A stretch of 64,000 nucleotides of DNA, taken from Betaproteobacteria bacterium. Its GTDB lineage: Bacteria; Pseudomonadota; Gammaproteobacteria; Burkholderiales; SG8-39. A model generated the notes under the pieces. That model was not told the origin of the DNA, did not search any database, and saw only the letters and a list, made by a program, of their open reading frames with translations. The position numbers were made by a program, and so were the translations under genes. Shown piece after piece: positions 1-64,000 of the stretch. How positions within the stretch are numbered: position 1 is the first letter of the stretch; each line of letters opens with the position of its first letter. The stretch is taken from the NCBI GenBank assembly GCA_009693235.1, contig SHXR01000009.1, positions 2,195-66,194 on the forward strand, given 5' to 3'.

Positions 1-23
1 CTCGCTGATTTATAGGTGCAAAA

Positions 24-1427
24 ATGGAATTCGATATCATTGTCAGAAACGGTACCGTGGTGTTTCCTGATCGCGCGCCGGAGCGCATGGATGTCGCCAT
101 CCAGGGTGGCAAGTTCGCCGCGTTGCTCGATCCCGGCCAAGCGTGCACGGCGCGCAAGGTCATCGATGCGACCGGTCAGCATGTCTTTCCCGGTTTGATC
201 GATTGCCATCTGCATTTCGGTTTCGGCGAGAAGATCACCGAATACACGACCGAAACCGTGTACGCGGCGCAAGGCGGCATGTCCACCATCCTCGCATACT
301 TCCTGAACAACGAAGCGTATGACGCGGTGTTCACCCGTGAGATGGGTCATGCGAAGAGCCGCTGCCATGTCGATTACGGTTTTCATTTTTCCACCGCGAA
401 CGAGTTGCATCTGCAAGAACTTGGTCGGTACGTTCGCGAGTTTGGCGTCACGTCATTCAAGTACTTCATGAATTTCAAGGGCGAGGAGGGTCGCTATCTC
501 GGCCTCGATGGTACCGACGACGGCTATTTCTACGATCTGCTCGAAGCGGCCGCGAAACTTGGCAATGTGATGGTGGTCTGCCACACCGAAAACATCGAGA
601 TCGTTAATCGCACCCGGCGAAAGCTCCAGCAAGAAGGGCGTGACACCCTGCGCGACTGGTCACGCTCGAAGCCCGCCTTCACCGAAAGCGAAAATCTGCT
701 CCGTGCCGCGCACTTCGCAGAACACACCGGTGCGCACATCTATATCCCGCATGTGTCGTCTGCGCTCGCGGTTGCCGAGGCACGCAGATACCGCGAACGC
801 TACGCAAACGTTTTTCTGGAAACTTGTCCGCACTACCTGACGCATACCGAGGATGCGGACATCGGTTCGATCGGCAAAGCCAATCCACCGTTTCGCACGC
901 AAGCGGATGTCGATGCGCTATGGGCCGCGCTCGCGGATGGCACCATCGAAGTGGTCGCATCCGACCACGTGCCGCGCAAACGCGCGACGAAAGAGAAGGG
1001 CATCTGGCAGGCCTCGCAAGGATTTCCAGGTACCGCAACCATCTTGCCAGTGCTTCTTTCAGAGGGCTATCACAAGGGGCGTATCTCGCTTGCGAGGATC
1101 TGCGATGCGCTCACTGCCGCACCAGCCCGCATCTTTCATATCGCCGATCGGAAGGGCCATATCCGCACCGGTTACGACGGCGATCTCACGATCGTCGATC
1201 TCAATCTGGAAAAGGTGGCTGATCCGGCCGCGCTCGGTTCGTATTCCGATTACAGCCTTTATGAAAAGTGGCCGCTGCGTGGCTGGCCGGTGATGACGAT
1301 CGTGCGGGGCGAAGTCGTGATGGATCACGGGAAGATCGTCGGGCAGCCGGGGTACGGGAAGTATTTGGAGCGGCGGATCGATGGATCCCCCGGCGCTCCA
1401 ACTTGCTTGCCTTCTCTTATCAATTAA
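24..1427 (+). CDS. cyclic amidohydrolase, D-hydantoinase/dihydropyrimidinase family
   Basis: 467-aa ORF. It has amidohydrolase-superfamily motifs: GLIDCHLH (HxH), SFKYFMNFK, VCHTEN, IPHVSS, ASDHVP. An AGGTG RBS lies upstream of the ATG. Confidence 0.85.
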   Translation: MEFDIIVRNGTVVFPDRAPERMDVAIQGGKFAALLDPGQACTARKVIDATGQHVFPGLIDCHLHFGFGEKITEYTTETVYAAQGGMSTILAYFLNNEAYDAVFTREMGHAKSRCHVDYGFHFSTANELHLQELGRYVREFGVTSFKYFMNFKGEEGRYLGLDGTDDGYFYDLLEAAAKLGNVMVVCHTENIEIVNRTRRKLQQEGRDTLRDWSRSKPAFTESENLLRAAHFAEHTGAHIYIPHVSSALAVAEARRYRERYANVFLETCPHYLTHTEDADIGSIGKANPPFRTQADVDALWAALADGTIEVVASDHVPRKRATKEKGIWQASQGFPGTATILPVLLSEGYHKGRISLARICDALTAAPARIFHIADRKGHIRTGYDGDLTIVDLNLEKVADPAALGSYSDYSLYEKWPLRGWPVMTIVRGEVVMDHGKIVGQPGYGKYLERRIDGSPGAPTCLPSLIN

Positions 1428-1530
1428 CCCCTTTTCCTAGCCCCGCCCATTCCTTTTCCTTCGGTATAAATTTCTGGACCTTGCCGGTAGATGTTTTGGG
1501 TAGATCACGGAAATTCACAGCCGCTGGGCA
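1420..1530 (-). pseudogene. 3' fragment of an acyl-CoA ligase (AMP-binding enzyme) gene, separated from its upstream part by the IS66 insertion
   Basis: The minus-strand frame reads AAVNFRDLPKTSTGKVQKFIPKE...GVN*, the conserved C-terminal PKTxxGKIxK motif region of adenylate-forming enzymes. It continues the frame from 3972 once the IS is removed. Confidence 0.7.
1523..1530. repeat. left copy of the 8-bp target-site duplication of IS66 (GCTGGGCA)
   Basis: Matches TCTGGGCA at 3972-3979 in 7 of 8 positions. It directly abuts the terminal inverted repeat. Confidence 0.8.
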
Positions 1531-1617
1531 GTAACCGGTAACTGCGCGGCGTTCTTCCCGACGGCCTGAATCGTCGGAACAATGCGCTCCTCGCTGATTG
1601 ACCATTGAGGAGAGCAA

Positions 1618-1953
1618 ATGAAGCGCATCGAATCGCCGTACACAGGCCCCGAGGCGCAAGCGCGGTGGCGCGCATTGGCGAGGGCCTTTGAAACCAGCGC
1701 GCTGAGCATGCCGGCGTTTTGCCAACGCGAAGGCATTGCCGAGTCGACCTTCTACGCGTGGCGGGCACGCTTGCGTGGTGGTCGGCGTCGGATCAGACCG
1801 ACGGTGCCGAAGGCCACGCGCGGCTTTATCGAGCTTGGTGGGATCGGCGCGAGCGACATATCTACGTTGGCATCGCCTTCTGACACCGGTTCGTCCCTGG
1901 AAATCAAGCTGGAGCTGGGCGCCGGGGTGGTCCTGCACCTGCGGTGGCGCTGA
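1618..1953 (+). CDS. tnpA: IS66 accessory protein TnpA (orf1)
   Basis: 111-aa ORF containing FCQREGIAESTFYAWRARL, a helix-turn-helix-type segment typical of IS66 orf1. Its stop overlaps the tnpB start (TGATG). Confidence 0.8.
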   Translation: MKRIESPYTGPEAQARWRALARAFETSALSMPAFCQREGIAESTFYAWRARLRGGRRRIRPTVPKATRGFIELGGIGASDISTLASPSDTGSSLEIKLELGAGVVLHLRWR

Positions 1954-2300
1954 TGTTCTTCCCCGAAGGCCAGGTACAGGTGTTCTTGTACGCAAGTCCC
2001 GTCGACATGCGCCGCTCGTTCGATGGCCTCTACGCGCTCACCCGCCACCACATGAACCGGGATCCGTTGAGCGGGCATTTGTTTGGCTTCTTCAATCGGC
2101 GAGTGACCATGATCAAAGTGCTGTACTTCGATCGCACCGGGTTCTGCGTGTGGGCCAAGCGTCTGGAGCGGGGCCGCTTCGTCTTCGACTGGAACAAGCT
2201 GGTCGGCCAGACTGACTACACCGGGCTCAAGATGCTGCTGGAAGGCATCGAGCCCAGGCGTATCAGGAAGCGCTACCAACACCGGTCTGGCGCGCAATGA
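1953..2300 (+). CDS. tnpB: IS66 accessory protein TnpB (orf2)
   Basis: Contains VDMRRSFDGLYAL...DPLSGHLFGFFNRR...IKVLYFDRTGFCVWAKRLERGRF, a signature conserved in IS66 Orf2 proteins. Confidence 0.85.
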   Translation: MFFPEGQVQVFLYASPVDMRRSFDGLYALTRHHMNRDPLSGHLFGFFNRRVTMIKVLYFDRTGFCVWAKRLERGRFVFDWNKLVGQTDYTGLKMLLEGIEPRRIRKRYQHRSGAQ

Positions 2301-2362
2301 TGTCGGCAATAAATACAACAAAACTGGCACCTACTACAGAAACGTTAGGATATAATTTCCTC

Positions 2363-3933
2363 ATGCCATTCACGACCCCCGCGATCATCCCATCTGTCGA
2401 TTCAATGCAGGCCGCGCTCGCCGACAACGCCAAGCTGCGCGCCCAGGTGAACGCGTTGCAGCGCCGTATCGAGTGGTTCGAGCGCCAGATCTTCGGCCAA
2501 AAAAGCGAGCGCCGTATTGTCGATACCGACGCCCAGGTGCAGTTGGGTCTAGAGGAGCCCGCCGCCAACAGTGCGGACAAAGCCCCCGCCCCAAAGCGCA
2601 CACCATCGCCGCCCATACCCGGCGCGTGCCGCTGCAAGCGGGCGCCGGTGAGGACGAAGCGGGGCTGTTCTTCGATGCCGCGCGCGTGCCGGTGCAAACC
2701 ATCCATCTGTCTGCCCCGGAAGCGGCAGGCTTGAGGGCGGACCAGTACGAGATCTTCGGGGAGAAGCTCACCCACCATCTGGCGCAGCGTCCGGGCAGCT
2801 ACGTGGTGCTCAAGTGTGTACGCCCGCTCATCAAGCTCAAAGCCGAGCAGCGCCTGGTGTGCGCCCCGGCGCCGGTGAATGTGCTGGAGGGCTCGCGCGC
2901 CGATGTGAGTTTCCTGGCCGGCATGCTGGTCGACAAGTTCGCCTATCACCTGCCCTTGTACCGCCAGCACCAGCGGCTGGAGCAAAGCGGGATTACCGTA
3001 AGCCGGCCCTGGTTGACGCAGTGCACGCACGATGCGGCGCGGCTGCTTGAGCCGATCCACGCGGCGCAACTCGAATCGATCCGCGCCTCGCGGGTGAAGA
3101 CGATGGACGAGACGCCGATCAAGGCGGCGCGCGCGGGCCCAGGCAAAATGCATACGGGATACTTCTGACCGGTGTATGGCGAACAGGACGAGGTGAGTTT
3201 CCTCTACTGCAACTCGCGCGAGACGCGGCACGTGTTCGAGCAACTGGGAATGTCCCTGCAACAGGGCGCGGTGTTGCTGACCGATGGCTACGCCGCCTAC
3301 GCCCGCTATGCCACCAAGACCGGGATCAGCCACGCGCAATGCTGGGCCCACACCCGCCGCGGCCTATTCGAGGCGAAGGACATCGAGCCCGAACGGGCCG
3401 CACTCAGCCTTGCCTGGATCGGCAAGCTCTATGCGTTGGAAGAAAAGGTCCGTGAACGACACCTGAGTGGCTCGGCCAAGCGCGACTATCGTCAACAGCA
3501 CGCTAAACCCGCTGTCGATGACTTCTTCGCCTGGGTGAACGCGCAGTTCGAGGCCCAAGGGCTCTTACCGAGCAACCCGTTGATCAAAGCGCTGACATAC
3601 ACACGGGAACGGGAGGCCGGATTACGCATCTACCTCGACGACCCCGATGTGCCGATCGACACCAATCATCTGGGGCGCGCGTTGCGGCCCATTCCGATGG
3701 GCAGGCGTAATTGGTTGTTCTGTTGGACGGAGCTGGGCGCCAAGTTCGTGGGTATCGTGCAAAGCCTCATCGTCACTTGCAACATCCATGAGATCGATCC
3801 GCACACCTATCTCGTCGATGTACTGCAACGGGTCGGCCAACATCCGGCTGCCTTGGTCCAGCAGCTCACGTCACGGTTGTGGAAGCAGCACTTCGCCGCC
3901 GCGCCGCTTCGCTCCAGGCTCGACATCCACTGA
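2363..3933 (+). pseudogene. tnpC: IS66 transposase TnpC, disrupted by one frameshift (near 2590) and one in-frame TGA (3166-3168)
   Basis: Three ORF pieces cover it: 2297..2734 in frame 2, then 2473..3168 and 3172..3933 in frame 1. Motifs include FGQKSER, DKFAYHLPLYRQ, MDETPIKA, GYF*PVYGE and RNWLFCWTE. The stop replaces the expected Trp. Confidence 0.85.
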
Positions 3934-3971
3934 CTGCCAGAACGCAAGGACGCCGGTCAGTTACCGGTTAC

Positions 3972-3979
3972 TCTGGGCA
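3972..3979. repeat. right copy of the IS66 target-site duplication (TCTGGGCA)
   Basis: See 1523-1530. Confidence 0.8.
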
Positions 3980-4163
3980 TTTGAAGTGTGCAATGCGATC
4001 GCGACAGAATCCGATGATGTCCTCTCCCGTCGCCGCCTGGCCTACCTTGAGGGTGACGAACGCCTTCGGGCGCTCGCCCCATTTCGGATCAGGCATCGCG
4101 ATGACCGCGCACTCCAGCACGGACATGTCGTGATGGCATGCGGCGGAGGTTAGAAGCCGGCCC
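3972..4163 (-). pseudogene. internal/C-terminal fragment of an acyl-CoA ligase gene; the N-terminal roughly 85 percent of the gene is missing
   Basis: The frame reads ...HHDMSVLECAVIAMPDPKWGERPKAFVTLKVGQAATGEDIIGFCRDRIAHFKCP, typical of the AMP-binding C-terminal domain. No upstream ligase sequence is present; a truncated tctC abuts instead. Confidence 0.65.
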
Positions 4164-4442
4164 TTAGCCGTCGGGGATTGCCGCGGCAAGGGCGTCAATC
4201 GCGATGTTGCCGGCTGCGCCTGGACGATTCTCGACGACGACCTGTTGTCCGATCGCATCCGGGAGCTTGGCAGCAAGCAAACGTGCCGTGATGTCAGTGG
4301 CACCGCCCGGGCCATAGGGAACGAGGATGCGGATCGGGCGAACCGGATAACTATCCGCCGATTGCGTGTAACCCGCGATCGGTATCAGCGCAAGGACCAA
4401 CGCGACCAGCTGTCCGGCCTGTCTCCAAACATGGCTTCGCAT
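4164..4442 (-). pseudogene. truncated Bug/TctC-family receptor gene (first 92 codons only)
   Basis: Has a GGAGAG RBS, a signal peptide, then PIRILVPYGPGGATDITARLLA...VVVENRPGAAGNIA...IPDG followed by a stop. Full-length paralogs continue for about 230 more residues. Confidence 0.7.
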
Positions 4443-4642
4443 GATGTTCTCTCCTCTTCCGTGACCGTTCGATGCACCGACTCGGCGGACCGGCTCTGAC
4501 CTGCACAGGCAGTCCGTCATTCGCACCATAGCACCGGTTCGCAATGCTTTGCGGCGCGTCCAATTTGCGGTCCTCATGCCGTGCGGATTTCTCTGAGGTA
4601 TTCTTCGCTGATCCCCTGGATTCAACCGCAAAGGAAGCTTGC

Positions 4643-6733
4643 ATGGCATTGCCCAACGCGCGCCCGACTGGTACGGCGCGTATCGCCGCTGACGTTGGCG
4701 GCACATTCACCGATATCGCTATTTTTGATGAGCGCACGGGGTCGATTCGGCTTGGCAAGGCGCTCACGACGCCCGATCATCTCGTCGATGGCATCAACGA
4801 TGGTGTGGCGAAATCGCTTGCCACCTTTGCCGAAGCGAATTTATTCTTGCATGGGACGACCGTAGCCATCAACACGCTTCTTGAGCGCACCGGTGCCAGG
4901 ACCGCGCTCGTTACCACCAAAGGCTTTCGCGATATCTATGAAATCGGCCGGGTGAACCGCCCAGAGGCGTACAACCTTTATTTCAAGAAGCACAAACCCT
5001 TGGTCGAACGTGCCCTTCGGTTTGAGGTCAACGAGCGCATGATGAGCTCGGGCGAAGTGCGCTTCGCTTTGCATGAAGAAGAACTTGAACGCGTGGCAAA
5101 GTTGCTCGACGAGGAGCGTATCGAGGCCTTGGCGATCCTCTTTCTGCACAGTTATCGCAACCCAAGCCATGAGATCGCGGCGAAGCAATTCTTCGAGAAA
5201 CGCTTACCAGGGGTCTACATCACTGCTTCCCACGAACTGTCGCAGGAGTATCGCGAATTTGAGCGCACCTCCACCGTCGCGGCCAACGCCTATATTGGGC
5301 CGCGCGTACGGACTTATCTCGGTGAGATCGTCACGCATCTTAAGACGCAGCAATTCGGTGGCAGCTTTCTCATCGTGCAATCGACGGGCGGCCTCTACGA
5401 CGCCGATCGGGCGCAAGCCGAATGCATTCGGATGCTGGAATCGGGTCCGGCGGCCGGTGTCATCGCGACGCAGTCGTTATGTCGCGAAGTCGGTTGGCCG
5501 AAAGCAATCGCGTTCGACATGGGCGGGACCACGGCGAAGTCAGGCGTGATTCTCGAAGGCGAAGTCTTGATGACTTCCAGCTCGATGATCGGCGGCTATG
5601 CAGAAGGTCTGCCGGTGCAGATCCCGATGATCGACATCCAAGAAGTCGGCACCGGCGGCGGCAGTATCGCGAGGCTTGGGCCTGCGCGGTCGTTGCGCGT
5701 CGGGCCGCAAAGCGCGGGGGCGAGTCCGGGGCCGGTCTGCTATACACTGGGCGGTACCGAGCCCACGGTTACCGATGCGAATCTTGTCCTTGGTCGGCTG
5801 AACGCGAACCGCTTCCTCGGTGGCGATATGAAGCTCGACCTGGAGGCTGCGCGCGAGGCGTTGCGGACAAAAATCGCCGAGCCTTTGGGGCTTTCGATCG
5901 AACGGGCGGCAGACGGCATTATCCGCATCGCGGCCGCGTCGATGTCGAACGTCGTAAAGCGCGTGACGACCGAGCGCGGCCTCGATGCGCGCGACTTTCC
6001 GATGGTGGCGTTTGGCGGTGCCGGGCCGTTGCATGCGGTGCTGGTGGCGCGCGATCTGCAGATCGGCAAGGTCATCATTCCCAACGCACCGGGTCACTTT
6101 TCTGCATACGGGATGCTGGTCGCGGATCTGCGCCGGGATTACGTGAAGACGCTCTTCACGCCGCTTGCCAATCTTGATTTCGATAAGCTCGAAACGCAAT
6201 TTGTGGCGATGGAAACCGAAGGGGAACGCGATGTGCTCGCCGCTTCGAACAGCATTGGTGCGGTGGTGGTGAGTCGTGGGCTTGATATGCGCTATGTGGG
6301 TCAGGAGCACGCGGTGACGGTCGACATTCCGGTCGCCGCATTCAAGGCCAAAGACATGGCGGAGGTGAAGCGTCGCTTCGATGCGGTGCATACTGTGCGT
6401 TACGGGTATTGCTCCGAGAAGGAATTGGCTGAAATCGTGAGCATCCGAACTTCCGTGGCCGGCGCCATGCCAAAGCCCGCGCTGAGTAAAATCGCAACCG
6501 GTAGTGCTGCGCCTCCTGCTGAGGCGAGTAACGGCATTCGCAAGGTGTATTTTTCCGCGGCCGGCGGGTGGGTCGACACGCACACCTTTCAGCGTGAGCA
6601 CTTGCGTGCGGGCAATGTCATCATCGGTCCGGCGCTCATCGAAGAGTACGCCTCGACCACGGTGATGTTGCCGGGCGACAAACTTTCGGTCGATGCACTT
6701 GGCAATTTGAGCATTGAGGTTGCGAATGGCTAA
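4643..6733 (+). CDS. hyuA: hydantoinase/oxoprolinase family protein, A subunit (N-methylhydantoinase A-like, ATP-dependent)
   Basis: N-terminal [17 protein letters not shown], then [27 protein letters not shown] and [11 protein letters not shown]. An AAGGAAG RBS lies upstream of ATG 4643. Confidence 0.9.
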
Positions 6734-8621
6734 TACCAAAATGGATCCGGTACTGACAGAAATCGTGCGCAACGGCTTAGTGGCGGCATCGGAGGAAATG
6801 AAGTCCAACCTCATGCGCACTGCCTACAACATGATCATCTACGAGGCACTCGATTTCACCGTCGGGCTCTTCGACAAAGAAGGCAATACGGTGTCGATCG
6901 GTATCGGCCTGCCGACCTTCATCCGCGGCATGAGCAATACGGTAAAGCGCATGATTGCGCATTACGGTTTGGACGCCATGGACGACGGTGATGTGCTCCT
7001 CACCAACGACGCCTATATCACCGGCAGCCACTTGAATCACATGACGTTCTGTGTGCCGGTGTTCTGGCAAGGCGAGATCGTCGCGTTTGCCGCCTGCATG
7101 GCGCACTGGATCGACATCGGTGGCACCTTGGATGGCATGACCCTCGATATCTATTCCGAAGGGTTGCAGATGCCGATCGTGAAGGCCTGGGCCAAAGGTG
7201 TGCAAAACGATGATGTGTTTCGCATCATCGAGATGAATGTGCGCATTCCGGAGCGCGCGATGGGTGACCTGCGTGCCCAAATCGCGGCGGTGAAAACCGG
7301 CGAGCGGCGCATGCTGGAAATGCTCACCAAATACGGGCGTGACGGCGTGCTGGGTGCGATCGAAGCGATTTACGACCAAAGCGAAGCGATCGTGCGGGAG
7401 CAGATTCGCGCGATTCCGGATGGCGTGTATGAAGCCGAATCGTTCATGGACGATGACGGGGTCGATCACGGCAAACGGATCACGATCGGCGTGAAGGTCA
7501 CCGTCAAGGGTGACACGATGGAAGTCGATCTCACCAATGTCAGCGATCAGGTGAAAGGCTTTTTCAATTCCGGTCGAGCGGCTGGTATTTCGGCGGCACA
7601 GGTGGCGCTCAAATGCCTGACCGCCGCGCTCGATATGCCGATCAACGACGGTTGCTTTCGGCCGCTGACGGTGATTCTCCCGGAGGGCAAGGTTGTCAAC
7701 GCGACACGTCCCGCGCCGATGCGCATGTGGATGACCTTCCCGATGACGGTGATCGATACGATCTTCAAGTCCTTGGCGCCCGCGATTCCTGGGAAGGTGA
7801 TCGCGGGTCATCATGCCGATCTGGTCGTGGCGAATATTCACGGCCGTTCACCGCAGACGAAGAAGCTGTTTCTCTATCTGGGTGGGTTGATCGGTGGCGG
7901 CTGGGGCGCCAAGCAGACCGAAGATGGCATGTGCGCAACGATTGCGATCAATGATGGCGATACGCACAATGGACCCTCCGAACAAGTTGAAGCGAAATAT
8001 CCGTTGATCGTCGAGAAGTACGGCTTGCGCGAGAATTCAGGTGGTGCGGGCAAGCAGCGCGGTGGCTTGGGCACCGAGCAGATCGTGCATTTGCAAACCG
8101 ATATGATGTTCAACACGCAGATCGAACGCGTAGAGAGCCGGCCGTGGGGATTGTTCGGCGGGTTGTCGGCCTATGGCAATCAGGTCGCGATTCATCGTCA
8201 GGGCAAGGATGAGACGGTCTTCACGACGGGGAAAGTGTTCTCGCAACTACTGAAGAGCGGCGATCGCTATACGTTGCGCTCAGGTGGCGGCGGCGGATTC
8301 GGCAGTCCACTCGATCGCAAGCGATCGGACGTAGAAGACGACGTGCGGCAAGGCTATGTATCGATCCCGATGGCAAAGGAGCACTATGGCGTCGTGATCG
8401 ATCGGGCTACGATGAAAGCCGATGTAGCGGCGACCGAGGCATTGCGCGCGGAAATGCGGGCGCTCGGGCTGCCGAAAGATATACCTTTGACGAGCATGGC
8501 AATATCGCAGACGGCGCCACGCTTCAAGCTGGTGCAAGGCGGTGTCATGAGCCGGCATGCGCGTGCCTGGCATGATGAAGCGCAGGCAGACGGATTAATT
8601 TGGATGCGTTGTTGCAGCTAA
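6726..8621 (+). CDS. hyuB: hydantoinase B/oxoprolinase family protein, B subunit
   Basis: Contains DPVLTEIVRNG...MRTAYNMIIYEALDFTVGLF...TNDAYITGSHLNH...RIPERAMGDLRAQ...GGGGFG. Its start overlaps the hyuA stop (ATGGCTAA). Confidence 0.9.
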   Translation: MANTKMDPVLTEIVRNGLVAASEEMKSNLMRTAYNMIIYEALDFTVGLFDKEGNTVSIGIGLPTFIRGMSNTVKRMIAHYGLDAMDDGDVLLTNDAYITGSHLNHMTFCVPVFWQGEIVAFAACMAHWIDIGGTLDGMTLDIYSEGLQMPIVKAWAKGVQNDDVFRIIEMNVRIPERAMGDLRAQIAAVKTGERRMLEMLTKYGRDGVLGAIEAIYDQSEAIVREQIRAIPDGVYEAESFMDDDGVDHGKRITIGVKVTVKGDTMEVDLTNVSDQVKGFFNSGRAAGISAAQVALKCLTAALDMPINDGCFRPLTVILPEGKVVNATRPAPMRMWMTFPMTVIDTIFKSLAPAIPGKVIAGHHADLVVANIHGRSPQTKKLFLYLGGLIGGGWGAKQTEDGMCATIAINDGDTHNGPSEQVEAKYPLIVEKYGLRENSGGAGKQRGGLGTEQIVHLQTDMMFNTQIERVESRPWGLFGGLSAYGNQVAIHRQGKDETVFTTGKVFSQLLKSGDRYTLRSGGGGGFGSPLDRKRSDVEDDVRQGYVSIPMAKEHYGVVIDRATMKADVAATEALRAEMRALGLPKDIPLTSMAISQTAPRFKLVQGGVMSRHARAWHDEAQADGLIWMRCCS

Positions 8622-8633
8622 CAGGAGAAACGT

Positions 8634-9506
8634 ATGGGCAAGTATGAAGTCGATATCGAAGAAATAGAGTACCTCAACCACAACGGCAAGCCACTTGTTG
8701 CGCGCGTCTTCAAACCTCGCGGTAAGGGCCCATTCCCGGCGGTGATCGATGCGCATGGCGGTGCCTGGTGCGAGGGCACGCGAATGAATAATGAGACGAT
8801 CAACCGTCCGGTCGCAGAAGGCGGCGTTGTTGTGGCCGCGCTCGATTTCCGCAATCCGCCGGATGCAACCTATCCAGGCTCGGTGGCCGATATCAATTAC
8901 GGCGTGCGTTGGTTGAAATCGCAGGCAACGCGTTTCAATTCCCGTGCCGACATGGTGGGGAGCATGGGTACCTCCAGCGGTGGGCATCTGGTCGTGCTCG
9001 CGGCGATGAAACCGAACGATCCGCGCTACGCGGCGATACCGATGCCAAGCGCTCCGAACCTCGATGCACGCGTGCCCTTCGTGGTCACGCTATGGCCGGT
9101 AATCTGCCCGATTGGTCGCTATCGCACGCATGTGAAATTCCCGGTCAGCGATCCTGCGTACAAGAACGTGGGTGGGCCGGCTGTACGCCAAGTGTCCTAT
9201 TGGCTCACCGAGGCCGCGATGATCGAGGGCAGCGCCAACCTGATTTTGCAGCGTGGCGAGAAGGTCGATCTGCCTAACATTCTGTATACCCAGAATCCTG
9301 AGGATGCCTTGCATCCGGGCCAATACATGGAGGAGTTTGTCGCGGGCTACCGCAAGGCGGGCGGCAAGCTGCAATTAGAACTCTTCGAAGGGCAGCCGTA
9401 CGATCTGGTCCGCAGCAAACCCGAATCGGAAACCGCCAAGCAGGTGATTGCCAAGATCATCGCCTACATTCACCAGCAGACTGAAAAACAGGCGAAGGCG
9501 GCGTAG
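8634..9506 (+). CDS. alpha/beta hydrolase (esterase/lipase fold-3 type)
   Basis: Has an HGGAW oxyanion-type motif, a GTSSGGH nucleophile elbow (GxSxG) and a strong AGGAGA RBS. Confidence 0.8.
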   Translation: MGKYEVDIEEIEYLNHNGKPLVARVFKPRGKGPFPAVIDAHGGAWCEGTRMNNETINRPVAEGGVVVAALDFRNPPDATYPGSVADINYGVRWLKSQATRFNSRADMVGSMGTSSGGHLVVLAAMKPNDPRYAAIPMPSAPNLDARVPFVVTLWPVICPIGRYRTHVKFPVSDPAYKNVGGPAVRQVSYWLTEAAMIEGSANLILQRGEKVDLPNILYTQNPEDALHPGQYMEEFVAGYRKAGGKLQLELFEGQPYDLVRSKPESETAKQVIAKIIAYIHQQTEKQAKAA

Positions 9507-10070
9507 ATGGTCAGGCGTGTTGTCACCGGGCATGATGAAAATGGGCGGGTTATCGTTGTCTCCGATGGTCCGGCCCCGTTCGTGCATACGGCGGCTGCGC
9601 GCGTCGGCTATTCCTCGACCGACATCTGGCGCACCAATGCAACGCCTGCCCCAATCGTTGCCAACGCACCCGAGCCAACGCTTGGGCCGCGGCGGCAATT
9701 ACCAAACAAGCAGGGCACCGTAATACGCATCAATCGGATCGAACCAGAGTCGGTGGCGGTCCGCAACATGAGCCAGGAGGAGGCGAAGAAGGCGTTCGCC
9801 GCGCTGGGTAACGAGAAGGCCTCGACCTTCAGCCAGACCGGGCGGCATCCGATGATGCATCGTACCGAGACCATCGATTACGCAATTGTATTGTCAGGCG
9901 AAATCTACTGCGTGCTCGACGATTCGGAAGTGCTGCTCAAGGTGGGCGATGTGCTCGTGCAATGCGGGACGAATCATGCGTGGAGCAACCGGTCGAACGC
10001 GGTGTGCGAGATCGCGTTCATCTTGATCGATGGCGAATTCGACTCCGGGCTTGCGGCGAAGCTAGCGTAG
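9507..10070 (+). CDS. cupin domain protein
   Basis: 187 aa. The ATG directly follows the preceding TAG. The C-terminal half (HRTETIDYAIVLSGEIYCVLDD...GDVLVQCGTNHAW) looks like a cupin barrel. Confidence 0.65.
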   Translation: MVRRVVTGHDENGRVIVVSDGPAPFVHTAAARVGYSSTDIWRTNATPAPIVANAPEPTLGPRRQLPNKQGTVIRINRIEPESVAVRNMSQEEAKKAFAALGNEKASTFSQTGRHPMMHRTETIDYAIVLSGEIYCVLDDSEVLLKVGDVLVQCGTNHAWSNRSNAVCEIAFILIDGEFDSGLAAKLA

Positions 10071-10083
10071 GGTCGTACCGTAA

Positions 10084-10108
10084 GGTGGAAAAATGAAGGC
10101 ATTCCACC
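10084..10108. repeat. REP-like hairpin between convergent genes (GGTGGAA-N11-TTCCACC)
   Basis: 7-bp perfect stem. It shares its architecture and flanks (GTARGG...GCATTCCRCCAC) with the hairpin at 27710-27735. No clear T-tract. Confidence 0.5.
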
Positions 10109-10129
10109 ACCAATGCGCATGGCCACTTC

Positions 10130-11167
10130 CTAATCAATCGCAATCTTCCGCGCTTCGACCACCCGCCGCCATTTCACGATTTCCTTTTCGATGAAGGCGG
10201 CGGTTTCGTCCGGCGTTGAAGGCCGCGGCGTCCCGCCCAGATCGCTGAACCGCTGCCGGATATCGGGCAGCGCGAGCATCTTATGAAACTCTTCAGTCAG
10301 GCGTTGCACGATCGGCCCGGGCGTTCCGCGTGGTGCCGCCATGCCGATGAAGGATGTCGTTTCAAATCCCGGTAATCGCTCGGCGACGGCTGGCAGATCA
10401 GGCATGTGCGGCACACGCTGCGCCGAGGTAATCGCGAGCGCGCGTACCTTGCCTGCTTGCAAATGGGTGGACGCAAGCGTCAGCGTTTCAAACAGCACAT
10501 CGATGCGACCCGTCATGACTTCGGTGACGGTTTCTGCGCTGCTCTTGTACGGGATGTGCAGCATCTCGACGCCTGCGGTAGCGCAAAACAATTCGCCGGC
10601 CAGGTGGATGAGACTGCGTACGCCAGGCGATGGAAAGGTGAGCTTGCCGGGATTCGCCTTGGCGGTCGCGATGAGATCGTCGATGGACCGGAGCGGTGAA
10701 TCAGGACGCACGATCGCCACCAGGGGATAGGTAAAGATCGTGGTGAGCCATGCGAAGTCGCGGACCGGATCATAGGGCAGCTTGCGCTGTGTTGCGGCGA
10801 CGGTGGGAAATGCGCCGCTCACCAGTAAAATCGTATAACCATCGGCCGGTGCTTTGGCGACAAAGTCGTTTGCGATCATGGTGCCCGCGCCCGGTTTGCT
10901 TTCGACGATCACCGGTTGCTTGAGGGATTCGCCGAGCTTTTGGGCGATCAGTCGACCGACCAGATCGACATTGCCGCCTGGCGGGAAGCCATTGATGATG
11001 CGGATCGGGCGGGAGGGATAGTCCTGCGCGTGAACGGATATCGAGGTACAGACGGCGAAGAACGTGGCGAGGAGCAGATGGATGCGTATGATCGATGACT
11101 TATGTTGAACCGCAAGGGACGCAATGGACGCAATGGAGAGCTTAAAAGGGGTTCGCAGCAGAGCCAT
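10130..11167 (-). CDS. Bug/TctC-family tripartite tricarboxylate transporter substrate-binding protein
   Basis: Contains YPSRPIRIINGFPPGGNVD...IVESKPGAGTMIA...PADGYTILL, the hallmark Bug-family N-terminal pattern. No ATG/GTG/TTG lies closer to the signal peptide than 11167. Confidence 0.85.
   Translation of the reverse strand: MALLRTPFKLSIASIASLAVQHKSSIIRIHLLLATFFAVCTSISVHAQDYPSRPIRIINGFPPGGNVDLVGRLIAQKLGESLKQPVIVESKPGAGTMIANDFVAKAPADGYTILLVSGAFPTVAATQRKLPYDPVRDFAWLTTIFTYPLVAIVRPDSPLRSIDDLIATAKANPGKLTFPSPGVRSLIHLAGELFCATAGVEMLHIPYKSSAETVTEVMTGRIDVLFETLTLASTHLQAGKVRALAITSAQRVPHMPDLPAVAERLPGFETTSFIGMAAPRGTPGPIVQRLTEEFHKMLALPDIRQRFSDLGGTPRPSTPDETAAFIEKEIVKWRRVVEARKIAID
11117..11137. repeat. tandem 9-mer GGACGCAAT x2.3, inverted partner of 11220-11244
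   Basis: Read directly in the sequence. Lies inside the first codons of the tctC-like gene (translated SIASIAS). Confidence 0.9.
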
Positions 11168-11219
11168 TGTGCCCCGAGTTCATGCCAGACCGATAGAATG
11201 GGCTGCATTCCAACAACCC

Positions 11220-11244
11220 TTTGCGTCCTTCGCGTCCTTTGCGG
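11220..11244. repeat. tandem 9-mer TTYGCGTCC x2.8 (reverse complement of the GGACGCRAA units at 11117-11137)
   Basis: Read directly in the sequence. Lies in the divergent intergenic region. Confidence 0.9.
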
Positions 11245-11289
11245 TTCAATAATTTGCTTGGGATCGAATGAGCCGCCAGTGAGGACTCC

Positions 11290-12327
11290 GTGTCTGTGAT
11301 TCCCAAGCTTCTTCCTACCACCGTCGTGGGCAGCTATCCGCAGCCGGATTGGTTGATCAATCGCCAACTCTTGTCGAAAGTGGTGCCGCGGGTGCCGATG
11401 CGGGAGATGTGGCGGATATCGGAGCAGTTTCGCGCCGAGGCCCAGGACGGCGCCACGATTGTCGCGATCCGCGATATGGAGCGGGCCGGGATCGACATCA
11501 TCACCGACGGCGAAATGCGGCGCGAAAGCTATTCGAACTATTTTGCCTCGACGCTCGATGGCATCGATACCGAAAGTCCGGGCCGTATCATCAACCGTGC
11601 CGGACGCGAAACGCTGGTGCCTCGCGTGGTGGGAAAGATCACCCGCAAACATGCCGTGGAGGTGCGCGATCTGGAATTCCTACGGCGCCACACTGATCGT
11701 GTGACCAAAGTGACGTTACCCGGCCCGTTCACCATGGCCCAGCAGGCGCAAAACGAGTGGTATCCCGATGTCGAAGCGATGATCATGGACCTCGCGGCGG
11801 CGGTCAACGCGGAACTGCTTGATCTTCAGGCCGCGGGGGCGGATGTGATTCAGATCGACGAGCCGTGGCTGCGCAATGATCCGGAGGCCGCCAAGCGTTA
11901 CGCGGTGCCGGCCATCAATCGCGCATTACGAGGGATCTCGGTGCCGACCGTCATCCATCTATGCTTTGGCTATGCCGCAGTGGTGCCGGGCCTTAAACCC
12001 ACCGGCTATTCGTTTCTGCCGCAGCTTGCGGAGACCACGGTTCAGCAAATTTCGATCGAGGCGGCGCAAGCCAAGGTGGATCTGGGGGTACTCACGGATC
12101 TTTCGGCCAAGAAAATCGTTCTTGGCGTGATCGATCTGGGCAACCAGGCGATCGAGACGCCTGAGATTGTCGCTGGGCGCATTCGCGCCGGACTGAAATT
12201 CGTGAGCGCGGAGCGCCTGATTCCGGCACCCGATTGCGGGATGAAGTACCTGCAACGCGACGTGGCGTTCGGGAAGTTGCAGGCGCTGAGCGTGGGGGCT
12301 GCGATCGTTCGCAGTGAGTTGGGGTGA
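11290..12327 (+). CDS. cobalamin-independent methionine synthase (MetE) C-terminal-domain-like Zn alkyltransferase, short form
   Basis: 345 aa with a GTG start after GAGGA. Contains TTVVGSYPQPDWL, ITDGEMRRE, HLCFGY (His-x-Cys) and PDCGM, which match the MetE catalytic-domain Zn ligand pattern. Confidence 0.8.
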   Translation: MSVIPKLLPTTVVGSYPQPDWLINRQLLSKVVPRVPMREMWRISEQFRAEAQDGATIVAIRDMERAGIDIITDGEMRRESYSNYFASTLDGIDTESPGRIINRAGRETLVPRVVGKITRKHAVEVRDLEFLRRHTDRVTKVTLPGPFTMAQQAQNEWYPDVEAMIMDLAAAVNAELLDLQAAGADVIQIDEPWLRNDPEAAKRYAVPAINRALRGISVPTVIHLCFGYAAVVPGLKPTGYSFLPQLAETTVQQISIEAAQAKVDLGVLTDLSAKKIVLGVIDLGNQAIETPEIVAGRIRAGLKFVSAERLIPAPDCGMKYLQRDVAFGKLQALSVGAAIVRSELG

Positions 12328-12404
12328 TACGGCACCCAAACAACCGTCACCCCGGACAGTGATCCGGGGTCCAGGCGTTGTGACGCACGAATTCTGGATC
12401 CCGG

Positions 12405-12436
12405 TTGGTTCTAATCGCGCTTGGTTCTAATCGCGA
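12405..12436. repeat. 16-bp tandem duplication TTGGTTCTAATCGCG(C/A) x2 spanning the aldolase stop codon
   Basis: Read directly. The second copy contains the last three codons and the TAG of the 12427..13221 gene. Confidence 0.9.
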
Positions 12437-13221
12437 TAGTCGGGCTCTTTGCGGTCAAGCATCCGCTTCAACGCATCGAAGTGATGCTCATAGCTTGGTT
12501 TGCCGCCGTATTTTGGGCTGCGCGTGCCCGCTTGATCCATCGTCTTGTCGACAATCGCTTGCGGGAGCTCTTTGAGCTTCTGGCCGGTCCACATCGCATA
12601 GATCTGCACTTGCGCCACGCGCTCGGTGTAGTAGAGGAGGTCATAGGCCTCGGCGACCGAGCGGCCAACCGTGAGGACACCATGATTGGCCATGAACAGC
12701 ACCTTGTTCTTGCCGAGAATGCCATTCAAGCGCTCACCCTCCGCGGGGTCGAACGCCGGGCCGGCATAGAGGTCGTCGTACGCCGTGTGGCGCATCAGGA
12801 TCGCCTCGGTTTGCCCGATCGGCTTGATGCGTGGATCTTCCAATCGAGAGAGCGCGCTGGCGAATGGCATGTGCGTATGCATCACGCATACCGCATCCTT
12901 GTTCAATCGGTGAATCGGGGCGTGAATGCAAAACGCCGAAAGCTCAACTTCGCCTTCACCGACCAGCGGCTTGGGCTCCGCGTAGGAGACTTCCATGAAC
13001 GAGCTCGCACTGATCTCGGACCAATGCAGGCCAAACGGAATCTGGTAATAGCGATCGGTCTTGCCCGGAACAGCGCAGGTCAAGTGATTGAAGATGCCTT
13101 CGCTAAAGCCGTGCATATGGGCCAGCCGGTGCGCGGCGGCCAGATCCACACGCATGCGCCATTCGGCGGTGTCTTTGCTGGGGGTCTTTGCGGCTGTTGA
13201 TGCCTTTTTCACCAATTCCAT
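12427..13221 (-). CDS. class II aldolase/adducin-family protein
   Basis: Contains AAAHRLAHMHGFSEGIFNHLT...MHTHMPFASAL...FMANHGVLTVGRSVAEAY, a typical class II aldolase/adducin N-terminal domain. Has a GGAGAC RBS. Confidence 0.85.
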   Translation of the reverse strand: MELVKKASTAAKTPSKDTAEWRMRVDLAAAHRLAHMHGFSEGIFNHLTCAVPGKTDRYYQIPFGLHWSEISASSFMEVSYAEPKPLVGEGEVELSAFCIHAPIHRLNKDAVCVMHTHMPFASALSRLEDPRIKPIGQTEAILMRHTAYDDLYAGPAFDPAEGERLNGILGKNKVLFMANHGVLTVGRSVAEAYDLLYYTERVAQVQIYAMWTGQKLKELPQAIVDKTMDQAGTRSPKYGGKPSYEHHFDALKRMLDRKEPDYRD

Positions 13222-13456
13222 TGCGGGTCTCCGGTTGCGGGGGATCTGAACCCCTGATGAGTCATGGCAGATGGGGGCTATGCCTGCCGCATGATAGCAA
13301 TTCGCGGGCGAGGTGAGCGATTCGATCGGCGGGCCGATTCTTCGGCGGGCAGCCGATTACGCTCGGAATGTCTACAATCGATCCATCGTCGCCGCGCGAT
13401 CACGAGTGAAGTGCCGAATCCGGCGATCCCTCTGCAGATTCTGGAGCGAATTGATT

Positions 13457-14416
13457 ATGGCTTGCCGGTTCACCCTGTTCGTCTTGTCCATCGTGTTGGC
13501 GAACGCCGTCGCTGCGCAGTCGTTTCCCAACAAGCCGTTGCGCATCATTCAAGGATCCGCACCGGGCGGCAACGCCGATACCGCCGCGCGTTTGCTTGGA
13601 CAAGGGATGCAAAAAGCGCTTGGGCAACCGATCATCGTCGACACGCGCCTGGGTGGGGCAGGGCGCATTGCCGCCGACGCCGTGGCCAAGGCCGCACCGG
13701 ACGGTTACACGATGCTGCTCATCACCGGCGGTCATGTGACGACCGGCGCGGCGTCAAAGTCATTACCCTATGACACGGACAAAAGCTTCGCGTGGATCTC
13801 CATGGCGAGCGAATTCCCATTTATGCTGGTGGTGCGTGCCGATTCAAAGCTCCAGAACTTGGCCGCGGTGCTCGCCGAAGCGCGCGCCAAGCCACAGACC
13901 GTCACGTTCGGTTCATCAGGCACGGGCGCAACACTGCACCTCGTTGGCGAACTGATGGGGCGAATGGCGAACGTGGAGCTGGTCCATGTCCCCTATAAAG
14001 GCGAGTCGCAGGCGATGACGGCAATTCTAGCGGGTGACATCAACTTTTCCGTGGCAACGCCAACGACCGCGGTGGGTCAAGTGAACGGCGGCAAAGTGAA
14101 GGCGATCGCAGTGTCCTCCGCAACCCGTTGGCCCGGTATGCCGGACGTACCGACCATCGCGGAGGCAGGCGTGCCCGGCTACGATGTGCGCTCTTGGCTC
14201 GGGCTGGCGACGACTGGCGGAACGCCGCGCGCGGTGGTCGATCGCTTGCATGAAGCGATGATGGTCGCGCTCAAAGAGCCCGAAGTCAAAGCGCGACTGG
14301 AAGCGATGGGCGGCACGGTGCGTGGCAGCACACCCGATGAAACCCGCCAACGCGTCGTGTCGGAACTTGCGCGGTGGAACAAGGTGATCACTGAGGCGAA
14401 TATTCCGCGGGAGTAA
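13457..14416 (+). CDS. Bug/TctC-family substrate-binding protein
   Basis: Signal peptide MACRFTLFVLSIVLANAVAA, then FPNKPLRIIQGSAPGGNAD...PDGYTMLL. A GGAGCG RBS precedes ATG 13457. Confidence 0.85.
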   Translation: MACRFTLFVLSIVLANAVAAQSFPNKPLRIIQGSAPGGNADTAARLLGQGMQKALGQPIIVDTRLGGAGRIAADAVAKAAPDGYTMLLITGGHVTTGAASKSLPYDTDKSFAWISMASEFPFMLVVRADSKLQNLAAVLAEARAKPQTVTFGSSGTGATLHLVGELMGRMANVELVHVPYKGESQAMTAILAGDINFSVATPTTAVGQVNGGKVKAIAVSSATRWPGMPDVPTIAEAGVPGYDVRSWLGLATTGGTPRAVVDRLHEAMMVALKEPEVKARLEAMGGTVRGSTPDETRQRVVSELARWNKVITEANIPRE

Positions 14417-14422
14417 ATGCTG

Positions 14423-14469
14423 AAAAGGGAAAAGGGAAAAGGGAAACGGGAAACGGGAAACGGGAAGGG
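14423..14469 (+). repeat. heptanucleotide tandem repeat (AAAAGGG x3, AAACGGG x3, AAGGG) giving seven GGG tracts
   Basis: Read directly. Fills most of the 63-bp gap between convergent genes. Confidence 0.95.
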
Positions 14470-14479
14470 TACGGCGGTA

Positions 14480-15013
14480 TTACGCACTCACGCCAGGCCG
14501 CGCATCCACCGTTCGCATGAACACCTGCATACCGTAGTGAAACGCGATGAACGCGCCTAACTCCATAATCTGCGCCTCGCTGTAGTGCTCCTTGAAGCGC
14601 GCATAGAACGCGGCGTCGTTCTGGTCGGCGTCCAAATACATCTGCACGGCGAATTGGATGGCTAGCTTCTCGGCCGGGGTGTACGGACCCTCATTGAATT
14701 TTGTGGCGGCCGCGATCCTTTCTTCCGTCAATCCACTTGCTTTTGCTTGCTTGGATCGAAGGGTGCCGAAGTACGAATCGCCTGCGATGCCGGCCAACCG
14801 AACGCGAATGATCTCCTTCAACCGGTGATCGACGTTGCCTTCGGTGTGCGACATGAGGAGGGCGCGCAGCAGTGCCTTTGCGTAGCTCGGCACATGCGCA
14901 AGGATGCGCGGGAACACCGCATCGGGAACGCCCAACTTCTCGCAGCGTGTGATGAGATCGCGTAATTCCGGATCGGTAATCGATGCCATTGCCAGCGGTT
15001 GGATGTTGGGCAT
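14480..15013 (-). CDS. carboxymuconolactone decarboxylase (CMD)/AhpD-like family protein
   Basis: 177 aa, paralogous to the 15017..15634 gene. Contains HRLKEIIRVRLAGI...PAEKLAIQFA...IMELGAFIAFHYG. Its ATG lies 3 nt after the upstream gene's stop, with a GAGGG RBS inside that gene. Confidence 0.8.
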   Translation of the reverse strand: MPNIQPLAMASITDPELRDLITRCEKLGVPDAVFPRILAHVPSYAKALLRALLMSHTEGNVDHRLKEIIRVRLAGIAGDSYFGTLRSKQAKASGLTEERIAAATKFNEGPYTPAEKLAIQFAVQMYLDADQNDAAFYARFKEHYSEAQIMELGAFIAFHYGMQVFMRTVDARPGVSA

Positions 15014-15016
15014 CGT

Positions 15017-15634
15017 TCAGGCCCTCGCCGCTTGCAGGGATATCGGTGCATCGCCGTAGAGGCGGACCGACTCTTCCTGACTGATCAGGCGTCCATCTGG
15101 GGAGAACATCGGATAGAACTTGAGCGTGCCAAAGAATGTGTGATAGCCGATATTCATGCCAACAAAGCTGCCCAACTCGACGATTTCTTCTTCCGAGTAA
15201 TGCTGACGCAACTCGTCATAGAACGCGGCGCCTATCGCGCCCGGGTTGAGCGCCATCGTTTCGCTATAGCGCAGGGCTATTTTTTCCGCGGGACTGAGCT
15301 TGGTGCTGGCCCCGTAGTTGTTGATGCCATCGTCGAGATTTTCTTCTGAAAGCCCTTGCCACTTCGCCGAAGCGGACCGGACATTCCCTCAATACGTACA
15401 GGCGACCAGGCGTGAGAGTTGCACGCGAATGATCTCTTTCAGCTTATGGGGCACCCGGCCGGTATTGAAGACGGTATTCCAGGCGACAAACATCGCTTCA
15501 GCGAGATCGACGTTGTGGCCCATCATCGCGTGAAAGCCGGGATCGGGCGCCTTGTTCTTGAGGCACATCTCGATGTAGGGTGCGAGCTTGGTCTTCTTCA
15601 GATCGTCGATATCGAGCATCGTGATATTGGGCAT
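15017..15634 (-). CDS. CMD/AhpD-like family protein with one in-frame TGA (15389-15391); either a candidate selenoprotein or a recent nonsense pseudogene
   Basis: The single frame is open for 205 codons apart from one TGA. Both halves are homologous to the downstream paralog. The context is C-T-Y-TGA. AAGGAGA RBS. Confidence 0.55.
15359..15375 (-). other. sense-strand hairpin 14-30 nt 3' of the in-frame UGA (SECIS-like position)
   Basis: mRNA CCGCUUC-GGC-GAAGUGG forms 7 bp including one G-U pair. The opposite strand would have an A-C mismatch at that position. Confidence 0.35.
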
Positions 15635-15718
15635 TGCTGTCTCCTTGCACCATTGGTGCCCGCATTATGCGCGATAAGCTATCCTTGTCTCTTGTTTCTT
15701 GCCTCTAGTCGCTTGATC

Positions 15719-16597
15719 ATGAAACCCACGCCCTTTGACTACGCATCACCCGCCACCCTTGCCGAGGCCGTCTCACTGCTGTCGGCACGCGATGCGAACG
15801 CCATGCCGATTGCGGGCGGGCAAAGTCTGATGCCGGTGCTCGCTTTTCGGCTGGCTGCACCGAAGCTGCTGGTGGATCTGCGACGCATTCCCGGGCTTAA
15901 TCGCATTGAGACCAACAGCGAAGGCGTTCACCTTGGCGCGATGGTGCGCTGGCGTGATATCGAAGATGATGCACGGCTTGATAACGCCCATCCGTTATTG
16001 AAAGCGGCGATCGAGCATGTGGCGCACTACCAGATTCGTAATCGCGGCACGATCGGCGGCAGCCTCGCCCATGCTGATCCTGCTGCCGAACTTCCCGGCA
16101 TTGCGGTGACTTGTGATGGGATCATAAATGCCGCTGGTCCGAACGGGGCGCGTACCATTCGCGCCGCCGAGTTTTTTCTCGGGCCCCTGAGTACCGCACT
16201 GAAAACCGGCGAAATCATCACGGGTCTGCAACTATCGCCGTGGTCGGTGGCGCGACGGTGGGGCTTCGAGGAGATATCGCGTCGTCGTGGTGATTTTGCG
16301 ATCACCGCGATCGGTCTTTTCTACGACACCGACGCAGCCGGCCGGGCAGCGAATACGCATATCGGCGTTATTGGCGCATGCCGGCGACCACATCGCATTG
16401 CAGAAGCTGAGGCGGCTCTCAACGGATGTGCCGTCAATGACGCATCCATTCTTGCCGCGGCGAAAGTGGCTGCAACGGCGGTCGATCCCCCAGAAGATTT
16501 GCATGCGCCCGCGCGTTATCGACGCGCCTTGGTTGAGACTTTGGTCGAGCGCGCGTTGCGTCAGGCGGCGGCTCGATCCACGCGCGGGAACACTTGA
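15719..16597 (+). CDS. molybdopterin dehydrogenase FAD-binding (medium, CoxM-like) subunit of a xanthine dehydrogenase/CO dehydrogenase-family enzyme
   Basis: Contains FDYASPATLAEAVSLL...PIAGGQSLMPVLAFRLA...IRNRGTIGGSLAHADPAAELP, a typical FAD_binding_5 domain. Confidence 0.85.
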   Translation: MKPTPFDYASPATLAEAVSLLSARDANAMPIAGGQSLMPVLAFRLAAPKLLVDLRRIPGLNRIETNSEGVHLGAMVRWRDIEDDARLDNAHPLLKAAIEHVAHYQIRNRGTIGGSLAHADPAAELPGIAVTCDGIINAAGPNGARTIRAAEFFLGPLSTALKTGEIITGLQLSPWSVARRWGFEEISRRRGDFAITAIGLFYDTDAAGRAANTHIGVIGACRRPHRIAEAEAALNGCAVNDASILAAAKVAATAVDPPEDLHAPARYRRALVETLVERALRQAAARSTRGNT

Positions 16598-16599
16598 TC

Positions 16600-17064
16600 A
16601 TGACGATTCAGTTCGAGGTCAATGGCAAGGCGGTGAAGGTGGAGGTCGAGCCGCGCACGCACCTTGCGGATTGCTTGCGACATGGGCTTGGACTTACCGG
16701 CACCCACGTCGGCTGCGAGCATGGCGTATGTGGTGCATGCACGGTGATCGTCAATGGCGAGGCGGTAAGGTCGTGTCTCATGCTCGCCGTACAAGCGGAG
16801 GGTGCGAAGATCATCACGGTCGAGGGATTGAGCCGTGATGAAGCGCTCTCACCCTTGCAGGCCGCGTTTCGCAAGCACCATGCTTTGCAATGTGGCTTCT
16901 GCACACCCGGCATGATCACGACGGCCCATGCCTTGCTCACCGATGAACCCGATGCCGACATAAAGCGCATCCGCGAGGTACTGTCGGGCAATCTGTGTCG
17001 CTGCACCGGCTACATCCCGATCGTCGAGGCGGTGATGGAGGCCCGGGCCGCTTACCGCAAGTAG
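16600..17064 (+). CDS. (2Fe-2S)-binding small (CoxS-like) subunit
   Basis: Contains GCEHGVCGACTV...CGFCTPGMI...LCRCTGY, both Fe-S cluster motifs. Confidence 0.9.
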   Translation: MTIQFEVNGKAVKVEVEPRTHLADCLRHGLGLTGTHVGCEHGVCGACTVIVNGEAVRSCLMLAVQAEGAKIITVEGLSRDEALSPLQAAFRKHHALQCGFCTPGMITTAHALLTDEPDADIKRIREVLSGNLCRCTGYIPIVEAVMEARAAYRK

Positions 17065-17071
17065 CGTGACG

Positions 17072-18241
17072 ATGGAGCGGCGCATCGCGCATCTCGATAT
17101 GGATGCCTTCTATGCGTCGGTCGAGTTGCTGCGTTATCCTGATTTGCGCGGACATCCGGTTGTCATCGGCGGGCGCAGGCGTCGAGCGAGCGATGCTGAA
17201 TCGTCCGGCACCTACACGCGATTGCGCGAGTATGTGGGGCGCGGCGTGGCAACCACGGCCACCTATGAAGCGCGAGCATTCGGCGTGCATTCGGGGATCG
17301 GTTTGATGAAAGCCGCGGCGCTCGCGCCCGATGCGATTCTGCTGCCCGCGGATTTTGAGGAGTATGGAAAGTACTCGCGTCTCTTTAAAGCAGCGGTGGC
17401 GACCATCGCGCCCGTCATCGAGGATCGCGGCATCGATGAGATCTACATGGACCTCACCGAGGTTGCGGGCGAATCGGTGGCGCTGGCAACCGAAATCAAG
17501 CAGCGCGTGCGCGATGCAACCGGGCTCTCGTGTTCGATCGGCATCACGCCGAACAAACTTCTCTCAAAGCTTGCCTCGGAACTTCAGAAGCCGAACGGCA
17601 TCACCGTCCTGACGTATGCCGATGTGCCGACGCGCATCTGGCTCCTTGCCGCGCGCAAGGTGAATGGCATCGGACCGCGCGCAAGCGACAAGCTCGAAGC
17701 GCTTGGCATTCGAACGGTCGGTGACATCGCCAATGCCGATCCTGCGATGCTGATTGAACAATTTGGTAAGAGCTATGGGCGCTGGCTGCATGAGGCGGCG
17801 CATGGCCGCGATGATAGGCCCATCGTTACGGTGCGAGAGGCGAAATCAATCAGCCGCGAAACCACTTTTGAACGTGATCTGCATGCCAAGCGTGATCGTG
17901 AGGCGTTATCGGTGGTGTTGCTTCACCTGTGTACGCGTGTTGCCGAGGACCTTGTTCGCAAGGGTGTAGTCGGCAAGACGATCGGCATCAAGCTGCGCTA
18001 TGAGGACTTCAAAACCGTGACGCGTGACTTCACGCTGCCCGCCGCCGTTGCAGATGCCGAGGCGATTCGGGCGGCAGCACGCGAGTGCCTGAAACGTGTC
18101 GATCTCGATCGGCGGATCAGGTTGCTTGGCGTGCGGGCGGGAGCGCTGATGCAGGCCGCAGACGCACGGGTTAGTGAGGCGACCCCGACGCCGAAGAAGC
18201 CGGCCCGTTCTGAGCCATGGAATTTGTCGTTGTTTGATTAA
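17072..18241 (+). CDS. dinB: DNA polymerase IV (Y-family translesion polymerase)
   Basis: Contains MERRIAHLDMDAFYASVE...SIDEIYMDLT...SCSIGITPNKLLSKLAS...KVNGIGP. The ATG lies 8 nt after the coxS-like stop. Confidence 0.9.
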   Translation: MERRIAHLDMDAFYASVELLRYPDLRGHPVVIGGRRRRASDAESSGTYTRLREYVGRGVATTATYEARAFGVHSGIGLMKAAALAPDAILLPADFEEYGKYSRLFKAAVATIAPVIEDRGIDEIYMDLTEVAGESVALATEIKQRVRDATGLSCSIGITPNKLLSKLASELQKPNGITVLTYADVPTRIWLLAARKVNGIGPRASDKLEALGIRTVGDIANADPAMLIEQFGKSYGRWLHEAAHGRDDRPIVTVREAKSISRETTFERDLHAKRDREALSVVLLHLCTRVAEDLVRKGVVGKTIGIKLRYEDFKTVTRDFTLPAAVADAEAIRAAARECLKRVDLDRRIRLLGVRAGALMQAADARVSEATPTPKKPARSEPWNLSLFD

Positions 18242-18269
18242 GCCGCGCATTCCCGGTCCGCAGCATTGC

Positions 18270-18833
18270 CTAGTCCACCGGCACCAGTTTCCGGAACGCC
18301 GCTGCAACCTCTTCACCATATTGGGTCTGCAATTGCGTATCCACCGACTTCGGCACGGACACCGCGTCCTTGCCTTCGGTGAGGCCGCTGATGATGGTGA
18401 GCTGGACGGCATCGACGGTGCCGACATTGCGAAAGCCGCGATAGACGAGCGGCGGCACCGACAGCGTGTCCCACTTGTTCAGTACGACCCTATGCGCCAC
18501 CGGTTCGCCGATTTCATATTCGATCGTGCCCTGTAGGACCATGAAGGTTTCATGCGTCGTGTTGTGGGAATGCAGGCAAGGGCCTTGCCCCGGAGGCATG
18601 ATCGAGATGAAGGTGGAGACGCCCGACGCTCCGATGATGGGCGCAGCCTTGCCAAAGAGCTTGTCCTTGTCATGCAGGATGACCGGCATGATCTTGCGCG
18701 CGAATACGACGTCCATGGCACCTTGCGGTATCCATGCGAGATCGTTGGCCGTGGTCATCGGCGCGAGCGCGTCGAAGCGACCGATGCGGGCTTCGAGTTC
18801 TTCTTTGCTGGGGGTGTAGATGGCGTTGGCCAT
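18270..18833 (-). CDS. cupin domain protein
   Basis: 187 aa. Contains PPGQGPCLHSHNTTHETFMVLQG...WDTLSVPP, cupin motifs 1 and 2. Confidence 0.7.
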   Translation of the reverse strand: MANAIYTPSKEELEARIGRFDALAPMTTANDLAWIPQGAMDVVFARKIMPVILHDKDKLFGKAAPIIGASGVSTFISIMPPGQGPCLHSHNTTHETFMVLQGTIEYEIGEPVAHRVVLNKWDTLSVPPLVYRGFRNVGTVDAVQLTIISGLTEGKDAVSVPKSVDTQLQTQYGEEVAAAFRKLVPVD

Positions 18834-18943
18834 GCGATGTCTCCGCAGAAAAACCGAATCTTAGTCCGGATGTGGCACGTCGCGGTAGCTCACCCCGGAA
18901 ATCGGTATCCTCAACCGCTCATCTCGACTAGGGAGTACTCACG

Positions 18944-20668
18944 GTGAACACCAAGGGACTGAACGGCGCCGAAGCGCTGCTCCACGTATTGCGCGGCATG
19001 GGCGTCGAGACGATTTTCGCATCGCCGGGCTCGGAGTGGGCGCCGGTTTGGGAGGCGCTGGCAAAGAGCGGTGGTACGGGCGAATACCCCGAATACATTT
19101 CGTTTCGACATGAAGAGACGGTGATCGCGGCGGCGACCGGCTATTACAAGGCCACCGACAAGCTGCCGGGGGTGATCATCCATACGACGGTGGGTGCATT
19201 GCATGCGACCATGGCCCTGCGTGCGGCGCTGCATGAGCGGGTGCCGATGGTGGTGTTTGCAGGCGAATCGATCGCATTCGGTGAGGATGACAGTCCCGAT
19301 CCTGGCGCGCAGTGGCTGCGTCTTCTCACTGATATGGGGGGGGCTGCGCCCCTCGTTGAGCGTTGCGTCAAGTGGACCTTTGGCCTCAACACCGCCGCGT
19401 TGTTGCCGGCAACCATTCATCGAGCATGCCAGTTGGCGATGGCGGAGCCGGCCGGACCGGTGTTTGTCTCGGTGCCGATGGAGATGCAATTTGCGACGAT
19501 GAAGCATGACGCGCCGCCTGGTGTTTATGTGCAGCCAAGCACACCGGACCCAGCGGCGATGGATGCCATTGCCGAACGACTCATTGCCGCGAAGCGCCCG
19601 GTCATCGTGACCGAGGGGGTGGGCCGCTCGGTTGCAGCGGTTGCGTCGCTGGTTGCGTTGGCTGAGCGTTTGGGCGCCCCGGTGCTCGAGGGCAGAAATC
19701 CAAGTTTCATGAATTTCCCGCATGGGCATCCGCTGTATGGGGGACTTTGCGATACCGCGCAGCTGAAAGCCTATCTCAATGATGCGGACCTCGTGTTCCT
19801 GGCCGATGCGGTGATTCCTTGGCATCCGCCATCAGCCTTACCTGGACCGAATACGTCGATGGTGATGCTGGGCGATGCGCCGTTGTATCCACAGGTGCCC
19901 TACCTGGGTCTCCGCGCCGATCTCGTGGTGCAAGCGAACGTCGCGCAAAGCTTGCCCATGATCAACGAGCGGGTGAACAAAAAGATCGATGCGGGGGCAC
20001 GAGCGGCGATGGTGAAGGAGTGGGGCGCCAAGCACGAACAAGCACGTGCCGCATGGCGCGATCGAGCGCAGTCGGCCGGGAAGGTCGGCGTGATCGATAC
20101 GGCATGGGTTGCCAATGAATTGAACGCTGTGTTACCGGCCAATGCCATCGTCGTCGATGAAACGATTACGCATCGCTACGATCTCTATCGGGGCTTGGAA
20201 GCGATGCAGCCGGGTAGTTATTTCGAGGCCGCGTATGGCGGATTGGGCATGGGCTTGGGCTATGCGCTCGGGGTGAAGTACGCGGCCCGCAATCGACCGG
20301 TCATCACAACGATCGGCGATGGCTCGTTCAACTACAACCCGGTGGTCGCCTCATTCGGCGCTTGCCAGGAGCATGGGCTGCCCGCACTGATTTTGGTGAT
20401 GAATAACTCTGGCTATCTTTCGCAAAAAGGCGGCATACCGAAGTACTACCCCGACGGCGCAGCGGTTCGCTCGAGGAATTTTCCGGGTACGACGATCACG
20501 CCAAGCCCGAACTACGCGGCATTGCCGCTGGCGTTCGAAGGTGTGGGCGAGCGGGTGGTCAAGCCGGGCGATCTGCGGCCCGCATTGCTGCGGGGTCTGG
20601 AGGCGATCGGCGCCGGCAAGCTTGCGTTGATCGATATCGTGCTGGCCGAGGTCAATCCAAAAAAATGA
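18944..20668 (+). CDS. thiamine-pyrophosphate-dependent enzyme (acetolactate synthase large-subunit-like)
   Basis: GTG start after GGGAG. Contains GAEALLHVLRGMGVETIFASPGSE... and a C-terminal GDGSFNYN TPP-binding motif. Confidence 0.85.
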   Translation: MNTKGLNGAEALLHVLRGMGVETIFASPGSEWAPVWEALAKSGGTGEYPEYISFRHEETVIAAATGYYKATDKLPGVIIHTTVGALHATMALRAALHERVPMVVFAGESIAFGEDDSPDPGAQWLRLLTDMGGAAPLVERCVKWTFGLNTAALLPATIHRACQLAMAEPAGPVFVSVPMEMQFATMKHDAPPGVYVQPSTPDPAAMDAIAERLIAAKRPVIVTEGVGRSVAAVASLVALAERLGAPVLEGRNPSFMNFPHGHPLYGGLCDTAQLKAYLNDADLVFLADAVIPWHPPSALPGPNTSMVMLGDAPLYPQVPYLGLRADLVVQANVAQSLPMINERVNKKIDAGARAAMVKEWGAKHEQARAAWRDRAQSAGKVGVIDTAWVANELNAVLPANAIVVDETITHRYDLYRGLEAMQPGSYFEAAYGGLGMGLGYALGVKYAARNRPVITTIGDGSFNYNPVVASFGACQEHGLPALILVMNNSGYLSQKGGIPKYYPDGAAVRSRNFPGTTITPSPNYAALPLAFEGVGERVVKPGDLRPALLRGLEAIGAGKLALIDIVLAEVNPKK

Positions 20669-20698
20669 TTGGCGTAGGGACGATCGCCTGCTGAACGC

Positions 20699-21673
20699 TC
20701 AGTCGCCAGCACGAATACCGAAGTCTTTCACCACTTTCGACCACTTCGCCATTTCCGCATCCAGGAACTTGCCGAGTTGGTCGGGGGGGCCGCCAATCAG
20801 GTTCATACCCTGTGCGGTCAAGCGTTCGCGAACGGTCTTCTCATTGAGAATCTTGGTGACTTCATCGAACATGCGTTGAATGACCGGGGCGGGTGTCTTG
20901 GCCGGTACAAACATGCCCCACCATGACAGGGCTTCAAATCCGGGAATACCGCTTTCGGCGATGGTGGGAACATTGGGCAACTCCGGATCACGTTTGAGCG
21001 AGCTCACTGCGAGCGGCATGAGGTGACCGGCCTTTATCTGCGGGCTGAGCAGCGCAGTGGTCGCCATCGCCACCGGCACGTGGCCGGCGATGGCGTCTTG
21101 TGCCAGCGGTCCGCCACCCTTGTACGGTACATGTTGCATCTGGAATTTCGCTTGGTCACCCATCAACGTCATCGCCAGATGAGCCAAACTGCCGGTGCCG
21201 ATCGAGCCAAAAGTGACTGCATTGGGTTTCACCCGTGCGGCGGCCAGCAGCTCGCTAAGACTCTTATAAGGCTGCGATTTATGGACCGTGATGACCATCG
21301 ACCCGGTTGCCACTAGCATCACCGGCACAAGTTCAGTGCGTGTATCGAACGGTAGATTCGGGATGATGCTTGGATTGATCGCATGCGTATCGAATGCGAC
21401 GAGCCAAGTGTAGCCATCCGGGGGTGATTTTGCGACCACGCCGGTGCCAATCGAGCCACCGCCACCGGCACGATTCTCGGCGATGACCTGCTGGCCGAGC
21501 GACTGAGTCAGGCCATTGGCCAAAATGCGGGCGAGCTGATCGGTGGTGCCGCCGGGTGGAAACGGTGCAACCAAGCGGACCGGTTTCACCGGCCAGGCCG
21601 GTGTTTGGCCGATGGCTATTGCTGCCAAGGTTGAGAGAATAAAGGCAGTGACGCAGCGAAGAGTGGTCATCAT
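20699..21673 (-). CDS. Bug/TctC-family substrate-binding protein
   Basis: Contains WPVKPVRLVAPFPPGGTTD...IAENRAGGGGSIG...PPDGYTWL. The start is chosen at MMTTLRCV (signal peptide). The ORF stays open upstream to 21829, so the start is uncertain. Confidence 0.8.
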   Translation of the reverse strand: MMTTLRCVTAFILSTLAAIAIGQTPAWPVKPVRLVAPFPPGGTTDQLARILANGLTQSLGQQVIAENRAGGGGSIGTGVVAKSPPDGYTWLVAFDTHAINPSIIPNLPFDTRTELVPVMLVATGSMVITVHKSQPYKSLSELLAAARVKPNAVTFGSIGTGSLAHLAMTLMGDQAKFQMQHVPYKGGGPLAQDAIAGHVPVAMATTALLSPQIKAGHLMPLAVSSLKRDPELPNVPTIAESGIPGFEALSWWGMFVPAKTPAPVIQRMFDEVTKILNEKTVRERLTAQGMNLIGGPPDQLGKFLDAEMAKWSKVVKDFGIRAGD

Positions 21674-21700
21674 TGATAGGATCGCGATCGGGGCGCTATG

Positions 21701-21742
21701 TTGACCGGCGCATTGTAGAGGTTGACCGGCGCATTGTAGAGG
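21701..21742. repeat. perfect 21-bp tandem duplication (TTGACCGGCGCATTGTAGAGG x2)
   Basis: Read directly. Lies in the divergent region between the tctC-like gene and the amidohydrolase gene. Confidence 0.95.
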
Positions 21743-21791
21743 GTGTTTCATCATGACACGGGACCGCGGTCCCAAATAAAGGAGACATGTC

Positions 21792-23474
21792 TTGTCGTAC
21801 GACCTGATCGTTCGGAACGGAACCGTCATCGATGGTACTGGCCAGCCACGCTTTCATGCCGACATCGGCGTGATGGGTGGCAAAATCGCGGCGATCGGTG
21901 CCGTCGCCGGCCAGGGGAAACGTGAGATCGATGCCACCGGTCTCATCGTCTGCCCCGGCTTCGTCGATATTCACACCCACTATGACGCACAGATCTGCTG
22001 GGATCCGGTGCTCGGCTCATCGTCCGAACACGGCGTAACGACGGTGGTGCTTGGCAACTGCGGCATTGGCGTTGCGCCGAGTTGGCCTGCGGACCGCGAA
22101 ATCAATGCCCTCGATCTCGTCAGTCTCGAAGGTCTTTCCATCGACGTGTTGAAGGCAGGCATCCCATGGAAGTGGGAGAGCTTCATCGACTATATGCAGT
22201 TCGCCGCCGCGCAGCGCCCCGGCGTCAATCTGAGCTTCTTGATGCCGATGGCCGCGTTGCGCCGCTATGTGATGCGGCAGGCGGCGGTCGAGCGGGTGGC
22301 CACAGCGGAAGAGACGCAACAGATTGCCCGTTTGCTGAAAGAAGCCATGCAGGCGGGGGCCAACGGCTTCAGCACGACGACGATCTCGCGACAGAAAGGT
22401 TGGCAGGGCGCGCCGCTTGCCTGCACGTTGGCGAGCCATGATGAACTGCGGACCTATGCACGGGTGTTAAAGGAAGTCGGGCGCGGCGTGATTCAACTGA
22501 ATTGCGCCTACAACCTCGGCTCGCTGGCGGACGAGGAATTCGCGCTCCTCGATATGTTGACCACCGAAAGCGGTCGGCCCGTGACCTGGTCAGGCGGGGT
22601 CAGTCGCGGCGATCAACCGGGTGGCCTGGAGGCGTATTTAAAGAAGATCGAGCCCCTGGTGGCGCGCGGCAGCAAACCGCAAGGCACTTCACGCCCGCTC
22701 ACGGTAGAGGTCAATCTCAACAATCCCTTTGTCATGACCGATCTGGAGGCCGGGAAGAAGGTGCTTGGCCAGCCAAAGGATGTGCAGAAGAAGCATTACG
22801 CTGATCCGGCATTTCGCCGGCAGGTGCGGGATGAATATGCCAAAGGCGGCAAACTGTTCAGTGGCGCATGGATCGATGCAGAGGTGTTGCGGGTGGGGAG
22901 CCCCAGCATGGAAAAATACCTGCGCCGCTCGGTGCGTGAGATCGCGATCGAGCAGGGCAAGGAACCGATCGATGTGTTCTTTGACCTGGCGCTCGAAGAC
23001 GATTTGCAGCTGCGTTACTTGGGCGCTATTGCCAACGTCGAACCGGAACGCGTGGGCAAGCAAATCAATGACGATCGCATCCTGCTTGGTATGTCAGACG
23101 GCGGCGCGCATGTCGATATGCTGCTGGAGTCGAACTACACGACCTATATTCTTGGTCACTGGGTGCGCGACAAAAAAGCGATGACGCTCGAACGTGCGAT
23201 CTACCGGATGACCGCCGAACCAGCCAAGCTATTTGGCATCACGGATCGTGGACTGCTCAAGCAAGGTCTGGCGGCCGATATCACCGTATTTGATGAACAG
23301 ACGGTGGGCTCGGCGATGAAGGCGACCCACGTCAACCGCGATTTGCCAGGCGGCGGGGCGCGTCTTTATGTCGAATCACGGGGCATAGCCCATGTCATCG
23401 TGAATGGTGAGCCTTTGTTGGATCACGGCAAAGTACTGGACGGTCGTGCCGGGGAGATCCTGCATCGCGCTTGA
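21792..23474 (+). CDS. N-acyl-D-amino-acid deacylase (D-aminoacylase) family amidohydrolase
   Basis: TTG start 7 nt after AAGGAGAC. Contains YDLIVRNGTVIDGTG...GFVDIHTHYD...SDGGAH, typical of the D-aminoacylase family. Confidence 0.85.
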   Translation: MSYDLIVRNGTVIDGTGQPRFHADIGVMGGKIAAIGAVAGQGKREIDATGLIVCPGFVDIHTHYDAQICWDPVLGSSSEHGVTTVVLGNCGIGVAPSWPADREINALDLVSLEGLSIDVLKAGIPWKWESFIDYMQFAAAQRPGVNLSFLMPMAALRRYVMRQAAVERVATAEETQQIARLLKEAMQAGANGFSTTTISRQKGWQGAPLACTLASHDELRTYARVLKEVGRGVIQLNCAYNLGSLADEEFALLDMLTTESGRPVTWSGGVSRGDQPGGLEAYLKKIEPLVARGSKPQGTSRPLTVEVNLNNPFVMTDLEAGKKVLGQPKDVQKKHYADPAFRRQVRDEYAKGGKLFSGAWIDAEVLRVGSPSMEKYLRRSVREIAIEQGKEPIDVFFDLALEDDLQLRYLGAIANVEPERVGKQINDDRILLGMSDGGAHVDMLLESNYTTYILGHWVRDKKAMTLERAIYRMTAEPAKLFGITDRGLLKQGLAADITVFDEQTVGSAMKATHVNRDLPGGGARLYVESRGIAHVIVNGEPLLDHGKVLDGRAGEILHRA

Positions 23475-23617
23475 ATGCGTGCCGTAACGTGTGACCGGTA
23501 GCATTTTCTTCATCTTTCGTCCCATCATGAAATGATTTCGTTACAACTAGGGCGTTCAATGGCAGGTATCGGGTGAGCCTGCCCGAAGCACCGTTTGAAT
23601 CGATGAGGAGAACTGTT

Positions 23618-24058
23618 ATGAATACGGTACGAAAATTCGCCGTTGCGCTCGCTGCAGCACTTCCCATGACGCTGGCGCTGCCCGCATTCGCCCAGGCCGC
23701 CCCGGGTCAGCCGGGTGCAAGAGTCGAACATCGCCTCGCCGATCTGAAGACGAAACTGGGGATTAGCGGCGGTCAGGAATCGCAATGGCAGGCGTTTGAG
23801 GCCAAGGTGAAAGAGCAGGTGGCCAGTGCGCGGGCAGCGCGCCAAAATGCGCTCCGAGCGGTCACCGCGGCACCCGACAAACTTGCCAGGCAAGCCGAAT
23901 TCATGAAGCAACGCGGCGCCGGCTTGGAAGCGGCAGCCGGCGCCCTGCGGGATCTCTACGCCGTACTCTCGACTGCGCAGCGGGAAACGATCGATCAGCA
24001 CTACGCGCAGTTAGAGAGTCGCGGGCATGGCCGGCCTGGGCCAGTGCATCGAAGCTAA
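23618..24058 (+). CDS. periplasmic Spy/CpxP-like (LTXXQ-motif) protein
   Basis: Signal peptide MNTVRKFAVALAAALPMTLALPAFA and a helical, Q/A/R-rich body with LSTAQRE (LTXXQ-like). GAGGAG RBS. Confidence 0.6.
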   Translation: MNTVRKFAVALAAALPMTLALPAFAQAAPGQPGARVEHRLADLKTKLGISGGQESQWQAFEAKVKEQVASARAARQNALRAVTAAPDKLARQAEFMKQRGAGLEAAAGALRDLYAVLSTAQRETIDQHYAQLESRGHGRPGPVHRS

Positions 24059-24075
24059 GTTGCAACATTACAGCA

Positions 24076-24106
24076 GGGCGCGGCCATTGCGGTCGCGCCC
24101 TTTTTG
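24076..24106 (+). terminator. rho-independent terminator (partly bidirectional)
   Basis: GGGCGCGGCC-ATTGC-GGTCGCGCCC forms 10 bp including one G-T wobble, followed by TTTTTGTTG. It starts 18 nt after the stop of the Spy-like gene. Confidence 0.75.
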
Positions 24107-24109
24107 TTG

Positions 24110-24619
24110 CTAGTACTTGCCGAGGTAGTCCCGTTTGCCGATGTCCACGCCGTTATGCCGCAGAATGTTGTATGCGGTCGTGACGTGGAAATAGAAATTG
24201 GGCAACACGAAATGCTGGATGTAGGTGAGGCCTTTGAAAGTCGTTGGGCCGGCCCGCATCGGCAGCACGACTTCACGATCTTCGGCGCCGGCAAGCTGGC
24301 TCTCTTTAATGCTGTTCACGAAGGCGAGCGTCGACTCGATGCGTGTTTTCAACTGGGCGAGCGTCGTCTCGGTGTCTTCGGCTTTCGGCACTTCCACGCC
24401 GGCGATGCGCGCCATGCCGCCACGGGCCTGGTCACAAGCAATTTGTATCTGCTTGGAAAACGGCAGCATGTCGGCGATCAGCCGATCGTTGACCAGGACC
24501 GACTGGTCGATCTTCTTCGCTTCGCAATGCGCGGCCGCCTTATCAAGACAGGCGGACAGCCCACCCAGCAGTTGGTTGAAAATGGGTTTGGTGGCGGCGT
24601 ATAAGGTAATGGCAGGCAT
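24110..24619 (-). CDS. DUF1993 domain protein
   Basis: 169 aa. Contains MPAITLYAATKPIFNQLL...FVLPNFYFHVTTAYNILRHNGVDIGKRDYLG, as I recall for DUF1993. GGAGA RBS. Confidence 0.7.
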   Translation of the reverse strand: MPAITLYAATKPIFNQLLGGLSACLDKAAAHCEAKKIDQSVLVNDRLIADMLPFSKQIQIACDQARGGMARIAGVEVPKAEDTETTLAQLKTRIESTLAFVNSIKESQLAGAEDREVVLPMRAGPTTFKGLTYIQHFVLPNFYFHVTTAYNILRHNGVDIGKRDYLGKY

Positions 24620-24705
24620 CTGCGATCTCCAGGGGGTGAGGGGTTGATTGACAGGGGTCCGGTGCCGGATTCTACGGGAACCGGGCACGAGGCCGCTCCA
24701 GCTTG

Positions 24706-24718
24706 AATTAAAAAGCAA
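24706..24718 (+). promoter_or_regulatory. candidate Ada box (AAT-N6-GCAA)
   Basis: AATTAAAAAGCAA lies about 70 nt upstream of the ada ATG. It resembles the E. coli ada promoter element AATTAAAGCGCAA. Confidence 0.45.
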
Positions 24719-24787
24719 GACTCGGAGTGCGACGCGTCGCGGGCGCGGCTAAAGTTCTGCTACGTTGCCGGGATGAAAGGACACCGT

Positions 24788-25897
24788 ATGAACATGAACG
24801 CCGAAGCTCGCGCCGTGGCGACGCGCAACGATCCGCGTTGGGCGCGGGTATTGCATCGCGACCGCAGCGCGGATGGGACATTCTTCTATTCAGTCCGGAC
24901 GACCCGGGTGTATTGCCGGCCCTCATGTGCGGCCAGACCTGCGCGGCCGGAGAACGTCGAGTTCCATATGACGACCGCAGCGGCCGAGCATGCCGGCTTT
25001 CGGCCTTGCAAGCGCTGCAAGCCCAACCAGGCGCCCGCCGCAATTCAGCATGCTGTGCAAATCGCTGAACTATGCCGATGGATTGAGCAGGCAGAATCCT
25101 TCCCAAGCCTCGCTGCGCTGGCCCGGCACGCCGGAACCAGTCCGTACCACCTGCATCGTCGCTTCAAAGCGGTCACCGGCCTCACGCCCAAAGCCTATGC
25201 CATGGCCCATCGGGCAAAGCAAGTGCGCCGCGCCCTGGGGGAGGGCCGCACCATCACCGATGCCCTCTACGACGCGGGCTTCAATTCGAATGGCCGCTTT
25301 TATGCAACATCTGGTGGCGTGCTTGGCATGACGCCCACCGCATTTCGGCAGGGTGGGCTGGACACCACGATTCAATTCGCTATTGATCATTGCTCCCTCG
25401 GTGCCATCCTCGTGGCTGCAACGGAACGCGGGGTATGTGCCATTTTCATGGCCGATGATCGGAAGACCCTTCGCGGTGACCTGCAAGATCGCTTCCCGCG
25501 CGCCGTATTGGTCGAAGGCGATGCAGGCTTCCAGCAACAGGTCGCGAAGGTGATCGCCATGGTGGAGGCGCCGCGTCTTGGACTCGATCTGCCGCTCGAT
25601 GTGAGGGGAACCGCTTTTCAGCAACGCGTGTGGCAGGCGTTGCGCGCTATTCCGGCTGGCGAGAAAAAAAGCTATGCCGCCATCGCGAAAGACATCGGTG
25701 CACCCAAGGCGGTGCGGGCGGTGGCGCAAGCTTGCGCAGCGAATGCATTGGCGGTCGCCATTCCATGTCATCGGGTTGTGCGTAGCGACGGGTCGCTCTC
25801 CGGATACCGATGGGGTCCAGAGCGCAAGCAGGCGCTCCTCGAGCGCGAGGCCGATGAGGAGGGCACGCTCAGTCGGCCGTCGCCCCGGAGGCCTTGA
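24788..25897 (+). CDS. ada: bifunctional Ada: methylphosphotriester-DNA methyltransferase/AraC-type activator plus O6-methylguanine-DNA methyltransferase
   Basis: N-terminal CRPSC...CKRC Zn-Cys4 domain, an AraC HTH region, and a C-terminal PCHRVV active site. Confidence 0.9.
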   Translation: MNMNAEARAVATRNDPRWARVLHRDRSADGTFFYSVRTTRVYCRPSCAARPARPENVEFHMTTAAAEHAGFRPCKRCKPNQAPAAIQHAVQIAELCRWIEQAESFPSLAALARHAGTSPYHLHRRFKAVTGLTPKAYAMAHRAKQVRRALGEGRTITDALYDAGFNSNGRFYATSGGVLGMTPTAFRQGGLDTTIQFAIDHCSLGAILVAATERGVCAIFMADDRKTLRGDLQDRFPRAVLVEGDAGFQQQVAKVIAMVEAPRLGLDLPLDVRGTAFQQRVWQALRAIPAGEKKSYAAIAKDIGAPKAVRAVAQACAANALAVAIPCHRVVRSDGSLSGYRWGPERKQALLEREADEEGTLSRPSPRRP

Positions 25898-26843
25898 TGA
25901 TCGCCGCCCACTTTGGTACTTCGGCCGCGATGTAGCTTGCAAACTGTTCGGGCGTGTTGGCGATGATGTCGATGCCAAGCGCATCGAGGCGCTTGCGGAC
26001 GTCGGCATCGTTCAGCGTCGTCATCATTGCGCGATAGAGGGTGGCGGTGATTTCTTTCGAGATGCCGGCCGGCGCGACGATACCGTGCCATGAGGTCGCT
26101 TCGAAGCCGGGAATCATCAGCTCCGCAACGGTGCCGACCGCGGGCAGCGGACCGGAACGTTTGAGCGAGGTCACCGCGATGGGCCGCAGCGCACCGCCTT
26201 GAATATGCGAAATGACCGGTGCGATCGATGAGATGCCGATCTGCACATGGCCGGCGAGGACATTCTGCAGGGCCGGTCCGGTCCCTTTCATTGGGACATG
26301 GACCATACTGAATTTTGCTTCGGTCTTGAGCAACTCGCCGGCCAGATGCGCGGAAGTCCCGTTGCCGCCTGAGGCGAAATTGAGTTTGGTGGGATTGGCT
26401 TTTGCATAGGCAACGAGTTCGGCCAATGAATTGGCCGACAGGGCAGGATGTACGTAGATGATGTTCGGCTGTTCGCCTACCAGCGTAATCGGTTGAAAAT
26501 CTTTGGCTGGATCAAAGTTGATCTTGCGATAGAGGCTCGCATTGACGGCGAGGATGCCATTGGTGCCGAGCATGATGGTGTGGCCGTCGGGCACTGCTCG
26601 CGCCACGTATTCACCGGCGATATTGCCGCCCGCGCCGGCCCGGTTCTCAACCACGACCGACTGCCCGACGACTTGTTCAAGCTTTCGTGCCAAGATTCGA
26701 CCCATGACGTCACTTGGACCGCCAGGAGCGAAGCCGAGGACCAGCGTGATGGGTTTGGTCGGAAAGTCCGCCGCGATGACGGCCGGACCGGCCAGTACGA
26801 TCATTGCAAGACAGACAAGGTGTATCGCTTGCTTCACGACCAT
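25869..26843 (-). CDS. Bug/TctC-family substrate-binding protein
   Basis: Contains FPTKPITLVLGFAPGGPSD...VVENRAGAGGNIA...VPDGHTIML. Its 3' end overlaps the ada 3' end by 29 bp (convergent). Confidence 0.85.
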   Translation of the reverse strand: MVVKQAIHLVCLAMIVLAGPAVIAADFPTKPITLVLGFAPGGPSDVMGRILARKLEQVVGQSVVVENRAGAGGNIAGEYVARAVPDGHTIMLGTNGILAVNASLYRKINFDPAKDFQPITLVGEQPNIIYVHPALSANSLAELVAYAKANPTKLNFASGGNGTSAHLAGELLKTEAKFSMVHVPMKGTGPALQNVLAGHVQIGISSIAPVISHIQGGALRPIAVTSLKRSGPLPAVGTVAELMIPGFEATSWHGIVAPAGISKEITATLYRAMMTTLNDADVRKRLDALGIDIIANTPEQFASYIAAEVPKWAAIIKASGATAD

Positions 26844-26891
26844 CCCCTTTCAGGCAGGCATCAACCGTAACACTACACGGGAATCAAGGCA

Positions 26892-27701
26892 ATGAGTGTG
26901 GTCGAAACCGAACGGCAAGAGGGCGTGATGGTGATCCGGATGAACCGGCCGGAGCGCATGAATGCGTTGGGCACGGAATTGCGTGCTGGGCTGGCCGATG
27001 CATGGTGCGAATTTCGCGATAGCGCGAATCTCGAAGTCGCGATCCTGACCGGCACCGGACGGGCGTTCTGTGCGGGCGAGGATATGAAGGAATCGGTGGA
27101 GCGCGGTACCGCGGGCAGCGCGGCCGGTCCGCAACCGCAACGCGAGAACCCTTATAACAATCGCGCGATCGACAAACCGATCATCGTTGCGATCAATGGT
27201 TTCGCAATGGGTGGGGGCTTTCAGATGGTTGAAAAAGCGGACCTGCGTGTTGCAGTCCGTGGTGCAGTCTTTGAATCATCGGAAGCCAAACGCTGGTTGC
27301 TTGGCGGCTACGACCACGGCTACATCGGTGGACTATCGCATACGATCGCGACCGAAATGGCGTTTGCGTTCCGCTTCACTGCCGAGCGGCTCTACGAGGC
27401 GGGTTTCTTGAATCGGTTGGTAGACGCCGAGGCGTTGATGCCGACCGCCTTCGAGATGGCCGCGCACCTCATGACGCTGCCGCCCGCATCACGGGTGAAC
27501 ACGCTCACCATCATGCGCGCCATGCGACCACGCGTGGCCGATGAGTTGGTGCGACTCGCCGCGCGACTGAAGGAGCATGGCGCCAAAGACGATTTGATGG
27601 AATCGCGCCGTGCGTTCGCGGAGAAACGAGCGCCGAAGTTCAAGGGGTGGAACCATCCGGACGATCGGCTGCGGACGCCCAAACTCGAACGCAAAGGATG
27701 A
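26892..27701 (+). CDS. enoyl-CoA hydratase/isomerase (crotonase) family protein
   Basis: Contains VMVIRMNRPERMNAL...ILTGTGRAFCAGEDM...IVAINGFAMGGGF. Confidence 0.85.
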   Translation: MSVVETERQEGVMVIRMNRPERMNALGTELRAGLADAWCEFRDSANLEVAILTGTGRAFCAGEDMKESVERGTAGSAAGPQPQRENPYNNRAIDKPIIVAINGFAMGGGFQMVEKADLRVAVRGAVFESSEAKRWLLGGYDHGYIGGLSHTIATEMAFAFRFTAERLYEAGFLNRLVDAEALMPTAFEMAAHLMTLPPASRVNTLTIMRAMRPRVADELVRLAARLKEHGAKDDLMESRRAFAEKRAPKFKGWNHPDDRLRTPKLERKG

Positions 27702-27709
27702 ACGCGTAG

Positions 27710-27735
27710 GGCGGAACAGCAAAGCGCATTCCGCC
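27710..27735. repeat. REP-like hairpin between convergent genes (GGCGGAA-N12-TTCCGCC)
   Basis: 7-bp stem with the same architecture as 10084-10108. Preceded by CGTAGG. Confidence 0.5.
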
Positions 27736-27748
27736 ACTCGTTGAAGGA

Positions 27749-28786
27749 CTAAAGGGCCAACTCCGCCAACGCGCGCAGCGCCTCGGGTTGTTCCGTCTTG
27801 ATCAAGAGCGATCGCACTGGCGAAGCCTTCCACGTCTCCAATCGATCGCGGATATGCGCCTTCGTACCCACGAGCGCGGTGGCATCCACCAGCGCATCGG
27901 GCACCGCAGCCGCCGCTTCTCCGCGTTTGCCTGAGAGAAAGAGATCCTGGATCTTGATCGCCGCTTCTTCGTAGCCCAGCCGCTTGGCGTAATCGTTGTA
28001 GAAATTTTTGCTACGCGCACCCATGCCACCGATATACAGCGCAAGACTGGCCTTGATCGGCCGGCGGCAACGCTCCAGATCGTCGCCCATTACGCAGGTC
28101 ACAAAGGGCGCGACATCGAAATTGGCAAGCGACTTGCCGCCGCCTGCTTTCGCGAATCCTTTTTCAAGACTTGGTTGCAAAAGATCGAAGCGCTCCGGAT
28201 GCATCCAGACCGGGATCAAGCCGTCCGCGCACTCCGCGCTGCACTCGATCCCGGCCGGTCCAATCGACGCAGTGTAGATCTGCAGATCCTTGCGGCCATG
28301 GATGATGCTCTTCAGCGGTTTGCCAAGACCTGTTGCGCCAGGCCCCGCATACGGAATCTGATAATGCTCGCCTTGGAATTCGAGCGGGGCTTCGCGTGCA
28401 ATGATGTTGCGCACGATGTTGACGTACTCGCGCGTCCGGGTGAGCGGCTTGCCATACGCCACGCCATGCCAACCTTCCACGACCTGCGGACCGGAGGGCC
28501 CAAGGCCAAGAATGAACCGTCCGCCAGACATCGCATCGATGGTCATCGCAGTCATTGCCGTCATGGCGGGCGTGCGGGCGGGCATTTGCATGATCGCGGT
28601 GCCCAGTTTGATGGTCGAGGTGAAGGCGGCCATGTAGGCGATCGGTGAAACGGCATCGGACCCGTAGGCCTCCGCGCTCCACACCGACCAGAATCCGAGG
28701 CGCTCGGCTTCGAGAATCAGCTCGCGATTGATCTGCAAGGCAGCGCCTGAGTAACCGGCAGTAAGGCCTAGACGAAGGGTGGGCAT
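27749..28786 (-). CDS. LLM-class (luciferase-like) flavin/F420-dependent oxidoreductase
   Basis: Contains [12 protein letters not shown]...[19 protein letters not shown]...[30 protein letters not shown]. Confidence 0.85.
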
Positions 28787-28889
28787 GGTGGGTTCCTTGA
28801 TTGGATTCACGGCATTCTATCGTCTGACAATAGCGTCGCTGCTGTGTGAGCCATTCCGTTACCGTACCGCCTATGGTTGAATAACAGCC

Positions 28890-29966
28890 ATGACGACCAA
28901 CCAATCGCTCCAACACGCCATTGCCTTCGCGCAAGCCCATGAAAATCCAGCCCCACGGGATCTTTCCCATCCCGATGCCGGCATCTTCAAGCTGGATCGG
29001 GCGCCCTGGAACCGGTTGCTAGGTCCCACCGCAGCACGCGGACCGGTGAGCGGTGTGATCTGGCATGATGGCGCTGAGATTGCCGCATTCGGCGAACCGG
29101 GTCGCGCTGACTTTACTTTTAGCGTGGCGAAGACCTACCTCGCTCTGTTGGCCGGTGTTGCGGCCGACCGTAGCATACTGATCGATTTCGATGAACCGGT
29201 CGTCTCGAAGATCGGCGACATTGGGTTTGATTCGGGGAATAATCGCGCTGTGACATGGCGCCATCTGCTGCAGCAAACGAGCGAATGGGAAGGCGAATGC
29301 GCCGGTGTGCCTGAGCAAGTCGATCGCTATCGGACGCTGTCGTATCAGCCGGGTGCGCCGGTTGGAGCAAAAGGCGATGCGCGGCCGTTGCAGCGTCCCG
29401 GGACATTCTGGGAATATAACGACGTTCGTATCAACCAGCTGGCGTTGGCGTTGCTGTACTTGTTCCGGCGACCGTTGCCGGAGGTGTTTCGCGAGGCGAT
29501 CACCGATCCGCTTGGCATCGACGAGGCGTGGGAATGGCTTGGTTACGAGGATAGCTGGGTGGACCTCGACGGCCGGCGTGTGCAATCGGTTCCTGGTGGC
29601 AGTCATTGGGGCGGTGGGGTACGGATCTCGGCCCGCGCCCAGGCCAAGATTGGACAGATGCTGCTGGCTTGCGGCGTTGCCAACGGCAAGCGGGTGTTAT
29701 CGGCCGAATGGATTGATGCGCTGCAGGTGCCCTGCACGGTCGCACCGTTCTACGGCATGCTGGTTTGGCTGAATCGCACGCGGCAGATTTTTCCAAGTGC
29801 ACCCGCGACCAGTTGGTTCGCCATTGGGCATGGCGGTAATATCACCTGGATCGATCCGGTGCTGCGCAGCGTGGTGGTCGTGCGGTGGATGGATCCCCCA
29901 CATATCGATGCGTTGTTTGGGAAAATCGCGGCTGCATTGAACACTATCAGGAGCGTTGATCGATGA
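28890..29966 (+). CDS. serine hydrolase (beta-lactamase/transpeptidase-like fold)
   Basis: 358 aa. FSVAKTYLAL fits an SxxK nucleophile motif. The rest of the match is weak by eye. Confidence 0.6.
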   Translation: MTTNQSLQHAIAFAQAHENPAPRDLSHPDAGIFKLDRAPWNRLLGPTAARGPVSGVIWHDGAEIAAFGEPGRADFTFSVAKTYLALLAGVAADRSILIDFDEPVVSKIGDIGFDSGNNRAVTWRHLLQQTSEWEGECAGVPEQVDRYRTLSYQPGAPVGAKGDARPLQRPGTFWEYNDVRINQLALALLYLFRRPLPEVFREAITDPLGIDEAWEWLGYEDSWVDLDGRRVQSVPGGSHWGGGVRISARAQAKIGQMLLACGVANGKRVLSAEWIDALQVPCTVAPFYGMLVWLNRTRQIFPSAPATSWFAIGHGGNITWIDPVLRSVVVVRWMDPPHIDALFGKIAAALNTIRSVDR

Positions 29967-30586
29967 ATGCCTATGAGAAGATTGTCGGCCGCGTCGTGCA
30001 AGATGAAATCATTCCCGCGCGCGCCGGATGGAGCGGCGAAATTAAGGCCGGCCAAACCCTGCGGATCGTCGATCTGGAAGGCAAGCAGGCGGTCGATTTT
30101 CTTTGCTACAACGCGCGCGATTATGAAGACCGCTATGCCGCGGCCGACACGATGAAGATCAACGGCAACCTGTTCATCCGCAAAGGCACGGTCATCTATT
30201 CCGTCAACTGCAATCCGCTATTTACCGTCGTCGATGACACCTGCGGTTTGCACGACACCATTGGCGGCTGTTGTTCATCGGCCCTCAACCGGCGCCGTTA
30301 CAACAAGCCCGATGATCCCAGTTGCCGGCAGAATTTTCTGGGGCAACTCTCGCGCTATGGCATGGGTCCGCGCGATATGGTGGCAAATCTCAACTTCTTC
30401 ATGTATGTCCCCGTGGCCAAAGACGGCTCGATGGACATGGGCCCTAGCATCTCAAAGCCCGGCGACTATCTTGATTTACGCGCCGAAATGGATGTGCTCG
30501 CGGTGATTTCGAATTGCCCACAGATGAATAATCCGGTGAACGATTTCAATCCGACGCCGGTGCGGGTGATGGTGTACGGCACCTGA
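29963..30586 (+). CDS. DUF1989 (urea-carboxylase-associated) family protein
   Basis: Contains IPARAGWSGEIKAGQTLRIVDLEGKQAVDFLCYNA...HDTIGGCCS. ATGA overlap with the upstream gene. Confidence 0.75.
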   Translation: MNAYEKIVGRVVQDEIIPARAGWSGEIKAGQTLRIVDLEGKQAVDFLCYNARDYEDRYAAADTMKINGNLFIRKGTVIYSVNCNPLFTVVDDTCGLHDTIGGCCSSALNRRRYNKPDDPSCRQNFLGQLSRYGMGPRDMVANLNFFMYVPVAKDGSMDMGPSISKPGDYLDLRAEMDVLAVISNCPQMNNPVNDFNPTPVRVMVYGT

Positions 30587-30604
30587 CCGGGCGCCGTTGC
30601 GCGC

Positions 30605-32350
30605 CTACAGTTTTGCTTTGTACGTGTCTTTCGCGACGGCCGGCGATACGTAACCCTGCCGCACATCGTTCGCGACCTTCGCTGGATCGCGCTCCTCGGG
30701 TTTGCCAAAGCCGCCGCCACCGCCGGTGCGAATGATGAGTGCATCACCTTGCTTCAAGCGGGTGCTTAGCACCTTCGCATTCAGGAAATCGTCTTTCAGC
30801 ATGCCGTCGATCCGCACCCCGACCTGATTGCCGGCACCCGCATGGCCGCCTGCCAATCCCCAGGGCGCACAGTGCATGCGATCGACCTGGATGTTGAAAT
30901 TGATCGGCGCACGCGCGCGCACTATTTGTTCGGTGCCAAGCCCGCCTCGAAAGCGTCCGGCGCCGCCTGAGTCGTTGCGGAGCGCATGGCGTTCAAAGAG
31001 GATCGGCGTCTTCGCCTCAAGCTGTTCGATCGGGTGGTTGTGCGTATCGCCATCGTTCATGCAGACGGTCGCGCTGGTGCCATCGGCGTTGTGTTTGGCG
31101 CCCCAACCGCCACCCGACGGTCCGACGCTCGACAGGAACAACCGGCCATCGCCCGGCGAAATGCCATGCAGCATGGCCACCCCCAGATCGGCGTGATGTG
31201 CGGCGATCGAACGCTCGGGGATGGCGCCTGCCATCGCTTTGAATACTGTGTCGATGATCGTCATCGGAAACGTCATCCACCAGCGCATCGCGGCGGGTTT
31301 GACGGCCGTCACCACGGTGCCTTCAACGAGCTTCACCTTAAGCGAACGAAAGCTTCCTTCATTGATCGGATAGTCGGTGGGCGAGGTGAGGCACTTGTAG
31401 GCGACCTGGGCGCAGGCATAGCCGGTCGTGATGCCTGAATTAAAGAAGCCCCGCACCTGACGGCCTACTTCGGTCAGATCGATGGTCATCTCGTCGCCCT
31501 TCTTGATGATGCGGACCTTGATCGGTATCCGCTTGCCGACCTCGACGCCGTCGTCATCCATGAAGGACTCGGCTTCATACGTGCCATCGGGAATGGTGCG
31601 GGTGTGGGCGCGCGCGGCCTGCTCGGACTGATCCATGATGTTGCGAATCGCCGCCAGCACCGGCTCGCGACCATAGCGTTGCAGGAGTTCGGTGAAACGA
31701 CGCTCGCCGGTGGTGATGGCGATGATCTGCGCGCGTAGATCGCCCATCGCGCGATCGGGGATCCGCACATTCATTTGAATGATGTCGACTAACTCTTGAT
31801 TGACGATGCCCGCCTTGCGGTACTTCATGATCGGGATCTGGATGCCCTCTGCGAAGATATCGGTCGTGATCCCGCCCAACACGCCGCCCACGTCCGGCCA
31901 ATGCGCCATGCAGCAGGTCCACCCGGTCAGTTTGCCGTCGTAGAAAATCGGCAGGCTGAAGGTGAAGTGATGGAGGTGGCTGCCGGTGAGATAGGCGTCA
32001 TTGGTGACCAGGATGTCGCCTGGTTCGATGCCATCCACGCCGAATTTCTTCAACTCGGCGCGGATCGTCTCCGACATGCCGCGAATGAAACTTGGCAGGC
32101 CAAGTCCAATCGAAATAGTGTCGCCTTCGGCAGTAAAGAGGCCGACGGTGAAATCGAGCGCCTCGTAGATGATCATGTTGTAGGCGGTGCGCATGAGATT
32201 GGTTTTCATCTCTTCGGTCACCGCCAACACGCCATTACGAACGATTTCGGTGAGGACGGCATCGGCCTGGATGCGCGGTCCAGCGGTTTGCCGGCGTGGC
32301 GGGCGGGTTGTCTTCGCCTTCGTTGACTTCGTTGCTTTGCTCGTCGGCAT
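30605..32350 (-). CDS. hyuB: hydantoinase B/oxoprolinase family protein (second copy)
   Basis: Roughly 60 percent identical by eye to 6726..8621 (LTEIVRNG, MRTAYNMIIYEALDFTVGLF, RIPDRAMGDLRAQ, GGGGFG). Has a Lys/Thr-rich N-terminal extension. Confidence 0.9.
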   Translation of the reverse strand: MPTSKATKSTKAKTTRPPRRQTAGPRIQADAVLTEIVRNGVLAVTEEMKTNLMRTAYNMIIYEALDFTVGLFTAEGDTISIGLGLPSFIRGMSETIRAELKKFGVDGIEPGDILVTNDAYLTGSHLHHFTFSLPIFYDGKLTGWTCCMAHWPDVGGVLGGITTDIFAEGIQIPIMKYRKAGIVNQELVDIIQMNVRIPDRAMGDLRAQIIAITTGERRFTELLQRYGREPVLAAIRNIMDQSEQAARAHTRTIPDGTYEAESFMDDDGVEVGKRIPIKVRIIKKGDEMTIDLTEVGRQVRGFFNSGITTGYACAQVAYKCLTSPTDYPINEGSFRSLKVKLVEGTVVTAVKPAAMRWWMTFPMTIIDTVFKAMAGAIPERSIAAHHADLGVAMLHGISPGDGRLFLSSVGPSGGGWGAKHNADGTSATVCMNDGDTHNHPIEQLEAKTPILFERHALRNDSGGAGRFRGGLGTEQIVRARAPINFNIQVDRMHCAPWGLAGGHAGAGNQVGVRIDGMLKDDFLNAKVLSTRLKQGDALIIRTGGGGGFGKPEERDPAKVANDVRQGYVSPAVAKDTYKAKL

Positions 32351-34440
32351 TACCGTCTCCTCCCGACCGCTATGATCAGATTACCGAAATCATCGACCCG
32401 CATGGCATCTCCCGGCAAGAGCACAGTGGTGGAGGCGTACTCTTCGATCAGGGCAGGGCCTTTGATGCGATTGCGGGCGCGCAACGCATCGCGGGCAAAC
32501 ACCGGCGTACGCACTGCTTTGCCAAGTTCGGCGAAATACACCGGGCGTGTGCCGGACGCAGCATCGCGCGATGGGGTAGGGCCACCGCATGCGATGGGCT
32601 CAAGCGGCGGTTTTTTCATGACGCCGGTGACGGTGATACGAAGGCTCACGATTTCAGCAGGTTCCTTGGGTGCGCTGGTACCGTAACGTCGTGCATGGAC
32701 GGCACCGAAATGGTCCTTGATCGCGTCTCGATCGCGTTTGCGGATCACGTCCGGTGACAAATCCACGGTGACCGGATGCTCTTGACCGACGTAGCGCATA
32801 TCCGCGGCATAGGCGATCACCGTCTTGGCGGGCTTGATCTGGCTGCGCGCCAAGGACTCTTTACCTTCCGCGATCAATGCGTCGAACACCTTCTTGAGAT
32901 CGGCAAACGACGCATCGACCAATCTGGTGAACCAGGTACGGACGAGGTCATAGCGCAAATCCGAGTGCAGCATGCCAAACGCGCAGAAATGGCCTGGCGC
33001 ACGTGGAATGACGAGGGTGCTCATGCCAATTTCCCGTGCGATAGCCGAAGCGTGCAAGGGCCCGGCGCCCCCATAGGCAATCAGCGGAAACGCGGCCGCA
33101 TCCATGCCGCGGTCGGTGGAGACGCCCTTCACCGCGTAGGACATCGTGGTGGCGGCGATGCGCAACATGCCATCGGCCGCTTGCAGCAGCGACATGCGAA
33201 GGGGTTTGGCGATGTGATCGCGGATGGCTTTTTCTGCCGCGCCAGTATCGAGCTGCATTTCACCGCCGAGGAACCGATCCGCACCGAGTCGGCCAAGGAC
33301 CAGATTGGCATCGGTGACCGTCGGCAACTGGCCGCCCCGGCCATAGGAGGCTGGTCCCGGATCGGCGCCTGCACTGTGCGGCCCGACGTGCAGCGCGCCG
33401 GTGGGCCCAATGGTCGCGATGCTGCCTCCACCGGTGCCGACTTCAAACACATCGACCATCGGGATCTGGACCGGTAAGGCGTGGTCATAGCCACCGATCA
33501 GCGCGGTACTGGCGGTAAGGATTTCGCCGCGATAGATCACTCCGGCCTTGGCGGTGGTCCCACCCATATCGAAGGCGACGGCATCGGGTAGCCCAAGGGT
33601 TCGACAGAGCGCCTGGGCACCCACGATGCCGGCGGCCGGACCCGATTCCAGCATGCGCACGCACTGCATCTGGGCTTGTTTGGATTCGTAGAGTCCACCG
33701 GTCGATTGCACCAGCAAGAAATGGCCGGTGAAGCCGGAGCGGTGCAGATGCGCATCGATGCTGGCGATGTACTGGCTCACCCGCGGACCGATGAACGCAT
33801 TCGCCGCGACCGTTGAGCAGCGTTCGAACTCACGATACTCCTGGGAGAGTTCATGCGAGGCGGTCACGAAGGCGTGCGGCAGGCGTGCTTGGACGATCGC
33901 TTTGACGCGGGACTCATGGGACGGATTGCGATAGCAATGAAACAGCATGATCGCGACCGCCTGCACGCCTTCTGCAATCAGCCGATCACAGGTTTTATGG
34001 ACGGAGTCTTCATCGAGCGGTGTGTCGACATCGCCCTCGGCGGTCAGGCGTTCACGGACTTCCAGGCAGAGCGCGCGTTCGATCAGCGGCACATGCTTGG
34101 TGAAGAACAGGTTGTAGGCATCCGGACGATTGATGCGGCCGATTTCGTAGATGTCGCGAAAGCCCTCGGTGATGAGGAGGCCCGCCTTGGCGCCGGTGCG
34201 TTCGAGCATCGTGTTGATGGCGATCGTCGATCCGTGCAGGAAGAGCGCGGCGTCCGCATAGGTGGTACCCGCCTTCTCGACGCCCCGCGTAATGCCATCG
34301 GCCAAGTCAGCCGGGGTGGAGAGGGTCTTGCCAAGCAACAAGCGTCCGGACTTTGGGTCGAATGCGGCAACGTCGGTAAAGGTGCCACCGATATCGGAAG
34401 CAAGCCGGGTGCGCACGTTCTGTTTACTCCTTACGATCAT
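32350..34440 (-). CDS. hyuA: hydantoinase/oxoprolinase family protein A subunit (second copy)
   Basis: Contains [44 protein letters not shown] and [16 protein letters not shown] overlap with hyuB. Confidence 0.9.
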   Translation of the reverse strand: MIVRSKQNVRTRLASDIGGTFTDVAAFDPKSGRLLLGKTLSTPADLADGITRGVEKAGTTYADAALFLHGSTIAINTMLERTGAKAGLLITEGFRDIYEIGRINRPDAYNLFFTKHVPLIERALCLEVRERLTAEGDVDTPLDEDSVHKTCDRLIAEGVQAVAIMLFHCYRNPSHESRVKAIVQARLPHAFVTASHELSQEYREFERCSTVAANAFIGPRVSQYIASIDAHLHRSGFTGHFLLVQSTGGLYESKQAQMQCVRMLESGPAAGIVGAQALCRTLGLPDAVAFDMGGTTAKAGVIYRGEILTASTALIGGYDHALPVQIPMVDVFEVGTGGGSIATIGPTGALHVGPHSAGADPGPASYGRGGQLPTVTDANLVLGRLGADRFLGGEMQLDTGAAEKAIRDHIAKPLRMSLLQAADGMLRIAATTMSYAVKGVSTDRGMDAAAFPLIAYGGAGPLHASAIAREIGMSTLVIPRAPGHFCAFGMLHSDLRYDLVRTWFTRLVDASFADLKKVFDALIAEGKESLARSQIKPAKTVIAYAADMRYVGQEHPVTVDLSPDVIRKRDRDAIKDHFGAVHARRYGTSAPKEPAEIVSLRITVTGVMKKPPLEPIACGGPTPSRDAASGTRPVYFAELGKAVRTPVFARDALRARNRIKGPALIEEYASTTVLLPGDAMRVDDFGNLIIAVGRRR

Positions 34441-34521
34441 TCTTGTTCCTCGCGATCTTATTCCTCACTATAGGCCCGCTTCATAGAGGGCGCGTCATGC
34501 TATCAGAGGGGCATAGCCGGC

Positions 34522-34947
34522 ATGGCGATCAGCATAGAATCGACGCGCGGGGCCATTCGATCTCTCGGATTAAATAGGGTGAGCAAAAAGCAATCGACGT
34601 CGTCCGATCGTATGCGCGTGCAGGCAATGCAGTTGCTTGGGCGCTGGACGCGCTTGTCAGCTGGACATATTGCGCTCGGGGCGGGTTGTCTTTGTGGCGC
34701 ATCGTTTGGCGCATTGCAACCGTCTGACTATGACGAACAGATCGTCGCCTTCCTGGTTGGCAGACATCCGCGTATCAAGGCGATCGACCATGCGCGCCTC
34801 GATCAGTTGCTCCGAGCGATTGCAAATGGCGCCGTTGCAAGGGATGCTAGCCTTACGCCGCCTGAGTGCCAGGCACTGCTTGGCGATGTCGAGCGCAGCC
34901 TGGATTCGTTTGATGAAGTGCATAGGACCGGATCGAAGGGGATTTGA
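34522..34947 (+). CDS. hypothetical protein (no recognisable domain)
   Basis: 141-aa ORF whose TGA overlaps the ATG of the downstream SDR gene (TGATG). Many A/T-ending codons compared with its neighbours, so coding status is uncertain. Confidence 0.35.
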
Positions 34948-35708
34948 TGGGAACATTGCAGGGGAAAATCGCGCTGGTGACTGGCGGCAGTCGTGGCATC
35001 GGTCGCGTCACCGCGCTGCGTCTGGCCAAAGAGGGTGCGACGGTTGCGGTGCATTACGGCAATAACGCGTCGGCGGCGAAAGAGGTGGTCGATGCGATTG
35101 CATCGAATGGTGGCGCCGCGTTTGCCGTCTGCGCCGATTTGTCCGCGCAAGGGGGCGTCGAAGCCCTCTTTACCGCGCTCGATCGTGAATTGCGCGCCCG
35201 CACCGGCGACATTCGCTTCGACATCCTGGTCAACAACGCCGGCATCTGGGTGCGCGGAGCCATCGAAGAGGTCACCGAAGATGTCTTCGATCGGCTGTTC
35301 CAGGTCAACGTCAAGGCGCCTTTCTTCATTACGCAAAAGACGGCGGCGCGGCTCCGCGATGGCGGCAGGATCATCAACGTCTCGTCGACCGCCGGGCGCA
35401 TTGGCTATCCGGAAATGGTGGTCTATGGGGCGACCAAGGGTGCCGTTGAGGCGGTGACCCGATCGCTCGCCAATCACTTCGGCGCACGCGGGATCACCGT
35501 CAATTCGGTGACCCCGGGTGCGACCGACACCGGTATGAACCTCAGCCTGCGCGATCCGGTGATCGGTGCAGCGGTATCCGCAAACACTGCGCTCAAGCGC
35601 ATCGGCCGGCCCGACGATATCGCCGGAGTGATCGCGTTTCTGGCTTCGGACGATGCGCGGTGGATCACCGGTACGCGGGTCGATGCCAGCGGTGGCTTGA
35701 AGATCTAG
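34947..35708 (+). CDS. SDR-family oxidoreductase (3-oxoacyl-ACP reductase-like)
   Basis: Contains [15 protein letters not shown] and YGATKGA, the classical SDR motifs. Confidence 0.9.
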
Positions 35709-35814
35709 CGGTGCCGAGGATGTCACTCGGGCGGCAACATTCCCGCGCATTCCGGCGCATAATTACGGGCGGTAGACTGCGGTCCCATGCTGTCATTCAC
35801 GTGTAGAGGAGAAC

Positions 35815-36795
35815 ATGAATAAACCCGTGGAGTTTTCGCTCGACGACCTGCGTGGCGCGCCGGATCTCGAAGCCCTCAAGGCGCGCATTGAATCGAAGAA
35901 CCTGACGCCCGGATGGATTCCCCGTAAGGAGCCACCGCTTTGGCATGAGCCGAGGTCCGAATACTCGACGATGCACTGGAAGTGGTCCGATGCGAAGGCA
36001 GGCATGGACGGCGCGGCGCGATTGATCGGTACCGATCTCGCTGAGCGGCGTAACCTGATCATGAGTAATCCGACCGGTGACAACGAGATCTCCTCGACGC
36101 GCACGCTGATCAGCGCGTATCAAACGATTCTGCCGGGCGAGATTGCACGCACGCATCGGCATGCGCCGCATGCGTTCCGCGTCATTCTCGATTCAAAGGG
36201 CGCGTGGTCATGCGTGGATGGCGACAAGCATCCGATGGAAACCGGCGACATCGTGCTCACTCCAGGCGGCAGTTGGCATGGGCACGGTCACGATGGCACG
36301 GAGCAGTCGTATTGGTTCGATGGCTTGGATGTGCCGCTGGTGCATCTGCTGGAGCCGATGTCCGCCGAGGATCATCCGCTCGTCTACGAACCGATCAAAC
36401 GCGTCACGCCGGATTCGCCCTATCGGTTCACCTGGGAATGGCAGCAGGGGCAACTCGATGCTGCGAAAGATGATCCGGAAGGATTCTTCGGCCGTCGCAT
36501 CGCGATCGATACATCGACCATGCCCACCATCGGCATAAATGTGCATCGCTGGAAGGCGGGTTTCCAGTCGCGACCACAGCGCTCCACCGCCCATCAGATC
36601 TTCTTGGTCATGCAGGGCAGCGGGACGACTCTGGTCGATGGCGAGCCGATCGACTGGGGTTTCGGCGATACCTTTGCCATTCCGATCTGGAAGCGCATCG
36701 AGCATCGCGCCAAGGACGACGCTGTGGTCATGGGCATGACCGACGAACCGCTGATGCGTTTCTGCAAATACTGGAAATTCGAAGCGCTGAACTAG
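35815..36795 (+). CDS. gentisate 1,2-dioxygenase-like bicupin dioxygenase
   Basis: Contains NLTPGW...PPLW...MHWKW...ARTHRHAPHAFRVILDSKG...GDIVLTPGGSWHGHGH, a family pattern I recognise from gentisate/1-hydroxy-2-naphthoate dioxygenases. Confidence 0.75.
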   Translation: MNKPVEFSLDDLRGAPDLEALKARIESKNLTPGWIPRKEPPLWHEPRSEYSTMHWKWSDAKAGMDGAARLIGTDLAERRNLIMSNPTGDNEISSTRTLISAYQTILPGEIARTHRHAPHAFRVILDSKGAWSCVDGDKHPMETGDIVLTPGGSWHGHGHDGTEQSYWFDGLDVPLVHLLEPMSAEDHPLVYEPIKRVTPDSPYRFTWEWQQGQLDAAKDDPEGFFGRRIAIDTSTMPTIGINVHRWKAGFQSRPQRSTAHQIFLVMQGSGTTLVDGEPIDWGFGDTFAIPIWKRIEHRAKDDAVVMGMTDEPLMRFCKYWKFEALN

Positions 36796-36821
36796 GGATC
36801 AATTCCCTCATGAATCTGGGT

Positions 36822-36862
36822 GCGCTGATTGCAGAAGGTCGCTTGATCAGCGCTTCCCTAGG
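36822..36862 (+). repeat. hairpin element copy 1: GCGCTGAT-N16-ATCAGCGC followed by TTCCCTAGG
   Basis: Read directly. Related copy at 37798-37838; the right half matches in 23 of 25 positions. Confidence 0.8.
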
Positions 36863-36884
36863 CGATCGCAAGACGGGGAGCGCA

Positions 36885-36917
36885 ATCGGGCCGGTTCTCC
36901 ACCGGCCCGATGTTATT
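36885..36917 (+). terminator. candidate intrinsic terminator between convergent genes
   Basis: ATCGGGCCGG-TTCTCCA-CCGGCCCGAT is a perfect 10-bp stem, followed by GTTATTT on the plus strand. Confidence 0.55.
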
Positions 36918-37716
36918 TGACTGCCGTTGCAATAAACGCCGCGATTTTTTCGTTCACCCAGCCGGGTGCGTCGATTTGCGTGAAATGCCCCACCGTGGAA
37001 ATCGTTTCAATCTGCGCATGCGGAGTCGACACCCGCAACTGATCGAGCAATGGCGCAGGGAGTCCGGGCGCCATCGGTACCCGCTTGCCTTCCGCATTCA
37101 GCGTGGTGCTCTGCACCGCAAGGAGCGGCTGTTTGGTGGTAGCGAGCACGCGATCCAAATTCTTCGCATCCCATGCCGGTGTGCGTGGAAACAACGCGGT
37201 GCCGATGGCCGTTGGCATCTTGGCGGCACGATCGATGATGGGCTGCTTGATGGCGATCGGCGTGCCCGGCACGAACATCTGCTCGAACATGCCCGCCGCG
37301 AACGTGGCAAAGCCGACTGCTTCGACTTTTGCACGCATCGAACGCTCCAGCGTTTCCGGGTCACCGGAACCGAGTTTGCTGCCATCGACCAGCACGATGC
37401 CGCTGACACGTTTTGGTATCACCTGGGCCGCTTGCAACACCACACGGCAACCGAGACTATGACCCACCAACACAACGTTGTTAAGACCGAGTTCCTCCAC
37501 CAACGCGGCAACGTCCGCACCGAACGTGTCGATCGAGCAAGTCTCAGGTGTCCCCGGCGTTTTGCCGTGGCCGCGCAGGTCGCAGGCGATCACACGATGC
37601 TTCGGTGCAAAGGCGGCGAGCTGTGCTTCCCAATCGGTATGGTCGCAAGTGAAGCCGTGAACGAACACGATGGGTGGGGTGCCGGCGCCCCGTTGAACGT
37701 AGTGCATGACTGACAT
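36913..37716 (-). CDS. alpha/beta hydrolase
   Basis: Contains PPIVFVHGFTCDH...VVLVGHSLGCRV (GxSxG)...STVGHF. Start chosen at MSVMHYVQRG. Confidence 0.85.
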   Translation of the reverse strand: MSVMHYVQRGAGTPPIVFVHGFTCDHTDWEAQLAAFAPKHRVIACDLRGHGKTPGTPETCSIDTFGADVAALVEELGLNNVVLVGHSLGCRVVLQAAQVIPKRVSGIVLVDGSKLGSGDPETLERSMRAKVEAVGFATFAAGMFEQMFVPGTPIAIKQPIIDRAAKMPTAIGTALFPRTPAWDAKNLDRVLATTKQPLLAVQSTTLNAEGKRVPMAPGLPAPLLDQLRVSTPHAQIETISTVGHFTQIDAPGWVNEKIAAFIATAVK

Positions 37717-37797
37717 AGCGTCGATTCCATCCGAAGAGGACCGGGGAATCACTCAACAAGGGGGTTCGCCCCTTCGCAACTCCCCGAATATTTGAGC

Positions 37798-37838
37798 ACG
37801 CTGATTACGCGGCATAGCTTAATCAGCGTTTCCCTAGG
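37798..37838 (+). repeat. hairpin element copy 2: ACGCTGATTA-N12-TAATCAGCGT followed by TTCCCTAGG
   Basis: Read directly. Same orientation as copy 1, on the other side of the hydrolase gene. Confidence 0.8.
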
Positions 37839-37924
37839 TATTGTGCCCGGTATTGGCGGTTCCGACGTGGCGGCGGCAACTCGGTCTATAGTCAGCGTCT
37901 GGCGTTACACGGCAAGTAGGTCCC

Positions 37925-39164
37925 ATGAGCGAACGATTCACAGTGTTGGGCGCAGGCATCATCGGTGTTTGTACCGCGCTCGCATTGCAACGCGATGGTC
38001 ATCAGGTCACCATCATCGATCGGAATGAACCGGGGACCGGCTGCTCGTTCGGCAACGCCGGGATCATCCATACCGGCGGTTGCATACCCATGGCGACACC
38101 GGGCATCCTAAAGCGGGTGCCGAAGATGCTGCTCGATCCGGAGGGGGCGTTGGTGATCCGGTGGCGTTATCTGCCGCGCCTCTTGCCATGGCTGTTCAAG
38201 ATGCTCGCCGCGGCGCGTCCAACACGGGTCGAGGAGATCTGCCGGGCGCTGGCGCATCTTTCGTTGCAAGCCCGGAGTGCCTATCTGCCATTGCTCAGCG
38301 AGGCCGGCGCCAGTGCACTGCTTCGTCCGCGTGGCGAGCTCTATGTGTATCGAACCAAGGAAGCCTTTGATGCTGAGGCGTGGTCGATGCAAGTACGTCG
38401 CGGGTTCGGTATTCCGGTGGAAGATCTGGATGCCAACGCGATCCGTGATCTCAAACCGGCGCTCTCGCCCAATTATCAGTTCGCGCATTACCAGCCCCAG
38501 CGCCTATATGGTGAGTCCGTTTAAGCTGGTGCAAAGCCTGGCCGCGCTATTTGTACAAAAGGGTGGCGTCATCCAACGGGCGCATGTTGAGCAGCTGCGG
38601 CCGGGTCATGACGGCGCGGCCATCCTCAATACCTCGGCCGGAGCCGTGCGGGCGGAGCATCTCGTCATTTGCGCGGGCGCGTTTTCCAAACCGTTTGCCG
38701 CCGCATTCGGAATCGATGTGCCGCTTGAGTCGTGGCGGGGCTATCACATCATGGTGCCGTCGGCCGGCGTTCCATTGAACGGCGTCGTTGCCGATGGTGA
38801 GATGCATTTTGCAGTGACTCCGATGGAAGACGGCGTGCGCGTGGCGGGCTTGATTGAGCTGGCTGGCGTCGATGCACCGCCCAACTATGCGCGGGCGGAT
38901 TTATTTGTGCGGCTGGCGAAATGCTTGATCCCGACCTTTCCGGATACGCCTGCGAGTCGTTGGATGGGACATCGACCAGGCATGCCCGATACGCTTCCGG
39001 TGCTCGGGCGGGCGGCCGGACATCCGAAGGTGTATTTCGCGTTTGGGCACGGCCAGTTCGGCTTGACGTTCGGCGCGGTGACGGGCGCCGCCATTGCCGA
39101 TCTGGTGGCCGGGCGTACGGCGCCGAGCGCCTTGGCCGCCTATGATGCGCTGCGATTTCAATGA
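37925..39164 (+). pseudogene. FAD-dependent oxidoreductase (D-amino-acid dehydrogenase/DadA-like), split by a +1 frame change near 38490-38500
   Basis: The N-terminal piece (37925..38524) has FTVLGAGIIGVCTALAL...GNAG. The C-terminal piece (frame of 38277..39164) has MVSPFKLVQSLA...VICAGAFS...MGHRPGMPDTLPVLG...FGHGQFGLT. The two frames overlap around CAGCCCCAGCGCC. Confidence 0.8.
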
Positions 39165-39646
39165 TTAAATGGATCGTCATTGCGATCGTAGCGGCGGCGA
39201 TTCTGCTGGTCATCGCCGGTCAATTGGGCTTTTATCGGGGGAGCGCTCCGCTCGATCTTGGCGTGACGGACGGCAAGCTCAAACCACCGTCCGGAACGAC
39301 CAACAGCGTGTCCAGCCAAGCGGGCCTCTACGCCGATCATCCGATGCGGGAGGCGGCGTCGGTAGCGCCGATCAGGTACGCGGGAGACGGTGCTGCCGCG
39401 CTGGCGCGCTTACGCGCCGTGGTGGAAGCGATGGATAGGGCGAAAATCGTCCGTTCGGAGCCGCTTTACCTGCATGCCGAATTCACCTCGAAGTGGTTCA
39501 AGTTTGTCGACGATGTCGAGTTTCTCGTCGATGAGAGCGCAGGCGTCATGCACGTCCGGGCGGCCGCGCGCCTGGGACAGAAGGATTTTGGGGTCAACCG
39601 TGCGCGGGTCGAGATGATTCGAGCGCGTTTTTGGGGGGGCAGCTGA
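39161..39646 (+). CDS. DUF1499 domain protein (N-terminal membrane anchor)
   Basis: Contains MIKWIVIAIVAAAILLVIAG then ...NSVSSQA...LYLHAEFTSKWFKFVDDVEF...GQKDFGVNRARVE. ATGA overlap with the dadA-like frame. Confidence 0.7.
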   Translation: MIKWIVIAIVAAAILLVIAGQLGFYRGSAPLDLGVTDGKLKPPSGTTNSVSSQAGLYADHPMREAASVAPIRYAGDGAAALARLRAVVEAMDRAKIVRSEPLYLHAEFTSKWFKFVDDVEFLVDESAGVMHVRAAARLGQKDFGVNRARVEMIRARFWGGS

Positions 39647-39845
39647 TCGCCCATGCCAATGCGGCGTACCGGAGGTGAACTGTGCAAGACGGGTGAGGCG
39701 GGTCGCGGTGAGGAAGGGCTAAGGCAGTACCACGACCCGGGGCAGTGCGCTAGCGTGACGGGTTCAACATCGGGTCGGTGCGAATTGACACCGCTACAGA
39801 CCCTCGCAGGCTAGCCGCCCGAAACTGAGAGAACGGTCAGATCTC

Positions 39846-40073
39846 TCAGGAAAAAACCACTTGATCGCGAGAATCCGTATCGCCTTCAAGTTCATCGGAA
39901 GCTTTGATCGGATTGCGATGCCCACGCGATGGGCCGTAGCGGCCAACCCGGGCGATGACTTCGCGGCGGGCTTCTTCATCAACAAGCAGTCGGAATGGCT
40001 CACGCGTACCTGGCAGACGAATTTCTACGCCATCCTCAACCGTCACCTGCATAAAGCGATCGTAGGGCCCCAT
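39846..40073 (-). CDS. hypothetical small protein (75 aa)
   Basis: AGGAGA RBS 6 nt upstream of the ATG. No recognisable domain. A hairpin CTGAGAGA-N9-TCTCTCAG (39825-39849) overlaps its stop codon. Confidence 0.45.
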   Translation of the reverse strand: MGPYDRFMQVTVEDGVEIRLPGTREPFRLLVDEEARREVIARVGRYGPSRGHRNPIKASDELEGDTDSRDQVVFS

Positions 40074-40264
40074 TTTTTCTCCTGTCGGCAGATTTGTGTT
40101 TGGTCTTCTGGTGTCAATCGTCCAACACATCCCTTGTTATTGACGGGCATTTCTTCACGAACTTGATGTTAGAACCTCGACAGGCTGATCAGTTCCGAGA
40201 AATATGTCCGGTATTTGACGATTTTTGATGCGGGCTATATTGATGACACATTTTGGAGGGCGCG

Positions 40265-41284
40265 ATGTTCGAAACAACGATTGCCGGGAGCCTGCCAAAG
40301 CCGTCATGGCTGGCGGAGCCGAACAAACTGTGGGCGCCTTGGCAGCTGGCGGCAGACGAGCTTGCTCACGGTAAGGCCGATGCGACGCTGGTCTGGGTGA
40401 AAGAACAGGAATTGGCGGGGATCGACATCGTGACCGATGGCGAGCAGTCCCGGCAGCACTTCGTTCACGGCTTTCTAGAACAGGTCGACGGCATCGATTT
40501 TGCGAACAAAGTGAAGATGGGTATTCGCAATAATCGCTATGACGCCATGGTGCCCACCGTGGTGGGGCCACTTCGCCTAAAGGGGAGAGTCCATCAGACC
40601 GAAGCCCGCCTGGCGCGCGCCGCGACCAGGCAGCGCCTGAAGTTCACCCTTCCTGGGCCCATGACGATCGTCGATACGATCGCCGACCGGTACTACGGCG
40701 ACAAGGTCGCGATGGCCATGGCCTTTGCACGGGTTCTCAATGAGGAGGCGCTCGCCCTCCAACGGGACGGCGTCGATGTGATCCAGTTCGATGAGCCGGC
40801 GTTTAATGTCTATATGAGTGAAGTGGCGGGCTGGGGCATCGACGCGCTGCACCGCTGCATAGCGGGTCTCACCTGCACGACGGCGGTCCATATTTGCTAC
40901 GGCTATGGCATTGCGGCCAATGTTGCATGGAAAAAGACGCTGGGCGGGGAGTGGCGGCAATATGAAGAAATCTTCCCGGCCCTCAATGCCAGCCGCATTG
41001 GGCAGGTTTCACTGGAATGCGTTGCCTCGCGCGTGCCGCTCGATCTGCTGCGACTGCTGCCCGACAAGACGGTGCAGGCCGGCGTGATCGATGTCGCGAA
41101 CAATGCCATTGAGTCCGCGGCATCGGTCGCCGACACGATCGGCCGGCTTCTTGACTATATACCGAAGGCAAGGCTCATCGCTTCGACGAACTGCGGTATG
41201 GCACCGATGCCACGCGAGATTGCGCTCGCCAAGCTACAAGCGTTAGGGAAAGGTGCGCGCCTTGCTCGCGAGCGATATGTCTGA
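40265..41284 (+). CDS. MetE C-terminal-domain-like Zn alkyltransferase, short form (second, divergent copy)
   Basis: Contains TTIAGSLPKPSWL, VTDGEQSRQHF, HICYGYG (His-x-Cys) and TNCGM. GGAGGG RBS. Confidence 0.8.
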   Translation: MFETTIAGSLPKPSWLAEPNKLWAPWQLAADELAHGKADATLVWVKEQELAGIDIVTDGEQSRQHFVHGFLEQVDGIDFANKVKMGIRNNRYDAMVPTVVGPLRLKGRVHQTEARLARAATRQRLKFTLPGPMTIVDTIADRYYGDKVAMAMAFARVLNEEALALQRDGVDVIQFDEPAFNVYMSEVAGWGIDALHRCIAGLTCTTAVHICYGYGIAANVAWKKTLGGEWRQYEEIFPALNASRIGQVSLECVASRVPLDLLRLLPDKTVQAGVIDVANNAIESAASVADTIGRLLDYIPKARLIASTNCGMAPMPREIALAKLQALGKGARLARERYV

Positions 41285-41295
41285 GGGCAGACACG

Positions 41296-42630
41296 TCAGT
41301 GCCGTAGCACGCACTTGTCATAGAGATTGCCGAACCGGCGGTCCGGATCGTATTTCGACTTGAGTTGCTGATAGGACCTGCCACCGTAGGCCGCGGCAAA
41401 TTCATCGCTTGTGAAATAGCTGTCCGAGTAGAGCGATTTGATGCCGCCCAGTGCGGTGACGCGATGCTCGATCAGACGATTGAAGTGGCCGGACGGAAAA
41501 GGGGCCTTGGTGCGTTTCACGTCCCAGAAGCCGAAATTGACGTAAAGCTGGTTGTGGTCCATCGGATAGAGATCAAAGTCGGGGGAATTAGGCGGCACGC
41601 CGATTGGGCAGATCCAGATCGGGCGGATATCGATTTCCTGCAGATGGAAGTCGAGGTAGGCCACCGCCGCGGCAATCGGGACGTCGATATCCTGGATGAT
41701 CGATTCACTATGGAGACCACGAAGTCTTGCGATGGCTTGCGTCAATCCAAGTTGGGCGTTCCATCGCATGATCTTGGTGTAGGTGCGGGAATTGAGGCGC
41801 TTGCGGCCGTAGAGCTTGCGTAGCCATGGCACTTCCGCGAAGACGTTCTTGGAGCACCAGAACCAATCGGTATCCCAACGCCACAGGTAATCGCGCACCG
41901 TCATGTAATCGAGCGGTTTCTCGCGGATCGAGCGATAGAAAATATTTTCGTATGTGTAGTCGCTGGTGGCAGGCGCCGATGCGGTGAAGCAAGCCGTATT
42001 GACGAACATTTCCGTCGCACTAAACACCACCCCATCGACAAAGTCTGCAGCGCTTGCGCAGGCGCGCTCAATCGCTGCGAAAAACGCCTGGGGCTCGGTA
42101 AAACGCTCGCGCACAATTTTCACATAGGGCTTTACCGGAATCGTGCGGGCCCGCACCCGCAATGCGTAGCCAAGGGTGCCGTAGGAATTCGGAAAGCCGC
42201 GCAAGAGATCTTGATGCTCGTTTTCCGCGGTGCAGTAAACGACGCGTCCGCCCGGTAGCAGCACGTCAAGCTCCAGAACGCTCGCATGCACCAGACCATG
42301 ACGAAACGAGGTGGCTTCAATCCCCACTCCCGCTACCGCGCCGCCGATCGTAGTCGACTTCAATTGCGGCACGACGGCAGGCATCACGCCGTGCGGGAGG
42401 GTGGCATCGGCGAGCGCCTCATAGGTCACCATGCCTTCTGTGTCGACCCAATCGTCTCGCACCGCAATGACGTGATTGAACGCGCCGACATCGAGGCGAT
42501 GCCGATCGATCTTTCTGCGATCGCGAAATAAATTGGAGGTCGGTTTGCGCAGCCCAACGGTCGCCCCAGCTAAATCGGCGCGGGCGATGGCCTGCTGCAG
42601 CATGGCGACGCGCGCCTCATGCGGGCTCAT
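41296..42630 (-). CDS. FAD-binding oxidoreductase (PCMH/FAD_binding_4 type, DHCR24/DWF1-like)
   Basis: Contains VAVRDDWVDTEGMVTYEAL...PQLKSTTIGGAVAGVGIEATSFRHG...RGFPNSYGTLGY. Its start overlaps the upstream cfa-like gene by 14 nt. Confidence 0.8.
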   Translation of the reverse strand: MSPHEARVAMLQQAIARADLAGATVGLRKPTSNLFRDRRKIDRHRLDVGAFNHVIAVRDDWVDTEGMVTYEALADATLPHGVMPAVVPQLKSTTIGGAVAGVGIEATSFRHGLVHASVLELDVLLPGGRVVYCTAENEHQDLLRGFPNSYGTLGYALRVRARTIPVKPYVKIVRERFTEPQAFFAAIERACASAADFVDGVVFSATEMFVNTACFTASAPATSDYTYENIFYRSIREKPLDYMTVRDYLWRWDTDWFWCSKNVFAEVPWLRKLYGRKRLNSRTYTKIMRWNAQLGLTQAIARLRGLHSESIIQDIDVPIAAAVAYLDFHLQEIDIRPIWICPIGVPPNSPDFDLYPMDHNQLYVNFGFWDVKRTKAPFPSGHFNRLIEHRVTALGGIKSLYSDSYFTSDEFAAAYGGRSYQQLKSKYDPDRRFGNLYDKCVLRH

Positions 42631-43878
42631 GCAGGCGCTCCGCGGACCGGGTCGCAGCAGGTGCAGCGTGGGGCTCGTAGAGGAACGCCCGACTCATTGG
42701 ATAGGTGGAAGGCGTAATCTGTCCTTTGCTGAAGGTGATCTGAAACAAATGCGTAATGCCGTTCGACGCGCGAAACATCTCCGCGCAGCCCCGCAAATAC
42801 GTGCGCCAGACGCGATAGAACCGTTCATTGAATCGCTTGGGATCAAGCGTTTGAATGGTTGGCCAATTGCGTTCGAATCGGCGGGCCCAATGTTCCAACG
42901 TAAGCACGTAGTGTCGTCGCAGGTTTTCGATATCGACGACCTGCAGCCCATGGCGGTCCATGGATTCGAGCACTTCAGAGAGGGCAGGAATCCAGCCACC
43001 TGGAAAAACATGGCGACGAATGAAAAATTCGGTCGGATGCGTGCCCGTATGGCCGATGAAATGCAGCATGCCAAGGCCCTCGCCTTGAGCGAATCGGCAT
43101 GGGCCCGCACGACTTCATCGATTTGATCGCGCCCGGCATGCTCCAGCACACCGATCGACACCACCTTGTCGAATTGGCCGATGACCTCGCGAAAATCGGC
43201 ATCGACCACCCGCAGGCGTTCCCGTAGCGGTGACTTGGCGATGCCTTCAGCGACATCCTGCACCTGTTCGGTGGTTATGTTGGTGCCGGTTACTTGGACG
43301 CCGTGACGTTCGGCTGCGTGGAACATGAAGCCCCCAAAGCCGCAGCCGATGTCGACGACCGTCTCACCTGGCTTGAGACGCACTTTCCGGCAAACGTGTT
43401 CCACCTTGTTGCGCTGCGCCTCCTCCAGCGTTGTGGTCCCTTCCTTCCAGTAGCCGCAGGTGTACATCATCAGCGGGTCGTCTAACCACTGGTGATAGAA
43501 GGCGTGGCCAAGCGCATAGTGGAAGCGCGCGTTCTGTTTGGCGATGGTGCGATCGGCATTCGAAAAGCGGAACTCGTGCCATCGGTTGCGGATGTCGACG
43601 AGTGAGTTGGGCGTATCGAACGCCGACTCCAGGCCGAGGCGAAACACCGCAGTGAGATCGCCGTCGATCTCAAGCGCCTCGTCAAAGTAAGCTTCGAGGA
43701 GGCCGATGTGCCCGTAGAGTGCCGTGCGCCAGTGCGATTGGCGGGTTTTGAAGCGGATATCAAACTGGTTGGGCGGCAGCCCTGACTGATACCGCGTCCC
43801 GTCCGCGTAGGAGACCGAGAAGGAAATCGGCGAGCGTGCGCCGATGGCCATGAATCGCGCAGTCACCGCGGCTTTCAT
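42617..43878 (-). pseudogene. cyclopropane-fatty-acyl-phospholipid synthase-family SAM methyltransferase, needs a -1 frame change near 43075
   Basis: The N-terminal two thirds (frame of 42694..43878) has HYALGHAFYHQWLDDPLMMYTCGYW...VVDIGCGFGGF...SIGVLEHAG...ADSLK. The C-terminal third (42617..43069) has MLHFIGH...FIRRHVFPGGWIP...HYVLTLEHW. Confidence 0.8.
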
Positions 43879-44007
43879 CTACAACCTCCAATGGAGCCCT
43901 GGGAGTCCAAAGTATAGCCAAGCGGCGCAGCACCGCGCACAATTGCAACGTGTATGGTGCGGCGAGCCGTCCGCTAATCGGTGATTCAACAGCAGGAGTC
44001 AATAACG

Positions 44008-44697
44008 ATGAGTGAAACCGTCTTGATCGTTGGCGCCGGGAGCGGACTGTCCGCCGCGGTTGCCAGGCGTTTTGCGCGCGATGGATCGCAAATCATGCTG
44101 GCCGCGCGCAACGTCGACAAACTTGCGTCGCTCGCCGCTGAAACGAAGGCCAAGGTCATTGGTTGCGATGTGGCCGAACGCGCCAGTATCGATGCGATGT
44201 TTGCAAGCTGTGATGCGGGCCCGGGCGCGCCGGACATCGTGGTCTATAACCCGAGCTTTCGGGTACGTGGTCCGTTTCTCGACCTCGATCCGGCAGCCGT
44301 CAAGAAGACGATTGAAGTTTCCGCCTACGGCGGCTTTCTGGTGGCGCAGCAGGCGCTCAGGCGTATGGTGCCCAAAGGTAAGGGCGTGCTGCTCCTCACC
44401 GGGGCGTCAGCGAGCGTGAAGGGCTACGCGCAATCGGCACCCTTTGCCATGGGGAAGTTTGCGCTGCGCGGTTTGGCGCAAAGCCTGGCGCGTGAGTTTC
44501 AACCGAAGAATATTCATGTCGCGCACTTTGTGATCGATGGCGGCATCCGGTCGCCAGGAAGGGATGCGCCGGTCGATCAGCCGGACGCGCTCCTCGAACC
44601 GGATGCGATCGCGGAATCGTATTTTCAAGTCGCACGGCAGCCGCGTAGCGCCTGGAGTTGGGAGATTGAATTGCGCCCGTGGGTGGAGCGGTTCTAG
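44008..44697 (+). CDS. SDR-family oxidoreductase
   Basis: Contains VLIVGAGSGLSAAVARRFA (TGxxxGxG variant) and ...YAQSAPFAMGKFALRGL (YxxxK). Confidence 0.8.
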   Translation: MSETVLIVGAGSGLSAAVARRFARDGSQIMLAARNVDKLASLAAETKAKVIGCDVAERASIDAMFASCDAGPGAPDIVVYNPSFRVRGPFLDLDPAAVKKTIEVSAYGGFLVAQQALRRMVPKGKGVLLLTGASASVKGYAQSAPFAMGKFALRGLAQSLAREFQPKNIHVAHFVIDGGIRSPGRDAPVDQPDALLEPDAIAESYFQVARQPRSAWSWEIELRPWVERF

Positions 44698-44706
44698 TCC
44701 GAAAAA

Positions 44707-45654
44707 ATGAACTCTTCAATGCTTCACTACACGCACGGAATTCATGCCGTCGATGCCGGATATGAACGGCCTCTATTCGATTCGATTCATCTCATTGTCG
44801 AAGCGGGCCGGGCGGCCGTAGTCGATACCGGCACCAACTATTCGGTCGATGCCACCATCGCCGGTCTGCAGTCGCTCGGTGTGTCACCCGAACAGGTTGA
44901 CTATGTCGTGCTCACCCATGTGCACCTGGATCATGCGGGGGGCGCCGGTGAGCTGATGCGACGCTGCCCCAACGCGAAGCTGGCGGTGCATCCGCGCGGC
45001 GCCCGGCACATGATCGATCCGTCCCGCTTATGGGAGGCGACCGTGGCCGTCTATGGGGCAGCGCAAGCCGTGGCGGTCTATGGCTCGATCGTTCCTATCC
45101 CGCCAGAACGCGTCATCGAAATGCAGGATGGCGCAGAGATCGTCTTGGCCGGTCGTAAACTCTTGTTTCGCGATACGCCAGGCCATGCCAAGCACCACAA
45201 TGTCATGATCGATAGTCGCACCGGTCATGCATTTGTCGGCGATATCCTCGGATTCTCATACCGCGAGCTCGATCATGCTGGGAAGGTGTTCATTCTTCCC
45301 ACCTCAAGTCCCACCCAATTTGATCCGGCGGCCATGCATCGCTCGCTTGACCTCGTCGCGAGCTACCAACCGGAGGCGGTGTATCTCACCCACTATAGTC
45401 AGGTGCGGGATATTCCGTCGTTGGTTGCCGATCTGCACCGCATGGTCGATCTCTACGCCGCGCTTGGCGGAAAGCACCAGTACGACGGCGCACATCGATT
45501 CGATAACCTGCATGCCGGTATGCGCCAGATCGCGGTGGACGCGGCGGCCCGCCAGGGGCTGCCGTACTCGCCGGCGCGGATCTTTGAAATACTAGGGCTC
45601 GACCTCAGGCTCAATGCGCAGGGGCTGGAATCGTGGTTGGACGCCCAGCGCTAG
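44707..45654 (+). CDS. MBL-fold metallo-hydrolase
   Basis: LTHVHLDHAGG (HxHxDH) motif and a downstream TPGHAKHH. Confidence 0.85.
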   Translation: MNSSMLHYTHGIHAVDAGYERPLFDSIHLIVEAGRAAVVDTGTNYSVDATIAGLQSLGVSPEQVDYVVLTHVHLDHAGGAGELMRRCPNAKLAVHPRGARHMIDPSRLWEATVAVYGAAQAVAVYGSIVPIPPERVIEMQDGAEIVLAGRKLLFRDTPGHAKHHNVMIDSRTGHAFVGDILGFSYRELDHAGKVFILPTSSPTQFDPAAMHRSLDLVASYQPEAVYLTHYSQVRDIPSLVADLHRMVDLYAALGGKHQYDGAHRFDNLHAGMRQIAVDAAARQGLPYSPARIFEILGLDLRLNAQGLESWLDAQR

Positions 45655-45667
45655 CCGTACGCCGGGA

Positions 45668-46870
45668 TCAGACGCGTTCGAGCAACACCGCAATGCCTTG
45701 GCCGACGCCGATGCACATCGTACAGATCGCGTAACGGCCTTTCTTCCGCTGCAATTGGTACATCGCAGTGAGTGCCAAGCGCGCGCCGCTCATGCCAAGT
45801 GGATGGCCCAGCGCAATGGCGCCGCCTTGTGCGTTGACATGCGGTGCGTCATCGGCAAGGTTGAGCATGCGCAGGGCGGCTAGTCCCTGGGCGGCGAATG
45901 CTTCGTTCAATTCGATGACATCGACCTGATCGAGCGATATCTTGGTGCGTTCGAGCAGCAACTGCACGGCCGGTGCGGGGCCGATGCCCATGATGCGGGG
46001 CGCGACCCCTGCCGCCGCGGTGGCAACGATGCGCACTCTTGGGGTCAGTCCGAATCGTTTGGCGGTGGCTTCGTCGGCGATCAGAATCGCTGCGGCACCA
46101 TCATTCACCCCCGACGCGTTGCCGGCAGTGACGGTGCCATTTGGCCGCACGACGCCTTTCAGCTTGCCAAGGATCTCCATCGACGTTTGGCGTGGATGCT
46201 CATCGGCCGCGATGATCTTCGGCTCGCCTTTAGCCTGCGCGATGGTGACCGGTGTGATCTCTTCCTTGAAGAGCCCTTGTTCGAATGCGGTGAAGTAACG
46301 CTGTTGGCTGCGCAATGCGAAGGCGTCTTGATCGAGCCGGCTGACCTTGAAATCATCGGCGACATTTTCCGCGGTTTCCGGCATCGCATCGACACCGTAT
46401 TTTTCCCGCATGAGCGGATTGATGAAGCGCCAGCCAATGGTGGTATCGAATATTTGCGTATTGCGCGAGAACGCCGAGTCGGCTTTGTTCATGACAAAGG
46501 GTGCGCGCGACATGCTTTCAACGCCACCTGAAATGCCCATTGAAATATCGCCCGCCTTGATGGCGCGTGCGATGTAGCCAAGGGCATCCAGCCCCGATCC
46601 GCATAAGCGATTCACGGTGCAACCGGGCACCGACTGCGGCAGGCCCGACAGCAAGGTGGCCATGTGCGCGACGTTGCGATTGTCTTCACCCGCCTGGTTC
46701 GCATTCCCATAGCACACGTCGCCGACTTGGCTCCAATCGACGCTGGTATTGCGTGCCATCAACGCCTTGAGCGGCAGTGCAGCGAGATCGTCGGTGCGGA
46801 TGCCGGAGAGGGCGCCACCGTAGCGGCCGATGGGCGTTCGGGTTGCGTCACAGATGAAGGCTTCTGGCAT
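45668..46870 (-). CDS. acetyl-CoA C-acyltransferase (thiolase; beta-ketoadipyl-CoA thiolase-like)
   Basis: Contains MPEAFICDATRTPIGRYGG...VNRLCGSGL...NEAFAAQ...GGAIALGHPLGMSGARL...CIGVGQG. GGAG RBS at ATG 46870. Confidence 0.9.
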   Translation of the reverse strand: MPEAFICDATRTPIGRYGGALSGIRTDDLAALPLKALMARNTSVDWSQVGDVCYGNANQAGEDNRNVAHMATLLSGLPQSVPGCTVNRLCGSGLDALGYIARAIKAGDISMGISGGVESMSRAPFVMNKADSAFSRNTQIFDTTIGWRFINPLMREKYGVDAMPETAENVADDFKVSRLDQDAFALRSQQRYFTAFEQGLFKEEITPVTIAQAKGEPKIIAADEHPRQTSMEILGKLKGVVRPNGTVTAGNASGVNDGAAAILIADEATAKRFGLTPRVRIVATAAAGVAPRIMGIGPAPAVQLLLERTKISLDQVDVIELNEAFAAQGLAALRMLNLADDAPHVNAQGGAIALGHPLGMSGARLALTAMYQLQRKKGRYAICTMCIGVGQGIAVLLERV

Positions 46871-46935
46871 GATGGACTCCAGGATGCAGGAATACGACGA
46901 GAGGCGCGCGCGGGGCACCCAAGCGCATGCGGGGA

Positions 46936-47997
46936 CTATAGCATTGACTGCATGGCCCCCGACCGTTTGGGTACCCAGGGATTGCGTACCCAGGAGCCCG
47001 GTGCGGCGACCGGTACCGGCGGCCATGGGGTCGGCCGCTCGAACAGCCAAGCCTGGCGAGGATCGGCCTTACGACCAGGTGATAGCGGATGATGGGACGC
47101 GCGTTGCAGCAGGGCCACTAGCGTCACCAAATCGAGCCGGTTGTGTTCGAGCGCCCACCGCAACGGCGTGGCCGCACCTGCGGTCAGCCACTGCTGCCAC
47201 GCCTTGGGCACCTCCGCGCCAGGCAGATCATCGACGCGGTGAAAGCCAAGCCCTTCTCGCTCCAGGGTTTGCAGGCGCGCATCAGGCCACTGTTTCAGCC
47301 GATTGCGTCTCGCCCAAGGAAGCAGATCGGCATGGGCGCACGCGGCGATCGGATCGGCCAAGTTGTGCATCCGAAAGCGGGTGTGCAATAGCGGCAGATC
47401 AAACGCGGCGCCATTGAATGTCACGATCAGCGGTACATCGTCCAGACAACGGGCCAGCGCGGTGAGCATCGCTCGCTCTCCGGCAAAGCTAGTGATGAGC
47501 CACTGGGTCACATGCAGCGCGTTGGTGTCGAAGCGTGCGAAGCCGATCATGAAAGCCACCGTGCCGGTGCCGTTGGACAAGCCAGTCGTCTCGGTATCGA
47601 GAAAGGCGGTACGGCAGACGGGTATGGGCAGCGCATTCTTCTCGGAAAAGAGCGCGCTCGGTGTAGTGAATGCATCGTTGAGCGATGCGCGACCGTGTTG
47701 CAACGGGAGCGGAAACGAATGTTCAATGCGAACGACCCCGACATCGACGAGCGCACCGCCAAGAAAGTGTGCGACATCGACCGGATCCACTTTGCTTGAA
47801 CGCTCCTTGCCGACCCATGGCCGCAAGCGTGCCAAGCGTTCAGCCAGGGAGGGTGAAAGCGTTTGCGCGATGTTTGAGGGAAGATCGGCCAGGGCGGAGC
47901 CCTCATCGAGTCGAGGTACCACATTGCCGCGCTCGCGGCGCAACTGCATGAGGCGCTCGCGTAGCTGATGGGTGCTTAATGGGCGCGTCACGTTCAT
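46936..47997 (-). CDS. RNase H-like/DnaQ-type exonuclease domain protein (YprB/MrfB-like)
   Basis: Contains AFLDTETTGL (Exo I DxE) and TFNGAAFDLPLL (Exo II). Its ATG overlaps the helicase stop (ATGA). The C-terminal tail is low complexity, so the 3' end is uncertain. Confidence 0.7.
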   Translation of the reverse strand: MNVTRPLSTHQLRERLMQLRRERGNVVPRLDEGSALADLPSNIAQTLSPSLAERLARLRPWVGKERSSKVDPVDVAHFLGGALVDVGVVRIEHSFPLPLQHGRASLNDAFTTPSALFSEKNALPIPVCRTAFLDTETTGLSNGTGTVAFMIGFARFDTNALHVTQWLITSFAGERAMLTALARCLDDVPLIVTFNGAAFDLPLLHTRFRMHNLADPIAACAHADLLPWARRNRLKQWPDARLQTLEREGLGFHRVDDLPGAEVPKAWQQWLTAGAATPLRWALEHNRLDLVTLVALLQRASHHPLSPGRKADPRQAWLFERPTPWPPVPVAAPGSWVRNPWVPKRSGAMQSML

Positions 47998-50522
47998 CCC
48001 GCCATTCCTGGTGTGGTCGACGCCGTTGCCGAACCGAGCAGCCCAAGCACGCGCTGTGCAGCGGCGCGTGGGGAAAGCGTTGCACTCGCCGGCGCGGGGG
48101 AGGGAGGGATGGGGCCGATGCATGCGGGGCAGCCCTCTTTGCACCGACAACTTGCCACCACCTGAATGGCGCGCTCAATCACGGTATGCCGTTGATCAAA
48201 CAGCGGCACGGCAATGCCAATGCCGCCTGGATAGTTGTCGTATAGAAATAGGGTGGGCTTGAATGAGCTTGCCTGCTCGATGTTCAAATCAGCGCCATCC
48301 TGCGCGCGGACCGTGCCGCGACCCCGCGCATCGACCACTGCCGACCAGGCGCCGTTGCCATCACCGACCGATCGACCAATATCACGAAGTTCGGCGAGCG
48401 ATACGAGTGCGGCAATATGGTGGAGCGCATAGGCGGCACCGAGAAAGCCATCGATTGCCTGGTGGCGTGTTGCGAAGCTATTGGCCAGGGTCACCGGATC
48501 GATTTGCCACCACACCGCGCTGGTGTGCATCTCGAGATCGGGCAGGTGCACATTGCCGTAGCCGATATTCTCATGGGTGTAATAGCGGATCTTTTTGTAG
48601 CCGGCGACGCGGCGCACCACATGCACTTCACCATGGCTTGCGCGATCGGCGCGACTGGCTGCATGCTCGAATTCATCGAGCACCTTGAGCTTGGTGTAGT
48701 CGATGGCATCGGTGTAGTAATCCGCGTCGACCCGCCGGACGAACGCTTTGCGCCCTACCCAATCGAGTTTTTCCACCTGCCAGGGCGTGGCCTGCACCAT
48801 GTAGATCGCACCCTCGTAGAGTGTCAACGCGGCGCTGGAATAATCGACTTCGGCAATGATGTTTTTGCCGCCCGCGGTGATGTCAACGACAATAAAATTG
48901 CCTTCGGCAATCGTGCGCAGCGAGACCGTATTGGCCGGATAGCTGTCGGCAATCCAGTGCCATTGCGCGCCGTCGCGATGCACCACCGCATTCTCGGCGA
49001 GGTAGTCGAGTTGGGACGGTAAGTCTTCTGCGCCGAAGTGATCGGACTCATGGAATGGCAGCTCGAACGCGGCACAGCGCACATGATCCATATTGATCAG
49101 CAGTTGATCCGGATCGATGCGCGCATGCTCCGGGCTTGCCGCGAAGAAAAAATCCGGATGACGCGCAATGTATTGGTCGAGCAATTCGCTGGTGGCAACC
49201 AGGATGCCGATCGCTTTGCGTTGCCGCCGCCCGGCCCGTCCGAAGCGTTGCCACGCCGCCGCCACGGTGCCCGGATAGCCATTCAGGATGCAGACATCGA
49301 GCGCGCCGATATCGACCCCCAACTCAAGGGCTGATGTGGTGACCACGCAATCGATCGTGCCCGCGCGTAGTTTGTGCTCCTTGTCGCGCCGCTCAGTGGG
49401 TAGGTAGCCGCCTCGATAGGCAACCACGCGGGCTGGTTTGCGCGGATCGGCATCGAACGTGTCTTTCATATACTTGGTGATGACCTCGACTTCGAGCCGC
49501 GAATTGGCGAAGACGATCGATTTCAAGCCGAGCGTGGTCGCGATGCGCGCGAGGCGGGTGGATTGTGACCGTGCCGAAGCGCGCAGGTCAAGATCCGCGT
49601 TGATCACCGGCGGATTCCAAACGAGCAGATGGCGGGCCCCTTGTGGGGCGCCCGATTCGGTAATCGCATGCACCGGGGCGCCGATCAAGTGTTCGGCCAG
49701 TTGTTGTGGATTGGCGATGGTGGCCGAACACAGGATGAACACCGGATCGACTTTGTAGAACGCGCAGATGCGTTTCAAGCGCCTGAGCAGATTGGCAACA
49801 TGCGAACCGAATACGCCTTTGTAGGTGTGCAACTCGTCGATCACGACATAGGCGAGGTTCTCGAAAAACTGTGCCCATTTGGTGTGATGGGGAAGAATCC
49901 CCTGGTGCAGCATGTCCGGATTGCTCACTACGATATCGCCATGCACGCGTACCGCTTGCCTTGCATCGCCCGGCGTATCGCCATCGAAGGTGTAGGCGCG
50001 TACCCCAAGCTTGGCGGCGCGATTCAACTCCAGAATTTCTGCCACCTGGTCTTGTGCCAAGGCTTTGGTCGGAAAGAGATAGAGCGCCTTCGCCTTCCTG
50101 GTAAGCGCTGCTTGCAGCACGGGCAGGTTGTAGCAGAGCGACTTGCCCGAAGCCGTCGGTGTCACGATGACGGTATGCTGGCCGGCATGGATGGCGTCGA
50201 ATGCTTCGCGTTGGTGACTGTAGAGCGCCTCAACACCGCGGGTGCGCAGAGCGTTGCGCAAGGCGGGATGGATGCTCTCCGGAAACGCTGCAAAGCGTGC
50301 TGCACGCGCCGGTTGGATGATTTCGGCCGCGATGCGATCGCGATGGCGGCGCTGCAAGAAGGCGAGCATCGTATCGACCGCATCGCCGTCCGCATACGGT
50401 ACACGGCGTCGGTCCGCCAAGCTGATGCGCGGATCGACATATCCCGCCTGTTCCGCCGCCTCGTCGAACAAATCCGTCGTCATCATCAGGGTCATCGCCT
50501 TGGTATGGGGGCAGGTGATCAT
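47994..50522 (-). CDS. DEAD/DEAH-box helicase with C-terminal DUF1998 Zn-Cys4 domain (YprA/MrfA-like)
   Basis: Contains VTPTASGKSLCY (Walker A), VIDELHTY (DExH), TSALELGVD, QRFGRAGR and a C-terminal CRCKEGCPACIG. The start could also be an internal Met 9-13 codons downstream. Confidence 0.85.
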   Translation of the reverse strand: MITCPHTKAMTLMMTTDLFDEAAEQAGYVDPRISLADRRRVPYADGDAVDTMLAFLQRRHRDRIAAEIIQPARAARFAAFPESIHPALRNALRTRGVEALYSHQREAFDAIHAGQHTVIVTPTASGKSLCYNLPVLQAALTRKAKALYLFPTKALAQDQVAEILELNRAAKLGVRAYTFDGDTPGDARQAVRVHGDIVVSNPDMLHQGILPHHTKWAQFFENLAYVVIDELHTYKGVFGSHVANLLRRLKRICAFYKVDPVFILCSATIANPQQLAEHLIGAPVHAITESGAPQGARHLLVWNPPVINADLDLRASARSQSTRLARIATTLGLKSIVFANSRLEVEVITKYMKDTFDADPRKPARVVAYRGGYLPTERRDKEHKLRAGTIDCVVTTSALELGVDIGALDVCILNGYPGTVAAAWQRFGRAGRRQRKAIGILVATSELLDQYIARHPDFFFAASPEHARIDPDQLLINMDHVRCAAFELPFHESDHFGAEDLPSQLDYLAENAVVHRDGAQWHWIADSYPANTVSLRTIAEGNFIVVDITAGGKNIIAEVDYSSAALTLYEGAIYMVQATPWQVEKLDWVGRKAFVRRVDADYYTDAIDYTKLKVLDEFEHAASRADRASHGEVHVVRRVAGYKKIRYYTHENIGYGNVHLPDLEMHTSAVWWQIDPVTLANSFATRHQAIDGFLGAAYALHHIAALVSLAELRDIGRSVGDGNGAWSAVVDARGRGTVRAQDGADLNIEQASSFKPTLFLYDNYPGGIGIAVPLFDQRHTVIERAIQVVASCRCKEGCPACIGPIPPSPAPASATLSPRAAAQRVLGLLGSATASTTPGMAG

Positions 50523-50623
50523 CCGCCCGCTGGTAGCTCAAGGGATGAGCTATGGATGAGAGCGGTTGAATCTTTTCCCGGTGGCGGATTGAGCGTCCGG
50601 CGACCACCGGCGCTCCGTGCCCC

Positions 50624-50652
50624 CTTGAAATTGCGGTGGCCTGGCCGCATGA
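50624..50652 (+). promoter_or_regulatory. sigma-32 (heat-shock) type promoter for lon
   Basis: CCCCTTGAAA, a 14-nt spacer, then CCGCATGA, compared with the consensus CTTGAAA-N13-15-CCCCATnT. Lies about 115 nt upstream of the lon ATG. Confidence 0.5.
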
Positions 50653-50768
50653 CAAAGTGCTCATCGAGCCGGCTGCGGCGGCCGGGGGGGGGCTTGAATC
50701 CTGGCGATTCGCACACACTTAGGATCCATGCAAGGCCCATCCCACTTAGGCGGTCGGAGGACAGTTCG

Positions 50769-53237
50769 ATGAATGAGCCACATGAAGCTGACGGCACCCG
50801 CACGCCCGATGAGGAGGGTACGCGGCTACCAGTGACGATGCTGGAAGGCGCCGCTGCCATCTCGTTGCCTGCGGATGCCCTTGCGATCATTCCGGTGCGT
50901 GGAATGGCCTTGTTTCCTGGCTTGGTGATGCCGATCGGGCTGGGGCGCGAGGCGTCGGTTGCCGCTGCGCACCAGGCGATTCGGTCGGAACGGCCGATCG
51001 GGCTCTTGCTGCAACGCGATTCATTGCAAGACGATCCGGCGGCAACGGATCTTTACTCGATCGGTACCACCGCTCGCATTGCCCGCTACGGCGCGGGCCA
51101 AAACGGCACCCATCACATGGTCTGCCATGGCGAGGATCGGTTTCGGGTCATCGAATATTTGCCGGGGTATCCGTTTATGGTGGCGCGGGTGGAGCGCTTG
51201 GCGGAAGTGAGCGTTGCTAATGGCGCGATCGAGGCGCGCATGTACCTGCTAAAGGAACGTGCGATCGAAGCGTTGCAATTGCTGCCGCAAATGCCCAACG
51301 AACTGGCCAGCACGATTCATGGCTTTCGTTCACCGGGTGGGTTGGCGGATATGGTCGCCGGGTTCATGGATATCAAGCCCGAACAGAAGCAGGAAATTCT
51401 GGAAACGATCGATATCGAAGCGCGGCTCGACAAGGTGCTGGCGCTCTTGGCGCATCGCATCGCGGTGATGCGGTTATCGCGCGAAATCGGTCAGCGCACC
51501 CAAACGTCGGTCGATGATCGCCAGCGGGAATTCATCCTGCGCGAACAAATGAAGACGATTCAGAGGGAATTGGGGGATGAAGAATCCGCCGATGATCTGA
51601 TGGAACTAGAGGCGGCGCTCGCCAACGCAGCGCCGCCCGAGGAAGTGGCGAGCCATATAAAGAAGGAACTGAAGCGCCTTAAGCGCATGTCGGATAGCTC
51701 CGCCGAATACTCGATGATCCGCACTTATCTCGACTGGATTGCAGAATTGCCGTGGAGCACGTTGACCGCGCAAGAGATCGATCTCGCCGAGGCCCGTCGC
51801 GTGCTCGATGCCGATCATTCCGGTCTCGACAAGGTGAAGCGTCGCATCGTTGAATATCTTGCCGTGCGCAAGCTAAACCGCACAGGCCGGGCGCCGATCC
51901 TCTGTTTCGTGGGGCCACCTGGGGTCGGCAAGACCTCGCTCGGGCAAAGTATTGCGCGGGCGCTCGGCACGAAATTCGTGCGCGTTGCCTTGGGTGGGGT
52001 GCACGACGAGTCGGAGATTCGCGGTCACCGGCGCACCTATGTCGGTGCACTGCCCGGCAACGTCGTGCAAGCGCTGAAGAAGGCGGGAGCGCGCGATACG
52101 GTGATGCTATTGGATGAAGTCGACAAACTTGGGCGCGGCGGTTTTCATGGTGACCCATCGGCCGCCCTGTTGGAAGTGCTCGATCCGGAGCAGAACGGCA
52201 CGTTTCGCGACGCGTACCTTGGCGTGCCTTTCGACTTGTCACGGGTAACGTTCATTGCGACCGCCAATATGTTGGACACCATTCCGGGGCCGCTCCGCGA
52301 TCGCATGGAAATTATTGAGCTGCCAGGTTATACCGAGGCGGAGAAGGTTGCGATCGCCGCTCAGCACCTGGTGAAAAAGCAGATCGCGGTGAACGGTCTT
52401 TCCGCCGATCAATGTTCGATTGGTATCGATGCGCTCGCGACCATGGTCCGCGATTACACCCGCGAAGCGGGCGTGCGCGCGCTCGAGCGGCGCATCGGCG
52501 CGGTGTGCCGCTTCGTCGCGGTGCAAATTGCCGAAGGCAAAGCCGCCACGGTAAACGTTTCGCCAGCGCAGCTTGCCCTGATCCTCGGACCACGTAAATT
52601 CGAGAACGAAGTGGCGATGCGTACCGCTGTGCCTGGGGTCGCAACCGGTCTCGCCTGGACACCGGTGGGCGGTGATGTGCTCTTCATCGAAGCAAGCAAG
52701 ACGCTCGGTACCGGCAAGCTCATCGTGACCGGCCAATTGGGCGATGTCATGAAAGAGTCGGTGCAGGCGGCGATGACGCTGGTCAAATCACGGGCGGGCG
52801 AATTCGGTATCGAACCTGCCAGCATTGATAAGCATGATGTGCATGTCCACGTGCCCGCCGGCGCGACGCCAAAGGATGGGCCAAGTGCCGGTGTTGCGAT
52901 GTTCATGGCGCTCGCCTCGTTATTCAGCGGGCGTCTGGTGCGCAACGACACGGCGATGACGGGCGAGATCAGTTTGCGTGGCATCGTGCTGCCGGTTGGC
53001 GGCATCAAGGAAAAGGTGTTGGCCGCGTTGCAGGCCGGCATCAAGCGCGTCCTGTTGCCCGCGCGCAATCGCCATGATTTTGAAGAGATTCCCGAGGAGG
53101 CGCGCCGGCAACTCGAACTCGTGTGGTTGGAGCGCGTTGACGATGCGCTGTGCCACGGACTCACGGCGATCGGAGGCGTCGCTGCGCACCACACAGGTCG
53201 CGATGAGCGGCAGTCGGATGAAGTGGCGCTCACTTGA
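50769..53237 (+). CDS. lon: ATP-dependent Lon protease (endopeptidase La)
   Basis: Contains LPVRGMALFPG (LON N domain), GPPGVGKTS (Walker A), LLDEVDK and DGPSAGVAM (catalytic Ser). GGAGG RBS. Confidence 0.95.
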   Translation: MNEPHEADGTRTPDEEGTRLPVTMLEGAAAISLPADALAIIPVRGMALFPGLVMPIGLGREASVAAAHQAIRSERPIGLLLQRDSLQDDPAATDLYSIGTTARIARYGAGQNGTHHMVCHGEDRFRVIEYLPGYPFMVARVERLAEVSVANGAIEARMYLLKERAIEALQLLPQMPNELASTIHGFRSPGGLADMVAGFMDIKPEQKQEILETIDIEARLDKVLALLAHRIAVMRLSREIGQRTQTSVDDRQREFILREQMKTIQRELGDEESADDLMELEAALANAAPPEEVASHIKKELKRLKRMSDSSAEYSMIRTYLDWIAELPWSTLTAQEIDLAEARRVLDADHSGLDKVKRRIVEYLAVRKLNRTGRAPILCFVGPPGVGKTSLGQSIARALGTKFVRVALGGVHDESEIRGHRRTYVGALPGNVVQALKKAGARDTVMLLDEVDKLGRGGFHGDPSAALLEVLDPEQNGTFRDAYLGVPFDLSRVTFIATANMLDTIPGPLRDRMEIIELPGYTEAEKVAIAAQHLVKKQIAVNGLSADQCSIGIDALATMVRDYTREAGVRALERRIGAVCRFVAVQIAEGKAATVNVSPAQLALILGPRKFENEVAMRTAVPGVATGLAWTPVGGDVLFIEASKTLGTGKLIVTGQLGDVMKESVQAAMTLVKSRAGEFGIEPASIDKHDVHVHVPAGATPKDGPSAGVAMFMALASLFSGRLVRNDTAMTGEISLRGIVLPVGGIKEKVLAALQAGIKRVLLPARNRHDFEEIPEEARRQLELVWLERVDDALCHGLTAIGGVAAHHTGRDERQSDEVALT

Positions 53238-53307
53238 GCGGGCAAGGGGATGACCGTGCCATTGCGTGCGCGGTGCCGGTACGGGTGTAGAATTTGCGTT
53301 CAAACCT

Positions 53308-54711
53308 ATGGCCCTCCCAGCGATTCAGTCCGCGACAGATGTGCAGCTTGCAACGCTGCGTCTGCCGCCGCATTCCATCGAAGCTGAGCAATCTGTGCTT
53401 GGCGGGTTGCTGCTTGACAACACCGCGTGGGACCGTATTGCCGACATGCTTACGGTCGATGATTTCTATCGGGACGATCATCGCCGTATTTTTCGGCATA
53501 TCGTGAGGCTGATGGAAAGCTCGCGTCCGGCCGACGTGGTGACCGTCGCCTCGGCGATCGAATCCAGCGAAGACAAAGGCAAGACAGGCGGGCTCGCCTA
53601 CCTCGGTTCACTCGCGAACAGTACCCCTTCGGCGCACAACATTCGTCGCTACGGCGAGATTGTTCGCGAGAAAGCGATCCTGCGCCGCCTCGTGACGGTG
53701 GGCAATGAAATTGCCGATAGCGCGGTGACGCCGACCGACAGCGATGTGTTCCAGTTGCTCGATGAGGCGGAATCCAAAGTCTTTGAAATTGCTGAAGCCG
53801 GTTCCAGGGGCCGGGAGGGATTTAAGGACATCCAAACCGTCCTTACGGGCGTCATGGAGCGCATCGATACGCTCTATCAGCGCGAAAATCCATCCGACAT
53901 CACGGGGGTCCCTACCGGCTACGCCGATATCGATTCGATGACCTCCGGACTCCAGGAGGGCGATCTGGTGATCGTTGCGGCGCGTCCGAGTATGGGTAAG
54001 ACTGCGCTCGCCCTCAACATCGTCGAACATGTGGCCGTCGACAATCGGTTGCCGGTAGCGGTGTTCAGCATGGAGATGTCGAGTTCGCAATTGGCAACAC
54101 GGTTATTGGGCTCGGTCGGTCGGCTTGATCAGCAGAAGCTGCGCACGGCGCGCCTGACCGATGATGATTGGGGGCGCTTGACCCACGCGGTCGGCAAGCT
54201 CCATGATGCGCCCATTCACATCGATGAATCGCCCAGCCTCAACTGCCTCGAAGTGCGAGCTCGTGCGCGGCGGTTGCATCGTCAATACGGCAAGCTTGGT
54301 TTGATTGTCATTGACTACCTGCAGCTGATGTCCGGGACGGCGTCGTCCCGCGGTGAGAATCGCGCGACCGAAATTTCCGAGATTTCGCGATCGTTGAAGG
54401 GCCTCGCCAAGGAACTCAAAGTGCCGGTAATGGCCTTGTCGCAGCTGAATCGAAGCCTTGAGCAGCGCCAGGACAAGCGGCCGGTCATGTCTGATCTGCG
54501 CGAATCGGGCGCCATCGAGCAGGATGCCGATTTGATTCTGTTCATCTATCGCGATGAGGTGTACAACCAGGATTCCCCGTATAGGGGGAAGGCCGAGATC
54601 ATCATCGGCAAGCAGCGGAATGGTCCGATTGGTTCGGTGATGCTCACATTCCTTGGTCAATACACTCGCTTCGAAAATTTCGCGTCGGGCAGTTACCCGG
54701 CCCACGCTTGA
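53308..54711 (+). CDS. dnaB: replicative DNA helicase DnaB
   Basis: Contains PPHSIEAEQSVLGGLL, ARPSMGKTA (Walker A), IDYLQLM and SQLNRSLEQR. Confidence 0.95.
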   Translation: MALPAIQSATDVQLATLRLPPHSIEAEQSVLGGLLLDNTAWDRIADMLTVDDFYRDDHRRIFRHIVRLMESSRPADVVTVASAIESSEDKGKTGGLAYLGSLANSTPSAHNIRRYGEIVREKAILRRLVTVGNEIADSAVTPTDSDVFQLLDEAESKVFEIAEAGSRGREGFKDIQTVLTGVMERIDTLYQRENPSDITGVPTGYADIDSMTSGLQEGDLVIVAARPSMGKTALALNIVEHVAVDNRLPVAVFSMEMSSSQLATRLLGSVGRLDQQKLRTARLTDDDWGRLTHAVGKLHDAPIHIDESPSLNCLEVRARARRLHRQYGKLGLIVIDYLQLMSGTASSRGENRATEISEISRSLKGLAKELKVPVMALSQLNRSLEQRQDKRPVMSDLRESGAIEQDADLILFIYRDEVYNQDSPYRGKAEIIIGKQRNGPIGSVMLTFLGQYTRFENFASGSYPAHA

Positions 54712-54730
54712 ACAGGATCAACAGGTTGCC

Positions 54731-54973
54731 ATGGATAACCCGATCGTCGCGCAACGTTCACCGTACGTTATCGAGTTGGCAGCCGGGGACCACTGGTGGT
54801 GTGCCTGCGGCCGTTCGGCCACCCAGCCGTTCTGCGATGGTTCGCACAAGGGTACCGGCATCACCCCTATGAAATTCTCCATCGATAAGACCGAGAAGCT
54901 GCGGTTGTGCGGTTGTAAAGGCAGCGGAAACAAGCCGTTTTGCGACGGTGCACACAAGCAGCTCGCGGAATAG
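54731..54973 (+). CDS. CDGSH iron-sulfur domain protein (two CDGSH motifs)
   Basis: Contains CACGRSATQPFCDGSH and CGCKGSGNKPFCDGAH. Confidence 0.85.
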   Translation: MDNPIVAQRSPYVIELAAGDHWWCACGRSATQPFCDGSHKGTGITPMKFSIDKTEKLRLCGCKGSGNKPFCDGAHKQLAE

Positions 54974-55018
54974 TAGGAGTCGATTTGCCACGGTGGTAAA
55001 AAGGCTGTATCGATACGG

Positions 55019-56053
55019 ATGGAAAACACTGCGATGAGTGGCGCTCAGCTCGCGAAACCCCGGCGGGATGTTTGGATGCCTTCCGTGCGGGGTAGGATTT
55101 GCGCCTTGCTGGCGTTCACTGCTCTCCTTGCTACGCTGCCTGTCACCGCGGCGCTGGCCGAGGTGGTTGTTGTGCTCAATTCCGGGGATGCCAGCATCTC
55201 CCTCATCGACCGCGCGACGCGGAAGGAAATCAAGCGCCTGCCGACCGGCAAGGAACCGCATCACCTGATGCAAACGCCCGACGACAAGCGCCTCATCGTC
55301 GCCGGCGCCGGTAGTAACGATCTCTTGTTTCTCGATTCGGTCACCGGCGAGGTGCAACGGCGTGTGAAGAACATTCCCGATCCTTATCAGATCGGCTACA
55401 GCCCGGATGGCAAGTGGTTTGTGGCGGCGGCGCTTCGCCTCAATCGCGTCGATCTCTATAAGGCGGATGATCTCTCGGTCGTCAAGCGCATTCCTCTCCC
55501 TAAGCTGCCCAGTCATGTCGCCTTTGATCGCGAGAGTCAATTCGTCTTCACGACCTTACAGGAAAGCCATGACATCGCAGCGATCGATCTCGCCACCCAG
55601 TCGATCGTGTGGCGCTTACCGGTTGGTCAGAATCCGGCCGGGATCTGGATGACCCCGGATGACAAGCACCTCTTGATCGGCGTCATGGGTGAAGACTTCG
55701 TCGCGGTGGTCGACTGGCGTAAGCGCACCATCGTGAAGAAAATCGTGACGGGGAAGGGCGCGCACAACTTCCAGGCCCTGGGTGACGGTAAGCATGTGTT
55801 CGTCACCAACCGGGTGGCCAATACCATTTCGGTGCTGGATCAGCAGACGTTCACGGTGGTCCGCTCGTTTGCCACGCCAAGTGGTCCGGATTGCATGGAA
55901 GTGTCGTCCGATGGCAAAGAACTCTGGCTCACCGCTCGCTGGGCGCAGAAAGTCGCGATATTCGACATCCCGACCGGCAAACTGATCGATACCATTCCAG
56001 TCGGCCGCTCACCGCACGGTATTTACTTCCGCAATCATGCGCCGCGTCGCTGA
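55019..56053 (+). CDS. YncE-like (YVTN-type) beta-propeller repeat protein, secreted
   Basis: Signal peptide ...ICALLAFTALLATLPVTAALA, then repeated units (GKEPHHL.., PDGKW.., LPSHVAF.., GQNPAGIW.., GKGAHNF.., GPDCMEVS.., GRSPHGIYF). The real start may be Met at 55076. Confidence 0.75.
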   Translation: MENTAMSGAQLAKPRRDVWMPSVRGRICALLAFTALLATLPVTAALAEVVVVLNSGDASISLIDRATRKEIKRLPTGKEPHHLMQTPDDKRLIVAGAGSNDLLFLDSVTGEVQRRVKNIPDPYQIGYSPDGKWFVAAALRLNRVDLYKADDLSVVKRIPLPKLPSHVAFDRESQFVFTTLQESHDIAAIDLATQSIVWRLPVGQNPAGIWMTPDDKHLLIGVMGEDFVAVVDWRKRTIVKKIVTGKGAHNFQALGDGKHVFVTNRVANTISVLDQQTFTVVRSFATPSGPDCMEVSSDGKELWLTARWAQKVAIFDIPTGKLIDTIPVGRSPHGIYFRNHAPRR

Positions 56054-56798
56054 CTGGCTGCGTGCTTGCGCATGCGTCGGTTTCGTTGCCGGTTATGGTG
56101 TGGCATTTGCCCAGTGCAAGGGCACGCTCTATCTAACGATTGACACCGGCAGCATGGCGCACGCAGAGAGCATTGCCGACACCCTCGCCAAGCACCAGAT
56201 CAAAGCGACCTTCTTTCTTGCCAATGAGAAGACCGTCCGTGGCGACTATTCGCTCTCACCCGGTTGGGACGCCTACTGGCAAAAACTGGCGGCAGCCGGC
56301 CATACATTCGGTACGCATACCTGGCATCACGGCTATTTTCGCGGCGATACGGGCGATGGGCGCACCCGGTATGTCCATATGGACAAGAAAACAGAAATGC
56401 TCGATGCAGCGGGTGTTTGTGCGGAACTAAGGCGCGTGGAATCGCGTTTCCGTGACATCACCGGCGGCAAGGCGCTTGATCCGATCTGGCGCGCACCTGG
56501 CGGGCGCACTACGCCGATGGCGTTGGCCGCCGCCAAGCAGTGCGGTTATGAACATGTGCACTGGGCAGCGGCGGGATTTCTCGGCGATGAGCTGTCGTCC
56601 GAGCAGTATCCGAACGAACGCTTGGTCGCCCAGGCGTTGAAGAACCTTCGGTCGGGCGACATCATGGTCATGCATACTGGCATTTGGTCGCGCAAAGTCC
56701 CCTTCGCCCTGATGCTGGATCCCCTCCTTGCCGGTTTGAAGGAGCGTGGCTTCTGCTTTGCAACCTTGCCGGCCAAGCATGAGTCCGTACGCCAATAG
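56037..56798 (+). CDS. polysaccharide deacetylase (NodB-homology) family protein
   Basis: Contains YLTIDTGS...ATFFLA...HTFGTHTWHH, the NodB motif pattern. Overlaps the upstream gene by 17 nt. Confidence 0.75.
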   Translation: MRRVADWLRACACVGFVAGYGVAFAQCKGTLYLTIDTGSMAHAESIADTLAKHQIKATFFLANEKTVRGDYSLSPGWDAYWQKLAAAGHTFGTHTWHHGYFRGDTGDGRTRYVHMDKKTEMLDAAGVCAELRRVESRFRDITGGKALDPIWRAPGGRTTPMALAAAKQCGYEHVHWAAAGFLGDELSSEQYPNERLVAQALKNLRSGDIMVMHTGIWSRKVPFALMLDPLLAGLKERGFCFATLPAKHESVRQ

Positions 56799-57735
56799 CG
56801 TCGGTGCTTTGCAAGCCTGGTTGTTTGAGCAAGCGGTTCAACCGGTGCTCTATGCGTTTGGAGCGATGGGCTTCGCCGAGAAATTCTTCGATGCGACCGA
56901 GTGGTTGATCCTTGGTGCGATCGAAATCCTCGTGCTTTACGTGTTGCTTCGCCCGTTGGAAGCGTGGCGTCCGGCGGAGCGCTGGACTGATCGACAAGGG
57001 GTTGGCGCGGACGTGATTTATACCCTGCTTGGGCGGCTCGGTATTCTTCCGATGGTCACGTTTCTGCTGCTCTCGCCCGTCTTTGATGCCATTGAAGGTT
57101 CGTTACGCCTCGCCGGATTCGAACCCTTTCTCCTTGAAAATCTGGCGCCTGCCATCGCGGCTTCGCCGCTCTTGTCATTCGCGTTGTACTTTGTCATCCT
57201 CGATATGGCCGAATATTGGCGCCACCGTCTGCAGCATCGCTTCGACTGGTGGTGGGCCCTGCATGCGCTGCATCACAGCCAACGCAAGATGTCATTCTGG
57301 ACCGACAGCCGCAACCACCTAGTGGACGACGTGCTGGCCGGTGCCTGGCTCGCGTCGATCGCGCTCATCATCGGTATTCCGCCTGGCCAGTTTTTCCTCA
57401 TCATCGTCGCCTCCCGCATGGTGGAAAGTCTGTCCCATGCGAATCTGCGGATGAGCTTTGGGGCGGTGGGCGAGCGATTGGTCGTGAGCCCGCTATTTCA
57501 TCGCGTGCACCACGCCATCGGGGTCGGGCATGAAGGCACCCATCAGGGCTGCAATTTCGCGGTCTTGCTGCCTATCTGGGACGTTCTGTTTCGTACCGCG
57601 AATTTCACACCGCACATCGAACCTACCGGTGTCCGCGATCAGCTGAGCGAGCGGGACTACGGGCAAGGCTTTTGGGCCCAGCAAGGCCTTGGCCTTGCCC
57701 GTCTGGCGAGTGCGCTGATGGGGCGCAATCGGTAG
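56779..57735 (+). CDS. fatty acid hydroxylase/sterol desaturase superfamily membrane protein
   Basis: His boxes HRLQH, HALHH and HRVHH. Hydrophobic. Overlaps the upstream gene by 20 nt. Confidence 0.8.
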   Translation: MSPYANSVGALQAWLFEQAVQPVLYAFGAMGFAEKFFDATEWLILGAIEILVLYVLLRPLEAWRPAERWTDRQGVGADVIYTLLGRLGILPMVTFLLLSPVFDAIEGSLRLAGFEPFLLENLAPAIAASPLLSFALYFVILDMAEYWRHRLQHRFDWWWALHALHHSQRKMSFWTDSRNHLVDDVLAGAWLASIALIIGIPPGQFFLIIVASRMVESLSHANLRMSFGAVGERLVVSPLFHRVHHAIGVGHEGTHQGCNFAVLLPIWDVLFRTANFTPHIEPTGVRDQLSERDYGQGFWAQQGLGLARLASALMGRNR

Positions 57736-57759
57736 GATGGCCGCTGTCATGCGCGCGGG

Positions 57760-58089
57760 TTATGCCGGGATACGTTGGTTCCAGCCTTGTACATGCTCAC
57801 GCTCAAGGGTACGGATGCGGCGCTCGACGTCGGCATGGTCGGTCGACTTGGAGAGGTAGTGCTCAGCGCGTGACCGGGTCGCGCCGCGAGGGAGATCTCG
57901 TGCCCACGCCATAAGCCCTTTGATCAGGCCGCTGACATATTCGGCGCGAAGGCGGCGTGCCTCCACTTCTAAGCTTCTCAACTCCCCGGATTCACGTAGG
58001 CTAGCTGAGGGCGTGGTGGGTACTTGGTCGGTGGCTAGACCTGGTCTAATAAAGCCATCGCCCTCATACATTGGTAGTCTTGCGTTCAT
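57760..58089 (-). CDS. small protein, DUF3563-like C-terminus
   Basis: AGGAGA RBS. The C-terminal ...RAEHYLSKSTDHADVERRIRTLERE resembles the DUF3563 pattern (YL..S.D..DLERR.R.LE) that I recall from Burkholderia. Confidence 0.5.
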   Translation of the reverse strand: MNARLPMYEGDGFIRPGLATDQVPTTPSASLRESGELRSLEVEARRLRAEYVSGLIKGLMAWARDLPRGATRSRAEHYLSKSTDHADVERRIRTLEREHVQGWNQRIPA

Positions 58090-58123
58090 GGTCGATCTCC
58101 TGGTGTTTGAGTGCGAGAAATGC

Positions 58124-58232
58124 TGCATTGCACATTTCCAATATAGATAAAAAAATGTCATGTTTCAATTCGTATTTTTGGAGATCGTGGTTCGGTTCTA
58201 GTGATGTCATGAGAAAGTTATAATGCATTGCA
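58124..58232. promoter_or_regulatory. AT-rich divergent control region with two TGCATTGCA motifs exactly 100 bp apart
   Basis: Motifs at 58124-58132 and 58224-58232. The second overlaps a perfect TATAAT (58219-58224) upstream of the LysR gene. Confidence 0.4.
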
Positions 58233-58269
58233 ACAATAGTTCCCATGGCAGGCCAAAAGGGCCTTGACG

Positions 58270-59205
58270 ATGGAGCTCTACCAACTTCGCGCCTTTGCGA
58301 CGGTCGCCGAAACGGGTCAACTCACCCGGGCGGCCAGGCGGCTGCACCTCAGCCAGCCCGCCCTGAGTGCGCAGATCAAGGCGTTGGAGGAGGAGTTGGG
58401 TCAAGTCCTGTTTGAGCGGACACCGGGCGGCATGACCCTCACGCCGGCCGGGCGGGGCCTTCAGGACTCCATCGGACAGGTGCTCGCGGCGGCCGATACC
58501 CTCAAAGCGCGGGCCCAGGCATTGCGTCATGACGTCGTTGCGCGCCTTCGCATCGGCACCGTGAGCGATCCGGATTTCATCCGCGTCGGACCGCTACTGA
58601 ATATTGCAGTCGCTCGCTTTCCGCATCTGGAAATCGAGTTGCACAACGTATTTTCCGGCGCGGCGCTCGATCAGGTTCAATCCGGCGCATTGGATGCAAG
58701 CTTCTATTTCGGCGCCATCGCGCACGCCAATGTCAAAGGACTCGCATTGCGCGAGATGGTCTATCGCATCGCAGCGCCTGCCGATTGGGCGGAACGGATA
58801 CGCGGCGCCGACTGGCCTGCCATCGCGGCGATGCCCTGGATTCTCACTCCGCCCACCAGCACGCATCACGCGCTGGTGGAGGCGATGCTGGGCGAGCACG
58901 GTTTATCGGCCACCAAACAGGCTGAAGCGGACAATGAAAGCGTCATCGCCAATCTGGTTCGAGCGGGCGTTGGACTGTCGTTGCTGCGGGAGGAGCTTGC
59001 GCTCGCCATGCAGGAAGAAGGGCAGGTCGTCATATGGGCGCCGGCGGGTCTCGTGACCAAACTTTGGTTCATCTACTCGACCGATCGCGTTCGCGATCCG
59101 GCAATTGCCGCCGTGCTTAAGCTGCTTAGGGAATTGTGGCGCCTGCCGGCCGACGACAGCGACGTCAAGCTTCTGGTCGGCGCACCGGCCGCCGCGATGC
59201 CCTGA
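58270..59205 (+). CDS. LysR-family transcriptional regulator
   Basis: Contains MELYQLRAFATVAETGQLTRAARRLHLSQPALSAQIKALEEELG. Confidence 0.9.
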   Translation: MELYQLRAFATVAETGQLTRAARRLHLSQPALSAQIKALEEELGQVLFERTPGGMTLTPAGRGLQDSIGQVLAAADTLKARAQALRHDVVARLRIGTVSDPDFIRVGPLLNIAVARFPHLEIELHNVFSGAALDQVQSGALDASFYFGAIAHANVKGLALREMVYRIAAPADWAERIRGADWPAIAAMPWILTPPTSTHHALVEAMLGEHGLSATKQAEADNESVIANLVRAGVGLSLLREELALAMQEEGQVVIWAPAGLVTKLWFIYSTDRVRDPAIAAVLKLLRELWRLPADDSDVKLLVGAPAAAMP

Positions 59206-59236
59206 ACGCTCGAACGCCCTCGACAAGGCGCCGGCG

Positions 59237-60652
59237 CTACAGGGCCTCGGAGGCAAAGTCGGCGAGGCGTGATCGCTCGCCGCGTTGCAGCGTGATATGG
59301 CCACCATGCGGCCAATCTTTGAATCGATCGACCAGATAGGCGAGGCCAGAGCTTCCTTCGGTGAGATAGGGCGTGTCGATCTGCGACAGATTGCCAAGAC
59401 ATAACACCTTGGTGCCGGGCCCGGCACGGGTGACGAGCGTCTTCATCTGCTTGGGCGTGAGGTTCTGCGCCTCATCGATGATCAGGTATTTCTTGATGAA
59501 AGTACGCCCGCGCATGAAGTTGACCGATTTCACTTTGATCTTGGCGCGCACCAGATCCTGCGTGGCGGCCTTGCCCCATTCGCCTGCGCCGCCATCAGCG
59601 CCGCCACTCAGGAATTCAAGATTGTCTTCGAGTGCGCCCATCCACGGATTCATCTTTTCTTCTTCGGTGCCGGGCAAGAAGCCGATGTCATCGGCGACCG
59701 GAACCGTCACGCGGGTCACGATGATTTCCGAGTAGCGCTTATCGTCGAGGACTTGCGCGAGGCCGGCGGCCAGGGCGAGGAGCGTCTTGCCGGTGCCGGC
59801 TTGCCCAAGCAAGGTGACCATGTCGATGTCCGGGTCCATCAGTAGATTCAACGCAAAATTCTGCTCGCGATTGCGCGCGGTAATGCCCCACACCGCGTTG
59901 CGCTGATGGGTGTAATCCCGCACCTGTTCCAGCGTTGCCGTGTTGCCCTCGATCGATCGGACGATGGCATGCAGGATCGGCTTACCCTCAAAATAGACCA
60001 ACTCGTTGTGATAGAACGAAGTAACCAATGGTCCGATGACGCGATAAAACGCACGCCCCTCCTTGTTCCCGCTTTGCATGCCCTTGCCATGGGTGTCCCA
60101 GAAGTCGGCCGGCAATTCGCGTGATCCGGTGTAGAGGACGTCGGCATCCTCCAGCACCTTGTCATTGAAGTAGTCCTCCGCTTCGATGCCGACGGCACGC
60201 GCTTTGATGCGAAGGTTGATGTCCTTGCTCACCAGCACCACGCGCCGTTTCGGCGTTTTCTTCTGCAGGAAACGCACGACACCGATGATCTGGTTGTCGG
60301 CCCGTGCGCTCGGCAGATTGGGCGGAATATGGCCGTCGATGGCTTCGGTTTGCAGGAAGAGCTGGCCGGTTGCCGTATCGGTGGGAAAGCGCTTGAGTCC
60401 GATTCCCGCGCCGATCTGGCTTGCGCTCTTGGTGATCAGCTCTTCGAGAAAGCGGCTGACCTGCCGCACATTACGCGCGATCTCCGACATGCCCTTCTTG
60501 TGGGCATCGAGTTCTTCGAGCGTTTCCATCGGCAAGAAAATATCGTGTTCCTCAAAGCGAAACAGGCACGTCGGATCGTGCATCAGCACGTTCGTGTCGA
60601 GCACAAAGAGTTTGGTGCCGGGTGTTAGGCTCGCTTTTTTGGTCGCTGGCAT
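59237..60652 (-). CDS. PIN-domain plus PhoH-like ATPase (YlaK-type)
   Basis: N-terminal LFVLDTNVLMHDP (PIN), a central LLGQAGTGKT (Walker A), and IIDEAQNLT. Confidence 0.9.
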   Translation of the reverse strand: MPATKKASLTPGTKLFVLDTNVLMHDPTCLFRFEEHDIFLPMETLEELDAHKKGMSEIARNVRQVSRFLEELITKSASQIGAGIGLKRFPTDTATGQLFLQTEAIDGHIPPNLPSARADNQIIGVVRFLQKKTPKRRVVLVSKDINLRIKARAVGIEAEDYFNDKVLEDADVLYTGSRELPADFWDTHGKGMQSGNKEGRAFYRVIGPLVTSFYHNELVYFEGKPILHAIVRSIEGNTATLEQVRDYTHQRNAVWGITARNREQNFALNLLMDPDIDMVTLLGQAGTGKTLLALAAGLAQVLDDKRYSEIIVTRVTVPVADDIGFLPGTEEEKMNPWMGALEDNLEFLSGGADGGAGEWGKAATQDLVRAKIKVKSVNFMRGRTFIKKYLIIDEAQNLTPKQMKTLVTRAGPGTKVLCLGNLSQIDTPYLTEGSSGLAYLVDRFKDWPHGGHITLQRGERSRLADFASEAL

Positions 60653-60663
60653 GCGCGAACGAT

Positions 60664-61119
60664 CTAAAGAGATTTAACGAAATCGAGCACCGTCTGAGCA
60701 TGCCCAGGTACCTTCACGCCCCGCCACGCTTGGATTACCACGCCATGTCGATCGACGATGAAAGTGCTCCGTTCGATGCCGCGCACCTTCTTGCCGTATA
60801 GATTTTTCATCTTGATGACGGCAAACATTGCACAGAGCAACTCCTCGGCATCGGACAGCAGGTCGAACGGAAACGCCATCTTGGTCTTGAAGTTTTCATG
60901 CGACTTGATGCTGTCCCGGGAGACGCCAAGCACTTCGCAATGCAGTTTCTGAAACTGGGTATAGAGATCACGAAACTGCTCCCCTTCGCTGGTGCAGCCA
61001 GGCGTGTTGTCTTTTGGATAAAAATACAGCACCGCATAGCGGGTGCGAAGCCCTGACAGCGTAAATAACTTCTCACCGGTGGCAGGCAGGGTGAAGTCGT
61101 CGATCTTGTTAGTGTTCAA
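60664..61119 (-). CDS. bcp: thiol peroxidase Bcp (peroxiredoxin)
   Basis: Contains YFYPKDNTPGCTSE. Confidence 0.9.
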   Translation of the reverse strand: MNTNKIDDFTLPATGEKLFTLSGLRTRYAVLYFYPKDNTPGCTSEGEQFRDLYTQFQKLHCEVLGVSRDSIKSHENFKTKMAFPFDLLSDAEELLCAMFAVIKMKNLYGKKVRGIERSTFIVDRHGVVIQAWRGVKVPGHAQTVLDFVKSL

Positions 61120-61129
61120 GGCATATCTC

Positions 61130-62038
61130 CTACGGAAACGGCGCGCCTTGCGTCATCAGCGTGCCGCTACGGCCAGGCACTGAGCCGCGTTCTACGCGAT
61201 GTCTGGGCAGTGCGGTACTGGAAATGCTTGCCAGCAGCTCACGCATCGGGATCAATCGGTATCCTTGACTCCGCCATCCGGTGAGCAACGCCTCGAAGCT
61301 CTTGGCAAGTCGCACCCCTTCCAGTTCCGCATGCAGCGTATAGACGTGGGGATCGGTGCCGGGCTGCGCGGTGAGGCCCAATAAATGCGCCGCGACGTTG
61401 TCGGCGGTGAGGCCATCGACACCGATCAGCTCATCAAGGGTGGGCAAGGTGGTTGGTATCTGCGGGCAATCGATCAATTCACCATCGATAACCGGCATGA
61501 ACGGATGGGTGCCGCGGGTATCCGAGGAATAGCTGAAACCGAGCCGCTGCGTCATCCGCAACGCATGACGATTCATTTGCCAGCCGGCGGCCCCATGTAC
61601 TTGTGCGCTTGCGCCAAACACCTCTTGATAGCGAGACGTGGCGCGGCTAAGCTCCGCTTCGACCCAGGGATTGCTGGCATGTTCGACATGGTCCTGCCAC
61701 TTCACATGGTTCCAGGTGTGAATGCCAACCTCGTGGCCGGCATCGCGCACACTCCTCATGAGGTCGGCGCATTTCAAGCCGATATCGGGGCTTGGCAGCA
61801 GGGTGCCGTAAAGAAGCGTCACGATGCCGTAGTGCGAGACCACCGAGGTCCGCGAGACCTTGCTTAAGAAGCCGGGCCGCAAGGCACGCCGGATGGCGCG
61901 GCCGGTCTGATCGAGGCCAAGGCTGAAGAGAAACGTCGCGTGCGCCTCATGGCGTTGCAGGATTTCCAGCAGGCGCGGCACGCCTTGTCGCGTACCGCGC
62001 AGGGTGTCCACATCAATTTTCAGTGCCAGTTCACGCAT
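61130..62038 (-). CDS. arnD: 4-deoxy-4-formamido-L-arabinose-phosphoundecaprenol deformylase ArnD (polysaccharide deacetylase fold)
   Basis: Contains LKIDVDTLRGT...ATFLFSLG...HEVGIHTWNH. Position is directly downstream of the arnA-like genes. Confidence 0.8.
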   Translation of the reverse strand: MRELALKIDVDTLRGTRQGVPRLLEILQRHEAHATFLFSLGLDQTGRAIRRALRPGFLSKVSRTSVVSHYGIVTLLYGTLLPSPDIGLKCADLMRSVRDAGHEVGIHTWNHVKWQDHVEHASNPWVEAELSRATSRYQEVFGASAQVHGAAGWQMNRHALRMTQRLGFSYSSDTRGTHPFMPVIDGELIDCPQIPTTLPTLDELIGVDGLTADNVAAHLLGLTAQPGTDPHVYTLHAELEGVRLAKSFEALLTGWRSQGYRLIPMRELLASISSTALPRHRVERGSVPGRSGTLMTQGAPFP

Positions 62039-62045
62039 GGAATGA

Positions 62046-63089
62046 TCAATCCATCAAGTGACGAGCTTCCGCGACCTGTCCACGATAGGCATCGAGAATC
62101 CGCTGCACCGCCTGTTTCATCGGTACCCGGGGACGCCAGCCGAGATCCTTCATGGTGTTGGTGATCTTCGGCACCCGATGCTGCATGTCCTGATAGCCGC
62201 TACCGTAGTAGTCCATGGCGGTGACTTTGGTCAGCTTTACTTTGCGTGCGGTGGGCAGATATTCGGGATAGGTCTTGGCCATCGAGAGCAGCATCTCGGC
62301 CAGTTCCTTGACCGAGAAATTGTTCCGCGGATTGCCGACATTGTAGATTTTGCCGCTGGCGATGTTTTTCTTGTTCTCGATCATCCGTACCAGCGCATCG
62401 ATGCCGTCATCGACGTAAGTAAACGTGCGCCGTTGCTTGCCGCCATCGACCAGCTTGATGTTTTCGCCGCGCACGATGTGGCCAAGGAACTGCGTAATCA
62501 CCCGGGAACTGCCTTCCTTTGCGGTATTGATGGAATCGAGGCCGGCGCCAATCCAATTGAACGGGCGAAATAGGGTGAAATCGAGCCCTTGCTCCATGCC
62601 GTAACCCCAGATCACGCGATCCATCAATTGCTTGGCGCAGGAGTAGATCCAGCGTGGTTTGTTGATCGGTCCTAAGACGAGATTGGTCGATTCGGGATCG
62701 AAGTCCTTATCGGTGGCCATGCCGTACACTTCGGAGGTGGACGGAAACATCAGGCGCTTCTTGTGCTTCACACAGGAGCGCACGATCGGCAGATTGGCCT
62801 CGAAGTCGAGCTCAAAAACGCGGAGCGGCTCTTTCACATAGGTCGCCGGGGTGGCGATCGCCACCAGCGGAATGATCGTGTCGCATTTGCGAATGTGATA
62901 TTCGATCCATTCGCGATTGATGGTGATGTCGCCTTCGAAGAAATGAAACCGCTTCTCATCGCGAAGATCGGCGACCCGGTCATCGGCCATGTCCATGCCG
63001 TAGACCTCCCACGGTGTGGAAGCGATGATGCGTTTGGAGAGGTGATGGCCGATAAAACCGTTGACGCCGAGGATTAGGATTTTCTTCAT
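62046..63089 (-). CDS. arnA: UDP-glucuronate decarboxylase (ArnA C-terminal dehydrogenase domain as a separate gene)
   Basis: Contains KILILGVNGFIGHHL (Rossmann) and YSCAKQ (YxxxK). 347 aa. Overlaps the formyltransferase gene by 4 nt. Confidence 0.85.
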   Translation of the reverse strand: MKKILILGVNGFIGHHLSKRIIASTPWEVYGMDMADDRVADLRDEKRFHFFEGDITINREWIEYHIRKCDTIIPLVAIATPATYVKEPLRVFELDFEANLPIVRSCVKHKKRLMFPSTSEVYGMATDKDFDPESTNLVLGPINKPRWIYSCAKQLMDRVIWGYGMEQGLDFTLFRPFNWIGAGLDSINTAKEGSSRVITQFLGHIVRGENIKLVDGGKQRRTFTYVDDGIDALVRMIENKKNIASGKIYNVGNPRNNFSVKELAEMLLSMAKTYPEYLPTARKVKLTKVTAMDYYGSGYQDMQHRVPKITNTMKDLGWRPRVPMKQAVQRILDAYRGQVAEARHLMD

Positions 63090-64000
63090 GGCAGGGGTAT
63101 TTCTTGGGAGCCGAACAGGTTGGAAAAGGAATCGGGGGTAAGGGGGTGGCCATCGACTTCGGCGCGTAGCACGTCGAGCAGACCGCCATCGTTGCAGCGG
63201 AGGGCGATCCGGTGGTCACGCACAAAAAGGATCGGGGCGCCGGTGGTCGTTGAGCGCTCGTCTTGCCACCACGTCTGCAAAATGGCCAGGCGGCGGCCGT
63301 GCAGCTCAGCGAAGGCGCCGGGGTAGGGCGGTGCAACGGCGCGAACGAGGTTGTGCACTGTCCAGGCGTCTTTGGACCAATCGATACGGCCGTCTGCCGG
63401 CTTTCGCCCACCAAAATAGCTGCCTGACTGGAGATCCGGGGTAAGCGGGCGAACCGTGCCGTCTACGATCGATGCGAGCGCACGGGACAGCACGATTTCG
63501 GCTGCAACTGTGACCTTGCCGAATACTTCATGCGCCGTGTCATTGGGCAGGATCGGCACCGCGAGCTGATCCACGAGCCGGCCGGCATCCGGTTTTGCGA
63601 CCATCTCGTGCAGCGTCGCACCGGTCGCTGCTTCGCCATGCACGATCGCCCAATTGACCGGGACGCGGCCGCGGTATTTTGGCAATAACGAGCCGTGCAT
63701 ATTGAGTGCGCCACGGGTTGGGATCGCAAGGAGATCGGCGCCCAGCATATGGCGGTAATAGAATGAAAAGAAAAATTCCGGGCGCAGTGCGCGTAGACGT
63801 TGGAAGACCGTCGCGACATTCGGATCGGCAGGTGCGATCGTCGCGATGCCGTGGCGTTTGGCGAGTGTGGCGACGCTGTCAAACCAAATGGTTTCGTTTG
63901 GCGAATCCTCATGCGTCACAACGAGCGGTACCTCGACGCCCTGGGCAAGCAGCACCGACAAGCAACGAACGCCGACATTGTGATACGCGAATACGACGGC
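63086..64000 (-). CDS. arnA: UDP-Ara4N formyltransferase (ArnA N-terminal domain as a separate gene), 5' end outside the window
   Basis: Contains ...AVVFAYHNVGVRCLSVLLAQG...SLLPKYRGRVPVNWAI, the formyltransferase motif. The frame is still open at 64000. Confidence 0.85.
   Translation of the reverse strand, partial: AVVFAYHNVGVRCLSVLLAQGVEVPLVVTHEDSPNETIWFDSVATLAKRHGIATIAPADPNVATVFQRLRALRPEFFFSFYYRHMLGADLLAIPTRGALNMHGSLLPKYRGRVPVNWAIVHGEAATGATLHEMVAKPDAGRLVDQLAVPILPNDTAHEVFGKVTVAAEIVLSRALASIVDGTVRPLTPDLQSGSYFGGRKPADGRIDWSKDAWTVHNLVRAVAPPYPGAFAELHGRRLAILQTWWQDERSTTTGAPILFVRDHRIALRCNDGGLLDVLRAEVDGHPLTPDSFSNLFGSQEIPLP

Follow-up and report, generated by a model that had tools for sequence, protein, structure and literature searches.

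An in-frame UGA, predicted to encode selenocysteine, in an AhpD/CMD-type gene conserved across uncultured Beta- and Alphaproteobacteria

The minus-strand segment 15634..15017 of the window (the whole 64-kb stretch of betaproteobacterial DNA analyzed here) is, with a probability that we put at about 0.9, one intact selenoprotein gene in which an internal UGA is read as selenocysteine (Sec) by means of a bacterial SECIS element. Sec decoding had been proposed in the preliminary description, and it is now supported by an internal TGA common to all 62 sequences compared, low dN/dS ratios, a frozen hairpin, Cys-containing homologues, linkage to sel genes and a published family. According to this proposal, the UGA at codon 82 would be read as selenocysteine, giving a product of roughly 22 kDa. 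A hairpin 14–30 nt 3' of the UGA, whose GG-containing loop lies about 21 nt after that codon, would act as the SECIS element and recruit the SelB-GTP-Sec-tRNA(Sec) complex to the ribosome. In the product, C79-x-x-U82 would form a selenylsulfide/selenol-thiol redox centre where relatives have a CxxC disulfide centre, and the fold and the motif suggest that the protein is most likely a thiol-type oxidoreductase involved in peroxide or disulfide reduction. It would probably form a complex with a co-transcribed Cys-less paralogue, and in many genomes a neighbouring Sec-containing Prx-like protein is likely to be its partner or substrate. That Sec is actually inserted in this organism we infer from the sequence.

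One reading frame around a conserved in-frame UGA

The gene pair comprises the following features.

15017..15634, minus strand: predicted selenoprotein CDS, with ATG at 15634..15632, terminal TGA at 15019..15017 and Sec82 in a CxxU motif
15389..15391, minus strand: in-frame TGA, codon 82, the predicted Sec codon; TGA in 62/62; second position of C79-T-Y-U82
15398..15400, minus strand: Cys79 codon TGT, predicted partner thiol of the CxxU motif; Cys in 62/62
15641..15645, minus strand: Shine-Dalgarno-like AGGAG, 6 nt 5' of the ATG, read from the sequence
14480..15013, minus strand: downstream Cys-less paralogue of 177 aa, with D-S-Y-F at the CxxU columns

Translation of the minus-strand frame from 15634 to 15017 gave 205 sense codons, with the TGA as the sole internal stop. 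The preliminary description had reported a single frame with one TGA and open reading frame fragments of 81 aa (15389..15634) and 79 aa (15017..15256), and our coordinates, translation and list of open reading frames agree on this point. The two fragments are the pieces that flank the internal TGA, and the split is a product of mechanical ORF finding around it. The motif at the junction reads C79-T-Y-TGA-G-N-V-R-S-A-S-A-K, and the sequence confirms both the Cys described earlier at CxxC-like spacing before the TGA and the D-S-Y-F at the corresponding columns of the paralogue. The further claim that the read-through product can be aligned with the downstream paralogue also holds, the alignment covering residues 1–178 with 36% identity (E = 3e-35).

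A locus scan using one genome per species (GTDB representatives) yielded 63 loci with 60–97% amino acid identity, all of them from metagenome-assembled genomes (MAGs) of Burkholderiales/Betaproteobacteria or Alphaproteobacteria. The TGA column was compared in 62 sequences, namely the window and the 61 loci that span this column. At the codon-82 column all 62 carry TGA, TAA and TAG occur in none, and the frame is open on both sides. Recurring in 61 independent loci, this combination of TGA, frame and hairpin goes far beyond what chance would give. A sense codon other than Cys in orthologues had been named beforehand as an observation that would speak against Sec, and none was found at this column. 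The Cys79 codon is TGC in 55 of the sequences and TGT in the other 7.

We examined selection on the two halves by comparing the window with the loci L001 (about 86–87% nucleotide identity), L002 and L003 (about 77–80%), with which it is syntenic. For codons 83–205 the Nei-Gojobori dN/dS ratios against L001, L002 and L003 were 0.053, 0.073 and 0.059, respectively, and 5' of the TGA the same three within-genus comparisons gave 0.008–0.067. The ratios of 0.05–0.07 on the 3' side indicate that the downstream half is protein-coding in the lineage of the window.

The hairpin 3' of the UGA

The candidate SECIS element and a possible extension of it are located as follows.

15359..15375, minus strand: predicted bacterial SECIS hairpin, CCGCUUC/GAAGUGG, in which 15375..15369 pairs with 15365..15359 around the loop GGC at 15368..15366
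15352..15382, minus strand: possible extended lower SECIS stem, GUCC/GGGC flanking the core, from the MFE fold; weakly supported

The sequence CCGCUUC-GGC-GAAGUGG, which the preliminary description had placed at nt 14–30 after the UGA, is present there together with the G-U pair that it had noted (15373/15361). The candidate thus consists of a 7-bp stem that includes this G-U pair and a 3-nt loop, the GGC of the loop being nt 24–26 counted from the U of the UGA. Its G24 and G25 lie near the position of the essential G23 and U24 in the SECIS element of E. coli fdhF. In the 2005 Sargasso Sea study, bacterial SECIS elements are described as short stem-loops immediately 3' of the UGA whose apical loop is small and contains G (PMC1088965), and the hairpin fits this published description in its position and in its small loop with a G.

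The region from the TGA through +60 nt was aligned at the RNA level for 61 sequences, and RNAalifold retained a 6-bp helix (columns 18–23 with 27–32) in which every pair is intact in 61 of 61. Those core pairs that vary do so by compatible changes only (CG in 48, UG in 10 and UA in 3 sequences at one; GC in 57 and GU in 4 at another). Covariation is thin, double changes being confined to one pair and 3 sequences; the hairpin is almost invariant, which leaves little room for formal covariation, and we take the invariance itself as the signal. Codons 88–91 (Ala-Ser-Ala-Lys) read GCT-TCG-GCG-AAG in 62/62 with zero synonymous variation, the Lys codon being counted as AAG in 61/61 with the remaining sequence carrying another residue. 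In contrast, the columns of other residues that are invariant in this gene (Gly, Leu, Ser, Arg and Val) have a codon entropy of about 1–2 bits. Synonymous sites are frozen precisely at the stem, which is an RNA-level constraint on the hairpin. When the 71-nt fold was compared with shuffled sequences the z score was −0.69, so that the hairpin is energetically unremarkable and its significance derives from conservation, not from folding energy. In the alignment, pairs 10–40, 12–38 and 13–37 of the possible lower stem mostly hold, but pair 11–39 is missing from half of the sequences; RNAalifold dropped this lower stem (columns 10–13 with 37–40) from the fold of the 61-sequence alignment.

Homologues, fold and the published family

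We recovered 433 homologues from 5.8 billion proteins by a word-indexed search, and most of the best 120 of these are fragments of 112–134 aa whose first residue aligns with residue 85 or 95 of the query, shortly after the TGA. Further entries among the homologues listed are artificial fusions of the C-terminal fragment with the downstream paralogue, and a few "full-length" homologues have Trp at the TGA column. We also searched 1.84 billion cluster representatives exhaustively with phmmer. The query was one of these full-length homologues, P0001, which shares 77% identity with the window protein, and the relatives fell into three classes: N-terminal fragments stopping exactly at ...C-x-Y, proteins of the paralogue type with D-x-Y-F, and distant full-length proteins of about 26–38% identity that contain C-x-[YF]-C, in which the second Cys falls at the position of the TGA.

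The AlphaFold model of P0001 (pLDDT 82, pTM 0.81) places residues 80–84 in a short helix starting at the motif. Foldseek matched this model to 6OHI, 2PFX, 7XW1, 2OYO, 6K40 and 2PRR with a probability of 1.00 and TM scores of 0.6–0.78. These matches include the debrominase Bmp8 (6OHI) and the "peroxidase-related" COG2128 structures 2PFX, 2OYO and 2PRR, with TM scores of 0.66–0.71, as well as P. aeruginosa AhpD (7XW1) and a D. radiodurans alkyl hydroperoxide reductase (6K40). Judged by the all-helical fold of the model, the product of the window gene is a member of the AhpD/CMD (COG2128-type) superfamily. With Cys at position 82 the predicted Sec protein scores 22.1 bits against the Pfam CMD (carboxymuconolactone decarboxylase) model PF02627, just under the threshold of 23, and the paralogue passes with 25.6 bits; the clear match at the level of the fold upholds the superfamily assignment despite this narrow miss. 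No NCBIfam model reached its cutoff for this subfamily, the scores being 38.1 bits for TIGR01926, the "peroxidase-related enzyme" model of the AhpD-like selenoproteins (cutoff 81.8), and 55.3 bits for the best match, NF053654 (cutoff 310). NF053654, named "GroundWater_YciW, YciW-related (seleno)protein", is likewise a Sec/Cys-variable AhpD-superfamily model, of which the window protein is no member.

Among solved structures, Bmp8 (6OHI/6OHJ), a thiol-dependent reductive dehalogenase of the CMD family, is the nearest both in sequence (E = 1.4e-13) and in fold (TM 0.66/0.70). The C-M-Y-C of Bmp8 aligns with C-x-Y-U, but the two proteins are about 22% identical, Bmp8 has Cys instead of Sec, and it belongs to a bmp biosynthetic gene context. 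Nothing in the analysis points to halogenated substrates. M. tuberculosis AhpD (1KNC/1GU9), the alkylhydroperoxidase that reduces AhpC, has the same all-helical AhpD/CMD fold and a CxxC-type redox centre; this match is remote (Foldseek E about 1.4, TM 0.43–0.49), and its lipoamide/AhpC coupling is without evidence here.

CxxU selenoproteins termed "AhpD-like" and "CMD domain-containing" appear in the 2005 Sargasso Sea study by Zhang, Fomenko and Gladyshev (PMC1088965); AhpD-like/CMD selenoproteins recur in the 2008 Global Ocean Sampling (GOS) study (PMC2398784), and both are covered in a 2026 review (PMC13188914). The 2005 supplement lists AACY01716242 and AACY01688758 as "CMD domain-containing protein" with the sequence VDHKLKE[VI]IRVQLSRAADCNYuGNVRSASAKQQGLTEE (PMC1088965), and the GOS supplement gives the same protein as JCVI_READ_1558542 and JCVI_READ_1510389 in the part headed "AhpD-like 1" (PMC2398784). 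The window protein is 60.3% identical to JCVI_READ_1558542 over 199 aa and 60.7% identical to AACY01716242 over 89 aa. It shares with the published members the signature HKLKE[IV]IRVQLSR...C-x-Y-U-GNVRSASAK and the CxxU motif, and its TGA occupies the same column as theirs. By similarity and signature, the window gene belongs to the published "CMD domain-containing"/"AhpD-like 1" family. The statement in the preliminary description that AhpD-like proteins include Sec-containing members proved correct to the point that this exact subfamily stands in the 2005 and 2008 catalogues. Since the family was published in those years, the window gene is of an already known kind, and the published predictions are computational. 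A second group, which has the motif ECEYU-IRAH and dominates the GOS "AhpD-like 1" set (COG2128/TIGR01926), has the superfamily, the fold, the CxxU motif and the predicted SECIS type in common with the window protein but is a different subfamily, as seen from the TIGR01926 score of 38 bits and a different sequence around the motif.

The published members are marine reads, whereas the window and the related loci belong to uncultured members of the Burkholderiales/Betaproteobacteria and the Alphaproteobacteria, with MAG names that suggest soil, sand and groundwater. Beyond the marine reads, the family thus occurs widely among uncultured Beta- and Alphaproteobacteria. In public databases the gene and hundreds of its homologues are stored as fragments of 81 aa and of roughly 79–126 aa, as fusions with the paralogue or with a spurious Trp, and none of the names of the best 120 of the 433 homologues says selenoprotein. 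The gene has escaped annotation because the best NCBIfam matches are far below cutoff and PF02627 is missed by one bit. The practical value of the result lies in annotation, as a clade of soil and freshwater proteobacterial selenoproteins is unannotated, and the gene would mark these uncultured Burkholderiales and Alphaproteobacteria as users of Sec; the current understanding of selenoproteins is unchanged.

Selenocysteine machinery, alternative readings and gene neighbourhood

Within the 64-kb window we found no tRNA (ARAGORN), no Rfam family at gathering thresholds and no tblastn match to E. coli SelA, SelB or SelD. At the other loci, tRNA-Sec was detected no more than 10 kb from the gene in 11 (ARAGORN), selA and/or selB in 15, and selD in L022 (tblastn); together, 16 loci, drawn from both classes, have tRNA-Sec and/or selA/selB within this distance. 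Such physical linkage to sel genes is striking for a set of single-copy genes. A strict tRNA-Sec pattern scan of the genome contigs gave 46 sites, including ones in the MAGs of L004, L005, L013, L034 and L035, where they lie on other contigs or in distant parts, and a looser pattern (at least 120 sites) added the MAG of L061. The MAGs of the closest relatives, L001–L003, are incomplete; exact matching with the strict tRNA-Sec pattern gave no match in them, and no Sec machinery of theirs is among the matches listed for the looser pattern. Of the 61 carrier genomes, 22 or more encode Sec machinery (16 with it adjacent and 6 elsewhere). The preliminary description had named a genome without Sec machinery as an observation that would speak against Sec; such machinery lies near the gene or in the same MAG in 22 other carriers, and the scans gave none in the 64-kb window and no listed match for L001–L003.

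We considered four explanations that dispense with selenium. A recent nonsense mutation would make the locus a pseudogene of an ordinary CxxC AhpD-like gene; a change of TGC or TGT to TGA takes only one base, and a close relative, P0024, does have TGC at the column, on a 518-bp metagenome contig with 1.3x coverage. Against this stand the TGA in every one of the species-level representatives from two proteobacterial classes, the strong purifying selection on the downstream half and the hundreds of database fragments that break at the same codon, and we give a pseudogene a negligible probability. We attach the same minimal weight to an error of sequencing or assembly in the window, since the TGA is also present in 61 other assemblies and the exact paralogue protein was recovered on 5 contigs of independent assemblies, including ENA ERZ1305449 and Logan SRR8561391; in both places shown, the 81-aa and 79-aa split calls lie just upstream of the paralogue. 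The occurrence of the TGA in all species representatives and of the same split in independent assemblies effectively excludes a private nonsense mutation as well as an assembly error. The gene could also be genuinely split, with the UGA ending an 81-aa chain, the C-terminal part re-initiated and the two halves assembling non-covalently. Both halves are indeed conserved, and gene callers find start codons after the TGA (GTG at +3 in 2 loci, TTG at +13 in 7 and ATG at +45 in 25). However, the first in-frame ATG, GTG or TTG varies from +3 to +60 codons among the loci, no restart codon is conserved among those compared, and codon +3 is GTC or GTT in 59 of 62. In the window the first possible restart is at +45, yet the preceding codons 83–126, which include the invariant GNVRSASAK, are under purifying selection. 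The varying restart position and the location of GNVRSASAK ahead of the first start in the window make a separate C-terminal polypeptide unlikely. A split would moreover interrupt the active-site motif equivalent to CxxC and leave both the conserved hairpin and the sel-gene linkage unexplained, and we regard it as extremely improbable.

The last of these explanations retains a full-length protein and has the UGA read through by insertion of Trp, Cys or Gly or under a reassigned code, so that the product would be no selenoprotein. Some pipelines do give Trp at this position in homologues, and the window lacks detectable Sec machinery over its 64 kb, but the one Trp that was checked in DNA, that of P0001, proved to be encoded by TGA, and is an artefact of a caller that applied a TGA=Trp table to a short contig. 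TGA serves as the ordinary terminator of 40 of 58 of these same genes, the window gene itself among them, and of 24 of the 42 long open frames in the window. It is therefore a normal stop codon in these organisms, and an internal TGA requires specific recoding. The column, in addition, holds the catalytic Cys in homologues, and there is physical linkage between the gene and selA, selB and selC in 16 genomes. We consider reading of the UGA without selenium very unlikely and retain its decoding as Sec.

The paralogue starts 3 nt after the stop codon of the Sec gene, a spacing which makes co-translation and a role as partner subunit probable. It immediately follows the Sec gene in every locus with enough sequence, and 55 of 58 paralogues carry D-x-Y-F; the Sec gene and its Cys-less paralogue form a conserved unit. 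The 2005 and 2008 papers, in the portions of their text available to us, contain no description of an obligatory downstream Cys-less paralogue. Eleven loci have a nearby redoxin/Prx-like gene that itself contains an in-frame TGA, in the motif F-[YF]-R-G-x-W-TGA-P-[YF]-C (UxxC), and in several of them this gene lies directly after the paralogue and ahead of tRNA-Sec and selB-selA. The Prx-like gene, whose motif is also written FYRGHWuPYC, corresponds to the published "Prx-like"/"Prx-like 1" family, and neighbouring Prx-like/AhpD-like pairs are mentioned in the 2008 paper and the 2026 review (PMC2398784 and PMC13188914). What is known of the family is extended by the invariable pairing with a redox-dead paralogue and by the finding that selA-selB-selC and the Prx-like selenoprotein are often linked to it. 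In its pairing with a Prx-like gene, which many loci show, the family recalls the AhpC/AhpD scheme of M. tuberculosis, and the paralogue pairing together with the Prx-like/selABC linkage leads to the testable hypothesis of an AhpC/AhpD-like, selenium-based system of peroxide reduction.

A broader interpretation, which we hold tentatively and think rather unlikely as a whole, is that the CxxU AhpD-like subunit and its obligatory redox-dead paralogue would make up a heteromeric enzyme, joined in many genomes to the UxxC Prx-like gene and selA-selB-selC as a compact "selenium redox island" that would bring its own decoding machinery and may be mobile between the two classes, Alpha- and Betaproteobacteria. 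Prompted by Bmp8 being the closest solved relative, a still more speculative variant holds that the enzyme might be a Sec-dependent reductive dehalogenase, analogous to the deiodinases.

Clustering of neighbouring six-frame ORFs gave the gene pair, SelA, SelB and the Prx-like gene as credible clusters; the other clusters were rejected, as spurious high-GC frames dominated the six-frame ORF clustering. The Prx-like UxxC gene is absent from the window, and the further surrounding genes are not conserved beyond L001–L003. In the window, the gene pair is flanked upstream by a CoxM-like FAD-binding subunit on the other strand and downstream by a protein of the TctC/Bug family.

Selenocysteine machinery and a second selenoprotein gene beside the cassette

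Within 10 kb of the cassette, which comprises the CxxU selenoprotein gene and its downstream paralog, the gene flanks of 16 homologous loci contain selA-selB and/or tRNA-Sec (L014, L022, L030, L031, L032, L037, L039, L045, L046, L049, L050, L052, L053, L054, L056 and L057), with tRNA-Sec often accompanying selA-selB. A selD gene lies near the cassette in a single case (L022, 12937-13902). The linkage is seen in both Alphaproteobacteria and Betaproteobacteria, and the cassette together with selA-selB/tRNA-Sec is a compact Sec-utilisation cluster.

In 11 loci the cassette is close to another selenoprotein gene, redoxin/peroxiredoxin-like, with an in-frame TGA in the motif F-[YF]-R-G-x-W-TGA-P-[YF]-C (UxxC). 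This protein corresponds to a family of selenoproteins already described in the literature as 'Prx-like (1)'. In several loci it lies between the paralog and tRNA-Sec/selB/selA; the 64-kb window has no copy.

Positions of the Prx-like gene, by locus
L013: 16295
L014: 17480
L027: 8377
L031: 3985
L032: 11324
L034: 7171
L039: 11562
L046: 9037
L050: 1330, minus strand
L052: 5444, minus strand
L059: 6851

The downstream paralog and the flanking genes

D-x-Y-F replaces C-x-x-U in 55 of the 58 downstream paralogs (14480-15013, minus strand, in the window and its equivalents in 57 loci), and no redox cysteine is conserved at the motif columns, which suggests that this protein may serve as a non-catalytic partner subunit. 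The portions of the published accounts of the selenoprotein family that were consulted make no mention of the D-x-Y-F paralog.

Genes flanking the cassette in the window (15720-17064 and 13313-14416)
Plus strand: CoxM-like FAD-binding subunit (PF00941/PF03450)
Plus strand: probable 2Fe-2S small subunit (from reading of the ORF translation)
Plus strand: TctC/Bug-family solute-binding protein (PF03401)

Because this context is common only to L001-L003, the closest relatives of the window, the flanking genes are probably unrelated to the selenoprotein cassette.

A cysteine variant, database entries and record labels

The sole close relative with TGC (Cys) rather than TGA at the Sec column is L067, a 518-bp contig (ENA ERZ27321360 NODE_1149279) in which the hairpin sequence is complete despite the substitution. 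With coverage of just 1.27, the TGC may reflect either a real, recent change from Sec to Cys or a read error.

The wrong forms in which the family appears in public protein databases are systematic annotation artefacts. Entries P0001-P0006 and P0036 have tryptophan at the Sec column, confirmed for P0001 as a TGA at the DNA level under a table-4-style translation, and P0007-P0028 are chimeric ORFs in which a C-terminal fragment is fused to the downstream paralog.

Three MAG records are titled 'Klebsiella pneumoniae' (L001, CAMDRJ010000008.1), 'Bordetella parapertussis' (L036, CAMDLH010000036.1) and 'Devosia equisanguinis' (L040, CAMDBL010000037.1). Yet L001 shares synteny with the window at ~86-87% nucleotide identity, and the titles of the window's remaining close relatives describe Burkholderiales or Betaproteobacteria MAGs; of the three names, at least 'Klebsiella' seems to be taxonomically wrong.
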